DNA from: Clostridia bacterium
Lineage (GTDB): Bacteria > Bacillota > Clostridia > Christensenellales > QALW01
Assembly: GCA_045600145.1 (NCBI GenBank)
Contig: JAZRXI010000008.1
Coordinates: forward strand, 433-64,432
DNA: 64,000 nucleotides
Direction of reading: 5' to 3'
The position numbers and the translations under genes were made by a program. The notes beneath the pieces are model-generated. The model did not search any database, had not been told where the DNA came from, and worked only from the letters and a program-made list of their open reading frames with translations. Numbering within the stretch: position 1 is the first letter of the stretch; each line of letters begins with the position of its first letter. This document shows positions 1 through 64,000 of the stretch, piece by piece.

Positions 1-1
1 A

Positions 2-160
2 GGTGATAAAAAAGTAAAAAGCCTGCAAATAGATTTTCGCAAGGAAATAATGGCGGATTCCGATGTGTCGGCGGCGTTCACCCAAAAAGAAAATGTAACG
101 CTGATAGAGGGCATATGCGGCGGTGAGCTTATGTTTCTTGCAAGTGTGGAGGAGGAATAA
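2..160 (+). CDS. C-terminal end of an unidentified protein (CDS starts upstream of window)
   Basis: Frame open from window edge to TAA 158-160 (...ICGGELMFLASVEEE*); no family recognised. Confidence 0.35.
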   Translation, partial: GDKKVKSLQIDFRKEIMADSDVSAAFTQKENVTLIEGICGGELMFLASVEEE

Positions 161-162
161 AG

Positions 163-873
163 ATGTTACTGTACATAATTCGGCACGGCGATCCGATATA
201 CGATCCCGATTCGCTGACAAAGCTCGGCGAGCTTCAGGCGGCGGCACTTGCAAAGCGTCTTGCCGTATACGGGCTTGATGAGATCTATGCTTCGCCGCTC
301 AAACGCGCACAGCAGACGGCACAGCCTACCTGCGATATACTCAAAAAAGAGTTTTCGGTTGAAGAGTGGACAAGCGAAAGTCTTGCATGGCAGGATTTTT
401 GCACAAGAAATGAAGAATCGAACGGATGGGTATTTTACAAGCGAAAAGCGCGCATGCGTTCTCAAGAGGTCAGCTCACTCGGGGCAGAGTGGTACAAGGC
501 ATCTGTTTTTGATGATACCTTTGCCGAACGCGGCGCAAAACGCATTCTTGATGCATCGGACGAATTTCTTTCACGCATGGGGTATGACCATGACCGCGAA
601 AACTGTTGCTATAAAGCACGCGAACACAGTGATAAGCGCGTTGCGGTATTTTGTCATCAGGGCTTCGGCATAACATGGCTCGGCACTTTGCTTGATATAC
701 CGCTTCCCGTTTTTTGGACGACTTTTGATTATACGCATACAGGAATGACAGTTGTGAAATTTCAGCCCGATGCGGACGGCAATACTGTTCCGACAGTGCT
801 GACGCTTTCGAATGATTCGCATTTGTTCCGTGAAGGACTTCCGCTGAGATACAATAACAGTATAGAATTTTGA
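163..873 (+). CDS. histidine phosphatase family protein (phosphoglycerate mutase-like)
   Basis: 236-aa ORF; N-terminal RHG motif (LYIIRHGDP), second His in FCHQGFG; GGAGGAG RBS just upstream. Confidence 0.8.
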   Translation: MLLYIIRHGDPIYDPDSLTKLGELQAAALAKRLAVYGLDEIYASPLKRAQQTAQPTCDILKKEFSVEEWTSESLAWQDFCTRNEESNGWVFYKRKARMRSQEVSSLGAEWYKASVFDDTFAERGAKRILDASDEFLSRMGYDHDRENCCYKAREHSDKRVAVFCHQGFGITWLGTLLDIPLPVFWTTFDYTHTGMTVVKFQPDADGNTVPTVLTLSNDSHLFREGLPLRYNNSIEF

Positions 874-884
874 TTCGTTTCGCT

Positions 885-1033
885 GGGACTCCGTTTCCGT
901 GGGGGGGCTTCGTCCAAAAAACTGCCCGCTTTTTGAAAAAAGCAGGGCAAAAAAATTTTATGACTTTTTGAAAAATTCTCCCGCTGTAAGTAAGACGGGA
1001 GAATTTTTCATACCAAAGTGTGAGCAGAAAACA
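885..1033 (+). repeat. 3'-UTR-associated modular repeat, copy R1 (ATTCTCCCG-hairpin subfamily)
   Basis: About 80% identical by eye over ~85 nt to 23577-23733; same module order as the other copies; starts 12 nt after the stop codon. Confidence 0.6.
975..1008 (+). terminator. intrinsic terminator (part of R1)
   Basis: ATTCTCCCG-N12-CGGGAGAAT 9-bp stem followed by TTTT. Confidence 0.7.
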
Positions 1034-1043
1034 ATTATTTATG

Positions 1044-1052
1044 TGCTATAAT
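1044..1052 (+). promoter_or_regulatory. extended -10 promoter (TGcTATAAT) for the sigma/anti-sigma pair
   Basis: TGCTATAAT at 1044-1052, ~80 nt upstream of ATG 1132; weak -35. Confidence 0.4.
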
Positions 1053-1131
1053 ATAAAAATGTAATGAATAGACTGAAAATCCGGTGTATCAATGTGAAAG
1101 GCCTTGATATGAACGAAAGGGGTGAAGCGGG

Positions 1132-1692
1132 ATGGATGATCACGAGATTATCGAACTATATGTAAAACGTTCCGAGCAAGCCATATCTGAAACCTCAAAA
1201 AAATATGGAAAATACTGTCATTAAATTGCCTATAATATTCTGCACGATGATGCGGACGCGGAGGAATGTGTAAACGATACATATTTAAGAGTATGGAACG
1301 CCATTCCTCCTAAGCATCCCAACAGACTGCAAACGTTTCTCGGAAAAATTACCCGCAATTTGTCCTTGAATAAATGGGAAAAATTATCCGCTCAAAAACG
1401 CGGAAACGGGCAAATTTCACTTGCTCTTGATGAGCTTGCAGAGTGTATTCCTGCGGATGGTGACACCGCGATAATTGTCGAAAATGATTTTATCCGATGC
1501 CTTATAGAGCGATTTCTTGATAATTTTTCCGCAGAAACACGAAAAATTTTCGTTCGACGCTATTGGTATATGAGTTCTATAAAGGAAATCGCAAAGGAAT
1601 ATGGGCTTTCAGAAAACAAGGTGGCGGTTACTCTTTTCAGAACAAGAAAAAAACTCAAAATCGAATTGGAGAAAGAAGGCATAATTCTATGA
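1132..1692 (+). pseudogene. ECF-type sigma-70 family sigma factor interrupted by an in-frame TAA
   Basis: ATG 1132 opens MDDHEIIELYVKRSEQAISETSKKYGKYCH, then TAA at 1222-1224. The same frame continues IAYNILHDDADAEECVNDTYLRVWNAIPP... (region 2) to a region-4 HTH SIKEIAKEYGLSENKVAVTLFRTRKKL. Confidence 0.75.
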
Positions 1693-2381
1693 AGAACAAA
1701 CATCTGTTAAATATTATAGGCGAAATCAACGAAAAATACATTGAGGAAGCGGCGCCCGGTACACAACAGTTACGCCGTTTTCATATTGAAAAATGGGGAA
1801 TAATGGCGGCATGCTTTGCTCTTGTAGCGTTACTTGGTATTACGGGCTTGCATCTAGGATTTTCGAGAAATAAAGCTGAGACGGCAACTTTACAGAACGG
1901 TGAATCAATTAAATTTATCAAAAGCGATAACATTACTTCATCAACTGATTCAAAGTTCTCGCCAAGAGAAATGGGTATTGAAGAAAGCAAGCTTTTGTTC
2001 CGTGATTTACCAATAACTGCATATATGTGCATTGATGCAGAAAATCGTAAAGCAATTGGATTTGAGGGAATGTTCAATGATTGCAAGCTAATAGTAACTC
2101 AAAAAGGCATAAACCTGTCGGATGTCGTAATCGAAGGCAGTGAATTTACTTCAAACATCGAGGGCATTGACGTTTTTGCCGGATATTTTGTGTCAAAGCC
2201 GAACAGCAAGAGCATTAAAACCGTAATCTACTATGCAAGCTTTGAAATCGGTAATAACAGTGTATACGTTGAATGTGCCGGCAACGAAAACGAACGCGAA
2301 ACAACTAAATCAAGCATAGCTGACACGATCTTAAAGCTAATCAAAAGCGGCGGTTTTGATCTGAGCTTGATCCAAGGATAA
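1689..2381 (+). CDS. putative anti-sigma factor / membrane-anchored partner protein
   Basis: ATG 1689 overlaps the sigma stop (ATGA); N-terminus MKNKHLLNIIGEINEKYIEEA plus one TM (WGIMAACFALVALLGITGL); function inferred from position. Confidence 0.55.
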   Translation: MKNKHLLNIIGEINEKYIEEAAPGTQQLRRFHIEKWGIMAACFALVALLGITGLHLGFSRNKAETATLQNGESIKFIKSDNITSSTDSKFSPREMGIEESKLLFRDLPITAYMCIDAENRKAIGFEGMFNDCKLIVTQKGINLSDVVIEGSEFTSNIEGIDVFAGYFVSKPNSKSIKTVIYYASFEIGNNSVYVECAGNENERETTKSSIADTILKLIKSGGFDLSLIQG

Positions 2382-2438
2382 TTCTGGATCGTCACGTCAC
2401 TGTGCTCAGTATAATGACATAATAAGGTAAACAATAAT

Positions 2439-2555
2439 AAAAAACACAGTGCCTGCATTGCTATTATACTTTGTGAGAAGCGCAATAAAAGTTTTGGCGC
2501 ATTTTTATCAAAAGCGCGAAAGGGGACAAGGGGCACAAAGTTCCCTGATGTGCGA
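2439..2555 (-). repeat. 3'-UTR-associated modular repeat, copy R2
   Basis: Minus-sense: GGGAACTTTGTGCCCC.., GCGCTTTTGATAAAAATGCGC, core AAAACTTTTATTGCGC (plus 2480-2495), ..AGGCACTGTG+T6; abuts the stop of 2556..4454. Confidence 0.6.
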
Positions 2556-4454
2556 TCACATCAGCGCATTCAACCGCTTATCGCCGTAAATCAACGATTC
2601 GGTTTCGTCGATAAGCTGTCGGATGCCTATTTTTTTATCACCGCGATACCAGTTTTCAAATATTCCTTTTTCAAGCACCTTGCGTTCCTCAAGATCGGTG
2701 CGCAGGAACGTTACCGCTTTTTTTAGATATTGCCTGTCGCCGGTATTGCAATACCGGCAGCATTCACGGCACCATGAAGAGAACAGTATCATATGGCGTA
2801 TCTGCCGTATCATTATATCAAAATATCCGTCGCACTCAAGCGCCTGCGCCTTTTTAAGCAGACGCTCGAATTTTTCGATGCTGTCAGTCAGCAGTCCGAC
2901 CCAATGATCCGGCAAACGTCTGTCAAGCGCGTCCAGACCGATGTATTTGATACTGCCGTCGGAAGCCGAAAAATAATTGAACTCATATTCGCCGTGGCGG
3001 AACGTGAAATACTGCTTATAGCTGTCAAGCCGCTCTATCGGCACATTGACGAACGAAGCAAAGTATTCCTTCATTATTTCGGCGGTCTGCACGTTGCCGA
3101 AGTAACGCGAGCATATCGTTTCATAAAAGCTGTCAAGGTCAAAGCCGTAAAAATCCTTTGTAAGTGCGGCGTTTGCCTCGTCAGAAAGAATGAAATCGCG
3201 CACATTGGAAGTATTGAGTATGCTGTATTCGGTATCCCCGGCTTCGACCGAAAGCTTATAGTTGTACGCCATCTTGCGCCAATCGGTGGCTTGCGCAAGA
3301 TGACCGCCGTCGCCCCAATAACAGATGTGATAGTATATGCCGTATGTGCGATTTTTTTCGCGCGGGATATCGTAAAAATCTGCCGAAAGCATCTGTGTCG
3401 GTCCGACATCCGAAAAAACAAGCGTCGTCTTTTGCGGGAATTTGAGATAGCCCGCGTGATAAAGCGTTGCGCCCTCCATCCACAGTGTGCTTGTGGAATA
3501 GAAATCCTTGCCGCACAGCTTTTCGACTATGCCGTACTGCACGGCTATGGCTTCGGAAATGACATTGCCCCAATACTCCATTCCGTGCGTGGCATCCTTT
3601 TCCCATACGGGTCGGTCTGCCTTGCCCCGCAGACCGAGCTGCCATATCACACTGTCCTTGTACTTTGCCCATTTTTCGGCATAGTACGTCCACACCTCTA
3701 TGGCGTCATCCTTGTTCTTTGAATATGAAAACTCGCTTGTCCGTCCGCGCTGTGCCATGTATGTATCGTAATACCAATGGCTTACGCCCATAGGCTCGAT
3801 ATGGTGCTGAGTGACGAACATTCCGCGCTTGACGCAGAACGCGACTATCTCTTCCTGACGCGGGTCGGCGATATCAAGCAGTGTCGCGGGGATTATCATA
3901 TTAAAATTCATTCTGAGCGCCGTTTCGACAACAAGTGCGATATCCTCTAAATTCGTTATATCCTGATAGAACGGGTAATCTTTTATTTCACGGGTATAGC
4001 CGTCATGCCAGCGGGTGAGCAGATCCTCGTCGTTTATGAACCAACCGCGGAATTTATATGTCATCGGTTTTGATTTATATGTACCGTCATTGATTGATTC
4101 ACAATGTTTTATTGTATTCTGCGTAAATGCTATTCCTGCGGGTACACCGAACAATTCGCTTACGCGGTATATTCCCCACATCGTGCCGCGTCTGTCGCTT
4201 CCCGCGATTATTATTTTCCCGTTTTTTACGGTAACAACATACTGCTCCCAATTTTCCGGGATTTCAAGATTCGTCTTTTTGTATTCACAAAGAAATTTTT
4301 CGTTTTCGATATTTCCCACTACTATATCGGCATCAAAAGAATTCTCTGCTATTTCCGTTTCACATCCGCACGAAGCAAGTATATCTTTTTTCAAATCCTT
4401 GCACGCAAGGAATATACATTCTTCTCCGTAATACGCTATTTTTTCAAAATTCAT
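2556..4454 (-). CDS. putative glycoside hydrolase (GH115-like), family assignment tentative
   Basis: 632-aa ORF; YKFRGWFINDEDLL-type motif recalled from GH115; AAGGAG RBS; start directly follows the stop of the upstream HTH gene (TAAATG). Confidence 0.45.
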   Translation of the reverse strand: MNFEKIAYYGEECIFLACKDLKKDILASCGCETEIAENSFDADIVVGNIENEKFLCEYKKTNLEIPENWEQYVVTVKNGKIIIAGSDRRGTMWGIYRVSELFGVPAGIAFTQNTIKHCESINDGTYKSKPMTYKFRGWFINDEDLLTRWHDGYTREIKDYPFYQDITNLEDIALVVETALRMNFNMIIPATLLDIADPRQEEIVAFCVKRGMFVTQHHIEPMGVSHWYYDTYMAQRGRTSEFSYSKNKDDAIEVWTYYAEKWAKYKDSVIWQLGLRGKADRPVWEKDATHGMEYWGNVISEAIAVQYGIVEKLCGKDFYSTSTLWMEGATLYHAGYLKFPQKTTLVFSDVGPTQMLSADFYDIPREKNRTYGIYYHICYWGDGGHLAQATDWRKMAYNYKLSVEAGDTEYSILNTSNVRDFILSDEANAALTKDFYGFDLDSFYETICSRYFGNVQTAEIMKEYFASFVNVPIERLDSYKQYFTFRHGEYEFNYFSASDGSIKYIGLDALDRRLPDHWVGLLTDSIEKFERLLKKAQALECDGYFDIMIRQIRHMILFSSWCRECCRYCNTGDRQYLKKAVTFLRTDLEERKVLEKGIFENWYRGDKKIGIRQLIDETESLIYGDKRLNALM

Positions 4455-4670
4455 TTAATTACAACTCCTTGTCGGATTGTCTGTTTCACCGAGAATATAA
4501 TCTATACTGACATCATAAAACCGAGATAGTTTTATAAGAATCAAAGTCGGGATATCATTTTCTCCGGTCTCATATTTCGAATATCCTGTTTGTGACATTC
4601 CTATTATTTTTGCAAGCTGGGTTTGGCTCAAATCACTGTCTTCCCTTAAATCCCTTATCCTTTTATACAT
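4455..4670 (-). CDS. XRE-family helix-turn-helix transcriptional regulator
   Basis: MYKRIRDLREDSDLSQTQLAKIIGMSQTGYSKYETGENDIP: classic Cro/C1 HTH; GGAGG RBS. Confidence 0.85.
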   Translation of the reverse strand: MYKRIRDLREDSDLSQTQLAKIIGMSQTGYSKYETGENDIPTLILIKLSRFYDVSIDYILGETDNPTRSCN

Positions 4671-4712
4671 TTTTACCTCCAAATAATTTCGGTAAAAATA
4701 TTATACGTTAAT

Positions 4713-4746
4713 CTGTTTTAGGGTATTGACATTTAACCTAAAACAG
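4713..4746. promoter_or_regulatory. inverted-repeat operator bracketing the -35 box
   Basis: CTGTTTTAGG (4713-4722) and CCTAAAACAG (4737-4746), a perfect 10-bp inverted repeat with 14-bp spacer centred on TTGACA. Confidence 0.6.
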
Positions 4747-4754
4747 GTTATAAT
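4726..4754 (+). promoter_or_regulatory. consensus sigma-A promoter
   Basis: TTGACA (4726-4731), 17 nt, TATAAT (4749-4754); drives 4777..5076. Confidence 0.7.
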
Positions 4755-4776
4755 TAGTAAAAAAGGAGGAATCGAA

Positions 4777-5076
4777 ATGGTATTTTTTGTCCCGTTTGCA
4801 GTAATTTTAATTTTAGTCGCAATTATTGTTGCCGTCGGCTATAAGGCAATGGAAATCAATCTCGCACCTATTTTGGCAATTATTTTTTTGATTTTCGTTA
4901 TAGTAAGCGTTGTAAAAGCAATCAGTACATTCCGAGAATCAGAAGATGAATCTAACAATGCCAAACCAATAGCATTTACAATACTTGCACTGATAGGTCT
5001 CTTTATGTTTTTGATTTTTTGTTGTTCATCATGTACAGTCGGCGATGTTTGGAAAACATTTTGGTACGGGTTTTAA
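4777..5076 (+). CDS. small integral membrane protein (3 predicted TM), unknown function
   Basis: AGGAGG RBS then ATG 4777; MVFFVPFAVILILVAIIVAV..., hydrophobic segments, Cys-rich tail FCCSSC. Confidence 0.6.
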   Translation: MVFFVPFAVILILVAIIVAVGYKAMEINLAPILAIIFLIFVIVSVVKAISTFRESEDESNNAKPIAFTILALIGLFMFLIFCCSSCTVGDVWKTFWYGF

Positions 5077-5127
5077 GGCAGATTTACAAATTGCAGTGCA
5101 ATTCTGAAAACATCCGCAAAAAAGCAT

Positions 5128-6225
5128 TCAGATTTCCTCAATAATGTCAAATACGACTGCATCGCAGAAATCTCGGCCGCGTTCTGTAAGGCGCATATAT
5201 CCGCCTTTGATTTCGAGCAAACCGAAATCAATATGCTTTTTTACTGCTTTGCCCGCAAGTATTCCGGGGGGCAAATTATTTATACTTATGCCCTTATTCA
5301 TCCTCAATCCGAGCATTATTATTTCCGTGTTTTTATCGTTTTGGCTCAATACCTGCCTGTCACGCACGGTATCTTCGCCGGAAAGATATTCCTCAAGCAC
5401 ATCGGTGTTGCGGAAGCGCGCACCCTCAAAATAGGAGTGCGCCGCACAGCCTAAGCCTATGTATTCACCGCACTGCCAATAATTCATATTGTGTTTGCAC
5501 TCAAAGCCGTCTTTGGCGTAGTTCGATATTTCGTACTGCTTTATTCCGGCATTGCCGAGTATTCTGTCCGTAAGATAATACATTTCACGTTCTTCGGTCT
5601 CGCCCGGCAGTATCAGCTCGCCGCGCTCTGCGGCTTTGCTCATCGGCGTACCGTTGTCAAGCGTCAGCGAATAGCACGAAATGTGCGTCGGTGCATAAGA
5701 AACAGCCTTAAGAAGTGTTTCGCGCCACATTTCAACGGTCTGCCCCGGCAAAGCAAATATGAGGTCAAGATTGAAATTATCAAAGCCGACACGTTTTATG
5801 CTGTTCACGGCATTTTCAAGCTGTGCAAGTGTATGACATCTGCCGATACTTTCAAGCACACTGTCGCTGAGGCTTTGCGCGCCGACGGATATCCTGTTGA
5901 TACCGCTGTCTCTGCATGCCTTTAGCTTTTCTTCCGTCAGTGAAGCGGGATTACACTCTATCGTTATTTCCGCGTTTTGCGAAATATCGAAATTTTCGTG
6001 CAGAAAGGCAAGAAGCTCCGATATCTGCTTATCGCTCATAAGGCTCGGAGTGCCGCCGCCTATAAACACGGTGCTTATTTTTTCGCCCTTATAGTGTTCC
6101 GCTTCTTTTTTAAGACGTGATAAATAAGACGGCAGAAGCTTTTCTCTGCCGCCGAATGAAACAAAATCGCAATAAGCACATTTTTTTGTGCAAAACGGAA
6201 TGTGGATATATAAGCCTCTCATCAT
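5128..6225 (-). CDS. hemW: radical SAM heme chaperone HemW (coproporphyrinogen III oxidase-like)
   Basis: [10 protein letters not shown] CxxxCxxC motif near the N-terminus; 365 aa; 4-nt overlap with lepA, the conserved lepA-hemW order. Confidence 0.85.
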
Positions 6226-8027
6226 TCGTCAAGCTTAAGCACCGCGAGGAAGGCTTCGGACGGTACTTCTACACTGCCGACCTGACGCATGCGCTTTTTG
6301 CCCTCTTTCTGCTTCTCGAGAAGCTTTTTCTTTCTTGTTATATCGCCGCCGTAGCACTTGGCAAGCACGTCCTTACGCATCGCCTTGACGGTCTCACGCG
6401 CGATGACTTTTCCGCCGATAGCCGCTTGAATCGGTATTTCGAAAAGCTGACGCGGAATGGCATCACGGAGCTTTTCAGCTACCATGCGCCCGTGCGCGTA
6501 AGCCTTATCCTTGTGAACTATGACCGACAGCGCATCGCACATATCGCCGTTGAGCAGGAAATCAAGCTTGACGAGTTGGCTCGGCTGATATCCCGCAAGC
6601 TCATAATCGAACGAAGCGTAGCCGTGAGTCCGTGACTTGAGCGTATTGAAAAAATCATAGATTATTTCGTTCAGCGGCATCCTGTATTCAAGCACGGCAC
6701 GGTTTTCATCGGCATAGTGCATGTTGATGTACTCGCCGCGCTTTTCGATGCAAAGATCCATTATCGCGCCGATATAGTCCTTCGGTGTCATTATCTCCGC
6801 CTTGACTATCGGCTCGCGCATTTCTTTTATTTCATCGACCTTGGGAAGATTCGCGGGGTTGTCGATTTTCAGCTCTGTCCCGTCGGTTTTTGTTATTTCA
6901 TAAATAACGCTCGGCGCAGTGGTGACAAGGTCGAAATCAAATTCGCGTTCAAGGCGCTCCTGAATGATCTCCATGTGCAGAAGTCCTAAAAATCCGCAAC
7001 GGAAGCCGTAGCCGAGAGCCGCACTCGTTTCCGGCTCAAACGTAAGTGAAGCATCGTTCAAGCCGAGCTTTTCGAGTGCCTCATGCAAATCGTCGTACTC
7101 ACTGCCGTCAGCGGGATAAATTCCGCAGAATACGTTGGGCATTATCTTTTTATAGCCCGGCAACGGCTCGGCGGCGGGATTTTCATCATCGGTTATCGTA
7201 TCGCCGACGCGCGTTTCGGAAACCGTTTTGATGCTTGCCGAAATATATCCGACCTCACCGGCGGAAAGCTCTTCGACGGGCAAATAGCCGGGGGAGAACA
7301 CGCCGACCTCGGTCACCTCAAAGGTGTGTCCCGAATGCATCATGCGTATCTTTGTGCCGACGCGCACTTTTCCGTTCACGACACGCACAAAGCTCAGTGC
7401 GCCCTTGTAGTTATCGTAGATCGAATCGAATATAAGCGCCTGAAACGGAGCTTCCTCGTCGCATTTGGGTGCCGGAACATCGCGGACTATCATTTCAAGC
7501 ACCTCATGGATGTTGATGCCCTCTTTGGCGGAGATGCGCGGTGCGTCCATGCAGGGGATGCCGATGATGTCCTCGACCTCCTGTGCGACGGCATCAGGCT
7601 CGGCACTCGGCAGGTCTATCTTGTTTATTACGGGAAGTATCTCCAGATCCTGCCCGACAGCAAGGTAAACGTTGGCAAGCGTCTGTGCCTCTACGCCCTG
7701 CGTGGCATCTACTATAAGTATCGCGCCCTCACAGGCATTCAGCGCGCGTTCGACCTCATAGGTAAAATCTACATGACCGGGCGTGTCGATGAGGTTGAGC
7801 ATGTATTCGTTGCCGTCATCGGCTTTATAGAACATCCGCACCGCCTGCGATTTTATGGTTATACCGCGTTCCTGCTCAAGCTCCATAGTATCAAGTAGCT
7901 GTGCATGCATCTCACGCGAATCAACAGTTCCGGTTTCATCTATTAGTCTGTCGGCAAGTGTCGATTTACCGTGGTCGATGTGAGCGATTATGCAAAAATT
8001 GCGTATCCTGCTTTTATCAAATGACAT
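6222..8027 (-). CDS. lepA: translation elongation factor 4
   Basis: [22 protein letters not shown]1 motif, DTPGHVDF, 601 aa, C-terminal LepA-type tail. Confidence 0.95.
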
Positions 8028-8036
8028 TTTTTCACC

Positions 8037-8534
8037 TTATCTGCCGCAGCAGTTTTTATATTTTTTGCCGCTTCCGCAGGGGCAGGGATCGTTTCTGCCG
8101 ACGGTCTTTTTGCTGACCGCCTGCTGTTCGGTGCGCCATGCGCGTGTAAGCTCGGTGCGCTTCTCCTCACTGAGTACATCATCCCATTCCTTGAGCGTAT
8201 AGAGCCATTTCGCCTTTGCATTGAGCATGTTGTAGAAAAGCTTTTCGGGCAAAACGGTCATTTCTATTTCGGTTTCTTCCTCAAGATTTTTGAAATCTAT
8301 TTCTTTCTCAAGTGAAGTGCAGATGCCGTCAGCGAACGGAGCGAAAATCACGGGCTCAAGACCGAGCTTATCGGCAACTTCCTTTACCGTACCCTTTATT
8401 TCAAACCATTTTTGCGCAAGTATCCTCTTGTATGCTTCGGTCTCCTCGGCATAATATTTCTGCCAAAGCTGTCCCTGCTGTGCGTCTGTCTTGCAAAGCT
8501 CCTGCATTTGCTCCCATGCTTCGTAAATCTTCAT
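8037..8534 (-). CDS. SEC-C motif domain protein
   Basis: C-terminal [18 protein letters not shown] zinc-binding SEC-C motif. Confidence 0.75.
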
Positions 8535-8547
8535 TTTTATATCTCCT

Positions 8548-9756
8548 TCAATTCATTTCATCGTACTTGTTTTTGATAGCCGTAAGGAAATCACGGCTGT
8601 TTACGCATTTTTTGTTTTCAAGCGTCGAAAGAGCGAACAGATCCTTTGTCATTATGCCGCTTTCGATAGTCGCTATCGTAGCTTTTTCCATTCTGTCGGC
8701 GTATTCGACGAGCGCGTCGATATCATCAAGCTGACCGCGCTTGCGCAAGCCGCCCGTCCACGCAAAGATAGTTGCGACGGGGTTGGTGCTTGTTTCCTCG
8801 CCTGCGCGGTACTTGTAATAATGGCGTGTTACCGTACCGTGTGCGGCTTCGTATTCATACTTGCCGTCGGGGGAAACGAGAACGCTCGTCATCATTGCAA
8901 GGCTTCCGAACGCCGTTGCAAGCATGTCGCTCATGACATCGCCGTCATAATTTTTGCACGCCCAGATGTAGCCGCCCTTGGAACGTATCACACGCGCAAC
9001 GGCATCGTCGATAAGCGTGTAGAAATATTCAATACCTGCTTCTTCAAATTTTGCCTTATATTCATTCTCAAATATTTCGGCAAAAATATCCTTGAAGCGA
9101 TGGTCGTATGTCTTGGATATAGTGTCCTTTGAAGCGAACCAGATATCCTGCTTTTTGTCAAGTGCGTACTCGAAGCACGCACGGGCGAAGCTTGATATCG
9201 AGGAATCGAGATTATGCAGTCCCTGTACAACGCCGGCGCTCTTATCGAACGAAAGTATCGTTTCGCGTCTTTCGCCGTCCTTGCCGGTTATCACAAGCTC
9301 AGCCTTTTCGCCCTGCTCAACGCGGAATTCGACATTCTTATAAACATCTCCGTAGGCGTGACGGGCAATTATTATCGGTTTTTCCCAATTACTTACAACG
9401 GGCTTGATACCGTTGACGATGATAGGCTCTCTGAATACCGTACCGTCAAGCGCGGCACGAACCGTACCGTTGGGGCTCTTCCACATCTTTTTAAGATGGT
9501 ATTCCTCCACACGCTGAGCGTTCGGCGTGATGGTCGCGCACTTTATGCCCACACCGTATTTCTTTATCGCCTCGGCGGCATCGAGAGTTACCTTGTCCTC
9601 GGTCTTGTCTCTGTACTCAAGTCCGAGATCATAGTATTCGCTCTTTAAGTCGATATAGGGCAGAATGAGTAATTCTTTTATCCATTGCCACAGCACCCGC
9701 GTCATTTCGTCGCCGTCAAGCTCAACGATCGGGGTCTTCATTTGAATTTTTGACAT
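8548..9756 (-). CDS. icd: NADP-dependent isocitrate dehydrogenase (homodimeric, eukaryote-like subfamily)
   Basis: 402 aa; [31 protein letters not shown] motifs. Confidence 0.9.
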
Positions 9757-9836
9757 AAATACACCTCCGCATAATGCTTTTTTAATATTTTATCACATGT
9801 TTCCAAAATATCAAAACGATTTTTTCAAAAAAACAA

Positions 9837-9864
9837 TTGACTTAAAAATTTTTTTGTGTATAAT
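9837..9864 (+). promoter_or_regulatory. sigma-A promoter for tRNA-Ala
   Basis: TTGACT (9837-9842), 16 nt, TATAAT (9859-9864) preceded by TG; about 13 nt before the tRNA 5' end. Confidence 0.65.
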
Positions 9865-9877
9865 ATGTATTGTGCTT

Positions 9878-9954
9878 GGGGGTATAGCTCAGTTGGCTAG
9901 AGTGTCTGACTGGCAGTCAGAAGGTCATGGGTTCGAATCCCATTATCTCCACCA
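9878..9954 (+). tRNA. tRNA-Ala (anticodon GGC), CCA encoded
   Basis: Hand-folded cloverleaf: acceptor GGGGGTA/TATCTCC with G3:U70, anticodon loop CTGGCAG, T-loop TTCGAAT. Confidence 0.9.
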
Positions 9955-9983
9955 AAAAAGAACGCCAGGGCGTTCTTTTTTTT
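9955..9983 (+). terminator. intrinsic terminator
   Basis: AAGAACGCC-AG-GGCGTTCTT followed by a T-run. Confidence 0.75.
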
Positions 9984-10280
9984 ATCCAAACCGGGAGCTT
10001 GGATATAACAATTTGTGTGCATGGCAGAAAGCCTCTTACCATACGATATCAGATGCTGTTCGTGGCTTCAAATACGGGATATGAAAAATGAAGATGTTTC
10101 ATGAGTGAAGACATGAAATGAAAAAATGAGATTTATTGACGACGTTACTACATCAGGTGCAAAGCGTCGTCTTCATCAACGAGCGACCTCATTTTGATGT
10201 AAGTAGAAACATCGTTTACTTGTGCAGTTATGCAGTATACCGTATGTCTTATGAAAGTTTTTATGAAAGGAACATACAAA

Positions 10281-11072
10281 ATGGACGATTCCGGCAGAAT
10301 AAAAAAACTCGTGCAGTTTATCGGAGAATCGGAGAAAATCGTCTTTTTCGGCGGAGCGGGCGTTTCGACGGAAAGCGGTGTGCCAGATTTCAGAAGTAAG
10401 GATGGCTTATACAACACTCATGATGTGCGGTTTGACAAGTATCGTCCCGAATATCTTTTGAGTCACACTTGTCTCGAAAAAGAGCCGGAGGTGTTCTTTG
10501 AGTTCTATCGGCAGAAAATGGATGCAAGGAGCGCGAAACCGAATCAGGCACATATATTTCTTGCGGAGCTTGAGACCGAAAAAAAACTCGATGCCGTAAT
10601 CACGCAGAATATAGACGGGCTCCACACCGATGCGGGAAGTAAAAACGTATTTGAGATACACGGCTCTACGCGGCGAAACTACTGTTCGCGATGCGGCAAG
10701 AAATATCCTGCCGATCACATTTATGAATCAAAAGAGAAAGTTCCTCATTGTGATTGCGGAGGCATCGTTCGCTGTGATGTTACGCTTTATGAGGAAAGTC
10801 TGCCGGAGGATGCCGTTGAGGGCGCGATAAAGGCGATATCAAAGGCGGATATGTTGATTATCGGCGGCACGTCGCTAACCGTTTATCCGGCTGCATCGTA
10901 TGTGCGTTATTTCCGGGGAAAGCATCTTGTGATAATTAATAAGGAGCATCTCGATTATCCGCTTGACCGGGAAAACGATGTTGAAATAAATCTTCCGATA
11001 GGCGAGGTGTTTTTGCGGTGTAAAACGGAAAAAAATTCCGACGCTGCAAAAATACTTGATAATAATCGGTAA
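10281..11072 (+). CDS. cobB: NAD-dependent protein deacylase (Sir2 family)
   Basis: GAGVSTESGVPDFRS, QNIDGLH, zinc ribbon CSRCGKKY...HCDCGG; start chosen at MDDSGRIKK. Confidence 0.9.
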   Translation: MDDSGRIKKLVQFIGESEKIVFFGGAGVSTESGVPDFRSKDGLYNTHDVRFDKYRPEYLLSHTCLEKEPEVFFEFYRQKMDARSAKPNQAHIFLAELETEKKLDAVITQNIDGLHTDAGSKNVFEIHGSTRRNYCSRCGKKYPADHIYESKEKVPHCDCGGIVRCDVTLYEESLPEDAVEGAIKAISKADMLIIGGTSLTVYPAASYVRYFRGKHLVIINKEHLDYPLDRENDVEINLPIGEVFLRCKTEKNSDAAKILDNNR

Positions 11073-11115
11073 ATATGATAGAATTATATCGAAATATATA
11101 GTAAGGAGAATTTGC

Positions 11116-11568
11116 ATGAAAAAATTACTTATAGCTTTACTCGCTTTGACTGTTGCATTTTCGGTTTCGGCATGCGGCAAAAAGCCCGAAACAGATGGCA
11201 AAAATGATTCACAACCGACTGCAACGGCGACAGCGACCGATGCGGGATTCAACGGCGAAGAGGATGTTTTTGATACGGATGATAATGATGAAAGCGATAA
11301 CGGTGAGACCGAAAACAAAAATAATAATGAGCCAGGCAAAGACAAAAATGCGGAAAATGATAAAGACAACGGCAATAACGGCAAAGACAGCGGAAAAGAT
11401 GACGAAAACAATGAGAAAGGTTCCGGTCAAAGCACGTCTGCACCAACGTCTGCACCGGGGGATAACGACAATCGGTCTGCAACGACACCGGACGGCAACG
11501 AGGGTGGCCCAACGCCAACGCCGACCCCTGACAGAAATGCGATAACGCTCCCTATAGTTGAGTTTTAA
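11116..11568 (+). CDS. lipoprotein with low-complexity D/N/E/G/K-rich body
   Basis: MKKLLIALLALTVAFSVSAC lipobox; remainder compositionally biased. Confidence 0.7.
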   Translation: MKKLLIALLALTVAFSVSACGKKPETDGKNDSQPTATATATDAGFNGEEDVFDTDDNDESDNGETENKNNNEPGKDKNAENDKDNGNNGKDSGKDDENNEKGSGQSTSAPTSAPGDNDNRSATTPDGNEGGPTPTPTPDRNAITLPIVEF

Positions 11569-11582
11569 GAAAACGTAAAACA

Positions 11583-11630
11583 AACAGCCCGAAAACATGC
11601 GAAAAGTGTGCTTGCGGGCTGTTGCTTTTT
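11583..11630 (+). terminator. intrinsic terminator
   Basis: AACAGCCCG-N23-CGGGCTGTT then GCTTTTT. Confidence 0.65.
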
Positions 11631-11658
11631 GAAATTTTCGAGGCTGAACAAATAACCG

Positions 11659-11991
11659 TTATTTTCGCATTATTACTTTTGCGGCACAGATGATATCCGT
11701 TATTATGCAGAGCTCTTTGTCCGTGCAGTCACTGAGCAAGTCGCTTATTTTGCTTCTTGATATGTAAGCGTTTTTGTTTATGCTGTCGTACATAAGCTCG
11801 TCGATAGATACTTCAAGCGCGTTGGCTATGCTCACAAGCGTTTGAAGGCTCAGCTTCGTTGCTGCGCGCTCAATATGCGAGATGTTCGAGGGCTCTATTC
11901 CGGATGATTCGGCAAGCTGTGCCTGCGTCCAGCCTTTGACTTTTCTGATTTCTCTGATCCTTTGTCCTAATGCGTCATAATTCAAATTCAT
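11659..11991 (-). CDS. XRE-family helix-turn-helix transcriptional regulator
   Basis: MNLNYDALGQRIREIRKVKGWTQAQLAESSGIEPSNISHIERAATKLSLQTL; start at the Met matching the HTH N-terminus. Confidence 0.8.
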   Translation of the reverse strand: MNLNYDALGQRIREIRKVKGWTQAQLAESSGIEPSNISHIERAATKLSLQTLVSIANALEVSIDELMYDSINKNAYISRSKISDLLSDCTDKELCIITDIICAAKVIMRK

Positions 11992-12026
11992 AATAAACCT
12001 CACAGTGTTTATACTAAAATTATTGT

Positions 12027-12075
12027 ATATCCGAAAAGGATATGGTAAAATAACGTAGATATCCCAATAGGATAT
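12027..12075. promoter_or_regulatory. two copies of a 17-bp palindromic operator ATATCC-N5-GGATAT
   Basis: ATATCCGAAAAGGATAT (12027-12043) and ATATCCCAATAGGATAT (12059-12075), centres 32 bp apart; the second abuts TATAAT 12075-12080. Confidence 0.65.
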
Positions 12076-12092
12076 ATAATACACTCAAGGGA

Positions 12093-12545
12093 ATGAATTT
12101 TATGATATGTGCGCTTTTCGGGAATAATACTTATGGTGCTTTGCATGGGATTTTGACGGAGAAAGTCGAGCAGTTGATCCTTTTTGAAAAGTATGATACA
12201 TTTTTGATAGGGGATAACCGCAGATTCGATGTGACGGCAAAAAAAGTGCTTGAAGAGCTGAAAGCGAAATACCACATACAGTATTACAAGGTCAGTACGT
12301 CGGCAAAGCCGCAAAGGATACAAAAGGAGGTCATATATCCGGTTGCCGCGGACTGCACATCCAAAAATCTTGCTGCATCGCTGTGCGATAGGTGGATGAT
12401 TGAAAACTCCGATGCCGTACTGACGGTGGGAAAAGGCTATAGGGGAGCACCGCTTATAATGCGTGAGGCTGGAAGAATGAACAAAAGAATATTTGTACTT
12501 GAGATGCCGGCAGATGCTTTTTCTTCCGATTCCGTCATTAGGTGA
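12093..12545 (+). CDS. hypothetical protein, possibly SLOG/DUF1273 (YpsA-like) fold
   Basis: 150-aa ORF; ICALFGNN..., FLIGDNRRFDV, ENSDAVLTV resemble the DUF1273 pattern from memory; weak assignment. Confidence 0.35.
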   Translation: MNFMICALFGNNTYGALHGILTEKVEQLILFEKYDTFLIGDNRRFDVTAKKVLEELKAKYHIQYYKVSTSAKPQRIQKEVIYPVAADCTSKNLAASLCDRWMIENSDAVLTVGKGYRGAPLIMREAGRMNKRIFVLEMPADAFSSDSVIR

Positions 12546-12712
12546 TATTAAGTTGCATAATTTTTGCGTTTAACACATAGAATTGTTTATGCGCGGGTGT
12601 GTGACGGAGATGTGAAAAAGCGATAAAATAAAAATTGCTTTACATTGTTTAAATTTTGTAGTAGTATATAATAAATAATTATGCGCAATGCGTAAAACCG
12701 GAGGTTATTCAT

Positions 12713-13063
12713 ATGGCGATAAAAACAACCAATCAGCTCGGAAGTATCACTATCTCGGATACCGTTCTTTCGACTATAGCGGGAATTGCCGCATGTGACT
12801 GTGCGGGTATAGTGGGAATGTCGGCGTCGAATACAGCGGAAGGAATAGCTGAACTTTTGAAGCGTGAAAGCCTTACGAAAGGTATAAAAGTCGTTTCCGA
12901 AGAAGAAAGTGTTAAATTTGAGCTTCACGTTATAATCGAATACGGCGTGTCGATGATAGCCGCCGCACATAATGTCATTGAAGCAGTTAAATATGCCGTT
13001 GAATCTCAGACGGGACTCAAGGTGGAGAATGTAGACGTTCTTATCCAAGGTATAAGAGTGTAA
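12713..13063 (+). CDS. Asp23/Gls24 family envelope stress protein
   Basis: GSITISDTVLSTIAGIAACDCAGIVGM typical Asp23 N-terminus; precedes the DAK2 gene as in yloU-yloV. Confidence 0.85.
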   Translation: MAIKTTNQLGSITISDTVLSTIAGIAACDCAGIVGMSASNTAEGIAELLKRESLTKGIKVVSEEESVKFELHVIIEYGVSMIAAAHNVIEAVKYAVESQTGLKVENVDVLIQGIRV

Positions 13064-13079
13064 GCAGGAAAGGATAATC

Positions 13080-14711
13080 ATGAATTACAAATCCATTGAC
13101 GGCACACTCCTTAAGGAAATGGTCGTAGCCGCCGCGAAAACTCTTGAAGCAAATAAACAGAAGCTTAATGATTTGAATGTATTCCCGGTGCCCGACGGTG
13201 ATACCGGCACAAATATGTCACTTACGATGCAATCGGTACTCAAAGAGGTATCTGCGACAGTATCAAACGAACTTTCGACCGTAGCCAAAGCAATGGCACG
13301 CGGAGCACTGAAGGGTGCACGCGGTAACAGCGGAGTTATTCTGTCACAGATACTGCGCGGCTTTACACGCGAATTCGAAACGCTCGAAGAAGCAGGTACT
13401 GAGGAATTTGCCGAAGCACTTCGTCTTGGTCAGGAAACGGCATATAAAGCTGTTATGAAGCCTAAAGAGGGAACTATACTCACCGTCATTAGACTTATGG
13501 CGGAAAAAACAAAGTACGAAACGAAACGCGAACTTGCCGATTTTGTTGACTACGTGGTCGGGATAGGCGATGATACACTTAAAAAGACGCCTGAAATGCT
13601 TCCGCAACTGAAAAAAGCGGGTGTCGTGGACGCAGGCGGGCAGGGACTTATGATGATTATGCACGCTTTTTGCAGTGTGCTTCACGGAGATGAAATCGAC
13701 CTTGAGCAGGTCGCACTGACCGAGGCAAGTGATTCATTCGTCGCACGCTCGACGGCGGAGGAAGTTGCAGAAATGGACGAAATCCTGTTTGCGTATTGTA
13801 CGGAGTTCTTCATTCAGCAGCTTAAGCCGGAGGTCAATGATAATACCGTCGATGAGCTTCGCAAAAAGCTGGCACGCATAGGAGATTCACTGATAGTTGT
13901 CGGCGACGCGGAGCTTGTAAAGGTGCATGTTCACACGAACAATCCCGGAAAGGCACTTCAATATGCACTTGAGCTCGGCGAGCTGTATAAGGTCAAGATA
14001 GAAAATATGGTACAGCAACACCGTGAACTTGAAGAGGAGAAGACAAAAAACCAAAAGGAAGTAGGAGTAGTTGCGATAGCCTCCGGCAAGGGATTTGAGG
14101 AGGTCTTTGCGGAGCTTGGAGTCGATGCTATCGTTACAGGCGGGCAGACGATGAATCCCAGCACGGAGGATATAGCTGCGGCTGTTAAAAAGGTTTGTGC
14201 GAAATCGGTAATAGTTCTGCCCAATAATTCAAATATAATTCTTGCGGCTGAGCAGGCGAAGGACTTTACTGATAAACAACTGTATGTAGTTCCGACAAAA
14301 ACACTTCCGCAGGGCATAGCCGCCATGCTTACATTTGACCCGGAGAGCAGCGCCGCGGAAAACGCGGAAAATATGAACGAGGGCTTTGGCAACGTGCTCA
14401 GCGGCAGCGTTACTTACGCCGTGCGTGATACCGAGCTGGACGGCAGAGAAATACATGAGGGTAATTTCCTTGGGATCGCCGAGGGGACTATTGCCTGCTG
14501 TGGCGAAGACCTTGAACAAATCACCGAAGAACTTGCCGAAAAGCTTCTTGAAACCAAAAATGAGCTGTTGACCGTTTATTTCGGTGCGGATACCGATGAG
14601 GAACACGCGAATAAAATCGCGGACGCACTGAAAGAAAAATATCCCGATACGGATGTCGAAGTGATAGAGGGCGACCAGCCGGTATACTATTATCTGCTGT
14701 CGGCTGAATAA
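13080..14711 (+). CDS. yloV: DAK2 domain fusion protein YloV
   Basis: 543 aa; VFPVPDGDTGTNM, ARGNSGVILSQ motifs. Confidence 0.85.
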   Translation: MNYKSIDGTLLKEMVVAAAKTLEANKQKLNDLNVFPVPDGDTGTNMSLTMQSVLKEVSATVSNELSTVAKAMARGALKGARGNSGVILSQILRGFTREFETLEEAGTEEFAEALRLGQETAYKAVMKPKEGTILTVIRLMAEKTKYETKRELADFVDYVVGIGDDTLKKTPEMLPQLKKAGVVDAGGQGLMMIMHAFCSVLHGDEIDLEQVALTEASDSFVARSTAEEVAEMDEILFAYCTEFFIQQLKPEVNDNTVDELRKKLARIGDSLIVVGDAELVKVHVHTNNPGKALQYALELGELYKVKIENMVQQHRELEEEKTKNQKEVGVVAIASGKGFEEVFAELGVDAIVTGGQTMNPSTEDIAAAVKKVCAKSVIVLPNNSNIILAAEQAKDFTDKQLYVVPTKTLPQGIAAMLTFDPESSAAENAENMNEGFGNVLSGSVTYAVRDTELDGREIHEGNFLGIAEGTIACCGEDLEQITEELAEKLLETKNELLTVYFGADTDEEHANKIADALKEKYPDTDVEVIEGDQPVYYYLLSAE

Positions 14712-14719
14712 CAACAGGC

Positions 14720-14751
14720 AAAAGCCGGTATGTGTTGTACAACCGGCTTTT
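14720..14751. terminator. bidirectional intrinsic terminator
   Basis: AAAGCCGGT-N12-ACCGGCTTT flanked by A- and T-runs, between convergent genes. Confidence 0.7.
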
Positions 14752-14807
14752 AATATATTCTTATATATTCTTATATGCACATAACAGCATACAATTGATT
14801 TTGCTGC

Positions 14808-15155
14808 CTACATGATGTTGTCAAACCCGAATACGTTGCGTTCGCGGATATGATTGAACATCTCACGTGCAAGCTTTTTCGATTCCATATACTCATCGTA
14901 GTCATACTGTATTTCCACCTGCATCGCCCAAAGATATTGGTTAAGTATATCTATTTCACTATGGTCGACCATAAGCTCGGCGATACTGCTGCGCCTATCC
15001 CATTCATCAGTAAGGGATTTTATATCTTCTGCGGTTTCAGCACTGTCGAGCATTTCAAGCATATCGTTTGTCAAGCGTGTTATATAAGCATCAAAAAAAA
15101 TGGCACCTCCGATAAAAACGGATATTATTACGATAATTATTATCAGGTTCCGCAT
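14808..15155 (-). CDS. DUF4363 family protein
   Basis: 115 aa, N-terminal TM; family recalled from the usual pairing with DUF421. Confidence 0.6.
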   Translation of the reverse strand: MRNLIIIIVIISVFIGGAIFFDAYITRLTNDMLEMLDSAETAEDIKSLTDEWDRRSSIAELMVDHSEIDILNQYLWAMQVEIQYDYDEYMESKKLAREMFNHIRERNVFGFDNIM

Positions 15156-15883
15156 TGTTCCTCCTTTATCAACGGGTCTTTGCCGGAGGCGTGAACATAA
15201 AGCTTGCTTCCGTCATACGTCATGAGCAAAATATCTTTTTCATTTTCCATTCCGAGTTTGCGCATTTTTCCGCGCAACCATTTTTCACTTTTTTGAACAT
15301 AGTCAAGATTGGCTGTTTGAATGGTTCCGTCCATTATGAGCGCGACCGACAATTCGTCCTGCGGCGGAAGAACGGATATATCATTCGGCATACATGTCCT
15401 GTATTGACTTTTCAGTATTACGCTTATTTCGCCGTTGGTTTCGAGGATCGCGTAATAAACTTCCGAAATATCGAAAATATCCTTACTTCTGAGTTGTTCG
15501 GCAAGGTCGTTTATAGTGTAGCGCACCGTGCGTAGGGCTTCTTCAAGTATAACGCCGCGCTCAATGAGGATTTTCGGTTTCCCGCATATGATGTGTCTTG
15601 CTTTTACGGATTTGAGTGAAACGAGTGAGAGTATCAGACCCGAGGCGAGCAGGACGTATATCGGGATTATTCCCCAAAGCAGAGGCGTGTTTATATCCGA
15701 CATGGGCGTGGTCGCAAGGTCGGCGGCGATAAGCGTCAGCGCAAATTCGTACGGCTGCAGCTGGCCGATTTGACGTTTACCAAGTAACCGCATCATTATC
15801 AGCAAGCCGGAAAACAGTATCAGTGTACGCAATATTATGTTTGCCAACTTCGGAACACCTCGCAAAATGAATGTCGGAATCAT
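15143..15883 (-). CDS. DUF421 (YetF-like) membrane protein
   Basis: LLIMMRLLGKRQIGQLQPYEF motif; start uncertain (ORF extends to 15931). Confidence 0.7.
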   Translation of the reverse strand: MIPTFILRGVPKLANIILRTLILFSGLLIMMRLLGKRQIGQLQPYEFALTLIAADLATTPMSDINTPLLWGIIPIYVLLASGLILSLVSLKSVKARHIICGKPKILIERGVILEEALRTVRYTINDLAEQLRSKDIFDISEVYYAILETNGEISVILKSQYRTCMPNDISVLPPQDELSVALIMDGTIQTANLDYVQKSEKWLRGKMRKLGMENEKDILLMTYDGSKLYVHASGKDPLIKEEQCGT

Positions 15884-15983
15884 TATTCCCGCATTTTGAG
15901 AAAAATATAAACAAATTTTGAATATTGACATACTTTTCTGTACAATATCGCTGGAATGTGGTACAATAATATAGAATAAGAAA

Positions 15984-16823
15984 TTGGGGTGGAATGCCTT
16001 GAACGAAAAAGCAAAACGCGGTTTGATTTATATTGTTTCACGTCTGGCTCTTGTTGTTGCCGTAGTAGGCATCATTGTAGGTGCGTTTTTTTCGAGCATG
16101 AAAATGTCGAATATATATTTTCTGCTTAACGATGCGCTAAAAGCGAGACTTGATATAATTTTGCTCGGCAGTGATATTGAAGACAATCAGCGGTTTTTTT
16201 CATATAACTATCTTCAAAACGCCGAATATCAGGACGCAAAAGAAAATTACGGCATATATATAATAACGAACTACGGGCATAAGCTTTCATACGGACATAT
16301 GTTCGTATTTCCGTGGCAGACAAAGAAGACTGTGACTGTGCGTGAGGCTGTTTTCGCCATAAACGGTGAGCTTGATACGGCACAGATGTCAAAAGCGGAT
16401 GCAATGGCGCATGGTGTCTACAATGTGCCGGAGTGGAGCAACAGCGTGTATAAAGTCAAGCTTGTGCTTGTTGACGGCTCGTGGCAGATAGATTCAATAA
16501 TCCGAAAGGGAGATTACGATTATACTCCGCCGGCGACACCTTCGCTTACAAAAGAGGAAATAGATGCGCTGAGAACGCCCACGCCTGAGCCGACGGAAGC
16601 ACCCGCGGTGCAGGAGGGTGAACAGAGTGCAAAAATCAGTACGGCGATTTTCGGTGAAAAAGTGAACGTGCGTGAGGGGCCGATGACGGCTTACGACGTT
16701 GTAGCTGTGCTGAAAGCAGGAGATAAGGTCACTGTAAAGGAAGAAAGTGACGGGTGGTATCTCGTTGAAACCGAGGACGGAATCACGGGATATGTGAGCG
16801 GATATTATATTTTATTTGACTGA
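15984..16823 (+). CDS. membrane-anchored SH3b domain protein
   Basis: TM near the N-terminus; C-terminal VNVREGPMTAYDVVAVLKAGDKVTVKEESDGWYLVETEDGITGYVSGYY; TTG start assumed. Confidence 0.65.
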   Translation: MGWNALNEKAKRGLIYIVSRLALVVAVVGIIVGAFFSSMKMSNIYFLLNDALKARLDIILLGSDIEDNQRFFSYNYLQNAEYQDAKENYGIYIITNYGHKLSYGHMFVFPWQTKKTVTVREAVFAINGELDTAQMSKADAMAHGVYNVPEWSNSVYKVKLVLVDGSWQIDSIIRKGDYDYTPPATPSLTKEEIDALRTPTPEPTEAPAVQEGEQSAKISTAIFGEKVNVREGPMTAYDVVAVLKAGDKVTVKEESDGWYLVETEDGITGYVSGYYILFD

Positions 16824-16836
16824 TAGGTTATAATGA

Positions 16837-18363
16837 ATGAAAAAGAAGCTTGTTATTGACAGTGAAGACGATAAAGTATTTTTTCATATAGTTACGCTGA
16901 TAATTTGTCTAAGCATACTTGCAGCTGTGAGCATAGCTCTGTTTGTTGACTATTTGGTAAGAGCACGTGAGCAGGACGGAATTGCGGAAAGCATAAGCGA
17001 AGCGGAGCAATATAATGAAATCTATTTTTCGGGAAAAATACTTAACGGCGTTATGATTTCGGGATATGATGTCGGCGGCATGAGCGAAGAAGAAGCCAAA
17101 AACTATCTTGCCGGCTGTGTGGACTATAATATAGCGATCCAACAGCTTGTGCTTAAGTACGGTGAAGAAACGTGGGTACTCGGCAGAGACCGTTTTCCGT
17201 TGACGACGGATGTCGAACATGCTGTTTCAAAGGCACTCGGGATAGGGCGGAAGGGGACTGACGAGGAACGCAAGCAGGTATTTGAGAAACTCGACCGAGG
17301 AGAAAAAATAGATATTTCGGCGACGAAGATAAGTGACCCGACGGAGCTAGTCAAGGTGCTTTGCGAAATCAAGGAAAAAACGGATATCGAAAAGAAAAAT
17401 GCAGGCGTGACATTTAAGTACGACGGCGCACCCATGTATACTTATACCGATGAGGTGATAGGCTCAAGCCTTGACGTCAATAAAGCCTACAGCGACATAT
17501 GCGCTTTGCTTGTAAACGATACTCCGATGCTTGAATATACACTTCGTCCCGATGTGGTTGAGCCTGAAATCAAGCGAAGCGATATCGAACATAATTATTC
17601 GCTTGTGGGAAAGTATACGACATGGCTTTCGGCGTCATCTGCTGCGGGAAGAATACAGAATATTACTACGGCGTTGCTCAGCCTTGATGAACGTGTATGG
17701 CTGCCGGGTGAAACGTTTTCATTCAATCAGTGGGTCGGAGCGCGTTCTGAGGAAAAGGGTTACGGGCTCGGAGTGTTCATAAATGAACAGCAACAGTATG
17801 ACCAAACCGTCGGCGGCGGGATATGTCAGGTTTCGACCACGATATACAACTGCGCACTCGTGTGCGGTGCGAATATGCAGGGGCGCAACGCTCCGATAGA
17901 GATAATTGAACGCCGTCCGCACACATGGCCGTCGGAATATATAGACAAAGGACTTGATGCCACTGTAAGCTGGCCGAGCACTGACCTCAAAATGTTCAAT
18001 AACAGTAAAACGCCATATTTTATACATACTTATATCACCCGTTCCGGCGGCAGGATATATGTAAACGTTGAATTTTACGGTACACTGCTGCCGAACGGCG
18101 CAAGCGTGAAGATCGAAACCGAGATAATCGAGGAAGTACCTGCAACGACGGAAACAATAATCGACAGCGAAAATAAATACGGACTTGCCGCAGGACAACA
18201 AAAGGTCGAAAACGGACGCAACGGCTATACCGTAAATGTGTATCAGATATGGTCGGAGCCCGGCAAAGACAGCGTGAAATCACTTATAACCGTTTCCAAA
18301 TACGGAATGATACCGACAAAGGTATACGTCAGTCTGCTCCCGGCGGAAACGGCGGCAGCGTAA
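16837..18363 (+). CDS. VanW family protein
   Basis: GGGICQVSTTIYNCAL VanW core; N-terminal TM; 508 aa. Confidence 0.8.
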   Translation: MKKKLVIDSEDDKVFFHIVTLIICLSILAAVSIALFVDYLVRAREQDGIAESISEAEQYNEIYFSGKILNGVMISGYDVGGMSEEEAKNYLAGCVDYNIAIQQLVLKYGEETWVLGRDRFPLTTDVEHAVSKALGIGRKGTDEERKQVFEKLDRGEKIDISATKISDPTELVKVLCEIKEKTDIEKKNAGVTFKYDGAPMYTYTDEVIGSSLDVNKAYSDICALLVNDTPMLEYTLRPDVVEPEIKRSDIEHNYSLVGKYTTWLSASSAAGRIQNITTALLSLDERVWLPGETFSFNQWVGARSEEKGYGLGVFINEQQQYDQTVGGGICQVSTTIYNCALVCGANMQGRNAPIEIIERRPHTWPSEYIDKGLDATVSWPSTDLKMFNNSKTPYFIHTYITRSGGRIYVNVEFYGTLLPNGASVKIETEIIEEVPATTETIIDSENKYGLAAGQQKVENGRNGYTVNVYQIWSEPGKDSVKSLITVSKYGMIPTKVYVSLLPAETAAA

Positions 18364-18379
18364 AGATATATGTTTTTGG

Positions 18380-18538
18380 TGGGACTTTGGAGTTGCGCTT
18401 AGTGGAAATGCTGTTCAGTGCCCCTTCTTGTAAGCTTTTTTGAACAAAAGCTTGACTAAAGACTTTTATTGCACTTTATGCAGAATAAAAAAGTACAGTG
18501 CCTTATGCTAAAATACAGCTCAGGCACTGTACTTTTTT
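18380..18538 (+). repeat. 3'-UTR-associated modular repeat, copy R3
   Basis: GGGACTTTGGAG.., AGCTTTTTTGAACAAAAGCT (18433-18452), AAAGACTTTTATTGCAC, GTACAGTGCCT-N18-AGGCACTGTAC+T6 (18493-18538). Confidence 0.65.
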
Positions 18539-18552
18539 ATTGAAAAAAGTAC

Positions 18553-18581
18553 TTTACAAATAAAATGATGTATGTTATTAT
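18553..18581 (+). promoter_or_regulatory. putative gyrB promoter
   Basis: TTTACA (18553-18558), 17 nt, TATTAT (18576-18581). Confidence 0.4.
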
Positions 18582-18646
18582 ATATAAAGTTATTATATGT
18601 AATAAAGGGTGTATAGGGCTTACACGGTTCTGCATCCAAAAAGTGA

Positions 18647-20578
<1,932 letters not shown>

Positions 20579-20592
20579 GGGGGCGAGGAAAT

Positions 20593-23232
20593 TTGGATAA
20601 CGAAAACGGAAATATCGGCAACAATGAAAACAACGAAAACAGTGTAATTGTTACCGAGGACGAACAGCCGATGCCTGCGGATCAGGCAAGCCGCATAATT
20701 GATATCGACATTGAATCCGAGGTAAAGAAATCCTTTATTTCTTACGCCATGGCGGTAAACATCAGCCGTGCACTTCCCGATGTGCGCGACGGTCTCAAGC
20801 CTGTACACAGAAGAATACTTTATTCGATGTACGAAAACGGATATACATACGATAAGCCCACAAGAAAGAGTGCGCGTATCGTCGGCGACGTTATGGGTAA
20901 ATATCACCCCCACGGCGATTCGTCGATATATGACGCCCTTGTGCGTCTTGCACAGCCGTTTTCAATACGTTATACGCTTGCCTACGGGCAGGGTAATTTC
21001 GGTACGGTCGACGGCGACCCTGCGGCGGCTTCACGTTACACGGAAGCAAAGCTTTCAAAAATAGCGGGCGAGCTGCTTGCCGATATCGACAAGGAGACCG
21101 TTGATTTCTACCCTAACTTCGATGAGACCGAGCTTCAGCCACGTGTGCTCCCGTCACGCTTCCCGAACCTTATGGTAAATGGATCGGACGGTATCGCGGT
21201 AGGTATGGCGACAAACATCCCGCCCCATAACCTGCGTGAGGTCATCGACGGCGTTGTTGCACTGATAGACGACCCCGATATAACCGTCGAAGGACTTATG
21301 GAATACATAAAGGGTCCCGATTTCCCGACCGCCGCGCAGATACGCGGTATTTCGGGCATAAGGGAAACCTACCTTACGGGACGCGGTAAGATCGTCATCC
21401 GCGCAAAAAGCGAGATCGAGGAAATGGGCGGCGGCAGACAGCGCATCGTCATAACCGAGATACCGTATCAGGTAAACAAAGCAAAGCTTGTTGAACGCAT
21501 AGCGGAGCTTTACAAGGATAAACAGTTCGAGGGCTTGAGTGCGCTCCGTGATGAATCGAACAAGGATGGCATGCGCGTTGTGCTTGAGCTTAAAAAGGAT
21601 ATCAACCCGCAGGTGGTACTCAATTTCCTTTACAGCCATACTCAGCTTCAGGATTCGTTCGGCGCGATAATGCTTGCTCTCGTGGACGGCGAGCCGCGTA
21701 TACTTAACCTCAAGGAAATGCTTTATTATTACCTTGAGCATCAGAAAGAGGTCGTTACACGGCGCACACAGTTCGATCTTGATAAGGCGCTTGCACGCGC
21801 ACATCTTGTTGAAGGCTTCCTGCGCGCACTTGATATTATTGATGAAGTCATAGCACTCATCCGTTCGAGCCAAACGACCGAGATCGCAAGGACACGCCTT
21901 ATGGAAGAGCTTGATTTTTCACTTGAGCAGGCAAAGAGCATACTTGATATGCGTCTCCAGCGCTTGACGGGGCTTGAACGCGAAAAGCTTGAACAGGAAT
22001 ATGCCGAGCTTCAGGCGGCTATCGAGCGTTACCGCGCGATACTTGCCGATCCTCAGCTCGTACTTGATATCATTAAAGAAGAAATACTTGTAATAAAGGA
22101 CAAGTATGGCGATGATCGCCGCACCGAGATATCGCCCGTTGAGGATGAGATCGACCTTGAATCGCTTATTCAGGAAGAGGACATGGTCATAACAATGACT
22201 CATGCAGGCTATATCAAGCGCGTGCCGTCTGCCACATACCGCGCTCAAAGACGCGGCGGAAAGGGCATAAGCGGCATTACTACGCGCGAAGAAGACTATG
22301 TGGAGCGTGTACTTGTCGCAAACACTCATACCGACCTGCTGTTCTTCACGACAAAGGGCAGGGTATTCAAGTTGAGATGTTATCAGCTTCCGGAAGCAAG
22401 CCGTACCGCCAAAGGCAGTGCGATAGTAAATCTGCTTGAGCTTGATAACGGCGAAAAGGTAACGAATATAATTGATCTGCCCGAGGATCCCGAGCTTCGT
22501 GAACACCTCAGCCTTGTTATGGCTACACGCATGGGCTTCATCAAGAAAACTGAGCTGTCCGAATATAATAACATCCGCAAGAGCGGACTTATAGCGATAA
22601 TCCTGCGCGAAGAGGACGAGCTTGTTAATGTTCAACTTGCAGGCGGTGAGGACGATATCCTTATCGCTACCGCTAACGGAAAAGCGATACGCTTTGAAGA
22701 AAAGCTCGTGCGCAATATGGGACGCGGCACTATGGGCGTTACGGCGATAAATCTTGCCGATGATGATTTTGTTGTCAATATGGATATCATTCATCAGAAT
22801 GGAGAAGTGCTGACTATCACTGAAAACGGCTATGGCAAGCGTACAGACGTTTCTGAGTACCGTGTAACGGGCAGAAATTGCAAGGGTATTATAACTCACG
22901 CGCTCAATGAAAACACCGGAAAAATCATTGATATGACGGTCGTTACGGGCGAAGAAGATATCATGCTTATCACGGGTGACGGAACTATCATCCGCACCGA
23001 GGTATCACAGCTTCGCAGCATGGGACGCTCTACGCAAGGTGTTCGCGTGATGCGTCTTGCCGACGGCATCAAGGTAGTCGCGGTTGCGACAGCACCTCAC
23101 GAGGAAGAAAAGGATTATGAGCAGGCAGATGACACAAATGTCTCGGAAAATGCAAATGAAACGAAAACCGATGAAGATACAGCTTCGGTTGGCGAGGACG
23201 GTACTTCCGACAGTCCTATTGAAACGTTATAA
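20593..23232 (+). CDS. gyrA: DNA gyrase subunit A
   Basis: [45 protein letters not shown]; acidic C-terminal tail; TTG start uncertain. Confidence 0.95.
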
Positions 23233-23247
23233 CACGGAGGAGTATTG

Positions 23248-23571
23248 ATGGTCAAAAAAGTTTTGCTTATAGCCGGTGCGATTTTTCTCGGCTTGAACTT
23301 CGGTATGATCTCCGGCTTTATGCCGATACTTCTGATCGTGGGTTTTGTACTGTTCCAGGACGGTTTGAAATCTACCGTGCTTGCCGGCTACAGCACGCTT
23401 ACGGCGATAGTTGCCGGCATACTTACATACGTTCATATGTACCGTAAAAAGCGTGAACATGAATCACCGTCACCGTATGTTATGGCGCTTGCATGGAGCT
23501 TTGTTGCCGGTGCGGTCATCGCCGCTGTAGCGTTGTTTATTTATTCGGGAAACGAAATATACAGAATATGA
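23248..23571 (+). CDS. small membrane protein (3-4 TM), unknown function
   Basis: GGAGGAG RBS, MVKKVLLIAGAIFLGLNFGMISGF... Confidence 0.6.
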   Translation: MVKKVLLIAGAIFLGLNFGMISGFMPILLIVGFVLFQDGLKSTVLAGYSTLTAIVAGILTYVHMYRKKREHESPSPYVMALAWSFVAGAVIAAVALFIYSGNEIYRI

Positions 23572-23576
23572 GTTTG

Positions 23577-23733
23577 TTGGACTCCATCCACACTCATATG
23601 CAGGGGATACAGTCCTTTGACTCCACCCGCTTTCTTGAAAAAACGGGACAAAAAACTTTCGTGACTTTATGAAAAATTCTTCCACCGTAAGTAGGGCGGG
23701 AGAATTTTTTTGCAAAAGTATGTGAAAGAAACA
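23577..23733 (+). repeat. 3'-UTR-associated modular repeat, copy R4 (ATTCTCCCG-hairpin subfamily)
   Basis: Aligns with R1: CCCGCTTTCTTGAAAAAACGGG, AAAAAACTTTCGTGAC, ATTCTTCCACC-N7-GGGCGGGAGAAT+T7. Confidence 0.6.
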
Positions 23734-23821
23734 TACGGAGCTGAAAAAATGAGTTGCACGCATTTTTTGCAAACTTGTTGTAGTGCAATTGCTTTGTTTT
23801 CTGTCGCTTAATTTAGGGAAA

Positions 23822-23926
23822 CGCCGCGAAGCGCAATAAAAAGTTTTATCCCGCTTTTACAAAAGCGGGCGAGTGGTGCAGGGGAACGGAGTTCCCGCGA
23901 AAAGGGATACGGGGAGTCCCCGCAAA
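23822..23926 (-). repeat. 3'-UTR-associated modular repeat, copy R5
   Basis: Minus-sense: GGGGACTCCCC, GGGAACTCCGTTCCC, CCCGCTTTTGTAAAAGCGGG (23850-23869), AAAACTTTTTATTGCGC; abuts the tadA stop. Confidence 0.65.
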
Positions 23927-24397
23927 TCAGTGGTTTAGAGCCAAGCCTCTTTTTGACTTAAAAAAATCCGAAAGTATTGAGGCGCACTCATTTTGCATAA
24001 CGCCACCGAGTACTTCGGCACGGTGATTGAAACGCTTATCGCTGCAAAGGCGGTAGAGTGTGGTACAACATCCTGCCTTTTCGTCGTATGCACCGAACAC
24101 GACCCTGTCAACACGCGAGTTCACTATCACACCCGCGCACATGGGACACGGTTCAAGCGTCACATACAGAGTGCAACCCGATAGTCTCCACGAATGAAGC
24201 TGATGTGCCGCTCTGCGCATGGCAAGAAGCTCTGCATGCGATGTCGGGTCATTGTCATGCTCACGGCGGTTACAGCCGCGCGCAATGATTTCCCCTTCGT
24301 ATACGATAACGGCGCCTACGGGGACTTCACCTGCTTTTGCGGCGCATCTTGCCTGCATGAGCGCGCGTTCCATAAAATAATAATCGTCTTTAATCAT
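23927..24397 (-). CDS. tadA: tRNA adenosine(34) deaminase
   Basis: HAELLAMR and PCPMCAG zinc-binding motifs; 156 aa. Confidence 0.92.
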   Translation of the reverse strand: MIKDDYYFMERALMQARCAAKAGEVPVGAVIVYEGEIIARGCNRREHDNDPTSHAELLAMRRAAHQLHSWRLSGCTLYVTLEPCPMCAGVIVNSRVDRVVFGAYDEKAGCCTTLYRLCSDKRFNHRAEVLGGVMQNECASILSDFFKSKRGLALNH

Positions 24398-25631
24398 CTA
24401 TATCAACTATCTCCGTGTCACCGTTTAAGTTAAATCCACTTTCCGAAGCGAGCGCTATCGGCGCTAAAGCAAGCTTGCTCCACTCGCTCTTGGGTGAGCA
24501 TCCGCCACTCACGGAAATACCGGTCATCAGTGAAAATGCAGGAAGGTCATATTCGCTTATGAACCACTGTGCCGCATTTACCGATATACACATATCTTTA
24601 TCGAGACCGTTCGAAAGCGCGGTATATCCCGTCAACAAAGCAAGCTTATCGGCAAGCTGACGGCTTACATACATGCTTTTGCTTTGTCCGAATGACCAAT
24701 CAATAAGTCCGCCATTGCCGCTGTATATCAGTGAGATTTTGAATTTTTCATTTTGACAAAGCGTGCGTATAGCCGAAGCCTCAGACGAAGTAAACGGGGT
24801 ACCGCAATAGCCTGAACAGCACGGAGTATTCCTGATAACATCGGATGTCACGGTACCGCGACCGAAATTTATACTTACGTCGATGCCATCGGCGTTTGCA
24901 TCCCAACCCGATCGATCCGTCATATAGCCGGATGATATTGATGATTCGACCAACGTGTGTACCGAAGGATCAAAGCCATCCGCACCGTTTATATTCAATT
25001 CGACTCCGTCCGGATTAAGCATCGGCACAAAATATATTCTGCACTTTTTTAATATTTCGTCATATGTCATGCCAGAATATACTTTTGATGTGTCGGTAAG
25101 ATACGTTTCTATTTGCTTCATCATCAGCAGAGAATTACCGTATTCACTGCCTCGCACACCCGCAATGAGCAAAATTTTGTTTTCGGCAGTTCGACTTCCG
25201 AGCTTGACGCAGAAAATATCTCTTGAAAACTTGGTCTTTCCGATAACCTCGGCTTCAATGTTGTATTTTGCCGAAAGCGCCTTGATATCCGCAGAAAGGC
25301 TGTCATATGTATATTTCACCACGTTTTCATATGATGTAGTTGCTGTCGGCACGGGAGTGTTGCCCGTATTTGGTTTGCCGCTTGAGTCTGTTGAGGCGGG
25401 TGTATTGCCGGGAGTATTGTACGTCTCCGATGCCGAAGCTGTGGGTACGGAAGTTTTTCCTTCAATATCGACTATATCGCCTGCGGGAGCGAGTTCTTCT
25501 TTTGCAGGAGACGGAGATAGTGATGTTGGCGAGGGCGACGGCGTATCGGTAACAACATTTTTCGGAGCACATGAAACGAGTAGTACCGTGCATGCAATCA
25601 AAGTTGTAAGAGAAACGAATGTTCTTTTCAT
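24390..25631 (-). CDS. M14 carboxypeptidase-like lipoprotein, probably catalytically dead
   Basis: Lipobox LLVSC; layout like gamma-D-Glu-DAP peptidases (VPMLNPDGV) but HxxE is RGSE, and the later His and Glu positions read Y and M. Confidence 0.6.
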   Translation of the reverse strand: MKRTFVSLTTLIACTVLLVSCAPKNVVTDTPSPSPTSLSPSPAKEELAPAGDIVDIEGKTSVPTASASETYNTPGNTPASTDSSGKPNTGNTPVPTATTSYENVVKYTYDSLSADIKALSAKYNIEAEVIGKTKFSRDIFCVKLGSRTAENKILLIAGVRGSEYGNSLLMMKQIETYLTDTSKVYSGMTYDEILKKCRIYFVPMLNPDGVELNINGADGFDPSVHTLVESSISSGYMTDRSGWDANADGIDVSINFGRGTVTSDVIRNTPCCSGYCGTPFTSSEASAIRTLCQNEKFKISLIYSGNGGLIDWSFGQSKSMYVSRQLADKLALLTGYTALSNGLDKDMCISVNAAQWFISEYDLPAFSLMTGISVSGGCSPKSEWSKLALAPIALASESGFNLNGDTEIVDIDD

Positions 25632-25697
25632 TTTTTTGTCCTGCCTTTGTTTGCTATTTGTAAAAAAGCGGATTTTTTAGAATTGTCTTGTTCTGAA

Positions 25698-26165
25698 TTA
25701 TTTATGATATGGCTCGCCGCTTAATATTTTGAAGCTCCGGTATATTTGCTCGGCAAGTATAACTCGCGCCATTGAATGTGTAAACGTCATATCGGAGAGC
25801 GAAAGCACGAAATCGGCACGCTTCAATGCGTTCTCGTGAAATCCGAGCGAGCCGCCGAGCGCGAAAACAAGATTTTTACCTTGCCATGAATCCATTTTTT
25901 GTGCAAGCGCAACACTCGTAAGCTGTTTGCCCGTGCCGTCAAGAATCACGAGAAAATCATTGTCATTAAGCCGTTTTTTGATTTTTTCCCATTCGGTCAG
26001 CTTAATGTCCGACTTTTGCGCCTCGGACAGCTTTTCCGGCGCTTGCTCGTCGGGAACTTCGATTATTGAAAATTTGCAGTAGCGCGAAAGCCGTTTTTCG
26101 AACTCGTCCTGAATATCGGCATAAATGCGTTGAAGTTTACCTACCGCGATTATTCTTACATTCAT
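25698..26165 (-). CDS. rlmH: 23S rRNA (pseudouridine1915-N3)-methyltransferase
   Basis: 155-aa SPOUT protein, MNVRIIAVGKL..., C-terminal GEPYHK. Confidence 0.9.
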   Translation of the reverse strand: MNVRIIAVGKLQRIYADIQDEFEKRLSRYCKFSIIEVPDEQAPEKLSEAQKSDIKLTEWEKIKKRLNDNDFLVILDGTGKQLTSVALAQKMDSWQGKNLVFALGGSLGFHENALKRADFVLSLSDMTFTHSMARVILAEQIYRSFKILSGEPYHK

Positions 26166-26166
26166 T

Positions 26167-27183
26167 CTATATACCTCTCCACGAAAAATACATCGTGACG
26201 GCGTTTACGACTATAAAAACAAACCAACCGAAAAAGTACAAAAGCCGTTCGCTTGCGTTCTGCTTTTGAAGCAGTGAAGGATATTCCATGTCCGTTACAA
26301 ATGCTTTGCCGTACTTTTCGGTGTTCTTTTTTCCTGTATAAAGAACAAATATTATCATTCCCACACATGCTATAAGCGGAATTAACGATAATGATAAAAC
26401 CACAAGAGCTACACCGCTTTCAGATAGCATAAACGCATCGAATGCGTCGCTGACAGGCTGATAAAGCAATAAGGTCGATGCCAGATTGAGTGTAAAGTGA
26501 ACGGTAATGCTCGCAAAAAGCGAATCCGATACTATAGTGACAGTACCGAGCACTATGCCGAGCAGAAAAGCATATACGAGCTGTTCAAGATTCGCGTGCA
26601 TTATCGCAAACATCGCGGATGACGCGATCACGGCGATAACGGGAGATGTGCGCTCAAATGCTCTCATGACAAACCCGCGGAAAAATATTTCTTCGCAAAC
26701 AGCCGGCAGACATGATGTTATAGCGATTTCAAAAAGCAGTTGCGGTATATTTGATGCCGACGGGATCGATTCAAGCTCGGATGGCTGACCGAGGATCTGA
26801 GTCATTCCGTCTATCGCAAACTGATTTATAAACTGCACCGCGAAATATACTCCCACGCAGACGATTACGAGTGAAAATATCTGTATGATGTCGATCCTCT
26901 TATTAAGCCGAAGTGTTGACGTCATATCACACTTTGTTGCGGTCAATATCACAAGCGGTATCGCAAGCACCGAAATAAACTGCGAAATCAGCACAAGAAA
27001 CATTTTGTAACCGAAATCCGTTTTGAAGCGTAACGGAAAGTCGTTTCCGAGTATTAGCCTCAAAGCGATCACGGCGGCGAATCCGACAAATTGTATCAGC
27101 GCTACACCGACGGCCGCATGCCATTTTTTCGGAAAGCGTTTGTCATCAAGCATAGCGCGGATTTCGGGTGAAGTTGTGTACAT
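26167..27183 (-). CDS. CPBP family intramembrane glutamic endopeptidase
   Basis: Polytopic; EEIFFRGF and FAIMH motifs. Confidence 0.8.
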   Translation of the reverse strand: MYTTSPEIRAMLDDKRFPKKWHAAVGVALIQFVGFAAVIALRLILGNDFPLRFKTDFGYKMFLVLISQFISVLAIPLVILTATKCDMTSTLRLNKRIDIIQIFSLVIVCVGVYFAVQFINQFAIDGMTQILGQPSELESIPSASNIPQLLFEIAITSCLPAVCEEIFFRGFVMRAFERTSPVIAVIASSAMFAIMHANLEQLVYAFLLGIVLGTVTIVSDSLFASITVHFTLNLASTLLLYQPVSDAFDAFMLSESGVALVVLSLSLIPLIACVGMIIFVLYTGKKNTEKYGKAFVTDMEYPSLLQKQNASERLLYFFGWFVFIVVNAVTMYFSWRGI

Positions 27184-27186
27184 TGC

Positions 27187-28398
27187 TTATTCCCGGATAA
27201 AGAAGCGGGAAAGAAGCTCAAAACCCGTTTCCTGAATAATTCCTGTTTCTTCTGCAGTGCGCTCGCAAAGATTTGTAACGCCGCTGTTGCGTTCTTTGTT
27301 GCTGTAATAAACGGCATACGGAACGGGTGCACTAGAATGTGAACCTGTCGAAACGGGTGTGGGATGGTCGGGCATGATAAGCACGCCGTATTCCTCGTTA
27401 CGCGCACGCAATCCGTTTACGACGAACGTAAGCACGGTATCAAGCATTTCTATTGATTTGATTTTACGTTCGGTTTCATGACGGTGACCACATTCATCGG
27501 GAGCTTCAAAATGCAGATAGCAGAAATCGTGCCCTTCATCGAACGCCTGAAGCGTCGCTTTCGCTTTGCCCATGAAGTTGGTTTCAAGAGTGCCCGTTGC
27601 ACCTTCTACATCATAGGTATCCATATCGGCAAGCCGCGCGATCCCGCGAACAAGGTCTACCGCTGTGACTGCCGCACCTGTAAGACCGTATTTTTTATCA
27701 AACGGAGAAAGTCCCGGCTTACTGCCGACACCCCAGAACCAGCATGTGTTGGCAGGATGCTTTCCGCATGCGATGCGTTTAAGATTTACGGGATGCTTTG
27801 AAAGTATATTATAGCTTTTTTTCATTACATCGAGCAGAATTTGCGCTCCGCTTCCCGAAGGAAGGTATTCCGTTACTTTTTTGCCCGTTATGTCGTGCGG
27901 CGGAGTAAGCTTTACATCGCTGTTGCCGCCGTGGATGAGCAGGATATGTCTGTACGATATGCCGGCGTGGAACTCCATTGATTCATCCGAAAGCTCTTTG
28001 TTTAGTGCTTCAATAAGCTCTGCGGCTTCCTCGGTGCTGATTTCATCACTCGAATAGTCTACCATTGTTTTATCCGCGTAATCGGGCTCATCCGAAACGC
28101 ACGCAAGATTGCATCTCAATGTGATATCATCATCACGCATTTTAAGTCCCATAGCAGCCGCTTCAAGCGGAGCACGGCCTGTCAGATAAATGCGCGGGTC
28201 GTAACCCATAACAGCAAGATTTCCGACATCACTTCCGCCCTTGCAGCCTTCGGGCGTGATATTACACATACCGACCTCGCCGTGAGCGGCCATGTAGTCG
28301 ATAAGAGGTTTTTTGGCACATTCCATAGGCGTTTTACCGTTAAGCTCGGTTTGCGGAAGGTCAGCCATGCCGTCACCGAGCAAGCATAAAAATTTCAT
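27187..28398 (-). CDS. apgM: cofactor-independent phosphoglycerate mutase (archaeal-type)
   Basis: MKFLCLLGDGMAD, HFEAPDECGH; 403 aa. Confidence 0.85.
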   Translation of the reverse strand: MKFLCLLGDGMADLPQTELNGKTPMECAKKPLIDYMAAHGEVGMCNITPEGCKGGSDVGNLAVMGYDPRIYLTGRAPLEAAAMGLKMRDDDITLRCNLACVSDEPDYADKTMVDYSSDEISTEEAAELIEALNKELSDESMEFHAGISYRHILLIHGGNSDVKLTPPHDITGKKVTEYLPSGSGAQILLDVMKKSYNILSKHPVNLKRIACGKHPANTCWFWGVGSKPGLSPFDKKYGLTGAAVTAVDLVRGIARLADMDTYDVEGATGTLETNFMGKAKATLQAFDEGHDFCYLHFEAPDECGHRHETERKIKSIEMLDTVLTFVVNGLRARNEEYGVLIMPDHPTPVSTGSHSSAPVPYAVYYSNKERNSGVTNLCERTAEETGIIQETGFELLSRFFIRE

Positions 28399-28469
28399 GA
28401 TCAGTCTCCTTAAACATATATTTTATTTAGTATAACATATCATTCGATATTTTGCACTATATTTTTGAC

Positions 28470-28498
28470 TTGACAATAATTTTTTTTTAATTTATACT
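28470..28498 (+). promoter_or_regulatory. sigma-A promoter for rho
   Basis: TTGACA (28470-28475), 17 nt, TATACT (28493-28498). Confidence 0.6.
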
Positions 28499-28571
28499 TT
28501 ATTCCATAGCTTTGAAATACCTGTTCCGGCATTTTGAGATCACATTTTATTTTCTTTTCAGAGGTAAGCAT

Positions 28572-29963
28572 ATGAAGGAATTTTCAGACATGAAGCTCAG
28601 TGAGCTTAAAGAATTCGCGGCGATAGCGGGAATAGAACTACCCGCAGGCGCGCGCAAAGCCGAAATAATAGCGTTTTTGGATAACATGAAAAAGAAAGCC
28701 GATGAAGAAGCGAATACCGGCGTTGAACAAGCGAAAAATGAGCTTGCGGAAATTCCCGAAGAGGAAACGCAGGACATTGCCGAAAAAATAGCACAGCATG
28801 AAGAACGTGTGAATCCGGCTGTACCCGACATACTAAACGGAGGAAACTGCGGTGACTGTTGCGGAGTGCTTGATGTGCTTCCCGATGGCTACGGCTTTTT
28901 GCGATGCGGTCCGTTTGAATTTGCAAAGAAAGGTATAGAACGCGATGTTTATGTTTCTATTGCACAGATACGCCGTTTCAATTTGCGCACAGGCGACAAA
29001 ATAACGGGCAAAACACGTCCGCTTCGTGACGGAGAAAAATATGCCGCACTTTTATACGTGATTTCGGTAAATGACACAGAACCGAACAAGGCATCCGCAA
29101 GGCGAAAATTCGAAATGCTTGTCCCCGTACACCCGGATGAGCGATTGAAGTTGGAAAATAGCGCAGGTGATATTTCGCTGAGGCTTATAGACCTCATTGC
29201 GCCTATAGGTAAAGGACAGCGAAGCATGATAGTCGCTCAGCCCAAAAGCGGAAAGACAGTGTTGCTCAAACAGATAGCCCAGGCAATAGAGAAGAATTAT
29301 CCGAGTATCGAGCTGATGGTACTGCTCATAGACGAACGTCCGGAAGAGGTCACGGATATGCAACGCTCGATAAAAAGCGATGTGCTGTATTCAACATTTG
29401 ACGAGATGCCGGAAAACCATGTAAAAGTTTCAGAAATAGTGCTTGAACGTGCACAGCGACTTGTTGAACACGGCAGAGATGTAGTCATACTGCTTGACAG
29501 CATAACGCGTCTTGCACGCGCATACAACCTAACCATTGCGCCGACGGGCAAGGTGCTTTCGGGCGGAATCGACCCCGGCGCACTGTATAAGCCGAAAAAG
29601 TTTTTCGGCGCGGCGCGAAATATCGAAAATGGCGGGAGTCTTACAATACTTGCGACTGCGCTTGTAGAAACGGGCTCGCGTATGGACGACATCATTTTTG
29701 AGGAATTTAAGGGAACGGGCAACAGCGAGCTTCATCTTGACAGAAAGCTTGCTGAAAAAAGGATATATCCGGCAATAGATATCAAAAAATCGGGCACGCG
29801 CCGCGAAGAACTTCTGCTAGACCGTGACGAGCTTGAATGTGCCTACGCTATCAGACGAACGCTTTCCGAAAGGACTAATGAGCACTCCATGGAATTGCTT
29901 ATAAGGCAAATACGGGAAACAAAAGACAATGGCGAGCTTGTGAGAAAAATCGTAAGAAAATAA
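28572..29963 (+). CDS. rho: transcription termination factor Rho
   Basis: N-terminal MKLSELKEFA.., VLPDGYGFLR, Walker A AQPKSGKT; acidic insertion of about 45 aa after the N-terminal helix bundle. Confidence 0.95.
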   Translation: MKEFSDMKLSELKEFAAIAGIELPAGARKAEIIAFLDNMKKKADEEANTGVEQAKNELAEIPEEETQDIAEKIAQHEERVNPAVPDILNGGNCGDCCGVLDVLPDGYGFLRCGPFEFAKKGIERDVYVSIAQIRRFNLRTGDKITGKTRPLRDGEKYAALLYVISVNDTEPNKASARRKFEMLVPVHPDERLKLENSAGDISLRLIDLIAPIGKGQRSMIVAQPKSGKTVLLKQIAQAIEKNYPSIELMVLLIDERPEEVTDMQRSIKSDVLYSTFDEMPENHVKVSEIVLERAQRLVEHGRDVVILLDSITRLARAYNLTIAPTGKVLSGGIDPGALYKPKKFFGAARNIENGGSLTILATALVETGSRMDDIIFEEFKGTGNSELHLDRKLAEKRIYPAIDIKKSGTRREELLLDRDELECAYAIRRTLSERTNEHSMELLIRQIRETKDNGELVRKIVRK

Positions 29964-30017
29964 ATGTTTCAGCTCCTTTACTTCGGGCAATGCTTTGAAT
30001 GTAAAGGAGATTTTTTT

Positions 30018-30362
30018 ATGGAAAAATATGTTGCCGTGCTTGCGGCAATTGCCATTGCGCTCTTTGCGTTCTGCACATTTCCGATCTTAGGAAAAACTGC
30101 GAACGACACCTATCTCGTATGTGATAAGGATTCCATGGCACTGAATATTCTTACATCTTGCGAGTTGTGGGAAAATAATGGATATCTCGTTTTTAAGCTT
30201 GATGAAAACGGAAAAAAGTATGCCGATGCGATACCCGGAAGTAAAAAGGTAGAAGAATATTTTTTTGATGACGCACATAGTATTAACATGCGTAACCCGT
30301 TTTTACAGATGATATCAACAGGCGGACAAACGGTTTGCGGAATACCGTACGTTATCGGGTAA
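30018..30362 (+). CDS. membrane-anchored hypothetical protein
   Basis: AAGGAG RBS, MEKYVAVLAAIAIALFAFCTFP signal/TM. Confidence 0.55.
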   Translation: MEKYVAVLAAIAIALFAFCTFPILGKTANDTYLVCDKDSMALNILTSCELWENNGYLVFKLDENGKKYADAIPGSKKVEEYFFDDAHSINMRNPFLQMISTGGQTVCGIPYVIG

Positions 30363-30375
30363 GGGAGATAGATTT

Positions 30376-31407
30376 GTGGAAAAGGTCAAAATTTGTTTTG
30401 CATTATTGCTTGCCGTTATACTGCTTGTGATTGCGTGCTTCTATTTCGGAAATGACAGCTTTAATGTTTCCGCTGTTTCTGACGGACAAAATATGGTAGT
30501 CATCCAAAACACAATCACAGATGCTGTCGAAAATAAGGAAATTTCAGAATCGCCTCAACCATCTCCGCAAGAGACACCGGAGGTTCCCGAAAAGCAGATA
30601 AATGTCAATATCAACGGAAATATCACGCTGATGAATGAACAGGAATATATAATGTGCGTCGTTGCCGGCGAGGTATCTCCGACATACGCGCCGGAAGCGC
30701 TTAAAGCTCAGACTGTCGCGGCGAGGACATATCTTTATTACAAAATGACTAACGGCGGATGTGCCAACGGCGGCGATATATGTACCGATTACGCGCATTG
30801 CCAGGCATTCAAGTCACGCGAACAAATGATATCGCAATGGGGAAGTAAGTATGATACTTACTTTGCCGCGATCGAGCAGGCTGTGAACGAAACGAGCGGA
30901 GAAATAATTAAATATGATAATATGCCCATATGTGCATTGTATCATTCTTCAAGTGTGGGCAAGACCGAAAACTGTGTTTCGGTATTCGGCGGAAACAGAC
31001 CATACCTTATCAGTGTTGATTCTCCGCTGGAAAAAACAGACATGGAATATTCAAAATCGGTAACGTTTACGGAATCGGAGTTTACAAAAAAGATAAATGA
31101 CTATTTCGGCATGAAAATAGATAAAATAGATATAAAGCTCGGAACGCGCACCGCCGCAGGACGTGTATCTACGGTAATAATAGACGGTCAAACGCTGAAA
31201 GCGACAAAGCTTCGCCTTGCACTGAATCTGCGCTCAACGGATTTTACCATTGAAAACAACGGCGACAGCATAACGTTTACCACGCTTGGCTACGGCCACG
31301 GCGTCGGAATGAGCCAGCACGGCGCGCAAGCCATGGCAGAAAACGGCTCTACCTATAAGGAAATCCTTACTCACTACTATACCGGGACCGTGGTCGAACG
31401 AGCCTGA
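30376..31407 (+). CDS. spoIID: stage II sporulation protein D (SpoIID/LytB domain)
   Basis: ALKAQTVAARTY, YHSSSVGKTEN, GHGVGMSQHGA; GTG start. Confidence 0.85.
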   Translation: MEKVKICFALLLAVILLVIACFYFGNDSFNVSAVSDGQNMVVIQNTITDAVENKEISESPQPSPQETPEVPEKQINVNINGNITLMNEQEYIMCVVAGEVSPTYAPEALKAQTVAARTYLYYKMTNGGCANGGDICTDYAHCQAFKSREQMISQWGSKYDTYFAAIEQAVNETSGEIIKYDNMPICALYHSSSVGKTENCVSVFGGNRPYLISVDSPLEKTDMEYSKSVTFTESEFTKKINDYFGMKIDKIDIKLGTRTAAGRVSTVIIDGQTLKATKLRLALNLRSTDFTIENNGDSITFTTLGYGHGVGMSQHGAQAMAENGSTYKEILTHYYTGTVVERA

Positions 31408-31418
31408 TGAGTACGTCA

Positions 31419-31534
31419 TAAAAATTATGCCGTCCGTGTATCGGGCGGCGTAAAGCGCAATAAAAACCATTTGCCGAATTTTTCGCGAGAATTGTTTGCG
31501 TGGAGGAATAGTTCCACGAGAAAGAAATGCGTAC
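31419..31534 (-). repeat. 3'-UTR-associated modular repeat, copy R6 (CAACAATTCTCGCGAAAA subfamily)
   Basis: Minus-sense: GTGGAACTATTCCTCCAC, CAAACAATTCTCGCGAAAAATT, GGTTTTTATTGCGC, hairpin GCCGCCCG-N5-CGGACGGC; abuts the stop of the GH32 remnant. Confidence 0.55.
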
Positions 31535-32221
31535 TCATGGCTTTTCGACAAGCGTGATCCTAACTTCTTCGCCGTGGTTGATGTATTCTTCTTTTATGTA
31601 TGCGTCAAGCACGGTGTCGTCGTCCGCGACGAATGAACGCACTTCTTTTATTGGATAGGCGGTGATTTTGGCGTCGTTGACTGTAAGCTCAAGCGGGAGC
31701 GAAAGGCAGCTTATACATTTTTCCTTCGGTCTGTATTCCCAACCGGGAATCCATGAAATCAGAATGTTTCTGCCGTCGGGAGCATGGAATATCTGACCGG
31801 CGTATTCGTCGGGACCTTTTTGAAAATGTGAGATTGTTTTTGCTGAAAATGTTTTGCCATCGAAATCTCAATATATGACTTCAAAATAGTGATCTGCGTT
31901 TTTCGGACAGACAGACACTGACAGAATATATCCGTTTTCGCACTTGACGAATGAAGGACATTCGCAGTAAAGACAGTTGCTGTATTCTCTTTCGGCGTCC
32001 GGATCTATTGCAATTTGTAATTCTTCGAAAGAACAAAAATCTTTTGTTACGGCGTGTCCCCAGTGCATAGGCGTGTTATTCGGATATTCGGAATCCGGCA
32101 AATGCTGATATAAAATATGATACTGTCCGCCGAAGTAGGAAAGTCCGTTGGGATCGTTGATCCAGCCTTTCTTTGGATGAAAATGAATTTACAGATCGGA
32201 GTTTGAAAGAAAACCGTTCAT
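31535..32221 (-). pseudogene. GH32 (sucrose-6-P hydrolase / beta-fructofuranosidase) remnant
   Basis: Single frame of 229 codons: HFHPKKGWINDPNG.., HWGHA, YCECPSF, DFDGKTF.., LPLELTV. In-frame TAA (32189-32191) and TGA (31868-31870). The ~130-aa RDP-containing core and most of the C-terminal domain are missing. Confidence 0.8.
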
Positions 32222-32233
32222 CGTGGACCAATC

Positions 32234-33469
32234 TCACAGCGCATTTGTATCGCGGTTCTTTTTTGCTATTGCGAAAAGCACAGTTGCCGCCGCAGGTGCA
32301 AGAAAAGCAAAAAGCATCCCGAGCTTCATGCCGAGTTGTTCGGGGGTAATGGCAAATGTGTTTGCGAGCGGCTCAAACAGCGGACTTGCGATAACGCTGT
32401 CGGTAACATAGCCGACTATTTGGGGATATACCGTTGCGCCCAAGTCGCCGCCGACAGCCATGAATGCGAACAGCGTTACGCCTGCGTCCGGCACACGGTC
32501 AGTGACGGCAATAAGGCTTCCCGGCCAAAGCATGGCAACGAAAAAGCCTGTCATCGCACATGCGGCGATGCTCAATACAGGCAATGATGAAAATACCGTA
32601 ATAAAATAGCAAACAGCCGTTCCGAGCGCACCGTAGAGCAGTACATTGTCGATTTTTTTGCCGAAATGTGCATACAGTGTGCGCCCTACGCCGAGCATAA
32701 GCGCAAATGTCGCAAGTCCGAGAACATCGCAAACTATCTTGTCGATGCCGAAAGCTGTTTCAAGATAACTTGAGCCCCACTGACACATCGTTATTTCAGA
32801 TGCGCCCGAGAAAAAAATGCATGCGATGTAAAGTATCGCTGTTTTGTTGCGCATCACGCCGCCGTTGCCGGTAACACTTTTCTGCGAATCCATATCGGGA
32901 ATCGGAGACAAAAGCATCAGTATGAACGCTGTGAGCGGAAGAAGCGCAAGAATAAGCGCAAGCACCTGCCAATTTTCCGTTCCGAAAAATGTTATGTATG
33001 CCGAGGAAAGCAGTATTACGCCAAGCAAGCCCCAAGCATAACTTGAGTGCATGCGGCTTAAGGTCTTTTCACTGTTTTTGGACGGAATATAAGTTACAAC
33101 GGGACTTGTAAGCACCTCGGCAAGCCCGCCTCCGGCAGAGAAGATGACCGTTCCTATCGCAAGACCGATGTAAGGATTTGCGGGGAAGAGTGTCGGTGCA
33201 AATGCGTAAAAGATTATTCCTGCCATAATGATCGCCGGCGTCAGCTTTACGGAAATTTTAAGATCAAGCTTGCTTGAAAAGAAAGAGTAAATCAAATCCA
33301 TCATAAGCTGCGGGGCAAAATTCAGTACTACCAAAAAACCGAGCAGTGTATACGAAATACCGTATATACTGTGAAATGTCGTGAAGAAAATCGGTGAGAA
33401 TATCGAAGCAATGGATGTTGATGCCGTCGTTACAAAGCAGGCAGCTTTTGTCATGTTGTAGTTTTTCAT
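32234..33469 (-). CDS. MFS transporter
   Basis: 411 aa, about 12 hydrophobic segments; substrate unknown (sits upstream of the GH32 remnant). Confidence 0.75.
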   Translation of the reverse strand: MKNYNMTKAACFVTTASTSIASIFSPIFFTTFHSIYGISYTLLGFLVVLNFAPQLMMDLIYSFFSSKLDLKISVKLTPAIIMAGIIFYAFAPTLFPANPYIGLAIGTVIFSAGGGLAEVLTSPVVTYIPSKNSEKTLSRMHSSYAWGLLGVILLSSAYITFFGTENWQVLALILALLPLTAFILMLLSPIPDMDSQKSVTGNGGVMRNKTAILYIACIFFSGASEITMCQWGSSYLETAFGIDKIVCDVLGLATFALMLGVGRTLYAHFGKKIDNVLLYGALGTAVCYFITVFSSLPVLSIAACAMTGFFVAMLWPGSLIAVTDRVPDAGVTLFAFMAVGGDLGATVYPQIVGYVTDSVIASPLFEPLANTFAITPEQLGMKLGMLFAFLAPAAATVLFAIAKKNRDTNAL

Positions 33470-33477
33470 TTTTTCTC

Positions 33478-34593
33478 CTATTCTGTCCAGCCCTTACGGT
33501 CAGCATCAAGCACGATGTTGCTTCTGCCGTAAAGCAAAAGCTGCAATTCCCTCGCGGCGAGCGGATAGTCCACCTTCCAATACCATATTTTATTTATCGT
33601 ACATTCACCTCGCACGTTGCCGCCCGGGAGTGTTGCTTGCTTTATATCGTATTTCAGCCATCCGTTTACGACTGCATCCGCCGCAAACCCGAGTAGCTCG
33701 GTCGAATTATATCCTGTGCGCACATACGGCAAAAGTTTATTAACGAGAGAAAGCATTGACGTCTTGCTGTAGGAACGTATACCTGCAAGGATCTGCTTGA
33801 TGACCTTTTGCTGTCTGATTGTTCTGCCCTCGTCGCCGCCCGTGTTTCCCTTGCGGATGCGCATGTATACGAGAGCTTGATTGCCGTCAAATTCGTTTTC
33901 ACCTGAAGATATATTGAAGCCGCATTCGCTGTTTAAGAATGAGGCTTCATTTTCGGTCACGTCGACAGTCACTCCACCAAGCGCGTTGATTATTTTCGGA
34001 AGCGAGTAGAAATTCACTACGGCGTAGTTGTCGATTTTGACCTTGTAATACTTTTCGATAATTTGAATCTGCATCGAAGGTCCGCCGTAGCTGTTGGCAT
34101 GGTGCAGCTTTTCAAAACTGCCGCCGTTTACGGGTAGATAACAGTATTGATCGCGCATCAGGGAAGCGAGCGTTATTGCCTGTGTTTTGTGATTTACGGA
34201 AAAAAGCACCATTGCGTCGGCACGTGAGTTTTTGTCCATGTCGGGAGTATTGACATCCATACCTATAAGCAGAATGTTTGTGACATTTTCATCACTAACC
34301 GCTACTCCGTTATCCATCCATTCACGGATACGCATATTCAACGGGGCATTGTCATCGGTAACGGTTACGGAGTTGCCGAAAACATCGTCGTTTTGAGTGG
34401 ATGGCGTGGTTTCGGCTATTGTTGAGGAATCTATATCTGCGCCCGCATCGGAGTGGTAGTCACCATCTGCGACATTTTTCGTCATGTTGAGCCATATGGC
34501 ATAGCCGCCGCCTACCACGATTATTACAAGCGCGAGCGCAACACAGATGATGTGAAAAATATATGTCGGAAAGTCGTCCGTATTAAAAAGCAA
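33478..34593 (-). CDS. LCP (LytR-CpsA-Psr) family protein
   Basis: N-terminal TM; ILLIGMD...RADAMVLFSVN, MRIRKGNTGGDEGRTIRQQ. Confidence 0.85.
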   Translation of the reverse strand: MLFNTDDFPTYIFHIICVALALVIIVVGGGYAIWLNMTKNVADGDYHSDAGADIDSSTIAETTPSTQNDDVFGNSVTVTDDNAPLNMRIREWMDNGVAVSDENVTNILLIGMDVNTPDMDKNSRADAMVLFSVNHKTQAITLASLMRDQYCYLPVNGGSFEKLHHANSYGGPSMQIQIIEKYYKVKIDNYAVVNFYSLPKIINALGGVTVDVTENEASFLNSECGFNISSGENEFDGNQALVYMRIRKGNTGGDEGRTIRQQKVIKQILAGIRSYSKTSMLSLVNKLLPYVRTGYNSTELLGFAADAVVNGWLKYDIKQATLPGGNVRGECTINKIWYWKVDYPLAARELQLLLYGRSNIVLDADRKGWTE

Positions 34594-34629
34594 TGAATGT
34601 CAGCTCCCTGTAAGTGAACAAGTTGGATA

Positions 34630-35331
34630 TTATACCGGAATATTTTCGTCGAACGTATTTTTGTCTACGGCCTTGATGAATTTATAGCCCACTCCGCGAA
34701 CGGTTTCAATGTGCCATTGGGCTGAACCGAGCTTTTGGCGCAGAGTGCGGATATGTACGTCTACAGTACGGTTCTCACCGTCAAATTCATAGCCCCACAC
34801 GTCGTTCAGGATGCGGTCACGGGTAAGCACTTTATCGGAGTTTTCAATAAGCAGTATGAGTAATTCAAACTCCTTGTATGTAAGCGAGATTTCTTCTCCG
34901 TTGACCTTTACGGTATGCTCCTGCTTGGAAATTATGAGGTCGTAGAAATTATATTCCGCCTTGTCCTTTCCGCTGCGTCGAAGCAGAGCTTTGACACGCG
35001 CGACCAATTCCATCATTCCGAATGGTTTTGGAATATAATCGTCAGCACCCTTTTCGAAGCCTACGACCTTGTCGTATTCCGATCCCTTTGCAGTAACGAT
35101 AATCACGGGCATTTCGGCTGTCTGAGGATTCGATTTGATTTTTTGAAGTACGGAAAGCCCGTCTTCCTCGGGAAGCATTAGGTCGAGCATCACAAGCTCA
35201 GGCATATTTACTTTGAGCGCCGCATAAAAATCGGATGGCTTTTCAAAGCCCTGCGCGGGGATCCCCGTAAAATTAAGCGTATATACAACAAGCTCACGGA
35301 TGCTGTTGTCATCTTCTACAACAAAAACCAT
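34630..35331 (-). CDS. OmpR/PhoB-family response regulator (no kinase adjacent)
   Basis: Receiver VVEDD..VMLDLMLP..VTAKG..KPF plus winged-helix TVDVHIRTLRQKL. Confidence 0.9.
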   Translation of the reverse strand: MVFVVEDDNSIRELVVYTLNFTGIPAQGFEKPSDFYAALKVNMPELVMLDLMLPEEDGLSVLQKIKSNPQTAEMPVIIVTAKGSEYDKVVGFEKGADDYIPKPFGMMELVARVKALLRRSGKDKAEYNFYDLIISKQEHTVKVNGEEISLTYKEFELLILLIENSDKVLTRDRILNDVWGYEFDGENRTVDVHIRTLRQKLGSAQWHIETVRGVGYKFIKAVDKNTFDENIPV

Positions 35332-36524
35332 TATTTCAACATGTCAGCCTTAAGCAGACTGAGCTTCTCCATACCTGTTTTTATTTGTTCGTCCGTAGGT
35401 GTAGAATAATTTATTCTGAAAAAACTGCTTGTGTCGTTTTCGGAAATGTTGAAGGCGATCCCCGGAACTACCGCAACGGAATACTCTTTTATCGCACGAC
35501 TGCAGAATTCACGCATGTCGATTTTTTCGGGAAGCTTGCACCATGCAAAAAGTCCGCCGCCGGGAAGCTGAAATTCGATTTCGGGCGCAAGATTTTTTTG
35601 CATCAAATCAAAGCAGAAGGAAGCTTTCTTCGTATACAGTGCTCTGAGCATATCAAGATGCTTTTCAAAATCGTATTTTGTCATAAAATCATATACGATC
35701 ATTTGCGCAAGTATGTTTGAATGTACATCTTGCGTTTGTTTAAGAGCGGTGAATTTTGAAATCAACTCCTTGGGAGCTATGCACCAACCCACACGCAGTC
35801 CGGGAGAGATGACCTTTGACGCAGAGCCTGCGTAAACCACAAGTCCGTCAGTATCCATGCTCTTTATCGACTGCGGCGGCGCTTCCTTGAAGTAAAGGTC
35901 GCCGTAGGGGTTGTCCTCAATGATGACGATACCGTATTTTTTCGCTATTGAGTATATCGCCTTGCGTTTTTCAAGACTTGTTGTTATTCCGGTAGGATTC
36001 TGGAAATTGGGTATAACGTATATCAGCTTTACGTTTTTGCTTGATTTTATCGTTTCCTCAAGTGCGTTGATATCCATTCCGTCATTTTCCATCGGAACGC
36101 CCTTGAGCGTGGCTCCCGAAAGCTTAAGCGCGTTGATCGAACCGACAAAGCTCGGACTTTCACATATTATCGTGTCACCGGGACCTGCGAGCGCGGTCGC
36201 GGCAAGGCTCATTACCTGCTGTGCGCCGCAGGTGATTATGATGTCGTCGGCATCACTTCCGACGGAATATTTTCTGCTCATGTATTCTCTGAGATAAGTA
36301 CGGAGCTTTATGAAGCCCTCGGTGATCGAATATTGCAGCGCGCTGACCGGATGTTCCCGGAATATTGCGGCTGTAACTTCCGCCACGGCATCCGATGGAA
36401 ACGCCTCTGGAGAAGGATTGCCTGCCGAGAACGGAATGACGTTCGGATCGGTGGAAAGCTTAAGGATTTCTCTTATTGCCGAAGGCTTTAGCTTATCGGC
36501 CGCAGGTGTGAATATATAGTCCAT
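35331..36524 (-). CDS. PLP-dependent aminotransferase (class I/II fold)
   Basis: 397 aa; NPQNPTG-like FQNPTG, SASKVISPGLRVGW (PLP lysine). Confidence 0.8.
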   Translation of the reverse strand: MDYIFTPAADKLKPSAIREILKLSTDPNVIPFSAGNPSPEAFPSDAVAEVTAAIFREHPVSALQYSITEGFIKLRTYLREYMSRKYSVGSDADDIIITCGAQQVMSLAATALAGPGDTIICESPSFVGSINALKLSGATLKGVPMENDGMDINALEETIKSSKNVKLIYVIPNFQNPTGITTSLEKRKAIYSIAKKYGIVIIEDNPYGDLYFKEAPPQSIKSMDTDGLVVYAGSASKVISPGLRVGWCIAPKELISKFTALKQTQDVHSNILAQMIVYDFMTKYDFEKHLDMLRALYTKKASFCFDLMQKNLAPEIEFQLPGGGLFAWCKLPEKIDMREFCSRAIKEYSVAVVPGIAFNISENDTSSFFRINYSTPTDEQIKTGMEKLSLLKADMLK

Positions 36525-36761
36525 AATAATATCTCCTTAGTGTAAAGCTTGTTTTTATTCAACATAATTTTAGCACAAAAAGAATGAAAAGACAATTCAA
36601 TTTTTTGATATATCGCTTTAATTGCGCAAAAAATAACATATATATGCGCATTGTGCCGTAAAAAAGCGCAGCGATACGGCATTTTACGGCGTTACGATAT
36701 GTATTTTTATATTACTTGAACGCGCTTAATAAAAATTTTATATTTTGATGTATCATTTTCA

Positions 36762-36790
36762 TTGACACAATTCGCATATAGTGGTTTAAT
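36762..36790 (+). promoter_or_regulatory. sigma-A promoter with extended -10
   Basis: TTGACA (36762-36767), 17 nt, TGgTTTAAT (-10 at 36785-36790). Confidence 0.55.
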
Positions 36791-36837
36791 ATATAGAGTA
36801 ACATTGATGTTCAGGTATTGTTCTTTTTAGGGAGATT

Positions 36838-37935
36838 ATGATGAAAAAAGTTCTTGCGCTTCTTTTATGTGCGGCTACTGTTTTTGTTGCCGGATGTTCA
36901 GATAAAAACGGGCAGATTGCCGAAACCCCTATTGCTTCGAATCAACCGAAAGTGACGGGGTCTGTAAGTCCGGATGTTACCGATATAGATGTCACCGCTG
37001 AGCCCGACACAGAGGTAACGCCGTCAGACACTCCCACGGTATCATCAACGCCGAGAATCACCCCGGTGCCAACTCCCACACCGACGATACGCCCTGCTCA
37101 GACCGCAAGTATAGTACCCGCGGCACTGATTACGGTAGGATATACAACTCCGCTTTCACAACCTCCGGCAGGCTACGGTATGCCGTATTTCATCGAGGTG
37201 GATGTGACCAACCAATGCGTGAATATTTTCATAAAGGATGCCGCAACGGGAAGGTATGATATTTTACTCAACCGTTTCGTATGCTCGGGCGGAACAAGTA
37301 CTTATCCGACAAAAACAGGCAATTTCTTTATTCTCAGCGACAGCGCACAGAAGGCACGCAGGGGTCAGCTCACGAAGTATCAGCGTTATTATTTTCAAAA
37401 ATGGGAATCATATGCGTATTATATAACACGTTATTCCGATGAATATATGTTCCATTCTTTTACATTTAAGAAAAACGCCGCGGGTCAGCTTATTGCCAAA
37501 AATGATTATTACAATATGGGGAACCCGGGTTCGGCAGGATGCCTCAGAATGCTTATGGGCCATGCAAAGTGGATATATGAGAATATTGACGCGGGAACGT
37601 ATTGCTCCGTAACCAAAGGGCGCAAAACGGACAGCGATCTGCGTTCAACGCTGAAAAAGTATCTTCCGCCGCTCGGCTACGATATGACACCCTCGTGGAC
37701 GCCCGGGAATAACAGCACAGGGCTCACGATAGCGGATTATGTCACCAATCCGGAAACGATAGTGACCGCACCGCCCGCAACACCGACACCGGAGATCACA
37801 CCGTCGCCGACGCCCACACCTACGCCCACACCTACGGAAACGCCTACATATACTCCCGAGCCGACACATGAAGAGAGCGGCATGGAAGAAGAAACTCCGC
37901 TTCCGTCTTCGGAAGACGAAAAAACGAATGATTAA
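36838..37935 (+). CDS. L,D-transpeptidase (YkuD) lipoprotein with Pro/Thr-rich linkers
   Basis: Lipobox FVAGCS; catalytic HSF...GSAGCLRM. Confidence 0.8.
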   Translation: MMKKVLALLLCAATVFVAGCSDKNGQIAETPIASNQPKVTGSVSPDVTDIDVTAEPDTEVTPSDTPTVSSTPRITPVPTPTPTIRPAQTASIVPAALITVGYTTPLSQPPAGYGMPYFIEVDVTNQCVNIFIKDAATGRYDILLNRFVCSGGTSTYPTKTGNFFILSDSAQKARRGQLTKYQRYYFQKWESYAYYITRYSDEYMFHSFTFKKNAAGQLIAKNDYYNMGNPGSAGCLRMLMGHAKWIYENIDAGTYCSVTKGRKTDSDLRSTLKKYLPPLGYDMTPSWTPGNNSTGLTIADYVTNPETIVTAPPATPTPEITPSPTPTPTPTPTETPTYTPEPTHEESGMEEETPLPSSEDEKTND

Positions 37936-37944
37936 AGAATGATA

Positions 37945-38090
37945 GGGGAGATGTCGGAGCTTCGTTTCGTTGTGAATTGACCCTGCCACTCGCTTTTGTA
38001 AAAGCGCGCCAAAACTTTTATTGCGCTTTTCACAGAAAAAAATAATACAGTGCCTTATGCTAAAGTATAGTGTAGGCACTGTATTTTTTT
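37945..38090 (+). repeat. 3'-UTR-associated modular repeat, copy R7 (best exemplar)
   Basis: CGCTTTTGTAAAAGCG (37991-38006), AAAACTTTTATTGCGC (38011-38026), ATACAGTGCCT-N18-AGGCACTGTAT+T7 (38046-38090). Confidence 0.7.
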
Positions 38091-38261
38091 GGCTTTGTGT
38101 CATTGCACGAAGTGATGTGGCGATCCATACGAACAAAAGTTAGTTTATGCTGAACACGGATAGCCACGCATATTTCGCAGGCTTGCAATGAAATAATGAA
38201 GTTTTTTATAGCGCAATCATTTTATTTCCCGTTTTTCAAGGAGTGGGCAAATGGGGAAGGA

Positions 38262-38379
38262 GAGTTCGTTTACCGCGAAGTGTAATAAAAATCTTTTATC
38301 AAACTTTTCGCGAGAATTGTTGCAGGGACGGATCCCTAAGAAACCCAAATGATGGGGCTTCTTAGGGGGCGTACAGTTA
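38262..38379 (-). repeat. 3'-UTR-associated modular repeat, copy R8 (CAACAATTCTCGCGAAAA subfamily)
   Basis: Minus-sense: CCCTAAGAA-N16-TTCTTAGGG, AGGGATCCGTCCCT, CAACAATTCTCGCGAAAAGTT, GATTTTTATTACAC; abuts the ABC gene stop. Confidence 0.55.
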
Positions 38380-40275
38380 CTACTCCAATTCAAACGCTCC
38401 GGTATAAAGGCGGTAATACGTTCCTTTTGCCTGAATCAGTTCATCGTGTGTGCCGCGCTCAATTATCTTGCCGTGGTCAAGCACCATAATAACATTCGAG
38501 TTCATAACCGTAGAAAGGGGGTGCGCGATAACAAATACCGTTCTGCCTTCCATCAACTTATCCATGCCGCGCTGAACAATGGCTTCGGTGCGCGTATCTA
38601 TTGACGAGGTTGCTTCGTCAAGTATCATTACGGGCGGATTTGCAACCGCTGCGCGCGCGATCGCAAGTAGCTGGCGCTGTCCTTGCGAAATGTTCGCGCC
38701 GTTGTTTGAAAGCAATGTGTTGTAACCGTCCGGCAGACGCGATATGAAATCATCCGCGCCCGCGAGCTTCGCCGCCGCCACGCACTCCTCATCGGTGGCA
38801 TCAAGATTGCCGTAGCGGATATTCTCCATAACGGTATCAGTGAATAAATTCGTATCCTGAAGCACTATGCCGAGCGAACGTCGCAGGTCAGCTTTTTTTA
38901 TCTTGTTGATGTTTATTCCGTCGTAGCGTATTTTGCCGTCCTCAATATCGTAGAAGCGATTCAGCAGATTCGTTATCGTTGTCTTGCCTGCGCCCGTTGC
39001 GCCTACAAATGCGACCTTCTGTCCCGGCTGTGCAAATACTGAAACGTCGTGAAGCACCTGTTTGCCCTCAACATATGAGAAATCAACATTGAGAAGCTGA
39101 ACGTCGCCCTTTAACTGCGTATATGTAAGAGTGCCGTCGCTGTGCGGATGCTTCCATGCCCATTGTCCCGTACGCTTCGTCGCTTCCGAAATACTTCCGT
39201 CCGGCGCGATTTCGGCGTTTACAAGTGTTACATAGCCATCGTCGGCTTCGGGCTTTTGATCTATAAGGTCGAATATGCGTTCCGCGCCCGCCATAGCCAT
39301 GACTATTGAGTTTATCTGCTGTGAGACCTGATTTACATTGCCCGTGAATTGTTTTGTCATGTTAAGGAACGGTACTACGAGGCTTATGCTGAACGGCAAT
39401 CCGGAAATGCCGACATTCTTTGCGTTAGTGACAAGGAACAGACCGCCGGCCATGGCGATAAGCACATACAAAACGTTGCCGATGTTCATGATTATGGGCC
39501 CGAGTGTATTCGCGTATGCGTGCGCCTTATAGCTGACATCATAAAGGTCGTTGTTTATCTTATCGAAGTTTTCCTGGCACTCTTTTTCATGACAGAAAAC
39601 CTTTATGACCTTCTGCCCGTTCATCATTTCCTGGATAAAGCCCTCGGTAACACCCGTTACTTTTTGTTGACGCACGAAAAATTTCGCACTGCCGCCGCCT
39701 ATTTTCTTTGAAACAAATATCATTGCGGCAACGCCGACAAGTACTACAAGTGTCATCCATACGCTGTACCACAGCATTATGCACAAAACGACCGTCACGA
39801 TGATACACGATTGAAGCAGTGCCGGCAGTGATTGTGATATGAGCTGACGGAGCGTGTCGATATCGTTGGTGTAATAGCTCATGATGTCGCCATGTTTGTT
39901 GGTGTCGAAAAATCTTATCGGCAGATCCTGCATGCCGCTGAACATCGAACGACGGAGCTTGTCAAGAAAGCCCTGTGTCATATACGCCATGAGCTGTGTA
40001 TGCGTGGTTATGGCGATTATCGAAAGCAGATACAGCCCTGCAAGTCCTCCGACGAGCGGATATATGTATTTGCTTGCCGAAGCCCAATCGCGCGACTGAT
40101 ACCATTCCTGAATGACAGCGATTATCCTTTGCTGGAACAGCGCAGGTATCGACGAAACTACTGCCGCGAATATTATACACAGCGCTGTAAGCGGCACGAG
40201 AACGGGATAGCTCTTGTAAAGAAATTTCAGTATTCTGCCTATGTTTTTGATACTGCCTTTTTTCTTATTTTTCAT
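38380..40275 (-). CDS. ABC transporter permease/ATPase (type I exporter half)
   Basis: 6-TM domain plus GATGAGKTT Walker A, LSQGQRQ signature, ILDEATS Walker B; start at MKNKKKG overlaps the upstream partner. Confidence 0.9.
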   Translation of the reverse strand: MKNKKKGSIKNIGRILKFLYKSYPVLVPLTALCIIFAAVVSSIPALFQQRIIAVIQEWYQSRDWASASKYIYPLVGGLAGLYLLSIIAITTHTQLMAYMTQGFLDKLRRSMFSGMQDLPIRFFDTNKHGDIMSYYTNDIDTLRQLISQSLPALLQSCIIVTVVLCIMLWYSVWMTLVVLVGVAAMIFVSKKIGGGSAKFFVRQQKVTGVTEGFIQEMMNGQKVIKVFCHEKECQENFDKINNDLYDVSYKAHAYANTLGPIIMNIGNVLYVLIAMAGGLFLVTNAKNVGISGLPFSISLVVPFLNMTKQFTGNVNQVSQQINSIVMAMAGAERIFDLIDQKPEADDGYVTLVNAEIAPDGSISEATKRTGQWAWKHPHSDGTLTYTQLKGDVQLLNVDFSYVEGKQVLHDVSVFAQPGQKVAFVGATGAGKTTITNLLNRFYDIEDGKIRYDGININKIKKADLRRSLGIVLQDTNLFTDTVMENIRYGNLDATDEECVAAAKLAGADDFISRLPDGYNTLLSNNGANISQGQRQLLAIARAAVANPPVMILDEATSSIDTRTEAIVQRGMDKLMEGRTVFVIAHPLSTVMNSNVIMVLDHGKIIERGTHDELIQAKGTYYRLYTGAFELE

Positions 40276-42010
40276 TTGCGTCACCCCCGTTCGTCTGCTG
40301 TTCATATACCTCACGGTAGATGTTGCTTATCTGCATGAGCTCGTCATGATTTCCGACAGCAGTGACTTTGCCGTGTTCAAGCACTATTATCATGTCTGCA
40401 TCCTTGATCGAAGCGATACGCTGAGCGATTATCAGCTTTGTGGTCTCGGGAATGTACTCTCTGAATGCCGCACGGATGAGCGCATCGGTCTTTGTATCTA
40501 CTGCGCTCGTTGAATCATCGAGAATAAGTATTTTCGGATTTTTGAGCAATGCACGTGCTATACACAGACGCTGCTTCTGTCCGCCGGAAACGTTCGTGCC
40601 GCCCTGCTCAATCCTTGTATCGTATTTATCGGGGAAGCTCTGAACGAAATCATCCGCCTGCGCGAGCTTGCATGCGGCAATGATTTCTTCATCTGTGGCA
40701 TCGGGATTACCCCAAAGCAGATTTTCACGTATCGTTCCCGAAAACAACAGATTCTTCTGAAGCACCATGGCGACCGATGAACGCAATGTGTTCAGGTCGT
40801 AATCCTTGACATTCTTGCCACCTACAAGGATCTCGCCATCCGTAACGTCATAAAGTCGCGGTATGAGTTGTACGAGCGATGATTTGCTCGAGCCGATACC
40901 GCCGATGATGCCGACAGTCATACCGGATGCTATGTGCAAATCAATACCTTCAAGCGAATACTTGCGTGCTCCGCGTGTGTACTTGAAGCTTACGTTGTTG
41001 AAATCTATAGAGCCGTCTGCAACTTCGTGCACGGGATTTTCCGGATTCTTAAGTGACGGGGTCTCGTCAAGCACTTCGGAAATACGCTTGATCGATTCAG
41101 ATGACATTGTAAGCATGACATATATCATCGAAAGCATCATGAGCTGCATGAGTACCTGGAAGCCGTATGTAAGCATCGCCGACATTTCACCGATATCAAT
41201 AATCGTGCCACCGCTTGAAATGACCATTTTTGAGCCTATCAGCATAACGAATGCCATGTTGAAGTAAACGCAGAACTGCATTATGGGATTGTTCAGTGCA
41301 ACGATACGCTCGGCTCTCGTGAAATCCTTGCGGATGTTGTCTGATGCCGCACTGAATTTTTCTTTTTCGAACTCCTCTCGCGAGAAGCCCTTTACGACAC
41401 GCATCGCGCGCACGTTTTCCTCAATTGATTCGTTCAGCTTATCGTACTTTTTGAAAACACGTCTGAATGCGGGCATCGCGTACTTGGCAACTATGAGAAG
41501 CCCGAATGTCAGTATCGGGATTATTACGACGAATGTAAGCGCGAGCTTGCCGCCCATTATCATCGCCATTATGACAGAGAAAATGAGCATCAAGGGGGCG
41601 CGTACCGCTATTCGTATTATCATCATATACGACATTTGCACGTTGTTGATATCAGTGGTAAGACGTGTCACGAGCGATGACGATGAAAACTTATCTATGT
41701 TTTCAAAGGTGTACGTCTGTATTTTTGCAAAGATATCATGCCGCAAGTTTTTTGCAAAGCCCGCGGACGCCTTTGAGCATGTGAAGCCGGCTATGCCGCC
41801 GCAGCAGAGTGAAAGCAACGCCATGACCGTAAGCGTAAGTCCCGTCTTGATGATAGCGCTCATCTCAACGCCCGCTTTGATTCTGTCAACGAGGTTGCCC
41901 GTTATGAACGGGATAAACGCTTCGATAACGGCTTCGCAAACGATAAAAATGAGCGTAAGTATTGTAGGAGTTTTATATTCTCTTACACATTTGATAAACC
42001 GTTTGAACAT
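40265..42010 (-). CDS. ABC transporter permease/ATPase (type I exporter half)
   Basis: 6-TM domain plus GGIGSSKSS Walker A, VSGGQKQR signature, ILDDSTS Walker B; likely a heterodimer with 38380..40275. Confidence 0.9.
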   Translation of the reverse strand: MFKRFIKCVREYKTPTILTLIFIVCEAVIEAFIPFITGNLVDRIKAGVEMSAIIKTGLTLTVMALLSLCCGGIAGFTCSKASAGFAKNLRHDIFAKIQTYTFENIDKFSSSSLVTRLTTDINNVQMSYMMIIRIAVRAPLMLIFSVIMAMIMGGKLALTFVVIIPILTFGLLIVAKYAMPAFRRVFKKYDKLNESIEENVRAMRVVKGFSREEFEKEKFSAASDNIRKDFTRAERIVALNNPIMQFCVYFNMAFVMLIGSKMVISSGGTIIDIGEMSAMLTYGFQVLMQLMMLSMIYVMLTMSSESIKRISEVLDETPSLKNPENPVHEVADGSIDFNNVSFKYTRGARKYSLEGIDLHIASGMTVGIIGGIGSSKSSLVQLIPRLYDVTDGEILVGGKNVKDYDLNTLRSSVAMVLQKNLLFSGTIRENLLWGNPDATDEEIIAACKLAQADDFVQSFPDKYDTRIEQGGTNVSGGQKQRLCIARALLKNPKILILDDSTSAVDTKTDALIRAAFREYIPETTKLIIAQRIASIKDADMIIVLEHGKVTAVGNHDELMQISNIYREVYEQQTNGGDANEK

Positions 42011-42123
42011 TGTACAAAATCCTTTCGTCAAAATGTATAAGTATTATTATATACCTAATAAATTTTTTTGGATGATAAATATGAAAAGAAAAAGTGAATA
42101 TTGTATAAAAATGTACCTTATTC

Positions 42124-42158
42124 CCAAAAAGAAAAGCGCCGGTAAGCTTTACTTACCG
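42124..42158 (-). terminator. intrinsic terminator
   Basis: Minus-sense CGGTAAG-N5-CTTACCG then GCGCTTTTCTTTTT. Confidence 0.55.
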
Positions 42159-42171
42159 ACACATAAACATA

Positions 42172-43314
42172 TCAGTTCCACTTATACTCTTCAAGAAAGC
42201 GTGAATGAAATTCTTCGTTTTCCGTGATATTGAAGCGCTTGAGGCATTCGCGGCATGCGCCGTATACCGGAGGAAGATCCGGAATGACCATTTCCGTTTC
42301 GGCGGGGCAGAGCGTCAACAGCTTCGGAATGATTATATCCGAAAAATTCTCAAGTATGCCGCCACAGCCGACGATTTTCGATGCTTTGTTCTCCGAAGCC
42401 ACGGTAATGAGCTTTCCGAGATGTGCGATGTTGCGGTCGATTATCGCTTCCGCGAGCTTGTCGCCCGATTTATATGCCTCAAATACAAGCGGCGCCATCG
42501 AGGCTATATATGCCTTGCCTTTTTTGTAAATTATATCTACGGAATCCCATACCTTGCCGCCGAGTTTTTTGCAAAGGAGCGGATATATCGCCGAATACTC
42601 GCCGAGACCGTCCTCGTAAGCGATACATGCTGATATCGCATCCCTGCCGAGGTCGTAGCCGCTTCCGGCAGTATCAAAAAGATATCCCCAACCTCCGAAG
42701 CGAACGGGAACGTTTTTTTTCTTGGAATATACGACCGAGCCCGTACCGCAGATTATCGCAAGCTCCGTGGTGTTGTCACCTGACGAAAGCACGTTTATCG
42801 CATCGTTTTCTATTTCAAAAGGAAGATGTCTGTAGCGCTCCGACAGCAATGATTTAAGCTGTGCCTTGTTGTCGCCCGCACCGATCCCGGAAAGCCCCGC
42901 AAACACGCCCGCGATATCGGGGTGCTCAATAAGACATGAATCTATTCCTTGGACGAGGATGCCGACACACCCCTCCATGGTGATGTCGTTGGGGTTTGAG
43001 CCGGAAAGCTTTATGCGCTTAAGTACTCTGCCGGACGGAGTGAATAAAACAAATTCCGTCTTTGTTGCGCCGCCGTCTATGCCCAGAAATATCGGCTCAT
43101 ATTCGGTATGCTGCTTCAAAAGCTTATCAATTGAAATGTTGAACAGCTCAGAAAGCTTTACGATGTTGTCAAGGTCAGGCGGTGCCGCGCCGCGTTCCCA
43201 ATTTGAAACCGCCTGAAAGCTTATGAGAAGCTTCTGGGCAAGCTCGCTCTGCGTAAGTCCGAGTGATTTGCGGTAGAATTTGATGTTTTCCCCCAATGCT
43301 GAAATATTGAGCAT
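42172..43314 (-). CDS. XRE HTH domain fused to a BadF/BadG/BcrA/BcrD-type (N-acetylglucosamine kinase-like) ATPase domain
   Basis: N-terminus IKFYRKSLGLTQSELAQKLLISFQAVSNWERG; then LGIDGGATKTEFVLF and ICGTGS sugar-kinase/ASKHA motifs. Confidence 0.7.
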   Translation of the reverse strand: MLNISALGENIKFYRKSLGLTQSELAQKLLISFQAVSNWERGAAPPDLDNIVKLSELFNISIDKLLKQHTEYEPIFLGIDGGATKTEFVLFTPSGRVLKRIKLSGSNPNDITMEGCVGILVQGIDSCLIEHPDIAGVFAGLSGIGAGDNKAQLKSLLSERYRHLPFEIENDAINVLSSGDNTTELAIICGTGSVVYSKKKNVPVRFGGWGYLFDTAGSGYDLGRDAISACIAYEDGLGEYSAIYPLLCKKLGGKVWDSVDIIYKKGKAYIASMAPLVFEAYKSGDKLAEAIIDRNIAHLGKLITVASENKASKIVGCGGILENFSDIIIPKLLTLCPAETEMVIPDLPPVYGACRECLKRFNITENEEFHSRFLEEYKWN

Positions 43315-43458
43315 ATGCGTTCTCCCCTTTGCAAATGAAATCATAGCTTAATTATAAGGGATTGTTGCCGTTATTTCAATAATCTAATTACTTGAATATC
43401 ACTTTTCCACTAAAGCAATAATAGAATTACCCATATATTATTTTCGATTTTGCACGAA

Positions 43459-44265
43459 TTATTCAAATATAGCTCTATCGTTTTTTGTGTTTCCCAAAAG
43501 GTCGCTTCTGTTGAATTCGGCGACAAGGTCATCGGCGGCATATGCCATTTTTGGTGCAACGGGTATCGCAAGCTCCATTGCGGTTTGCTGAAAGCCGAGT
43601 GTCTTTGTGTAGTAGAATATTATCGCGTCCTGCCCGTGTATTTCCTTGCGCTCAACGCGGTGATATGTTATTCCGCGGTCGCCGAAATAGCATACCTTAC
43701 CGCAGTACCATATTCCGCCGCGTGAGAAGATTATTTCCTTTGCATCACCCATGATAAGCGTGCGCAGACGCAGCAGAAGATATTGCGAATACGGTAATTC
43801 AACAATTGCACATATGAGCAGAAATGCTGAAATAACAAGAAAAACTATGCCGAGATAATGCGCCACGGAATTAAACAGCATTATCAAGCCGATAACAAGC
43901 ACTATTACGGCGCCGAGCAGAAAATTGAACGATTTCGTCTTTTTCTCATGACGTGCCATCTTGCGGTAAAAGCGGTATATCGTCTCGGGCTTATACTTCC
44001 ACACGGCGTACAGCTTTTCGTAGATCACATCCGCTTTATTCTGCTTCATCGAAGCTGTAACACTGATTATTATTCCGCCGACGAAAGCGAAGAATGCCAT
44101 TACAAAAATGTAATACAGCGTTTCGGTATACATATCATCGGCAAGCATTTTCGCAATGATCGCAGCAGTGACCACAGACGCGACGAGCAAAAGCACACCG
44201 GCATATTTCAATATGTCGATATGTCTTTGATACGCGGTATTTACCTTTTTTTTATTTCGCTTCAT
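43459..44265 (-). CDS. membrane protein, unknown function (paralogue of 44252..44890)
   Basis: 268 aa; 2+2 TM layout with a basic loop and a soluble C-terminal domain of about 90 aa. Confidence 0.6.
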   Translation of the reverse strand: MKRNKKKVNTAYQRHIDILKYAGVLLLVASVVTAAIIAKMLADDMYTETLYYIFVMAFFAFVGGIIISVTASMKQNKADVIYEKLYAVWKYKPETIYRFYRKMARHEKKTKSFNFLLGAVIVLVIGLIMLFNSVAHYLGIVFLVISAFLLICAIVELPYSQYLLLRLRTLIMGDAKEIIFSRGGIWYCGKVCYFGDRGITYHRVERKEIHGQDAIIFYYTKTLGFQQTAMELAIPVAPKMAYAADDLVAEFNRSDLLGNTKNDRAIFE

Positions 44266-44890
44266 AGAATGCCTTCAAATCCTTCAAAAAGTCATCAACG
44301 TCCTGTTTTTTATCATCGGGTATTTCAAACGAAAGTACTGCTTCTTCTTTTTTATGCAAAACGGTGAGCTTAAGTGTTCCGTTTTCATCAGAAGCGTGTG
44401 TGATTCCCTTTGAGTATCCGTTGAACACCTCCGCTTTGCCGTTTATTATAATTCCCTGATGCGAAAGTACAAAACCGGGCATCTGCGCTTTTTTTGCACT
44501 GACGCGCTTTATCGCCATGAGCCACCAGCCGAGCACGGCGAATGCTACCGCAAGCGCGCCGAGCAATGCACATAAATATCCCGTTTCCTTAAACACAAGG
44601 AAGCATCCGGTCACGGCACCGCAGGCACAGCTGATCATATACGGCAGCTTTGAATGTTTTTGTTCTTTTGCTTCGCCCGTTTCCCACGAAACTATCTTTT
44701 TAGCAAAAAGAAAATCGTATTTTGCCATTTGGAACTTTGCTATTGACAGTATCGCGTACGCAAGCACAAGCATACCGAACAGTATCATTATTATAAAAAA
44801 AAGCGTCCCTTTTGCACCGAACACCGGGCGGTTTGTCAGCGGTATCAGCAACGCACATACAAACGAGGTTATAAGGAACATTATATCCAT
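44252..44890 (-). CDS. membrane protein, unknown function (paralogue of 43459..44265)
   Basis: 212 aa; the same 2+2 TM plus C-terminal domain layout; starts 4 nt after the galT stop. Confidence 0.6.
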   Translation of the reverse strand: MDIMFLITSFVCALLIPLTNRPVFGAKGTLFFIIMILFGMLVLAYAILSIAKFQMAKYDFLFAKKIVSWETGEAKEQKHSKLPYMISCACGAVTGCFLVFKETGYLCALLGALAVAFAVLGWWLMAIKRVSAKKAQMPGFVLSHQGIIINGKAEVFNGYSKGITHASDENGTLKLTVLHKKEEAVLSFEIPDDKKQDVDDFLKDLKAFYEAK

Positions 44891-44893
44891 GCT

Positions 44894-46387
44894 TTACACC
44901 CCGAAACCGCAGGCTTCAAGGAAACGTTTAAGTCCGGCACGTCCCGTTTCATCTTCTTTATATACTCCCGCGTCACGCAGTACATTTTCGCAAACGCCGC
45001 CAACGAGCTGATACAAATGCGCTTTTGCGTCATCAATATTTTTTGGTGAATATGTATTTTTGAAGCTCTCATACCATGTTTTATGAATATTCTCGACGCT
45101 TCTGCCTTCGACCCACGCGGTCGCGATATCTTCAAGCTCTGTTTTAAGTCTGCCGGGCAGGATGAACAAGCCCATTACCTCGATAAGGCCTATATTTTCT
45201 TTCTTGATGTTGTGCTTGTCGGGATGCGGGTGATATACTCCGAGCGGAAGCTCATCCGTCGTCAGATTATTGCGCAGAACGATATCACATTCGTATAAGC
45301 CGTCGGAATTTATTCTTGCGATAGGCGTTATCGTGTTATGCTCATTCCCGTCGGTGAATGCGTAAATATTAAGAGCTTCATCGGAATATCCTTGCCATGT
45401 CTTGAGGATATGGTTCGCAAGAGGGATCAGCTCTTGGTAATCGCTTGATGTCAGACGCAGACATGTCATTGGCCAATCGACCACCTGCGCTTTTACATTT
45501 TTGTTGCCGCAATCGAAGAAATACAGTGGCTTTGCTTTTTCCATCGGCATTATGTGGCGTCCGCCCTGGAAATGTTCGTGTGTGAGTATTGAACCTCCTA
45601 CAACGGGAAGCTGTGTGTTCGAGCCGATAAAGTAATGCGGGAATTTATTGATAAAATCAAACAGACGGACAAATTTTCTCTCATTCATTGTCATCGGCGT
45701 ATGCTTTTCGCAAAATACGATGCAATGCTCGTCATAGTAAACATACGGACTGTATTGAAAATACCATGTTTCGCCGTCAAGCTCGACCGGGACGGTACGG
45801 AGCGTCTCGTGTGACGGATAGCCGAGCCTACCACCGTAACCGATGTTTTCGAGGCAGAGCATGCACTTGGGATAATTCGTCTGCGGCATGGATTTTTGTT
45901 TTTCTATCTCTTTCGGGTCTTTTTCGGGTTTTGTAAGGTTTATCGTTATTTCCATTGTGCCGTATTGCGATTCATAATCATACTTGATATTTTTCGCAAT
46001 ATCGAATGTTCTTATATAGTTGACATCGCGGCAGAGATCGTAAAACCAATCTGTAGCTTTTTGCGGACTTTCGGCGTAAAGATGCGCGAATATATCCTGT
46101 GCTTGCGATTGCATCATCAAAAGACAGCCGCAAATTTTCGTGTCGAACATCGCGCGGTATGCGGGAGTGTTCATTTCAAGCATGCCGTTTTCCGCGGCAT
46201 AGTCGACCATTTCTTCAAGGATCGGTACGAGCGAATCGGGGATATCGATTTCTCCCTCAAACGGCGACGGCTGATCAAAAAGGATCATAAGTCTGTTGCG
46301 CACGAGCGGCTCATCCGCTTTCATACACAGCCCTTTTTTTACAGCAAAGCGTGTACATATCTCGATTAGTTGTTTTATGTCTTTCAT
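44894..46387 (-). CDS. galT: UDP-glucose--hexose-1-phosphate uridylyltransferase (type 2 GalT)
   Basis: 497 aa; GGSILTHEHFQGG active-site region. Confidence 0.9.
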   Translation of the reverse strand: MKDIKQLIEICTRFAVKKGLCMKADEPLVRNRLMILFDQPSPFEGEIDIPDSLVPILEEMVDYAAENGMLEMNTPAYRAMFDTKICGCLLMMQSQAQDIFAHLYAESPQKATDWFYDLCRDVNYIRTFDIAKNIKYDYESQYGTMEITINLTKPEKDPKEIEKQKSMPQTNYPKCMLCLENIGYGGRLGYPSHETLRTVPVELDGETWYFQYSPYVYYDEHCIVFCEKHTPMTMNERKFVRLFDFINKFPHYFIGSNTQLPVVGGSILTHEHFQGGRHIMPMEKAKPLYFFDCGNKNVKAQVVDWPMTCLRLTSSDYQELIPLANHILKTWQGYSDEALNIYAFTDGNEHNTITPIARINSDGLYECDIVLRNNLTTDELPLGVYHPHPDKHNIKKENIGLIEVMGLFILPGRLKTELEDIATAWVEGRSVENIHKTWYESFKNTYSPKNIDDAKAHLYQLVGGVCENVLRDAGVYKEDETGRAGLKRFLEACGFGV

Positions 46388-46418
46388 AGGTGTTCCTCCG
46401 TAATATGATTCTCAGTAT

Positions 46419-46447
46419 ATAATAAAATAAATAACGCGATTTGTCAA
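46419..46447 (-). promoter_or_regulatory. putative galT promoter
   Basis: Minus-sense TTGACA (46442-46447), 17 nt, TATTAT (46419-46424). Confidence 0.5.
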
Positions 46448-46455
46448 TAAAACTG

Positions 46456-46484
46456 TTGTTTATCGGTGCAAAACATGTTATAAT
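46456..46484 (+). promoter_or_regulatory. putative galK promoter (extended -10)
   Basis: TTGTTT (46456-46461), 17 nt, TGtTATAAT (-10 at 46479-46484). Confidence 0.5.
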
Positions 46485-46511
46485 ATAAAAAAATACTTGA
46501 GAGGTACATTT

Positions 46512-47774
46512 ATGAAGTTTATTGATGATATCAAAAACACACAGGAGCTTAAAAAGATTTACGGTGACGGCGCCAAGCAGCAGCTTGAAAGATATGAGAG
46601 AATCAAAAGCAGATTTGAAGAGCTTTTCGGCGCGGGAGATGTAAGATTCTTTTCGACATCGGGGCGCAGTGAGATAATCGGTAATCACACCGATCACAAT
46701 CACGGTTGTGTCATGGCGGCGGGAATAAATCTTGATGCCGTCGCATGTGTGCGTAAAAACGACACGATGAAGATAACCTTTGTATCCGAAGGCTACGCAG
46801 ATAAGAATGAAATCGACCTCAACTCGCTTGACATGAATATCGCCGAGCGCGGCACGACAAAATCACTGATTCGCGGAATAGCGTATCGCATGCAGAATGA
46901 CCTCGGAATGAAAATCGGCGGCTTCGACGCGTATGTTCAATCCGATGTTTTCCGCGGAAGCGGGCTGTCGTCTTCGGCGGCGATAGAGGTGCTTATCTAC
47001 ACGATTTTCAATTACTTATATAACGACGGCAAGCTTGACAATGTTGAAGGCGCAAAGACGAGTCAATGGGCGGAAAATAATTATTTCGGCAAGCCCTGCG
47101 GACTTATGGATCAGACCGCGTGTGCGCTCGGCAAGCTCGTATTTATTGATTTCAATGATCCCTCCGCTCCCGTTATCAACGGCATTGATTTCGACCTTGC
47201 CAAAGAGGGCTATTCCATAATAATCACAGATGTCCACGCTGACCATGCGGACCTCACAAGTGAGTACGCCGCCATTACCGACGAAATGAAGAGCGTCTCC
47301 GCGTATTTCGGCAAAGAAACTCTGCGCGATGTGAACGAAAATCTTTTTTACGACAGTCTTGCCAGTCTGCGCGAAAATGTTTCTGACCGTGCGGTGCTTC
47401 GTGCAATACATTATTTTAATGAAAATAAACGTGTACTTTGTGCCGCGGAAGCTGTAAAGAACGGCAATATAAAGGATTTCTTAAATGCAGTAAACGAATC
47501 AGGAGAAAGCAGCTGGAAGCTTTTGCAGAACACACATGCCACAGGCTCCTCGTCGCAGGCAATGACACTTGCACTTGAGTTATCAAACCGCATTTTAGGC
47601 GAAAAAGGCGCGTCGCGCGTTCACGGCGGCGGCTTCGGCGGAACGATACTCGCTTTCGTTCCCAAAAGTGAAAAAGATAATTATATTTTCGAAATGGAAC
47701 GTGTTTTCGGCAAAGACGCCTGCGTCGAGCTTTCAGTTCGTCCGCTCGGTACAACAGAAGTTGAGATCAAATAA
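46512..47774 (+). CDS. galK: galactokinase
   Basis: GRSEIIGNHTDHNHG, GSGLSSSAA GHMP motifs. Confidence 0.92.
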   Translation: MKFIDDIKNTQELKKIYGDGAKQQLERYERIKSRFEELFGAGDVRFFSTSGRSEIIGNHTDHNHGCVMAAGINLDAVACVRKNDTMKITFVSEGYADKNEIDLNSLDMNIAERGTTKSLIRGIAYRMQNDLGMKIGGFDAYVQSDVFRGSGLSSSAAIEVLIYTIFNYLYNDGKLDNVEGAKTSQWAENNYFGKPCGLMDQTACALGKLVFIDFNDPSAPVINGIDFDLAKEGYSIIITDVHADHADLTSEYAAITDEMKSVSAYFGKETLRDVNENLFYDSLASLRENVSDRAVLRAIHYFNENKRVLCAAEAVKNGNIKDFLNAVNESGESSWKLLQNTHATGSSSQAMTLALELSNRILGEKGASRVHGGGFGGTILAFVPKSEKDNYIFEMERVFGKDACVELSVRPLGTTEVEIK

Positions 47775-47877
47775 TGGCTTCACTTCTGCGTGAATTCTGT
47801 TCTCCCATCCGTATGAAAAATGTCTCTGAAAGTACAAAAAGATAATCGCAAAGTACATGGCGTAATCACCGCCGATG

Positions 47878-47886
47878 TGCTATAAT
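47878..47886 (+). promoter_or_regulatory. extended -10 promoter (TGcTATAAT)
   Basis: The same 12-mer ATGTGCTATAAT occurs at 1041-1052; lies 30 nt upstream of ATG 47916. Confidence 0.45.
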
Positions 47887-47915
47887 CAAGGCATAAGATT
47901 ACGGGAGGAAAGAAA

Positions 47916-49184
47916 ATGAAAAAATTTGCTGTAACCATTCTCGGAGCGGGCAACCGAGGATTGGTGTTCGCCGAGCTTATGCAGGCACGCAAGGATGAGT
48001 TTGAGATAAGCGCAGTATGCGACGTCAATCCCAAACAGCTCGAAAATTGCAAGAAGCTACTCGATCTCACTGACGATAAGCTGTTCACAGACCCGAAAGA
48101 ATTCTTTGAGAAAAAGCGCGGTGATGTCATGGTCATCGCAACATATGACAAGGATCATGCACGTGAGTGTATAGCCGCCATGAAGCTCGGTTACGATATC
48201 CTGCTTGAAAAGCCGATAAGTGATTCAAGGGAAGAGATAGAAGAAATGCTTGCCGTGCAAAAGGCAACGGGACGAAAAGTAGCCGTATGTCATGAATTGC
48301 GTTACGGTGCGGCTTTTGTTAAGCTGAAGGAATTGCTTGACGCCGGTACGATAGGTCAGCTTATTGCTATAGACGCGATGGAACGTGTATATTATTGGCA
48401 TTTCGCACAGGCGTATGTACGCATTCAATCCAAGCACAACCATGACGGACATCCGATAATTCTGGCAAAGTGCAGCCATGACCTTGATCTTGTTCAAAGC
48501 TATGCCGGAGCTAAATGCGAATATGTAAGCTCCGTGGGTGATCTCAGATTCTTCAGAAAAGAGCAGGCACCTGAGAATTCGACAGAATACTGCCTCGACT
48601 GTCCCAATGTGGAGTCGTGTCCGTACAGCGCAAAACGAATCTATATCGACCGCTGGCATGAGCTTGGCGAGCCCGAATTCGTATGGCCGTTCAACAAGGT
48701 GTCGCTTAAAATGCCCACAACGGAAGAAGATCTCTACAATGGCATAAGAACGTCAAATTTCGGCAAGTGCGTTTTCAAATGTGCAAACGAGAGCAATGAG
48801 CATGTTGTTGACAATCAAATGGTGCAGATGCAGTTTGCAAACGGTGTAAAAGCAACACTCAAAATGGTGTTCGCTGAATGCGGTGGACGCAGGATAAACC
48901 TTTTCGGCACGCTCGGCGAGGTACTGCTTGACGAACGTGATAATAAACTTGAGATACGCCGCTACGGTCAAAAACCGGAGATTCTTGAAATAAATACCAT
49001 TGTCGAAAAAGGACATAACCACGGCGGCGGTGACCATAAGCTGGTGGACGAGCTTTATGGCATACTGACTGGGGAGAAAGAAAACGTCACTTCGCTTGAG
49101 GAATCAACTGAAAGTCACCTTATCGGCATCAGCGCCGAGGAATCACGTCTCTCCGGAGGAATAATGGTCAAGGTGCATAAGTAA
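47916..49184 (+). CDS. Gfo/Idh/MocA family oxidoreductase
   Basis: N-terminal Rossmann KFAVTILGAGNRG, EKP motif LLEKPIS. Confidence 0.8.
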   Translation: MKKFAVTILGAGNRGLVFAELMQARKDEFEISAVCDVNPKQLENCKKLLDLTDDKLFTDPKEFFEKKRGDVMVIATYDKDHARECIAAMKLGYDILLEKPISDSREEIEEMLAVQKATGRKVAVCHELRYGAAFVKLKELLDAGTIGQLIAIDAMERVYYWHFAQAYVRIQSKHNHDGHPIILAKCSHDLDLVQSYAGAKCEYVSSVGDLRFFRKEQAPENSTEYCLDCPNVESCPYSAKRIYIDRWHELGEPEFVWPFNKVSLKMPTTEEDLYNGIRTSNFGKCVFKCANESNEHVVDNQMVQMQFANGVKATLKMVFAECGGRRINLFGTLGEVLLDERDNKLEIRRYGQKPEILEINTIVEKGHNHGGGDHKLVDELYGILTGEKENVTSLEESTESHLIGISAEESRLSGGIMVKVHK

Positions 49185-49228
49185 AGCACATAAGCGAAAT
49201 CAAACAAGATGATACGGTAGAAAATGAA

Positions 49229-49262
49229 GTATCCGCCAAATGATTTTGACGGATACTTTTTT
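49229..49262 (+). terminator. intrinsic terminator
   Basis: GTATCCG-N14-CGGATAC followed by T6. Confidence 0.65.
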
Positions 49263-49275
49263 GTGTTCGTACTTC

Positions 49276-50052
49276 TTATGTTCTGTGCGGCTTGTAATCA
49301 AAGTTATCTACATACTGTCTTGTAGCTCTGAGCAACGGCTGGTCTTTTGTGGCGAGTTCGTTATATTCGGGAACGGTCAGCCACATGCAACAGCCGAGCA
49401 GAGGACCTATATTTCTGTGCATTTTGCAGTATGGACCGACGGAGAGGAACAGATACGGTATGTCAAGCTCTTTTTTGAGAAGTGATGCTGTTTTTAAGTT
49501 TTCAAGCATTTCTTCTTCTGTATTTGAAGCGGTAACGATCTTTGCAATATCGGCACCGCGTTTCTGATGCTCGGAAACGAGCGAAAGCACCTCGTCATGA
49601 TTCATGAAACGCATTGTGTGGCTCGACATAAGTACTTCAAGTCCGTTATCGTGCATTTTGTCGATGAGCTTTTTCTGCTTGCCTATGGCCGTTTCATTTT
49701 TTGTGATCTCATCGGGTGACTTGTCAAAGTAATCACCCATTATATCAACAAGTGTTCCTCCGGATTTACCGCATAAAAGAAGTGCATCGGCAAGCTCATC
49801 ATCTGTCATACCTTCGTTGAGTCCGCCGCGGTAGCAGGTTACATATACAGGCTTATCGTCGGCGAAATAGAACATGTTTTTGTAGTTTTCTTCGGTACGG
49901 AATTCCTTTGAAAACTGCTCTATCTGAAATCCGAGCGCGTCGGCACCGTCGAACATGCTCGTGCGCGCAAGCGAAATGAATTCATTCGGCGTGCGCACCT
50001 GTATCATTGACGTAAGCAGAGGCTTTTCGTGATTTAAGAATGTAGGCTTCAT
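49276..50052 (-). CDS. type I 3-dehydroquinate dehydratase (AroD)-like protein
   Basis: GADALGFQIE.., VTCYRGG, SSHT and GADIAKIV resemble AroD His/Lys positions; no other aro genes nearby. Confidence 0.5.
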   Translation of the reverse strand: MKPTFLNHEKPLLTSMIQVRTPNEFISLARTSMFDGADALGFQIEQFSKEFRTEENYKNMFYFADDKPVYVTCYRGGLNEGMTDDELADALLLCGKSGGTLVDIMGDYFDKSPDEITKNETAIGKQKKLIDKMHDNGLEVLMSSHTMRFMNHDEVLSLVSEHQKRGADIAKIVTASNTEEEMLENLKTASLLKKELDIPYLFLSVGPYCKMHRNIGPLLGCCMWLTVPEYNELATKDQPLLRATRQYVDNFDYKPHRT

Positions 50053-50067
50053 ATGCTTTTTTTCTCC

Positions 50068-50820
50068 TCATGACTTATTGAACATTACGTTTCTGCCACC
50101 GTCGATAAGCAGTGTAACACCGGTAGTAAAGGCAGATTTATCGGATGCAAGGAACATTACGGCATCGACTATTTCCTGCGGCTCGGCGGCACGTCCCATA
50201 AGAGTTTTCATGTTAGCCATTGCCGCGCGGGTAAGTACGGGACCGGGGGCAACGCATACGGCACGAACGTTGTATGGCGCTCCTGCCTGTGCAAGCGATT
50301 TTACAAGACCGTTCATGATAGCGCTCTTGCTCGCGGAATAATCGGCGTTGAGGCCGCTTCCTTCTTCGCCCGTTATCGAGCCGAAGTTGACGATGACACC
50401 GCTTTTTTGCTCTGCCATGTATTTCATTGCGGCATGGCAGAAGTAGAATGCGCCCTTAAGGTTTACATCTATACCCCAATCGTATATCTCTATCGGTGTT
50501 TCGTGGAAGGTGGGGGCAGTAGATTTGAGAATACGGGTAGCCGCACCTCCTGCACAGTTCTCCAGAATGTCTATGCTGCCGAATGTCTCAACTGCCTTGG
50601 CACACGCCGCGCATACCTGCTTGTAATCACGCACGTCACACTGAACGCCGATAGCATGTCCGCCTGCTTCATTTATAAGCTGGGCCTGTTTTTCGACTTC
50701 TTCCTTGTTGATGTCAACAAGCACGACATTTGCGCCTTCCTTTGAAAAACACTGTGCGGAAAGCAATCCCATGCCGGACGCCGCGCCTGTTACAAGAAGT
50801 GTTTTGTTTTCAAAATCCAT
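50068..50820 (-). CDS. SDR family oxidoreductase
   Basis: TGAASGMG cofactor motif, YSASK catalytic motif. Confidence 0.85.
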   Translation of the reverse strand: MDFENKTLLVTGAASGMGLLSAQCFSKEGANVVLVDINKEEVEKQAQLINEAGGHAIGVQCDVRDYKQVCAACAKAVETFGSIDILENCAGGAATRILKSTAPTFHETPIEIYDWGIDVNLKGAFYFCHAAMKYMAEQKSGVIVNFGSITGEEGSGLNADYSASKSAIMNGLVKSLAQAGAPYNVRAVCVAPGPVLTRAAMANMKTLMGRAAEPQEIVDAVMFLASDKSAFTTGVTLLIDGGRNVMFNKS

Positions 50821-50834
50821 TTTTTTGATCTCCT

Positions 50835-51560
50835 TTATATTTTTTTGCGGCAACCGTCTATCTGATAGTTCTGACCGCTTATATATGCTGCATCGTCACT
50901 TGCAAGGAAGCATATGAGCTTTGCATTTTCACTGTGAAGCCCCGAACGTCCCGAATAATTCAGCTCGTTTGGCTCGTATGTGTTGTATTCGTTGCTCACA
51001 GTGCCGGGAGCAACGCCGTTGACTGTTATGTTATATTCGGCGACCTCTTTTGCAAGTGCCTTTGTGAATGCTATAAGTCCGCCCTTGGTCATTGAGTAAT
51101 CTACCATGTTCGCGTTGCCGTATACACCTGCGACCGACGTAAGATTGATTATTCTGCCGTATTTTTGCGCTTTCATGGTTGCAAGCACCTCATGCGAAAA
51201 ATACATCGTGCCGAGGATGTTTACGTTTATGTATTGCTTCCACATAGAGCTGTCGGTTTCCTCAAAGGGCATATATCTGCGCCACAGACCGGCATTGTTG
51301 ACGAGAATATCTATCCTGCCGAAGCGTTCAAGCGTAGCGGCAACTACTGCTTTGACGTTTTCTTCATCCGCAACATCGCATTTTACGGTAAGCACGTTCT
51401 GCGTTATTTTCTTTATTTCCGCTTCGACTTCACCAAGCTTTTGCATGTCGATATCTGTTATCACGACCGATGCACCGTTTTCGGCAAGTTCGACCGAGGT
51501 GGCGCGCCCGACGCCGACTGACGCTCCTGTTACTATAGCTACTTTTTCTGAAAATTTCAT
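50835..51560 (-). CDS. SDR family oxidoreductase
   Basis: TGASVGVG, NNAG, YSMTK motifs. Confidence 0.85.
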   Translation of the reverse strand: MKFSEKVAIVTGASVGVGRATSVELAENGASVVITDIDMQKLGEVEAEIKKITQNVLTVKCDVADEENVKAVVAATLERFGRIDILVNNAGLWRRYMPFEETDSSMWKQYINVNILGTMYFSHEVLATMKAQKYGRIINLTSVAGVYGNANMVDYSMTKGGLIAFTKALAKEVAEYNITVNGVAPGTVSNEYNTYEPNELNYSGRSGLHSENAKLICFLASDDAAYISGQNYQIDGCRKKI

Positions 51561-51673
51561 GAATTTAAGCTCCCTTCATAACTGTAATTCGTATTATAAC
51601 ACAGATAAAACACGATTTCAATAAATTATTCTATTGTATATGAAAACAATACTACTGAATTTGATGCGAAATA

Positions 51674-51702
51674 TTGACATTGCACGGATTATCGGCTATA
51701 CT
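51674..51702 (+). promoter_or_regulatory. sigma-A promoter for the AraC gene
   Basis: TTGACA (51674-51679), 17 nt, TATACT (51697-51702). Confidence 0.6.
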
Positions 51703-51733
51703 TGAGAAAACTATACTTTTATGCGGAGTAAAT

Positions 51734-52519
51734 ATGTATTGTGAAAAGCAGGGCTTGGCTCATTTTATGTCGTGCGTATATACACAAAAATACAGTGTGA
51801 CGGATGATTTTTCTCGTATGCCGCGTCCGTGTCACAACCTTGTGATAATTCTTAAAGGAAATGTCATTTTCAGTGAAGACGGCATGAATGTCCATGTGCA
51901 TGAAAACGAAATGGCGTTCATCCCGAAAGGATCGCGTTACAGCGCACAGTGGTTTCCCGACCCCGATATGGTATTCCACACACTTCATTTTGATTTCGAA
52001 TGGCATAGCGATCCGCTTAAGAACAAGAAGATACCCGTGCAGAAAATTGCAACTGATAATATCGAGGAGTTGAAAAGACAGTTCACATATGTGCATAACA
52101 ACCAAAATGCAGGGACTTTTGAATTTAATTCCGTGTTTTATGCCATATGTTCAAAAAGCGTGGCTAAACTTGATTATGCACAGATAACGCGCGTCAGACC
52201 GATACAGCCTGCCCTTGATTATATGGAAAGCCATTATACTGAAAAGATAACGGTAGAATATCTTGCGACGCTGTGCTGTATCAGCGAATCACGGTTTTAT
52301 GTGTGCTTCAGGGATGAAACGGGAATGACGCCGATAGAGTATAAAAACAGACTGTGCATTCGCCATACGATGCATGCGCTGATATCGGAGCCTAACAAAA
52401 GTGCCGAGAAGATAGCACTTGAGAACGGCTTTGATTCGGTGGTGTATTTCCGCAGGATGTTCAAGCGTTATACCGGCAAAACACCGGGAGATTACCGCAA
52501 TGAAGGAGTGCTGATGTGA
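51734..52519 (+). CDS. AraC family transcriptional regulator (cupin + HTH)
   Basis: C-terminal ..PIEYKNRLCIRHTMHAL..GFDSVVYFRRMFKRYTGKTPGDYR. Confidence 0.85.
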   Translation: MYCEKQGLAHFMSCVYTQKYSVTDDFSRMPRPCHNLVIILKGNVIFSEDGMNVHVHENEMAFIPKGSRYSAQWFPDPDMVFHTLHFDFEWHSDPLKNKKIPVQKIATDNIEELKRQFTYVHNNQNAGTFEFNSVFYAICSKSVAKLDYAQITRVRPIQPALDYMESHYTEKITVEYLATLCCISESRFYVCFRDETGMTPIEYKNRLCIRHTMHALISEPNKSAEKIALENGFDSVVYFRRMFKRYTGKTPGDYRNEGVLM

Positions 52520-52561
52520 AAACAGTGCTTCAAACAATAAAAATACAGATATCTGTCTTTT

Positions 52562-53623
52562 TTAATGCTTGTCAAGCGTTTCGCAAATCACCTTGAACAC
52601 ATTTTCTTTTCCGCGGTGCGCACCGGCAGAGCGCATTGCGGAAATATATTTTTCACGCTGATCGTACAGATCGAGTATTTCCTTTACGAAAATATCTTCG
52701 GTGATATTTTCTTCAAGCAACTGCTTTGAGTAACCGAGCTGTTCAAATTCGCTTGAGTTTATGAGCTGATCTCCGCGTGAGTGGAGAGAGGGGAGTGGAA
52801 TGAGAAGCATCGGTTTCAAAAGCGCAAGAAACTCATGTATGCTGTTTGAGCCTGCACGGGAAACGACTATATCGGCAAGCGCCATCACATCGGGCAGGTC
52901 TTCGCTTATGTATTCCTTTTGGATATAGCCTTTTTTGTTTATCGTTTCGTCGAGTTTGCCATTCCCGCAAATATGAATGATGTTGAATCGAGGCAGAAGC
53001 TTATCAAGCACGGCACGTATGTTGTCATTTATCGCTTTCGCACCGAGACTTCCTCCCATAACGAGTATTACGGGTTTTGAATCAAGCCCGAGTTTTTTTG
53101 CGGCTATCATACTGCTTCCGTGGAGCAGACCGTCACGCAGGGGAGTTCCGGTACATACGCCCTTTTTGCCTAAGCTTTGAGCGGTTTTTTGAAATGTAGT
53201 GCACGCTTTTTTTGCAGTGGGCAGACACAGCTTCGTGGCAAGCCCGGGTGTCATGTCGGATTCATGTATCACGACCGGCACACCATGCATCCCCGCGGCA
53301 AATACTACGGGAACGGAAACGAAGCCGCCCTTGGAGAATACGCCTGCGGGCTTCAGCTCGCTCATCAGCTTCATTGATTGAAAATATCCTTTGCATACTC
53401 TGAATGGGTCGGTAAAATTCTTGATATTGTTGTATCTGCGAAGTTTGCCCGCACTTATCCCGTGGTAAATAACACCGGGAAGCTTTTCGATAAGCTCACG
53501 CTCGATGCCTTCCTCACGTCCTATGTAGTGAACTGTATATCCGCTGTTCTGCACAAGCGGGATCAATGCCATGTTCGGCGTGACGTGTCCTGCCGTTCCG
53601 CCGCCCGTAAAAACAAAATTCAT
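52562..53623 (-). CDS. murG: UDP-GlcNAc:lipid I N-acetylglucosaminyltransferase
   Basis: FTGGGTAGHVTP G-loop; 353 aa. Confidence 0.9.
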   Translation of the reverse strand: MNFVFTGGGTAGHVTPNMALIPLVQNSGYTVHYIGREEGIERELIEKLPGVIYHGISAGKLRRYNNIKNFTDPFRVCKGYFQSMKLMSELKPAGVFSKGGFVSVPVVFAAGMHGVPVVIHESDMTPGLATKLCLPTAKKACTTFQKTAQSLGKKGVCTGTPLRDGLLHGSSMIAAKKLGLDSKPVILVMGGSLGAKAINDNIRAVLDKLLPRFNIIHICGNGKLDETINKKGYIQKEYISEDLPDVMALADIVVSRAGSNSIHEFLALLKPMLLIPLPSLHSRGDQLINSSEFEQLGYSKQLLEENITEDIFVKEILDLYDQREKYISAMRSAGAHRGKENVFKVICETLDKH

Positions 53624-53729
53624 AATATCTCCGACTATCCTTTTTATAAATTATATTTGCTTTATTATATAATATGACGGCGAAAAATGCAACAGAAACA
53701 GAAGTACGATGAAGATAAATAAATAATTG

Positions 53730-53758
53730 TTGCAAAACCCCATAGTTGATGATATAAT
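53730..53758 (+). promoter_or_regulatory. sigma-A promoter for the GH3 gene
   Basis: TTGCAA (53730-53735), 17 nt, TATAAT (53753-53758). Confidence 0.6.
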
Positions 53759-53795
53759 ATACGTATTAGTTATTGTTTTTGCAGTGAGGGAAAAA

Positions 53796-55373
53796 ATGAA
53801 AACACCGCTGTGTTTGGAAGACCTGTCGGTCGAGCAGAAAATCGGTCAGTTGTTGACCGCGCGTCAACTGCCCGAGCCGGACGAATTGTCCTTTGCGATA
53901 GAGCTTGCGAAAAACCACGCGCTCGGCGCGATTCAGGTCCCCACTACCCGCGAAGCCATGACCACGTTGGGCGATCGCGTCAAGGATGCCGCCGATTACC
54001 CGATACTTGTCGGTGCCGATATGGAAAAAGGCTGTCCGATGGGCTCGCTTAAAATCGCAGGCAATCTTGCGCTTGGTGCCATGGATGACCCCGAGTGTGC
54101 ATATCGCTTTGCACGTGTGACCGCGATAGAAGCCAAGGAAGCAGGCTACAACATGATCTGGAGCCCCGTTGTTGACAACGCTGACCATGACCATCCATGT
54201 TCGATTGCCCGCTCGTTCGGGTCAAATCCACGAAAAATCGCGGAGCTTGCCATTCCATATATGCGCGCCTTCGCGGAATGCGGTGTCATCGGCTCGGCCA
54301 AGCACTATCCGTCCGCAAACGATTCCATTTTTGACACTCACATGGCGGAAGGGTTTTCCTATAGAACTAAAGAACAGCTTCTTTCGTACAATCTCGTACC
54401 GTACATAGAAATGATGAAAGCGCTCGGTGACGATATGCCCGGCATCATGACGGGTCATGTCAAGTGCGTAAATATCGATCCCGAACATCCTGCAAGCCTT
54501 TCAAAACCCTGCATCGACATCATCCGTGAGGCAGGCTTCGACGGCATTATAATCACCGATTCACTTGCCATGATGGGCGTTGTTCAGAAATACGGTGACT
54601 ATCTGCCGCTTGCACTTGCCATAGCTGCCGGTAACGACCTGCTGTTACCAAATTACCGCATGCCACTGAGAGCCGGTTATGAATATCTTCTCAAAGCATA
54701 CCGTGACGGCGCTTTCTCCGAGGAACGGCTGAATGATGCCGTCCGTCATGTACTGAACGCGCAGGCGCGCACACTGCGCATGCCGGATGGCACTGTAACA
54801 GATGAAGACCGCGCCTATATAGAAAAAATCAACCGCAACTGCATCTGTGCAAAATGCGATGAGGGTCTTTCTCCCGTACTTAACAAGGATAGAAAGCATC
54901 TGTTCGTCATACTGCGTGAAAACCCGGTGCTTGATGCTGACAACGGAGAGATCAACGAAATATCTTTTTCCGGCTGGTGGAATCCCGATGAAGTCGCCGC
55001 TCATCTGAAACACGACTTTCCCGCCTCCGAGGTGCGCCTGCTCTGCGAGTTCCCGACATATATCGAAAACGAGCGTGTCGCCAATCTCGCCGCACACGCA
55101 GATGATGTGGTTTTCGTGACCTTCTGCGAGGGTCGCTGTTATCAGGGCACTGACGGTTTGACTGAGCGCATGCGTATGCTGATCGCATCCATGCAGACCA
55201 AAATCGCAGCCATTGTACATTTCGGAAATCCCTACGCCATGCAGCCCGTTGTTCATATACCGCGTTTGATTTTCGGTTTTCCGAGCGAACTGTGTGTTAA
55301 TAACGGACTGGATGTGCTTTCCGGCAAGATCGAGCCTCTCGGGCATCTGCCGATCGACGTAAAGCTTAAATAG
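53796..55373 (+). CDS. glycoside hydrolase family 3 protein (NagZ/beta-glucosidase-like)
   Basis: EQKIGQLL, KHYPS, IIITDSLAM (nucleophile Asp region). Confidence 0.75.
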   Translation: MKTPLCLEDLSVEQKIGQLLTARQLPEPDELSFAIELAKNHALGAIQVPTTREAMTTLGDRVKDAADYPILVGADMEKGCPMGSLKIAGNLALGAMDDPECAYRFARVTAIEAKEAGYNMIWSPVVDNADHDHPCSIARSFGSNPRKIAELAIPYMRAFAECGVIGSAKHYPSANDSIFDTHMAEGFSYRTKEQLLSYNLVPYIEMMKALGDDMPGIMTGHVKCVNIDPEHPASLSKPCIDIIREAGFDGIIITDSLAMMGVVQKYGDYLPLALAIAAGNDLLLPNYRMPLRAGYEYLLKAYRDGAFSEERLNDAVRHVLNAQARTLRMPDGTVTDEDRAYIEKINRNCICAKCDEGLSPVLNKDRKHLFVILRENPVLDADNGEINEISFSGWWNPDEVAAHLKHDFPASEVRLLCEFPTYIENERVANLAAHADDVVFVTFCEGRCYQGTDGLTERMRMLIASMQTKIAAIVHFGNPYAMQPVVHIPRLIFGFPSELCVNNGLDVLSGKIEPLGHLPIDVKLK

Positions 55374-55488
55374 CGAATTTGTATTTTAATATAAAGTAAT
55401 TTGAGTATAAAAGTTTTCTGAGAACACGAACTCGGATTTGTAAAGATATTTTCCATTGCCGTGCGACGATGCGTAATACACATAATAG

Positions 55489-55521
55489 AAAAACAGGCTG
55501 ACATAAAACCAGCCTGTTTTT
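55489..55521 (+). terminator. intrinsic terminator
   Basis: AAACAGGCTG-N9-CAGCCTGTTT then TT. Confidence 0.7.
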
Positions 55522-55542
55522 CTATTGGTGCCTTTAGGTGTG

Positions 55543-55572
55543 GAGAAAAAGCCCCCCCGGTTCTACCGGGGG
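55543..55572 (-). terminator. intrinsic terminator abutting the truncated aldolase
   Basis: Minus-sense CCCCCGG-TAGAA-CCGGGGG then GGCTTTTTCTCC. Confidence 0.55.
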
Positions 55573-55575
55573 AAA

Positions 55576-56149
55576 GAAAATCAAGGTCCGGAATTCCCTT
55601 ATACTCACCGTGAGCAGTTCCTATTGCTATAGCTAAAGTATCAATACCTGTTTTGCTTACAAAATCTTCGGCTTCTTTCGGAACAGTAAATGTTACCGTT
55701 CTCTCATCCACCGACATATCATCTTCCGTTCCGCCTATTCTTCCGAGTTCTCCCTCAACACAAACATTTATGCTATGTGCCGCTTCAACAACTTTTTTTA
55801 CCATTTTTACATTTTCTTCATAAGGCAAATCGGCAGAATCAATCATTACAGATGTATAGCCGGATTTCATACATTGCATAATTGTTTCAAAGCTCTTACA
55901 GTGGTCAACATGAAGCGCCATAGGTATCTTGTATTCTTTCGAGGCTTCTTTTACTATTGAAGCTATGCAAGGAATACCTGCGTGCTTAAGAGTGCCCGGA
56001 GTGGTTTGGATTATTACCGGACAGTTTTCCTCTTTTGCCCCTTGAGCAACCGCTTGTATGGTTTCTAAATTATGAATATTAAATGTTGCGATTGCACAGC
56101 CTTTCTTCTGTGCCTCTTTAATAAAACACAATGGATTTACTAATGACAT
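55576..56149 (-). pseudogene. class II tagatose/fructose-bisphosphate aldolase, 3'-truncated (about 191 of 285 codons)
   Basis: MSLVNP..ATFNIHNLE..ALHVDHC..EGELGRIGG..GTAHGEYKG; homology stops after IPDLDF and runs into unrelated sequence. Confidence 0.75.
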
Positions 56150-56163
56150 TTTTTCCACCTCGC

Positions 56164-56598
56164 TTAAATCATTTCTGTTTTTATTTCAAAATAGTATTTA
56201 TCTACCGTGTTTTTATCCACTGATCCTGTTTGCGCATACAAAGCATTTGTTAATCCGGCAGCCATACCATACTTTATCGAATCAATTACATTCATATTTT
56301 CTGATAGCGCCACGGCAATTGCCGCAACCGTACTGTCACCTGAACCGACAGAATTCACTGCCGTTATCTCCGGCGTTACAAAATGATAGTATTTGTCCTC
56401 AAATAACAATATTGCCCCCTGCGAACCCAATGTGCATAAAGGAACTTTAACTCCCGAATCTTACAAATCTCTCAATGCTTTTTTGATATTATCAAAGCTG
56501 TCCGTTGAATACCCGAAAAGCTCTTTTAACTCTTGTCTGTTCGGCTTTATCATATACGGTCTTGATTCCAATGCTTTTTTTAATACTGCCCCCGAAGT
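56164..56598 (-). pseudogene. PfkB-family sugar-phosphate kinase (LacC/FruK-like), C-terminal half with in-frame TAA
   Basis: TSGAVLKKALESRPYMIKPNRQEL..RDL*DSGVKV..VNSVGSGDS; TAA at 56482-56484; the N-terminal ~160 codons are absent. Confidence 0.75.
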
Positions 56599-56886
56599 AT
56601 AAAAGAGTTAAGCAGAAGAATTTGTTCAAGCGAATCTTCCGTCCGCAGAGACCTTGAATATCTGGAAAATGCGGGTTTATCAAAAAAAGTCTACGGCGGT
56701 GCCGTTCTTGCTGAATACGAAAACGACCTTGTTCCCGTTTTTCTGCGTGATTCTTCAAATTCAGCCATAAAAGAAAAAATCGCCCAAAGGGCTTCAAAAG
56801 AAGTTTTTGACGGTGCTGTTATTTTTATGGATTCATCATCCACTGTTATGAGAATAACCAAGTATTTATCATCCTATAAAAACTTA
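56599..56886 (+). pseudogene. DeoR-family regulator fragment (truncated at both ends)
   Basis: IKELSRRICSSESSVRRDLEYLENAGLSKKVYGGAVL..IAQRASKEVFDGAVIFMDSSST..; lacks about 20 N-terminal and 120 C-terminal codons. Confidence 0.7.
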
Positions 56887-56902
56887 AGGCAATACCGCAT
56901 AA

Positions 56903-57022
56903 TTATGACGGTGCAGATGCGCCGTCAGAATAAGTGTCTAAGGTAATCATCCCCAAGCTCGTCATATAATCAATGATGATATAGTCATAATCCTTTTTGA
57001 TGCTTTTCAAATACATCGACAT
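56903..57022 (-). pseudogene. possible ParA/MinD-type ATPase fragment
   Basis: 39-codon ORF with KKDYDYIIIDYMTSLGMITLD resembling the ParA Walker-B region (DxxIIDcpPsLg). Confidence 0.3.
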
Positions 57023-57090
57023 AATGCCTTTCACGGTTCATCGCGAAATTTCGCCCCGAGATCCATTTTGAAAATTCCCCGTAAAACGGT

Positions 57091-57118
57091 AAAAACCCTT
57101 GATGTCTCAAGGGCTTTT
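57091..57118 (-). terminator. intrinsic terminator after tRNA-Leu
   Basis: Minus-sense AAAAGCCCTTGA-GACA-TCAAGGGTTTTT. Confidence 0.75.
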
Positions 57119-57146
57119 AGCGTTTGTGCTTTTTCGCAGCACAATG

Positions 57147-57229
57147 CTGGTGCTCCCGACAGGATTTGAACCTGCACGCTTGCGCATTGGAACCTAAATC
57201 CAACGTGTATGCCAATTTCACCACGGGAG
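57147..57229 (-). tRNA. tRNA-Leu (anticodon UAG), type II with long variable arm, CCA encoded
   Basis: Hand-folded: acceptor GCTCCCG/CGGGAGC, anticodon loop TTTAGGT, 11-nt variable arm, T-loop TTCAAAT. Confidence 0.88.
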
Positions 57230-57230
57230 C

Positions 57231-57647
57231 TTATTTTTTCTTCATGCCGTATATCGCAAAGCGCTTCAGAAAATAATTCCACACCATCACGAGAAGTGTA
57301 ACTATCGGCTTTGCGAGGAACGGCGGGATGACCATTTCAAACAGCCACATTAGCAGCTCCGTCCATCCGAGACCAAGTACACTTGATAAGACGAATACCG
57401 CTTTCGATTTCAAGTTCTGCTTTCCCGCGTTCTCGAAGACCCACAGTACGCAGATAATGTAATTCACTATGACCGAAACAGTAAAGCCTATCGCTATGCT
57501 GAGCCAATGCAGTTTTTGGGGAAAGACGAAAGCATCAAGCAGCATCATACAGCTCCAATCGATCACAAAGCAGATCGCTCCGTTGACGGCAAACTTGAAT
57601 ATCTCTTTGAATCTCGGTTCTCTGATAAGCTTTTTGATTTTCTCCAT
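57231..57647 (-). CDS. GtrA family membrane protein
   Basis: 138 aa, 4 TM, FKFAVNGAICFVIDW N-terminal pattern; stop lies 1 nt from the tRNA-Leu 5' end. Confidence 0.75.
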   Translation of the reverse strand: MEKIKKLIREPRFKEIFKFAVNGAICFVIDWSCMMLLDAFVFPQKLHWLSIAIGFTVSVIVNYIICVLWVFENAGKQNLKSKAVFVLSSVLGLGWTELLMWLFEMVIPPFLAKPIVTLLVMVWNYFLKRFAIYGMKKK

Positions 57648-57671
57648 ATTGCACTCCGTGACACAAGTTTA

Positions 57672-57908
57672 TTAAATTATATCACATTTTTCTTTTTCAT
57701 GCAATACATACTTCTGTTTCTGTTGCATAACGGATTTATTTATTCTCGCCGTACTTTTGGAGCAAGTCTTTTTTGCGTTCTCCAATACCTGCGGCGGAAT
57801 ATTGGGATATATACATGCTTTACATGTGCCGTTGATATCAAGCTCGATTTCTTCAAGTGTGCATTTTCGGTCTTTATGATAAATGCAAAAGTGGTTCTGA
57901 CAGTCCAT
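57672..57908 (-). CDS. small Cys-rich protein, unknown function
   Basis: GGAGGA RBS; MDCQNHFCIYHKDRKCTLEEIELDINGTCKACIY (6 Cys in 34 aa) plus a basic tail. Confidence 0.55.
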   Translation of the reverse strand: MDCQNHFCIYHKDRKCTLEEIELDINGTCKACIYPNIPPQVLENAKKTCSKSTARINKSVMQQKQKYVLHEKEKCDII

Positions 57909-57928
57909 TGATGTTTCCTCCGTAGAAT

Positions 57929-57958
57929 AAAAAAGTGCAACCACCGAAGCAGTCGCAC
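57929..57958 (-). terminator. attenuator terminator inside the 5' leader
   Basis: Minus-sense GTGCGACTGC-TTCG-GTGGTTGCAC followed by T6, ending 8 nt before the RBS. Confidence 0.7.
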
Positions 57959-57981
57959 AAAAAACGCAAACTCCGATAGTC

Positions 57982-58119
57982 GCCAAACCAATTCAATATA
58001 AGGGCATTACGCTCACTTACACCGAAGGAATTTGCATTTTTATCAAATTCGAGGTGCAAACAATAAGCGTATTGTCCGAATAGGGGGAAAATACCCGTTT
58101 GATATCAAATTGGCTTGGC
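57982..58119 (-). promoter_or_regulatory. candidate riboswitch aptamer-like domain (class not recognised)
   Basis: P1 GCCAAGCCAATT/AATTGGTTTGGC (58108-58119 with 57982-57993). P2 GGGTATT/AATGCCC (58090-58096 with 58002-58008). P3 hairpin 58060-58075. P4 hairpin 58018-58058. All are nested. Confidence 0.55.
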
Positions 58120-58125
58120 ACAATC

Positions 58126-58154
58126 ATTGTAGCACATTTGTCTGTTTTTATCAA
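58126..58154 (-). promoter_or_regulatory. sigma-A promoter with extended -10
   Basis: Minus-sense TTGATA (58149-58154), 17 nt, TGcTACAAT (-10 at 58126-58131); the predicted TSS coincides with the first base of P1. Confidence 0.6.
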
Positions 58155-58172
58155 GAATTAAATTTATATATT

Positions 58173-58613
58173 TTACAAATACTGCCGAATATCTACGGTA
58201 AGCTGTTCTTCAAGGTTTATCAGCCGCTTTGTTATATCCTTGGAGCGTTCGTCGGCGGCTTCGTACTGATTCAGGTATTTGTTCAACGATTTGACACCCA
58301 TGTTACAGCCATCGGTCATAAGGTCGGCTATCGTTTCGTCGGTTTCGTTCATGGCAAGCTTCATGTTCGTTTTTATCCATGACATACTTTTTGCCATCGG
58401 ATCGGGATTTTTTCCGTCATCGTGAAATTCGTCAAGCATTTTTTGTGATTCGCTTTTCAGCTTTTCGTGCTCCTGCTTGCAGTAAGAGAGTTTATCCCTA
58501 AAATCTTTGTTTTCAACATGGTCGATGACTTCCTCTATCGACGAAACCCCCATTTTGATGCCCGCGTCACATTCACGCAGAAGCTTTATTGTATCGCTTT
58601 CTATCATAATCAA
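58173..58613 (-). CDS. hypothetical all-helical protein (four-helix-bundle-like)
   Basis: 146-aa ORF, GGAGG RBS, amphipathic helical repeats; family not recognised. Confidence 0.6.
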   Translation of the reverse strand: MIMIESDTIKLLRECDAGIKMGVSSIEEVIDHVENKDFRDKLSYCKQEHEKLKSESQKMLDEFHDDGKNPDPMAKSMSWIKTNMKLAMNETDETIADLMTDGCNMGVKSLNKYLNQYEAADERSKDITKRLINLEEQLTVDIRQYL

Positions 58614-58709
58614 ACCTCCTATATGTGTTCTGAAAATATTGTGTGCATTTTGACTGAAAAATATACATTTGCTATTGCAGACGTCTGTAATAATTAAAGT
58701 GTGCTGAAC

Positions 58710-58740
58710 AAAAAAAGCAGGGACTCAAAAATCCCTGCTT
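58710..58740 (-). terminator. intrinsic terminator
   Basis: Minus-sense GCAGGGA-N8-TCCCTGC followed by T7. Confidence 0.7.
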
Positions 58741-58758
58741 CTACTGTTTACTTAAGCT

Positions 58759-60279
58759 TTAAGCGAAGTATGCTGCATAGCCTTCCCATGAATCGAGATA
58801 GCGGGAAAGGATCATGCGGTCTTTTGATGTTACCTTGCTGTTGCATGTGATATCGGCACAGGTAAGATCTATTTCCACACCACTCCAGCCTGCGATATAG
58901 CGGGCGATCATCATGCGGTCATGGCTTGTTATCTGACCGTCGCCGTCGGCATCACCGAGTATTATTTTCCCGCTCGGATATTTGTATGTTACGCCGTAAG
59001 TTGCTTTTGTCACCGGACCGAAATTCGGACCCGTTGCGTATGGACTTAAGTCGATAATAAAATTGCCGTCCTCTGCTTTGAAACCGTATATAGAAAAATT
59101 CGCTTTCGTAACTGTGTATAATTGAGTGGCGGTATTGCGGACGGTGTCGTATCTGTAAACGGAATCGGCAAGAGAGTAATACAGGAAATCCTCATCTGCA
59201 CCCAAACGCGAGAAATTAGCTGTCCAACGAGCGTTTTCACCGGACCACCATACACTGTTTATGCTTTTTGTCAACGTTGTCGATGTACCGCCGTTCCAAC
59301 GCCGAAGCTCCTCGGCGGTGTTATCTATATAATAAATACTTCCGCCGATCGTCTGGAATGACGTATCGGATTTTTTCCAGAAATAATTATCATAGGTCGT
59401 GCTAGCAGGCGAAGAATAATAGTCGATCTGATTGTCTTTAACATGTCCGGAGGCTATAAGAGCGGATGTTGAAAGCAGAAAATGATCGTGCAGCACGCGC
59501 CCGGTAATATCGTAAAGTGGATCGTCCCATGTTACATCAACATGATATTCATTACCGTTGATCGTAACGATGTTCCACTCGTGGTTGAGTAATTTGGAAT
59601 CGCATACATAACAATCAATACCTAATTTTGTGAGAAGATACTGATATGCTTGCGAATAACCTATACAAGTGCAACGCTTTGTAATGAATGCGCCGTAAAT
59701 AGTGGAGCTTTCAAATGAAGGAGTCGCAGCAGTATCATATTCGCACATTGTAATGATACGGTCATGTACGAGTAACGCCTTGGCGACATCCGAGAGGGGA
59801 TAAAGGTCGGCGATCATGCTTTCGGCAACGCTGTCGCATTGTGCGATCGCGGAACGCACGGTGTCTTCGTCATATGCACTTTCAAGATTTACGGCTGTAA
59901 GCACTATAGTTCCGTCGGCATACTGCCAGCCGGAAAAAGATACATGCGGAATTATATAGAAACCGAGGGGACAGCCGGATGCGATACTGTATACTATCTG
60001 TCCGACGGTATTCATGTCTTGACCCGAGAAACCGTATTTCTCTATATCAACACTCAAATCAAGTTTTTTAACGTTTGTTTCCACTGCACTTTTGAATGTA
60101 TAATATGTTGTCATATCCATTCCAAGTGACGCCGCATAGTATTGGTCATTGAGCGATTTTGTGCAATTCTCAGGTACGATGGCAGCATTGGTATCTTCAG
60201 GTGACGCTGTAATGAAAATTTGAAGTGAACATACGATCACAATCATGGCAAGTAAGACAGAAATTATTTTTTTCATCAT
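58759..60279 (-). CDS. secreted transglutaminase-like cysteine protease-fold protein with C-terminal dockerin
   Basis: Signal peptide; CTCIGYSQAY..NHEWN..HVDVTWDD (Cys-His-Asp core); dockerin repeats GDADGDGQITSHD and DITCNSKVTSKD. Confidence 0.7.
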   Translation of the reverse strand: MMKKIISVLLAMIVIVCSLQIFITASPEDTNAAIVPENCTKSLNDQYYAASLGMDMTTYYTFKSAVETNVKKLDLSVDIEKYGFSGQDMNTVGQIVYSIASGCPLGFYIIPHVSFSGWQYADGTIVLTAVNLESAYDEDTVRSAIAQCDSVAESMIADLYPLSDVAKALLVHDRIITMCEYDTAATPSFESSTIYGAFITKRCTCIGYSQAYQYLLTKLGIDCYVCDSKLLNHEWNIVTINGNEYHVDVTWDDPLYDITGRVLHDHFLLSTSALIASGHVKDNQIDYYSSPASTTYDNYFWKKSDTSFQTIGGSIYYIDNTAEELRRWNGGTSTTLTKSINSVWWSGENARWTANFSRLGADEDFLYYSLADSVYRYDTVRNTATQLYTVTKANFSIYGFKAEDGNFIIDLSPYATGPNFGPVTKATYGVTYKYPSGKIILGDADGDGQITSHDRMMIARYIAGWSGVEIDLTCADITCNSKVTSKDRMILSRYLDSWEGYAAYFA

Positions 60280-60413
60280 TGAACTCCGTTCTGTCGCAAA
60301 GCGGCAAAATTAAATATGTTAATTTATTCTATCATATAAATACGCATTAAGTCAACGATTAAAACGAAAAAAATTTATTCTTCAAGCTTGTGACATTCGA
60401 ATTTCCGATTTGA

Positions 60414-60450
60414 CTTAAAAAATGCGGTACGGGAAATGCCCACACCGCAT
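60414..60450 (-). terminator. intrinsic terminator
   Basis: Minus-sense ATGCGGT-N15-ACCGCAT followed by T6. Confidence 0.6.
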
Positions 60451-60456
60451 ATACTG

Positions 60457-63294
60457 TTATTCCTTAGCCGAAAGTGTAAATCTGAATGTAAATTTTTTAT
60501 CGCTCATGGCGTATTCCGGGAGAAGCCGCGGTCCGCACGAATTTGAGCCGATGCCCGAATTCTTGTAATCTATGTGCAGATATGTTCCGTCGCTTTCGCC
60601 TATTTCGTCGGTATGCTTTGCCGCATAGAGTTGTTGTGCGGAATAGCGCGAAACGTTTATATCCATGCCTTCGGCGCATGCAAAGCTCATAGCGCATATG
60701 TCGAGCGTTTTGACACCCGTATGGTTGCCGTGCTCCTGAGGCATGACGTAGGGGACATATTCTTTTGCGGCAGTGCTGTCAAAATAGCCGAGTGTCGCAT
60801 GATGCATCATATCACGGTATGTTTCAAGCGGACCGTAGCCGAAATAACGGAATGCGGCATTTTTCTTTTTGAGCTTGAATTCGTAGCCGAGCCTCGGCAG
60901 GAAAACGGCCTGCTCGGGAACTGTGCCGGACAGCGTGTAAGATATTTTACCGTCAGAAGAAACGCTTATGACCGATTCGTATTTAATAACGGGTCTGCGT
61001 GAAACACCGGCAAGACATCCCGAAACGTGCAGGCTCGCTTTTTTCAGGCTGACATCGTATGTCTTGTGAAATTCGCGGTCAAGGTTTTCGCCCTGCCAGC
61101 CTGCCGCCGTATATATCCACTGAATTTTTATATTGCGGTCGTTGTCGGTCGGCGCGCGGAATGTGGTCAGCTTTACGGGCGCGGCAAGCTGTTCCTCACC
61201 GCCGATAACGATGCTTGTGAAGTTGCCGTACTGCTCGGAGAAGGTGTATTCAAAGCCGTCGCCTGCAAAAACATATCCGCCTTTTACTCTTTTCGGAATG
61301 CACAGAACTGTGTTGGCACTCTCCTTTATAAGCCTGCACTTTATCGGCTGTTCGAGATGAGCTATGATCTTACTGCCGTCCATAAGATATACCGTTACCG
61401 AAGCACCGAGCCTGCATTCTGTCGGGAACGGCTTTTCGGGTGTTATCGTTCCGCTTGTGTGTGGCTTGATCGAGAGCTTCACCGTGTTGTCCTCAACGAC
61501 TGCTCCGTCGCATTTGACAACATATCTTATGTCAAACCTGTCTGTATTGAGGAAATCATACCAATTCGTATATTTTATCGTGTTCTGCTTAAGCTCAAAT
61601 CTGAACGGCGCGTACGCGGCCTTTGCTTCCATCGTACCTGCCTTGAACGAACGGTCATGGAATACAAGTCCGTCACAGCAGAAGTTGCCGTCATCGGTCA
61701 TCTCGCCCTTGAAGTCTCCGCCGTACTTGCACACTCCGTTTTCTTTCACGGTGTGATCTGCCCATTCCCATATACAGCCGCCGACGAATGCGGGATTTTC
61801 CAGTATTTTTTCCCAATACATATACACATCTCCGGGACCGTTACCCATTGCGTGTGAATACTCGCAAAGCATTATCGGAGTGGTTATTTCGGGATTCTTG
61901 AGGTCGTTATCGAGCATTTCAAGCGACAGGTACATGCGCGAATACACATCGGAATGATCATATATACCGCGGCGGCTTGCGTCCTCGCAGTGGATAAGCC
62001 GAGAGTTGTCGGTCTTGCGCAGATATTCGACCATCTTTTCGTGGTTAGGACCGTGACCGCTTTCATTTCCCGTTGACCACATTATTATGGATGTATGGTT
62101 TTTGTCACGTTCGTATGCGCGTTCCATACGCGAAACGAATTCGCCCTCCCAATCGGGATTTTCACTCGGCCAAAAGCTCTGCGGCGTCCATGCAACATCA
62201 TATGATATATTTGGGAAAGCACGGATCATTCCGTGGGTTTCAAGATCGGTTTCAAGGATGACATAGAAGCCCATTTCATCGCAATAATCAAGGAACACGG
62301 GCGACGGCGGATAATGTGATGTGCGGATAGTGTTGATACCGAGTGACTTCATAAGCGTAAGGTCGCGCCTGATTTCGGCATCGGTCATGCACCAGCCGTT
62401 TGTGCCGCTTGTATCGTGGTGGTTGACACCGCGCATTTTTATCGGTGAGCCGTTTATGAGAAGCTCACGTTTTTTGGAAACGCCGACAGTGCGGAAGCCG
62501 AATTTGCGGACTATTTCTTCACCGGCGCAATAGAATTTAAGAGTGTAAAGCTCAGGCGCTTCGGCATTCCACATTACTTTGTTTTTAACGGTGAAAGAAC
62601 CTTTTTTGTCGATGAGCTTTGTTTCAAGCAAATCGTTTTTATAATAAAGCTTGACCACTGCCTTGCGATCGGTAACGATGTTAATGTTGTTGTCGTTGGC
62701 AGAGACAGCTATATCCGTAATATGTCCCTCGGGGCGCGAGAGCAGATATACGTCGCGGAAAATTCCGTTGAAGCGGAAGAAATCCTGATCCTCTATATAA
62801 CTGCATGCGCACCACTTGTGTACCTTTACGATAACGGTGTTTTTGCCTTTTTTGACGAACGGTGTTATATCAAACTCGGATTGCAGGTGCGAGCCGGTCG
62901 TGAAACCGACATATTCACCGTTAATAAAAAGCTCACCGCAGCTTGAAATACCTTCGAATACGATGTAGTGCAGTTTTGCCGTATCTTTTATATCAAATTC
63001 ACGCCTGTAGATGCCCATAGGGTTTATGTCGGGCACATACGGCGGGTCGCACGGGTAAGGATAGTTGATGTTGGTGTAATTCGGATTTTCGTAACCGCGC
63101 ATCTGCCAGCATGACGGAACGTCGGTCTTGTCCCATTTTCTGACACCTTCGACAACATCGCCGTTTTCGAAAAATGCAAAGTCCCACGTGCCGTTTAGCA
63201 ACGTGTATTCGGCTTCACCGCCGGGGATGTAATAAGCACGCTGGGGCAATCTGTTCTCCGATGTTTTTTGCGGGTATTCATAGAAACGTTTCAT
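60457..63294 (-). CDS. lacZ: beta-galactosidase (GH2, LacZ-like)
   Basis: RGVNHHD, WSTGNESG (acid/base), CEYSHAMGN (nucleophile); start at MKRFYEYPQ with an AAAGGAG RBS. Confidence 0.9.
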   Translation of the reverse strand: MKRFYEYPQKTSENRLPQRAYYIPGGEAEYTLLNGTWDFAFFENGDVVEGVRKWDKTDVPSCWQMRGYENPNYTNINYPYPCDPPYVPDINPMGIYRREFDIKDTAKLHYIVFEGISSCGELFINGEYVGFTTGSHLQSEFDITPFVKKGKNTVIVKVHKWCACSYIEDQDFFRFNGIFRDVYLLSRPEGHITDIAVSANDNNINIVTDRKAVVKLYYKNDLLETKLIDKKGSFTVKNKVMWNAEAPELYTLKFYCAGEEIVRKFGFRTVGVSKKRELLINGSPIKMRGVNHHDTSGTNGWCMTDAEIRRDLTLMKSLGINTIRTSHYPPSPVFLDYCDEMGFYVILETDLETHGMIRAFPNISYDVAWTPQSFWPSENPDWEGEFVSRMERAYERDKNHTSIIMWSTGNESGHGPNHEKMVEYLRKTDNSRLIHCEDASRRGIYDHSDVYSRMYLSLEMLDNDLKNPEITTPIMLCEYSHAMGNGPGDVYMYWEKILENPAFVGGCIWEWADHTVKENGVCKYGGDFKGEMTDDGNFCCDGLVFHDRSFKAGTMEAKAAYAPFRFELKQNTIKYTNWYDFLNTDRFDIRYVVKCDGAVVEDNTVKLSIKPHTSGTITPEKPFPTECRLGASVTVYLMDGSKIIAHLEQPIKCRLIKESANTVLCIPKRVKGGYVFAGDGFEYTFSEQYGNFTSIVIGGEEQLAAPVKLTTFRAPTDNDRNIKIQWIYTAAGWQGENLDREFHKTYDVSLKKASLHVSGCLAGVSRRPVIKYESVISVSSDGKISYTLSGTVPEQAVFLPRLGYEFKLKKKNAAFRYFGYGPLETYRDMMHHATLGYFDSTAAKEYVPYVMPQEHGNHTGVKTLDICAMSFACAEGMDINVSRYSAQQLYAAKHTDEIGESDGTYLHIDYKNSGIGSNSCGPRLLPEYAMSDKKFTFRFTLSAKE

Positions 63295-63321
63295 TTGTTC
63301 AGCTCCTTTCAAATCAACAAA

Positions 63322-63350
63322 ATTATATCAAAATAAGCATGGCATGTCAA
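63322..63350 (-). promoter_or_regulatory. consensus sigma-A promoter for lacZ
   Basis: Minus-sense TTGACA (63345-63350), 17 nt, TATAAT (63322-63327). Confidence 0.65.
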
Positions 63351-63370
63351 TACATACGGGAGTTTTGTCT

Positions 63371-63400
63371 AAAAAAAAGACACGGCATTTTCGCCGTGCC
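63371..63400 (-). terminator. intrinsic terminator
   Basis: Minus-sense CACGGC-N6-GCCGTG followed by T8. Confidence 0.6.
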
Positions 63401-63431
63401 TTGCAATAAGCAGCGCAATGAAGTTGTGCGC

Positions 63432-64000
63432 TCATACTATTATGTAGTCCTGCGCTCCTATGGTAATGCCGTTATACACCGCCGCGGTGTCGCTGTAGTT
63501 GATGTAAACGGTTTCGCCGTTAGAATAGCTGACTGCAACAAGTCCGTTTTCGAGAATTTCATGCTTTGTCATAAAATAGTATTGCAGATGAGAAAGTGGC
63601 TTGTAGAAATCGTATGTTTCCTTTAATATACGCACCGTTCTTTCGGTTTCCTCATCGGTGGCACAAGTAAGATCATCGTCGCCCATCCAATTCGACGAGC
63701 CTTCACACTCGGTTACGAAGCGTGAATAGATATACATTGCAGGGCGTCCGCCGAATTCGATGAATCTAAGCTGAAGCTCACGCGGGCAAAGCGAGATGTT
63801 GACAAGCTCCGACGTGGGACATGAAAGCACGCTTCCGTGGAATACAAGCTGCCACATCGGTACTACGCTGTCGATGTATTCCGATGTATTTTGAAACATC
63901 TTAAAGCCCGTATACAGGCAAAAATCAAGATCTTCGGCAAGTGTGTCAAAACAGCCCTCGGAGGCGATGCCGCCGAATAAATCACGGGCAAGAGAAATTA
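63432..64000 (-). CDS. C-terminal part of a putative glycoside hydrolase (CDS continues beyond the window)
   Basis: Frame open to the window edge; VPMWQLVFHG-type motif common in GH31-like/DUF5696 proteins; family uncertain. Confidence 0.5.
   Translation of the reverse strand, partial: ISLARDLFGGIASEGCFDTLAEDLDFCLYTGFKMFQNTSEYIDSVVPMWQLVFHGSVLSCPTSELVNISLCPRELQLRFIEFGGRPAMYIYSRFVTECEGSSNWMGDDDLTCATDEETERTVRILKETYDFYKPLSHLQYYFMTKHEILENGLVAVSYSNGETVYINYSDTAAVYNGITIGAQDYIIV

Follow-up and report, generated by a model that had tools for sequence, protein, structure and literature searches.

The eight intergenic segments to which an earlier note had drawn attention in the window (that is, the whole stretch of 64,000 nucleotides analyzed here) are best read, with a probability that we put at about 0.55, as copies of a lineage-specific, REP/BIME-like mosaic repeat that carries predicted portable bidirectional terminators. 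They belong to a modular, hairpin-based and lineage-specific family of repeats, which lies at the 3' ends of genes and is oriented in relation to the gene; turnover affects its small units one by one, and its 3' modules resemble terminators in both appearance and evolution. According to the mechanism that we propose, the units would spread as DNA, in the form of single strands that fold into hairpins, possibly by means of RAYT enzymes, and would persist almost exclusively where they lie between a stop codon and the transcript end. The 3' modules T1, T2 and T3 would then be portable, bidirectional intrinsic terminators used by the host, and a convergent gene pair would typically share one of them between two inward-facing cores.

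To define the family we used a profile HMM trained on genome-wide copies of its shared part, hereafter abbreviated as L, which comprises G+C-rich mini-hairpins, an A/T-centred palindrome called hp2 and the box AAAACTTTTATTGCGCTTCGCG. In the 2.14-Mb assembly of 103 contigs this profile finds 147 copies of L, with E values down to 1e-20, so that the modular family proposed in the earlier note is real and extends well beyond the window; this and the other copy numbers reported here are minima, because the assembly is fragmented at repeats. Within the window the profile recovers exactly the eight L cores previously reported, at the same places and with the common module order that had been described, and no others (table 1). 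Besides L, the 2.14 Mb of sequence hold 59 copies of T1, 26 of T2, 11 of T3 and 31 of a further module, X. Together, the modules account for approximately 1% of the genome and for 8.3% of the DNA left non-coding by our gene calls, which are crude and follow the longest open reading frames. The exact 16-mer box taken alone is weakly above chance in the window, with six matches at no more than three mismatches versus 1.9 expected; the complete module exceeds chance by far.

Read with the upstream gene, a unit proceeds from the mini-hairpins through the spacer CCC(T)GC to hp2, the box and then either one of T1, T2 and T3 or X, all of which are joined to L at a fixed junction. The mini-hairpins, from none to five per unit, are arranged in tandem and in the same direction; at least 87 are well formed, with a stem of 5-8 bp and a loop of 3 nt (typically GGGGAC-TCC/GCT-GTCCCC), and their stems are often lengthened by covarying outer pairs such as TTT..AAA, GCG..CGC or CAC..GTG. 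The following hp2 is a near-perfect, G+C-clamped palindrome with a 2-nt centre, in which the TTT/AAA middle and the outer C-G pair are invariant and the three pairs lying between them covary freely. The consensus of the box is (G/A)CAAAACTTTTATTGCGCTTCGCG, with the variant ..TTTTATGACTTT in copies linked to T2 and the variant ..TTTTACTGCATT in those linked to T3. X is a filler without terminator character that continues into another palindrome, Z.

All eight window copies begin 0-16 nt 3' of a stop codon and on the strand of the gene they follow, within the distance of about 20 nt given in the earlier note. The genes lying upstream of them are mutually unrelated: histidine phosphatase, GH115, VanW, a small ORF behind gyrA, tadA, a YkuD transpeptidase and an ABC exporter; R6 follows a 35-aa remnant of a decayed gene, in a frame with at least 100 codons from stop to stop. 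The observation that R5 and R8 have no terminal hairpin of their own was also correct, and profile matches assign T2 to R1 and R4, and T1 to R3 and R7. The last, which was the copy originally flagged, is the best match to a covariance model of hp2 plus box (66.9 bits).

Table 1. Modules of the repeat family in the window, with positions counted from its first nucleotide.
Feature	Position	Strand	Context	Basis
R1 L core: mini-hairpins, hp2, box variant ..TTTTATGACTTT	879..961	+	after histidine-phosphatase gene 163-873	nhmmer match, sequence, neighbour Pfam
R1 T2 module (predicted terminator) AAAAATTCTCCCGC..GCGGGAGAATTTTT	956..1026	+		T2 profile 66 bits; fold -23.5 kcal/mol
R2 L core	2467..2549	-	after GH115 gene 2556-4454(-)	profile match, Pfam
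R2 decayed T1: 3' arm GCAGGCACTGTG and T-run only	2439..2466	-		sequence reading
R3 L core	18405..18487	+	after VanW-like gene 16837-18363, upstream of gyrB promoter	profile match
R3 T1 module (predicted terminator)	18487..18536	+		T1 profile match; fold -28.6 kcal/mol, A-tract and U-tract
R4 L core	23570..23659	+	after 108-aa ORF downstream of gyrA	profile match
R4 T2 (predicted terminator)	23658..23725	+	sole predicted terminator between convergent pair R4/R5	profile match
R5 L core, two mini-hairpins, without own terminator	23821..23923	-	after tadA-like deaminase gene 23927-24397(-)	profile match
R6 L core, hp2 variant CAAACAATTCTCGCGAAAA.TTCG	31446..31535	-	after decayed ORF, stop 31535-31537	profile match
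R6 small private hairpin GCCGCCC..GGACGGC, then T-run	31419..31445	-		sequence reading
R7 (flagged copy) L core: decayed mini-hairpin, hp2 CGCTTTTGTAAAAGCG, box AAAACTTTTATTGCGC	37954..38037	+	after YkuD gene 36838-37935	profile match
R7 T1 (predicted terminator)	38038..38088	+	sole predicted terminator between R7 and R8	folds in both directions, -23.7 and -19.2 kcal/mol
Inverted pair of Z palindromes GTCATTGCnnG..CGTGGCnATCC	38097..38191	.	between R7 and R8; module recurs elsewhere in genome	sequence reading
Module X, in place of terminator after R8	38154..38231	-		X profile 58.8 bits
R8 L core	38272..38356	-	after ABC transporter gene 38380-40314(-)	profile match

A scan of the whole genome for bias in position and orientation did find one: in 112 of the 147 L copies (76%), the box ends 40-160 nt downstream of the end of an ORF that is on the same strand and at least 100 aa long. 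For random points in intergenic DNA the figure is 37%, and a mirrored control gives 11 of 147. The proposition that the repeat always lies 3' of a gene thus stands for the copies in the window but not for the genome, in which single copies in tandem gaps are oriented with the genes in 19 cases and against them in six. These tandem gaps are the only context in which the orientation of L is free; in convergent gaps a copy is trivially oriented with a gene, and the informative part is the constant order of stop codon, L and T. Under strict calling, which requires a gene of at least 150 aa on either side of the gap, and among gaps that measure at least 100 nt, L occupies 50% of the convergent, 13% of the tandem and 1.6% of the divergent ones. 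This distribution matches that of REPs, most of which lie 3' of genes where neighbouring ORFs converge or run in the same direction (PMC3733652). The divergent gaps hold two to five L copies, depending on the strictness of the gene calls. Opposed pairs of L face inward ("><") in 19 of 19 cases, with exactly one T between the partners in 18; six inward-facing pairs are exceptions to the placement after genes, as they have one L beside a gene start. Gene-linked polarity is, therefore, a strong tendency and not a law. In other lineages the crude ORFs of short loci give a mixed picture, the 5' neighbour being on the same strand for three of three copies in genome G112, five of six in G196 and six of 16 in G266.

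The orientation of L is not tied to replication in the manner of IS200/IS605-type elements, a possibility ruled out by the convergent single copies, which divide 9:12 with respect to the local gene-strand majority and 12:15 with respect to the sign of GC skew, two proxies that agree with each other (r = 0.88). A relation to integron attC sites, likewise gene-oriented and located 3' of genes, was dropped on inspection alone, since the copies are not arrayed as cassettes and have no attC core. Against the main reading it must be said that no DNA-level mechanism accounts for single copies being oriented with the gene, given that the predicted terminators are bidirectional. Polarity is the least explained feature of the family. 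It could result from selection, if the niche between stop codon and terminator is the only one that tolerates the element and L must precede T, or, alternatively, from a transcription-coupled step of insertion.

The 3' modules T1, T2 and T3 fold with energies of -18 to -29 kcal/mol, and their stems are preceded by an A-tract and followed by a U-tract, flanks that qualify them as candidate terminators on both strands. Judged from their sequences, they have the attributes expected of intrinsic (Rho-independent) terminators, namely a stable G+C-rich hairpin, a U-tract and a position after gene ends. Ordinary Rho-independent terminators likewise have a G+C-rich stem and a U-tract, and T1-T3 stand where relatives have plain ones: at the orthologous gene end behind the ORF that follows gyrA, relatives without the family carry an ordinary, unique terminator. 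Unlike the latter, T1-T3 are repeated families (59, 26 and 11 copies, respectively) that are joined in fixed fashion to the L core.

The compensatory stem changes noticed initially in the window (CGC..GCG, AGC..GCT and CCCGC..GCGGG in hp2, GTACAGTGCC versus ATACAGTGCC in the terminal hairpin) are present in the sequence and generalize genome-wide. A covariance-model alignment of 64 distinct copies, drawn from eight or more genomes, has 98% of its hp2 cells paired; four of the eight pairs have changed on both sides and 71 cells show such double changes, versus 25±4.6 after shuffling (none of 500 shuffles reaches the observed value); the covariation score is 0.351, versus 0.09 or less for slid partners. 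This alignment was fitted to the structure and thus leans toward pairing, but an independent analysis of hp2 copy by copy also gives 91% of paired positions, versus 52% with shuffled arms. RNAalifold predicted no pairs on a plain MAFFT alignment of 89 copies, because this alignment is gappy; hairpin finding in individual copies and the structure-fitted covariance-model alignment were used in its place. Since the middle pairs of hp2 vary freely, it is the hairpin that matters, not the sequence of the duplex. A switch resembling an antiterminator, in which the 3' arm of hp2 would pair with the box, was dropped, as the box remains constant when the hp2 stem changes. We also dropped the possibility that the box is a promoter (TTGCGC, 17 nt, TAATAC), given its weak -10 hexamer and the disagreement among subfamilies; a scan for promoter consensus at the R3-R7 copies called none except the conserved gyrB promoter downstream of R3.

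To see which strand is under selection, stem mismatches were counted, because G·U is tolerated in sense-strand RNA and A·C is not. The ratio of G·U to A·C is 33:11 in T1, 8:5 in hp2 and 11:17 in the mini-hairpins; selection at the RNA level in the direction of the gene is therefore visible for the terminator T1 and not for L. Consequently, the earlier suggestion of selection on structure holds insofar as hp2 keeps its pairing through double-sided changes, but its extension to RNA is borne out for T1 alone. L is probably carried in the 3' untranslated end of mRNAs, and its stem mismatches give no sign of selection as RNA structure.

The family has a narrow and patchy distribution. Among 21 species of the genus, L is abundant in two, the present one (at least 109 copies) and a sister species with 97% identical GyrB (G008, JAZRZN01; at least 51 copies); three species show a few weak matches and 16 none. 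Across an even, order-wide sample of 301 genomes, the 5' core of L was found in seven, which belong to four of 150 genera. Each L-positive lineage has its own 3' continuation, and some copies are in tandem arrays. The exact 22-nt box also occurs in other MAGs of Oscillospiraceae and Eubacteriales, in which the hp2 stems differ and are again complementary.

Comparison with the sister species shows that most sites are common and that the core is nearly identical, while the mini-hairpin arrays differ, the mini-hairpin part of orthologous sites having 57-70% identity versus 92-98% in the flanks. Over approximately 95 kb of sister-species loci, nine of nine indels of at least 12 nt are mini-hairpin units of 12-45 nt, several of them on the stop-codon side. 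Such unit-wise gain and loss could be due to replication slippage or unequal recombination rather than transposition. A further difference of 235 nt corresponds to a block bounded by the 5' tag of a REP. The best identity between copies of L is about 91%, over 186 nt, so that the family is old and gives no sign of recent bursts, a point that weighs against the main reading.

Among the alternatives, the one that best withstands these results, though we regard it as unlikely, considers L a functional cis-acting RNA element of the 3'-UTR, or a family of small RNAs derived from 3'-UTRs, with its hairpins selected in the transcript, for instance to block exonucleases or bind proteins. The consistent order of stop codon, L and terminator would follow naturally from this function, as would the gene-linked orientation, its independence of the replication proxies, the covariation of hp2 and the identity of the 22-nt box in several species. 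There is also the precedent of E. coli REPs, which stabilize upstream mRNA (PMC3733652; PMC8266576). Nevertheless, the stems of L lack the excess of G·U over A·C that T1 displays, and RNA hairpins do not usually take the form of hp2, a palindrome that is almost perfect and has only 2 nt at its centre. The restriction to four of 150 genera, the fast turnover of mini-hairpins at orthologous sites (57-70% identity against the 92-98% of the flanks), the position of inner pair members and some single copies beside gene starts or in divergent gaps, and the lack of any Rfam match equally speak against this reading. An RNA role would not exclude the REP/BIME-like interpretation, because the REPs of E. 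coli also act in mRNA.

That interpretation finds its closest known system in the REPtron, i.e. the association of REP/BIME repeats with RAYT genes (PMC3333891; PMC8266576; PMC3733652; PMC5581495). Both sets of repeats are short, G+C-rich, extragenic palindromes of high copy number (147 L cores and at least 87 mini-hairpins here), and the REPtrons of E. coli, Pseudomonas and Stenotrophomonas likewise form mosaics with other motifs and frequent inverted pairs. The REP of S. maltophilia has an 8-bp stem and a 3-nt loop (GCT), a format close to that of our mini-hairpins (PMC8266576). The earlier note did not recognize the family as REP/BIME, which is correct by sequence but not in kind, for REP-sized units are gained and lost, mosaics are formed with GTAG-tagged REPs and genes of the RAYT type are present. 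Clear differences also exist: the L mini-hairpins have neither the GTAG tag nor adjacency to a RAYT gene, they are placed head-to-tail on the stop-codon side of a conserved core (hp2 plus box) that is not a REP, the unit carries its own repeated, predicted intrinsic terminator, and its orientation is tied to the upstream gene. Moreover, the host is an uncultured lineage of Clostridia, in contrast with the hosts of the REPtrons just mentioned; Clostridia receive one passing mention under RAYT group 1 (PMC5581495), and Firmicutes are absent from a survey of REPs (PMC3733652). Given that L fails on the GTAG tag and on RAYT adjacency, we class it as BIME-mosaic-like and not as a proven member of a REPtron.

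The RAYT-type genes of this organism deserve closer description. The product of RAYT-1 (contig C59, 27686-28276) is a RAYT-like Y1/HUH protein in which the motifs HLHLIL and SFYDHII occur; its sole NCBIfam match is NF047646, "REP-associated tyrosine transposase" (71 bits, with a cut-off of 80), and its sole PDB match is 4ER8, the TnpA-REP of E. coli. Directly 3' of the RAYT-1 stop codon lie three copies of Y, a GTAG-tagged palindrome (GTAGGGTGCGGCGTCCCCGACGCACCG), an arrangement that resembles the REPtron pattern of a single-copy RAYT gene followed by its REPs. Y has 23 copies genome-wide, several of which are embedded in L mosaics. A second paralogue, RAYT-2, is a fragment truncated by the contig end (C23, 13-282). 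The flanks of both genes contain REPs of the Y type instead of L, of which no copy was found beside either. The GTAG (or CGTC) tag is absent from most L mini-hairpins, the nearest approach being GCAG on the opposite strand of a subset, and hp2 is untagged. On the opposite strand, a subset of mini-hairpins begins with G-C-AGGGTGCGG, an 11-mer that differs from that of Y in the second base only, so that the two have G(C/T)AGGGTGCGG in common. In the order-wide sample, RAYT homologues are present in four of the seven L-positive and 23 of the 294 L-negative genomes, counts that come from incomplete MAGs and ignore phylogeny; the other three L-positive genomes have no detectable homologue. These counts, like the separation of L from both RAYT genes, weigh against the main reading.

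A bolder version of a DNA-based origin, to which we give little credence, would see the repeats as self-spreading "gene-end cassettes". REP-like hairpins would be added singly behind stop codons by a transcription-coupled mechanism acting on single-strand DNA, with a RAYT/HUH enzyme as the likeliest agent on the strand exposed where RNA polymerase ends; the core would bring with it a portable bidirectional terminator, and the family would thereby actively create and replace transcription ends of host genes instead of simply settling in neutral DNA. The data are compatible with such a scenario because orientation is linked to the gene and independent of replication, the stop-codon side is where new mini-hairpins appear, and relatives without the family have plain terminators at the corresponding sites.

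Other repeats of known type offer partial similarities to the family. The BOX elements of pneumococcus, composed of boxA, a variable number of boxB and boxC, are modular non-coding intergenic repeats of a Gram-positive bacterium, with strong predicted folding and without a known dedicated transposase. To our knowledge, they have neither a built-in terminator nor a conserved placement right after stop codons; compared by description only, BOX has its variable unit in the middle, whereas here it lies at the 5' end. The Correia elements of Neisseria and other MITEs are likewise small intergenic repeats that can act as terminators and that occur as inverted-repeat structures. The ends of Correia elements, however, are marked by defined terminal inverted repeats, and their insertion duplicates a TA target; neither feature was found here, the duplication having been looked for at a few filled and empty sites. 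Scanning the window with Rfam at gathering scores retrieved only two tRNAs, and permissive scans of R7/R8 and R3 gave only hairpin look-alikes far below threshold, so that no Rfam family matches the repeat; BLAST of the flagged copy R7 found no match in plasmid and phage collections. In the literature on REP, RAYT or intergenic repeats in Oscillospiraceae and Clostridia we found no description of the L family, nor did we find an earlier description of a fixed order of stop codon, mini-hairpins, core and terminator combined with repeated terminators and gene-linked polarity.

It is improbable that hp2 plus box constitutes a double-stranded DNA site for a nucleoid-associated or regulatory protein that organizes chromosome structure at gene ends, even if the almost perfect palindromic form of hp2, the strong conservation of the box between species and the known binding of IHF and gyrase by the BIMEs of E. 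coli (PMC3333891) speak for it. The three middle pairs of hp2 vary and yet stay complementary, which favours an extruded hairpin over base-specific recognition of the duplex; moreover, there is no candidate protein, and most relatives do not have the family.

We consider least probable, and reject, the view that L> ... <L pairs are complete MITEs with terminal inverted repeats of about 90 nt, moved by a DDE transposase with target-site duplication, and that single copies are half-elements. The inward-facing arrangement of all 19 opposed pairs conforms to it, as does a 450-nt composite which in the sister species lies exactly in a stop codon, flanked by an 8-bp direct repeat (AAAGCGTA), and is absent here; however, the terminal-inverted-repeat-like ends and the 8-bp repeat of this one indel did not generalize. 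The ends of the composite (GGTTCTTT...AAAGAACC) are unique sequences nowhere repeated in the genome, so that a microhomology deletion explains the difference as well as an insertion. Of the hallmarks of MITEs whose detection would have gone against the earlier note, family-wide terminal inverted repeats are missing, there being no conserved terminal motif between the stop codon and the first mini-hairpin, and, within the few pairs of filled and empty sites, target duplication was seen at none of the nine mini-hairpin indels, the single 8-bp repeat of the 450-nt indel standing alone. Furthermore, single copies outnumber pairs by approximately four to one, the copies are old and diverged, and nothing related was found in the plasmid and phage collections.

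Much is known about REP/BIME-type repeats in Proteobacteria, but descriptions of them in gut Clostridia are scarce, and the present family combines REP-like hairpins, a conserved core and a repeated, predicted terminator in one fixed and gene-oriented assembly. If these terminators work, a sizeable share of the transcription ends of the organism comes from a repeat family, which would be a concrete example of operon boundaries shaped by selfish or domesticated DNA. With the L family it can also be asked whether canonical GTAG repeats are all that RAYT enzymes move. On the practical side, its recognition improves the annotation of abundant uncultured gut bacteria. In the present genome it accounts for about 8% of the non-coding DNA, for spurious small ORFs and for assembly breaks at some contig ends; a module lies within 300 nt of 16 of the 206 contig ends of the assembly.

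The RAYT-like gene on contig C59, which lies outside the window, carries within its reading frame two copies, in inverted orientation, of its own GTAG-tagged REP palindrome (module Y), and three further copies of this module follow past its stop codon. A second RAYT paralogue of the same genome, also outside the window and truncated by the end of contig C23, has at the equivalent position a different in-frame hairpin, GTAAGGGCGAACTGTGTTCGCCC, which encodes ..SVRANCVRP.. and has only two GTAG-tagged relatives elsewhere in the genome.

The shared repeat core, L (mini-hairpins, the hp2 palindrome and the box), breaks the assembly of the window's genome, since several contigs start or end inside one of its copies; our count of L copies in this genome is thus a lower bound and their true number is higher. 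When the L copies are compared genome-wide, the deviations from GCGCTTCGCGC in the box and the next hairpin (variants GCAC, GTGC and ACGC) are mostly changes of CpG to TpG or CpA, a pattern of substitution which suggests that methylated GCGC sites have been deaminated. In a genome from another family of the same order, the L-like core is repeated head to tail in five to six units of 103 nt each (locus L049), situated immediately behind an ordinary terminator.

Downstream of the copy R3, the promoter and leader of gyrB are kept in eight species of the genus, and the gene upstream of this promoter, together with its 3' end, is different in each of the eight. Between the copy R6 and a transporter gene lies what looks like a decayed gene, in which the ORFs are fragmented and include a 77-aa piece with the sequence ..MHWGHAVTKDF.., resembling a glycoside-hydrolase motif.

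Location of the features considered here (window positions unless a contig is named)
Feature	Position	Detail
RAYT-like gene	C59:27686-28276	
First in-frame Y	3' of first beta-strand	encodes ..IVGCGVLDAPK..
Second in-frame Y	3' of HUH motif	encodes ..RDSGASGTPHPT..
Second RAYT paralogue	C23:13-282	
Contig ends within L (examples)	C69:4-83; C36:4-87; C32:4-74	
GCGCTTCGCGC departures (examples)	18470-18480; 38020-38035	
L-like array	G112:C36:20392-20868	
Conserved gyrB promoter/leader pieces	18540-18661	TTTACAAA.., TATTATATAT.., AAAGGGTG..
Fragmented ORFs	31535-32101 (-)	
Transporter gene	32234-33469

Follow-up and report, generated by a model that had tools for sequence, protein, structure and literature searches.

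A previously unannotated, conserved leader RNA with a built-in terminator in front of unrelated genes in gut and rumen Clostridia

Several described leader systems resemble the element reported here. Riboswitches of the c-di-GMP-I class (GEMM-I), which likewise combine a structured 5' leader, a multi-helix junction and a terminator, are situated upstream of many unrelated genes, including surface-protein and phage genes, and occur on viral and mobile contigs as well as on chromosomes. In phage P4, where the CI RNA is involved, and in the attenuation systems of pT181 and pIP501, whether a promoter-proximal leader is terminated depends on a stem-loop box that pairs with a complementary box of the same leader region, an arrangement which the present element may share. 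In P4 the leader encodes both boxes, and its RNA, once processed, targets transcripts that are still being made; attenuation in pT181 and pIP501 is driven by a countertranscript. A switch at the DNA level is found in the RecV-dependent 5' leader of the surface-protein gene cwpV of Clostridioides difficile, which comprises a promoter and inverted repeats bounding an invertible segment of ~100–200 bp without promoter or ORF; termination depends on the orientation of this segment, with the terminator being made at the repeat/segment junction in one orientation (PMC2784873). The present family resembles cwpV in its inverted repeats within the leader, in a predicted read-out through intrinsic termination of the leader transcript and in the presence of one inverted copy.

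The element is encoded on the minus strand of the window, i.e. the whole stretch of 64,000 nucleotides that was analysed. It is a copy of a conserved RNA of about 190 bases that had escaped annotation, is folded and carries a built-in stop signal. Its parts are:

58126–58154, minus strand: sigma-A-type promoter with the -35 box TTGATA (58154–58149), a 17-nt spacer and the extended -10 box TGcTACAAT (58134–58126)
58102–58119, minus strand: 5' arm of the closing helix P1, GCCAAGCCAAUUUGAUAU, which doubles as the left of the two inverted repeats around the helix-bounded segment
58090–58096, minus strand: 5' strand of helix P1b, GGGUAUU, pairing with AAUGCCC in the MFE fold
58076–58089, minus strand: junction strand J1, conserved in sequence and without a helix, as read from alignments
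58060–58075, minus strand: hairpin A, ACAAUA-CGCU-UAUUGU, from a constrained fold
58018–58058, minus strand: helix P3, UGCACC (58058–58053) with GGUGUA (58023–58018), capped by hairpin B
58050–58028, minus strand: hairpin B, GAAUUUG-AUAAAAAUG-CAAAUUC, with a 7-bp stem and an N9 loop
58027–58041, minus strand: apical box AAAAAUGCAAAUUCC, made up of the loop of hairpin B and its 3' strand; the box is complementary to the linker
58002–58008, minus strand: 3' strand of P1b, AAUGCCC, pairing with GGGUAUU in the MFE fold
57982–57999, minus strand: 3' arm of P1, AUAUUGAAUUGGUUUGGC, forming 18 bp with the 5' arm; also the right inverted repeat
57960–57981, minus strand: 22-nt switching strand, composed of the tail GACUAUC and the linker GGAGUUUGCGUUUUU
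57958–57935, minus strand: intrinsic terminator GUGCGACUGC-UUCG-GUGGUUGCAC with a 10-bp stem, followed by a U6 tract (57934–57929), from a terminator scan
57921–57916, minus strand: RBS GGAGGA, 7 nt past the U tract
57908–57672, minus strand: Cys-rich ORF of 78 aa (RBS and ORF together 57672–57921)

An earlier note on this DNA, made from the letters alone, had described the promoter, the closing helix, the helices nested within it and the UUCG-capped terminator. All of these were found at the same positions of the minus strand, and the suggested extension of the closing helix to 18 bp proved correct (58119–58102 with 57999–57982). The description of the leader therefore holds for helices and terminator, but it overlooked the 15-bp complementarity between linker and apical box that is treated below.

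In a consensus scan, the window promoter agrees with the consensus at 10 of 12 positions and additionally carries the TG motif. The homologues described below possess a like promoter (TRTGn-TAnAnT), the -10 box of which ends 5–7 nt upstream of P1. Transcription is predicted to start on the first base of P1, a position that agrees across the homologues.

Folding of the minus-strand RNA yields -71.4 kcal/mol (z = -6.7), with none of 200 shuffled sequences being equally good; the corresponding values for the plus strand are -49.1 kcal/mol and z = -3.2. Within the aptamer of the window copy, seven G.U pairs are present in the RNA as transcribed versus one in its reverse complement, and the homologous copies contain 3–11 versus 0–5 such pairs. 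Moreover, in each of 17 tested copies with the usual orientation, the stability of the transcribed RNA exceeds that of its reverse complement by 2–30 kcal/mol. The earlier view of a strand-specific structured RNA is thus supported. The MFE fold of the window copy displays a rod, in which ACGCUUAUU is paired with AAGUGAGCGU and which replaces the small hairpin proposed by the earlier note (hairpin A). Since the homologues possess a hairpin at the position of the small hairpin, the conserved architecture corresponds to the three-way junction of that proposal.

Comparison with Rfam 15 at the gathering threshold gave no match anywhere in the window. At a relaxed threshold (E≤10) only noise was obtained for positions 57850–58200, the best score being 17 bits against a cut-off of 60, and a search of six homologous loci at E≤1 returned nothing at the element. 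The previous failure to place the leader in a known class is thereby borne out: no Rfam family matches. Literature searches with conserved sequence strings gave no match, nor did the supplements of a microbiome RNA-motif catalogue; BLAST against phages produced one partial match only, which led to locus L038, and BLAST against plasmids none. Gut and rumen Clostridia are poorly covered by present RNA annotation, and no Rfam model detects the element. Some known classes of element were considered in addition. 6S RNA, T-box, ANTAR and RAT sites are out, as there is no Rfam match, no repeats and no conserved partner gene. A type III toxin-antitoxin system was rejected owing to the lack of direct repeats in 57929–58120 and to the unrelated downstream proteins, and a single-strand promoter (Frpo) because the -35 and -10 boxes are located outside the hairpin.

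Homologous copies were recovered by a protein-database search with the translated frames of linker and terminator, which catch spurious N-terminal protein extensions that read through the RNA; further copies came from DNA-pattern scans of viral contigs. In all, 20 distinct copies are available, carried by chromosomes of gut and rumen Clostridia and by viral or mobile contigs. They agree in the succession of promoter, P1, junction, linker, terminator and RBS, and their leaders are ~190–230 nt long. The outer 14 bp of P1 are 97% paired among 14 sequences, with compensatory changes at 8 pairs, and the 10-bp stem of the terminator reaches 99% pairing in the same number of sequences, with compensatory changes at 3 pairs; pairing in slid controls amounts to 30–46%. 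In 13 aptamers analysed with RNAalifold, P3 (7 bp, with several compensatory pairs), hairpin B (7 bp) and, at the position of hairpin A, a GGG-loop-CCC hairpin are recovered; 13 of the 31 pairs of P3 and hairpins A and B are compensatory. Hairpin B shows changes from A-U to G-C in L046 and L049, and equivalents of P1b with another sequence are present in L046 (GGGGCA/UGCCCU) and L048 (AGGUAU/AUGCCU). The helices are thus kept and covary in the 20 copies, the outcome by which the earlier note had wanted its structure to be judged. Junction strand J1 is U-rich in alignments of the homologues, with the consensus GUAUUUUUYUUU. The best-conserved parts are the linker, the terminator and a single apical box, and tail and linker are nearly invariant in all copies.

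Dispersed copies with terminal inverted repeats (the P1 arms) in intergenic regions of chromosomes and mobile elements could also be MITE-like palindromic DNA, which would lack a function and be transcribed incidentally; in favour of this reading, many contigs with a copy are short or break off there. However, the conserved unit exceeds the repeats, including the promoter on one side and linker and terminator on the other, it always points the same way with respect to the ORF behind it, and neither the strand-specific G.U bias nor the compensatory changes in the internal helices and in the apical-linker pairing fit mere palindromic DNA. This reading, already disfavoured, is very improbable.

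The linker GGAGUUUGCGUUUUU (57960–57974) is complementary to the apical box AAAAAUGCAAAUUCC at 15 of 15 positions in the window copy. In the window alone, a complementary run of at least 15 arises in 11 of 5000 shuffles. Across the family the apical-linker helix is 95% paired (14 sequences), and 14–16 bp are kept in 19 of the 20 copies. At eight pairs only one of the two sides varies, yet pairing persists in nearly all copies; double compensatory changes are found in L046 (U-A to C-G) and L071 (A-U to G-C). The 3' strand of hairpin B covaries not only with the 5' strand of that hairpin but also with the linker, so that the two pairings are mutually exclusive. The calculated energies amount to -16 to -22 kcal/mol for the apical-linker duplex versus -2 to -7 kcal/mol for hairpin B. 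Because the apical-linker pairing crosses P1, it must be either a pseudoknot or intermolecular. Cofolding favoured the duplex together with the terminator in 7 of the 20 copies, and the comparison between orientations was mixed.

A second partner is available to the linker within the 3' module. From G57983 on, an alternative structure can form in which the linker pairs with the loop and the 3' half of the terminator (CUUCGGUGGUUGC). In 12 of 14 copies this is the MFE structure of the 3' module, with -18 to -27 kcal/mol versus -14 to -18 kcal/mol for the terminator alone. It constitutes a conserved potential pairing without covariation, the linker side being invariant, and its middle is sometimes broken by variation in the terminator. 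Since this helix ends 2 nt before the U tract, it may itself terminate transcription. Taken together, hairpin B 5' strand, apical box, linker, terminator 3' half and terminator 5' half form a mutually exclusive chain of the kind found in attenuators of the trp type. Unlike these, the present leader has no leader peptide, its first pairing is located inside a large, conserved three-way junction and its last alternative shows no covariation.

We give about an even chance to the reading that the element belongs to an undescribed family of promoter-proximal, cis-acting leaders that attenuate transcription; the leader probably controls whether transcription reaches the downstream gene. According to this model, the strong sigma-A promoter would produce an RNA whose first ~140 nt fold into a three-way junction closed by a long helix, with hairpin A and with P3 capped by hairpin B as its branches. 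The 22-nt tail and linker, the UUCG-capped terminator and one gene (a Cys-rich DUF1540-like ORF in the window) would follow. By default, transcription would stop at the terminator and an RNA of ~190 nt would be released, whereas read-through into the gene might be set by the pairing partner of the linker. Pairing with the apical box over 15 bp, with displacement of the 5' strand of hairpin B, would leave the terminator free to form (presumably OFF), while pairing with the loop and 3' half of the terminator would disrupt the canonical hairpin (presumably ON). Given two alternative partners of the linker, the state of the folded domain, i.e. the availability of the apical box, would determine termination. 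As trigger, a pathway-specific metabolite seems to us less likely than some general factor of the cell, be it a small molecule, a protein or an RNA, which could act at the junction. The leader is located between a strong promoter and genes for mostly membrane, secreted or DNA-modifying proteins. Gated termination would imply that accessory and surface genes of abundant commensals form a regulon, and would add a new switching design in which an apical hairpin captures a linker across a long closing helix.

In a classical riboswitch, the three-way junction would bind a small molecule and thereby control the terminator; in view of the diverse downstream genes, the ligand would be a global signal, as is the case with cyclic dinucleotides. 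Such a mode of action would be in line with the conserved junction strands and loops (J1 GUAUUUUU, the loop AAUAnUAUA of hairpin A and the loop GAUAAAAAUG of hairpin B), with covariation in P1, P3 and hairpins A and B, with a terminator directly after the folded domain, and with copies both on chromosomes and on contigs of viral or mobile origin. We nevertheless consider it rather unlikely, as no Rfam class matches and no coherent set of downstream genes points to a ligand. P1 comprises 14–30 bp across the copies and is stable without ligand, which makes it too stable for ligand gating. Furthermore, it is the apical hairpin, not a P1 strand, with which the strand adjacent to the terminator pairs, and no pairing exists between the 3' strand of P1 and the 5' half of the terminator. 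The expression platform is better conserved than the interior of the aptamer, the reverse of known riboswitch classes, and in two strains sharing one locus (L036/L073) the interior can differ strongly. The unrelated downstream genes, a platform conserved in place of a pocket, the over-stable P1 and the missing pairing between P1 and terminator thus speak against the metabolite-responsive OFF riboswitch that the earlier note had put forward. From c-di-GMP-I riboswitches the element is set apart by the great length of P1, by the platform as its most conserved part, by a switching strand that pairs with the apical hairpin and by the absence of an Rfam match.

The terminated RNA of ~190 nt could also be the functional product itself, a stand-alone sRNA acting in trans. 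Its apical box would pair with the linkers of other copies, nascent or mature, coupling many loci or giving rise to dimers (or with the roles of the boxes swapped), and the ORF would be expressed by leakage only. Pairing between molecules is topologically easier than pairing across P1, the promoter is near consensus, and the boxes are nearly invariant across divergent copies, which is expected for mutual recognition and unneeded in cis. At L047, moreover, two complete copies with their own promoter and terminator are arranged in tandem, and no ORF is found behind the first (L047a). In contrast, behind 19 of the 20 copies, at a distance of 7–45 nt, there is an RBS with a co-directional ORF that has no promoter of its own. 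In L046 and L071 the two boxes changed jointly, as expected of pairing inside one locus and not of an sRNA, and we regard this explanation as unlikely. An even bolder version is a self-recognising RNA network, in which abundant terminated leaders would expose the apical box (or the linker) and pair in trans with the nascent transcripts of every other copy, by analogy with the CI-RNA immunity of phage P4; we rate it as quite unlikely. If it were true, dozens of accessory genes, mostly for surface proteins, would be gated jointly with genes of incoming phages by the pool of leader RNA, and inversion of the DNA of single copies could take loci out. In comparison with P4, pT181 and pIP501, the present element has no antisense promoter, is not known to be processed, and its boxes flank a long closing helix; furthermore, it is dispersed in front of many chromosomal genes, whereas those systems serve replication or immunity of one replicon.

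Returning to the cis-acting attenuator, its main competitor draws, among other evidence, on one deviating copy. In L036 the whole helix-bounded segment is reverse-complemented, while promoter, linker and terminator retain their orientation. Alignment to the other copies scores 45–85 for the reverse complement of L036 versus 21–38 in forward direction, and every pair that does not involve L036 aligns better forward. As transcribed, the L036 RNA reaches -44.0 kcal/mol compared with -55.7 kcal/mol for its reverse complement, opposite to the other copies, and its P1 contains an A.C mismatch at the position of a G.U pair in the window copy. Two large serine recombinases, enzymes which usually act as integrases, are located upstream of L036. 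L073 represents the same locus in the usual orientation, is 96% identical to it over 857 nt of linker, terminator and downstream genes, and its hairpin B matches that of L036 at 25 of 25 positions as reverse complement. No second copy of the L036 locus was found in viral contigs.

These observations could be explained by a phase-variable, invertible leader of the cwpV type, in which the P1 arms would serve as inverted repeats flipped by a site-specific recombinase acting in trans. Only the transcript of the common orientation would then contain the linker-capturing apical box; inversion would remove the box, alter the working of the fixed terminator and turn the gene ON or OFF in a subpopulation. 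Only in the common orientation is the linker-complementary box complete (15 nt), with cofolding of the two orientations giving a mixed picture. The P1 arms flank a segment between promoter and ORF as in known invertons, and loci with unrelated genes have the outer P1 sequence GCCAAA/UUUGGC in common, as would suit a recombinase site used by all of them. About two thirds of the downstream proteins are membrane proteins, secreted proteins or lipoproteins, and methyltransferases are present as well; genes of these kinds are typical phase-variable cargo. On the other hand, only 1 of the 20 distinct copies is inverted, and five other loci, sampled 2–5 times, were each found in a single orientation. 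Nor do L036 and L073 differ by a simple flip of an allele, since inner P1, P3 and hairpin A are different. G.U pairs greatly outnumber A.C mismatches in P1 and P3 of the common orientation, which indicates selection for RNA helices that inverted repeats alone would not need. Only 6 nt separate the flipped mismatch from the outer boundary of the repeat, so that a tyrosine or serine invertase would hardly find space there for a site whose crossover is internal. Finally, no recombinase adjoins the chromosomal copies, and none was found among 20 window ORFs tested, although one may act in trans. We consider an invertible leader possible though doubtful. The present family is also distinguished from cwpV by its design: terminator and linker are constant and outside the repeats, the segment supplies the 15-nt box complementary to the linker and has a covarying, strand-specific RNA fold, and a single inversion was seen. 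Should the helix arms double as inversion sites, the copies would make up a dispersed family of cwpV-like phase switches with a read-out at the RNA level.

Several observations count against the attenuator reading: the mixed cofolding result, the missing covariation of the linker-terminator helix and its possible own termination, the crossing of P1 by the apical-linker pairing, and two of the copies, L047a without an ORF, which fits a stand-alone RNA, and the inverted L036, which fits a DNA switch.

The genes behind the copies are mutually unrelated and do not belong to a single pathway. They encode Cys-rich DUF1540-like, zinc-ribbon, SHOCT, bPH_2, LRR and WG-repeat proteins and lipoproteins, EcoRI-like methylases, PlsC-like acyltransferases, GNAT and HTH_3 proteins and many orphans. 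PHROGs contains no family for the Cys-rich ORF of the window or for the cargo of L036, and exact look-ups of the window proteins returned no record.

In the window, the Cys-rich ORF is plausibly the only gene under control of the element. The earlier note had assigned GtrA and tRNA-Leu to the same unit, but these form a separate one. GtrA has its own promoter (TTGCAT-17-TGaTATAAT, 57704–57676, minus strand), which overlaps the unconserved C-terminal tail of the Cys-rich ORF. A synteny search for GtrA identified five related loci; in the closest of these, L001 (88% identical), the GtrA promoter is kept, while the RNA and the Cys-rich ORF are absent. Since the closest relative lacks the RNA yet retains this promoter, the element is not the leader of GtrA. 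A word-based search for homologues of the Cys-rich ORF returned nothing, whereas full HMMER assigned its N-terminal ~50 aa to a family of small proteins (~55–65 aa) with 190 representatives at E≤1e-3 and a weak match to DUF1540. Among 30 metagenome loci with this ORF, the RNA is present in four (two of them distinct), and the remaining loci carry a divergent gene for an RHH/HTH regulator in place of the RNA.

The structured leader ahead of the 78-aa Cys-rich ORF is bounded by a long closing helix (P1), inside which four further helices (P1b, hairpin A, P3 and hairpin B) are nested.

Features of the element and of the gene behind it
58154-58149, minus strand: promoter -35 box TTGATA, followed by a 17-nt spacer
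58134-58126, minus strand: extended -10 box TGcTACAAT, with P1 6 bases downstream
58119-58102 with 57999-57982, minus strand: P1, 18 bp, GCCAAGCCAAUUUGAUAU with AUAUUGAAUUGGUUUGGC
within P1, minus strand: helix P1b, GGGUAUU/AAUGCCC
within P1, minus strand: small hairpin ACAAUA-CGCU-UAUUGU (hairpin A)
within P1, minus strand: P3, UGCACC/GGUGUA, with the cap GAAUUUG-AUAAAAAUG-CAAAUUC (hairpin B)
57958-57929, minus strand: terminator, a 10-bp hairpin with UUCG loop and U6
7 nt past the terminator U6, minus strand: GGAGGA, then the ATG of the 78-aa ORF
57704-57676, minus strand: GtrA promoter TTGCAT-17-TGaTATAAT with extended -10, within the 3'-terminal part of the Cys-rich ORF

The 202-nt RNA of the minus strand folds with -71.4 kcal/mol (z = -6.7), compared with -49.1 kcal/mol (z = -3.2) for the opposite strand. 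The promoter, helices, terminator and ribosome-binding site proposed in the earlier note are confirmed, and a chance palindrome is excluded as the source of the fold. Directly upstream of the promoter, a 146-aa ORF (58173-58613, minus strand), matching only DUF2383 (four-helix-bundle) and that weakly, ends 18 nt ahead of the -35 box; since no terminator lies between them, transcription may read through from upstream into the element. The Infernal/Rfam scan suggested earlier placed the element in no known family: Rfam 15 at gathering scores returned two tRNAs only for the whole window and noise only at E<=10 for 57850-58200, and the element in six homologous loci gave no match. Likewise, a literature text search with its conserved sequence strings found nothing relevant, and no match came from the first 200 of the 408 supplementary files that accompany a catalogue of human-microbiome RNA motifs.

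Among 30 loci of the Cys-rich family, the RNA is present in four (2 distinct sequences), L007 (identical to L008 and L009) and L014. The N-terminal extensions of some database proteins (e.g. P0005 and P0020) turned out to be translated RNA, and translated frames of the terminator and of the linker, the strand between the tail that follows P1 and the terminator, were therefore used as protein-database query, yielding 31 read-through proteins. From the contigs of these proteins and pattern scans of viral contigs, at least 20 distinct copies were gathered (the window, L007, L014, L036, L038, L039, L043, L045, L046, L047a, L047b, L048, L049, L050, L063, L065, L067, L068, L071 and L073); nhmmer over all 388 kb collected by an intermediate stage found no further copies. 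The order of parts is identical in all of them: a promoter (TRTGn-TAnAnT), P1 beginning 5-7 nt downstream, a junction from which hairpin A and P3/hairpin B branch, a nearly invariant tail and linker, GCGACUAUCGGAGUU(G)UGCGUUUUU, a terminator (GUGCG...CUUCGG...CGCAC and a U run) and, 7-45 nt past it, an RBS and ORF, with the exception of L047a, which has no ORF behind it. Locus L047 holds two complete tandem copies (1188-1382 and 1514-1730), both equipped with a promoter and a terminator; the two agree exactly in outer P1, linker and terminator but not in the interior, and an ORF follows the second only. In L007 (2199-2858, 3184-3323) and L014 (546-2645), RNA and Cys-rich ORF are flanked by a divergent type III glutamine synthetase gene on one side and glutamate-synthase-like genes on the other. 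Upstream in L007, an IS200/RAYT-like transposase ORF is inserted, and a sub-threshold Rfam 'freshwater-2' match (37 bits, E 0.015) falls in the interval from the Cys-rich ORF to the gltB-like gene.

In a 14-sequence alignment (A3), the interior of which is approximate, 97% of cells are paired over 14 bp of P1, with 8 compensatory pairs, and 99% over the 10 bp of the terminator, with 3. Sliding the partner columns as a control gave pairing of only 30-46%, and the observed covariation score was matched by 0 of 500 shuffles. Of the 31 pairs that RNAalifold predicted on 13 aptamers, in P1, hairpin A, P3 and hairpin B, 13 are compensatory; P1b is present in individual folds, its sequence differing between copies. 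Every tested copy in the usual orientation is more stable as transcribed than as its reverse complement, by 2-30 kcal/mol, and these copies contain 3-11 G.U pairs as transcribed versus 0-5 in the reverse complement. Covariation in combination with strand-specific stability and G.U pairs shows that the helices drawn in the earlier note are essentially right, and that they are RNA helices and not DNA repeats alone; that the element is a passive repeat is highly improbable.

Missed in that description, however, was a complementarity between the linker, GGAGUUUGCGUUUUU (57974-57960), and AAAAAUGCAAAUUCC (58041-58027), the loop and 3' strand of hairpin B (the apical box). It spans 15 bp including 2 G.U; in the window alone, a complementary run of this length arose in 11 of 5000 shuffles. 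Pairing in this helix is 95% over the copies, 19 of 20 of which keep 14-16 bp. At eight of its pairs only one partner varies, with pairing preserved in nearly every copy, and double compensatory changes occur in L046 (U-A to C-G) and L071 (A-U to G-C). In L046 and L049 the 3' strand of hairpin B also covaries with the 5' strand of this hairpin; in L007 and L014 that 5' strand resembles the linker along almost all of its length. Because both helices use this 3' strand, they are mutually exclusive; predicted energies are -16 to -22 kcal/mol for the linker-apical duplex (except in the L065 variant, -11.5 kcal/mol) versus -2 to -7 kcal/mol for hairpin B. Tail and linker can also pair with the loop and 3' half of the terminator (GCGACUAUCGGAG with CUUCGGUGGUUGC). 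For 12 of 14 copies, the MFE fold of the 3' module contains this pairing; it displays no covariation, and the middle of the helix is broken in some copies.

The best-supported reading, in which we place about even confidence, is a cis-acting attenuation leader. Transcription would by default terminate at the leader terminator, the fate of which would be set by the linker, either captured by the apical box or free for the terminator loop and 3' half, while the folded three-way-junction domain would govern availability of the apical box. The near-invariance of both linker and apical box, and the tandem copy in L047 lacking an ORF, would also suit a trans-acting or self-pairing sRNA, which we consider unlikely.

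From copy to copy, the element precedes ORFs that have no relation to each other. They encode Cys-rich DUF1540-like, zinc-ribbon and DZR proteins, lipoproteins, SHOCT, bPH_2, LRR_5 and WG-repeat proteins, three EcoRI-like adenine methylases, three PlsC-like acyltransferases, a GNAT, an HTH_3 regulator and many orphans; a transmembrane segment, signal peptide or lipobox is present in about two thirds. This gene spectrum, together with the long P1 and the conservation pattern, makes a pathway-specific metabolite an unlikely trigger. Of the riboswitch-like OFF switch proposed earlier, the structured leader with its terminator stands, whereas such a ligand is disfavored. Chromosomal copies are single and situated amid housekeeping genes (EF-Ts, FeoB, aminoacyl-tRNA synthetases, infC-rpmI-rplT, Mur ligase); others are on contigs classed as viral. 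The copy L038 is located near the left end of the 49-kb phage record MT835503.1, with two tRNA genes (1-44 and 91-162, minus strand) directly upstream and a full-length EcoRI-like adenine methyltransferase gene (PF13651, E 1.6e-134) behind.

In one copy, L036 (3654-3857), the entire P1-bounded segment is the reverse complement of that in all others, with promoter, linker and terminator in the usual orientation. Against every other copy, alignment of its interior scores 45-85 as reverse complement and 21-38 forward; all pairs without L036 align better forward. As transcribed, the L036 RNA reaches -44.0 kcal/mol versus -55.7 kcal/mol for its reverse complement and is hence less stable, and its P1 has an A.C mismatch at the position of a G.U pair in the window. 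The same locus from a different metagenome, L073 (1-182), is identical at 821 of 857 positions from linker through downstream genes and has the usual orientation. Hairpin B of L073 is 25/25 identical to the reverse complement of that in L036; the remaining interior and the inner P1 arms differ far more than the 96%-identical flanks, which rules out a simple flip of one allele. An assembly artefact is unlikely: compared by eye, the two arm sequences share no perfect run of more than 9 nt. The comparison of L036 with L073 suggests that the P1-bounded segment is swapped or changes more rapidly than the sequence around it. By analogy with cwpV (PMC2784873), the leader might be an invertible switch in which inversion would remove the apical box. 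This main rival of attenuation, or complement to it, is tentative: it would account for the inverted copy, the outer repeat sequence common to loci and the surface-protein cargo, but inversion is seen once, RNA-level selection for one orientation is strong, the position of the flipped P1 mismatch argues against it, and no recombinase was found next to the chromosomal copies or among 20 window ORFs tested; L036 adjoins two large serine recombinases. Thermodynamic cofolding of orientation dependence gave a mixed result, with 7 of 20 copies favoring duplex plus terminator.

The 78-aa ORF after the terminator is a genuine gene, and over its N-terminal ~50 residues (MxCxNxFCIYxxxxxCxLxxIxLDIxGxCxxCIY) it matched 190 small-protein cluster representatives (full HMMER) and, weakly, DUF1540; the family has no PHROG or NCBIfam match. 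Family proteins are ~55-65 aa long with 4-5 conserved Cys. At most of the loci L006 and L010-L035, a short intergenic region separates their genes from a divergently transcribed RHH/HTH-type regulator gene, a layout resembling that of a mobile element or switch region. The C-terminal tail of the window's ORF (57672-57908, minus strand) is not conserved and overlaps the GtrA promoter. This promoter is conserved in the closest relative found, L001, where GtrA (88% identical) abuts the same tRNA-Leu(TAG) and a helicase gene replaces RNA and Cys-rich ORF upstream. GtrA and tRNA-Leu thus lie outside the unit to which they had been assigned.

Elsewhere, the window is ordinary chromosomal DNA from a spore-forming, Clostridium-like organism with dockerin proteins; recombinase or phage genes were not seen in it. 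Downstream of the tRNA-Leu (55253-57100), ORFs look fragmented by eye and may be pseudogenes or frameshifts: an 88-aa ORF resembles the C-terminal part of a PfkB-type sugar kinase, and in a 301-aa ORF an aldolase-like N-terminal part runs into unrelated sequence. Two pairs of intergenic direct repeats of ~80 nt (925-1008/23626-23709 and 18459-18538/38011-38090; 82-83% identical), each repeat ending in a hairpin and T run, look like conserved terminator-containing intergenic modules.
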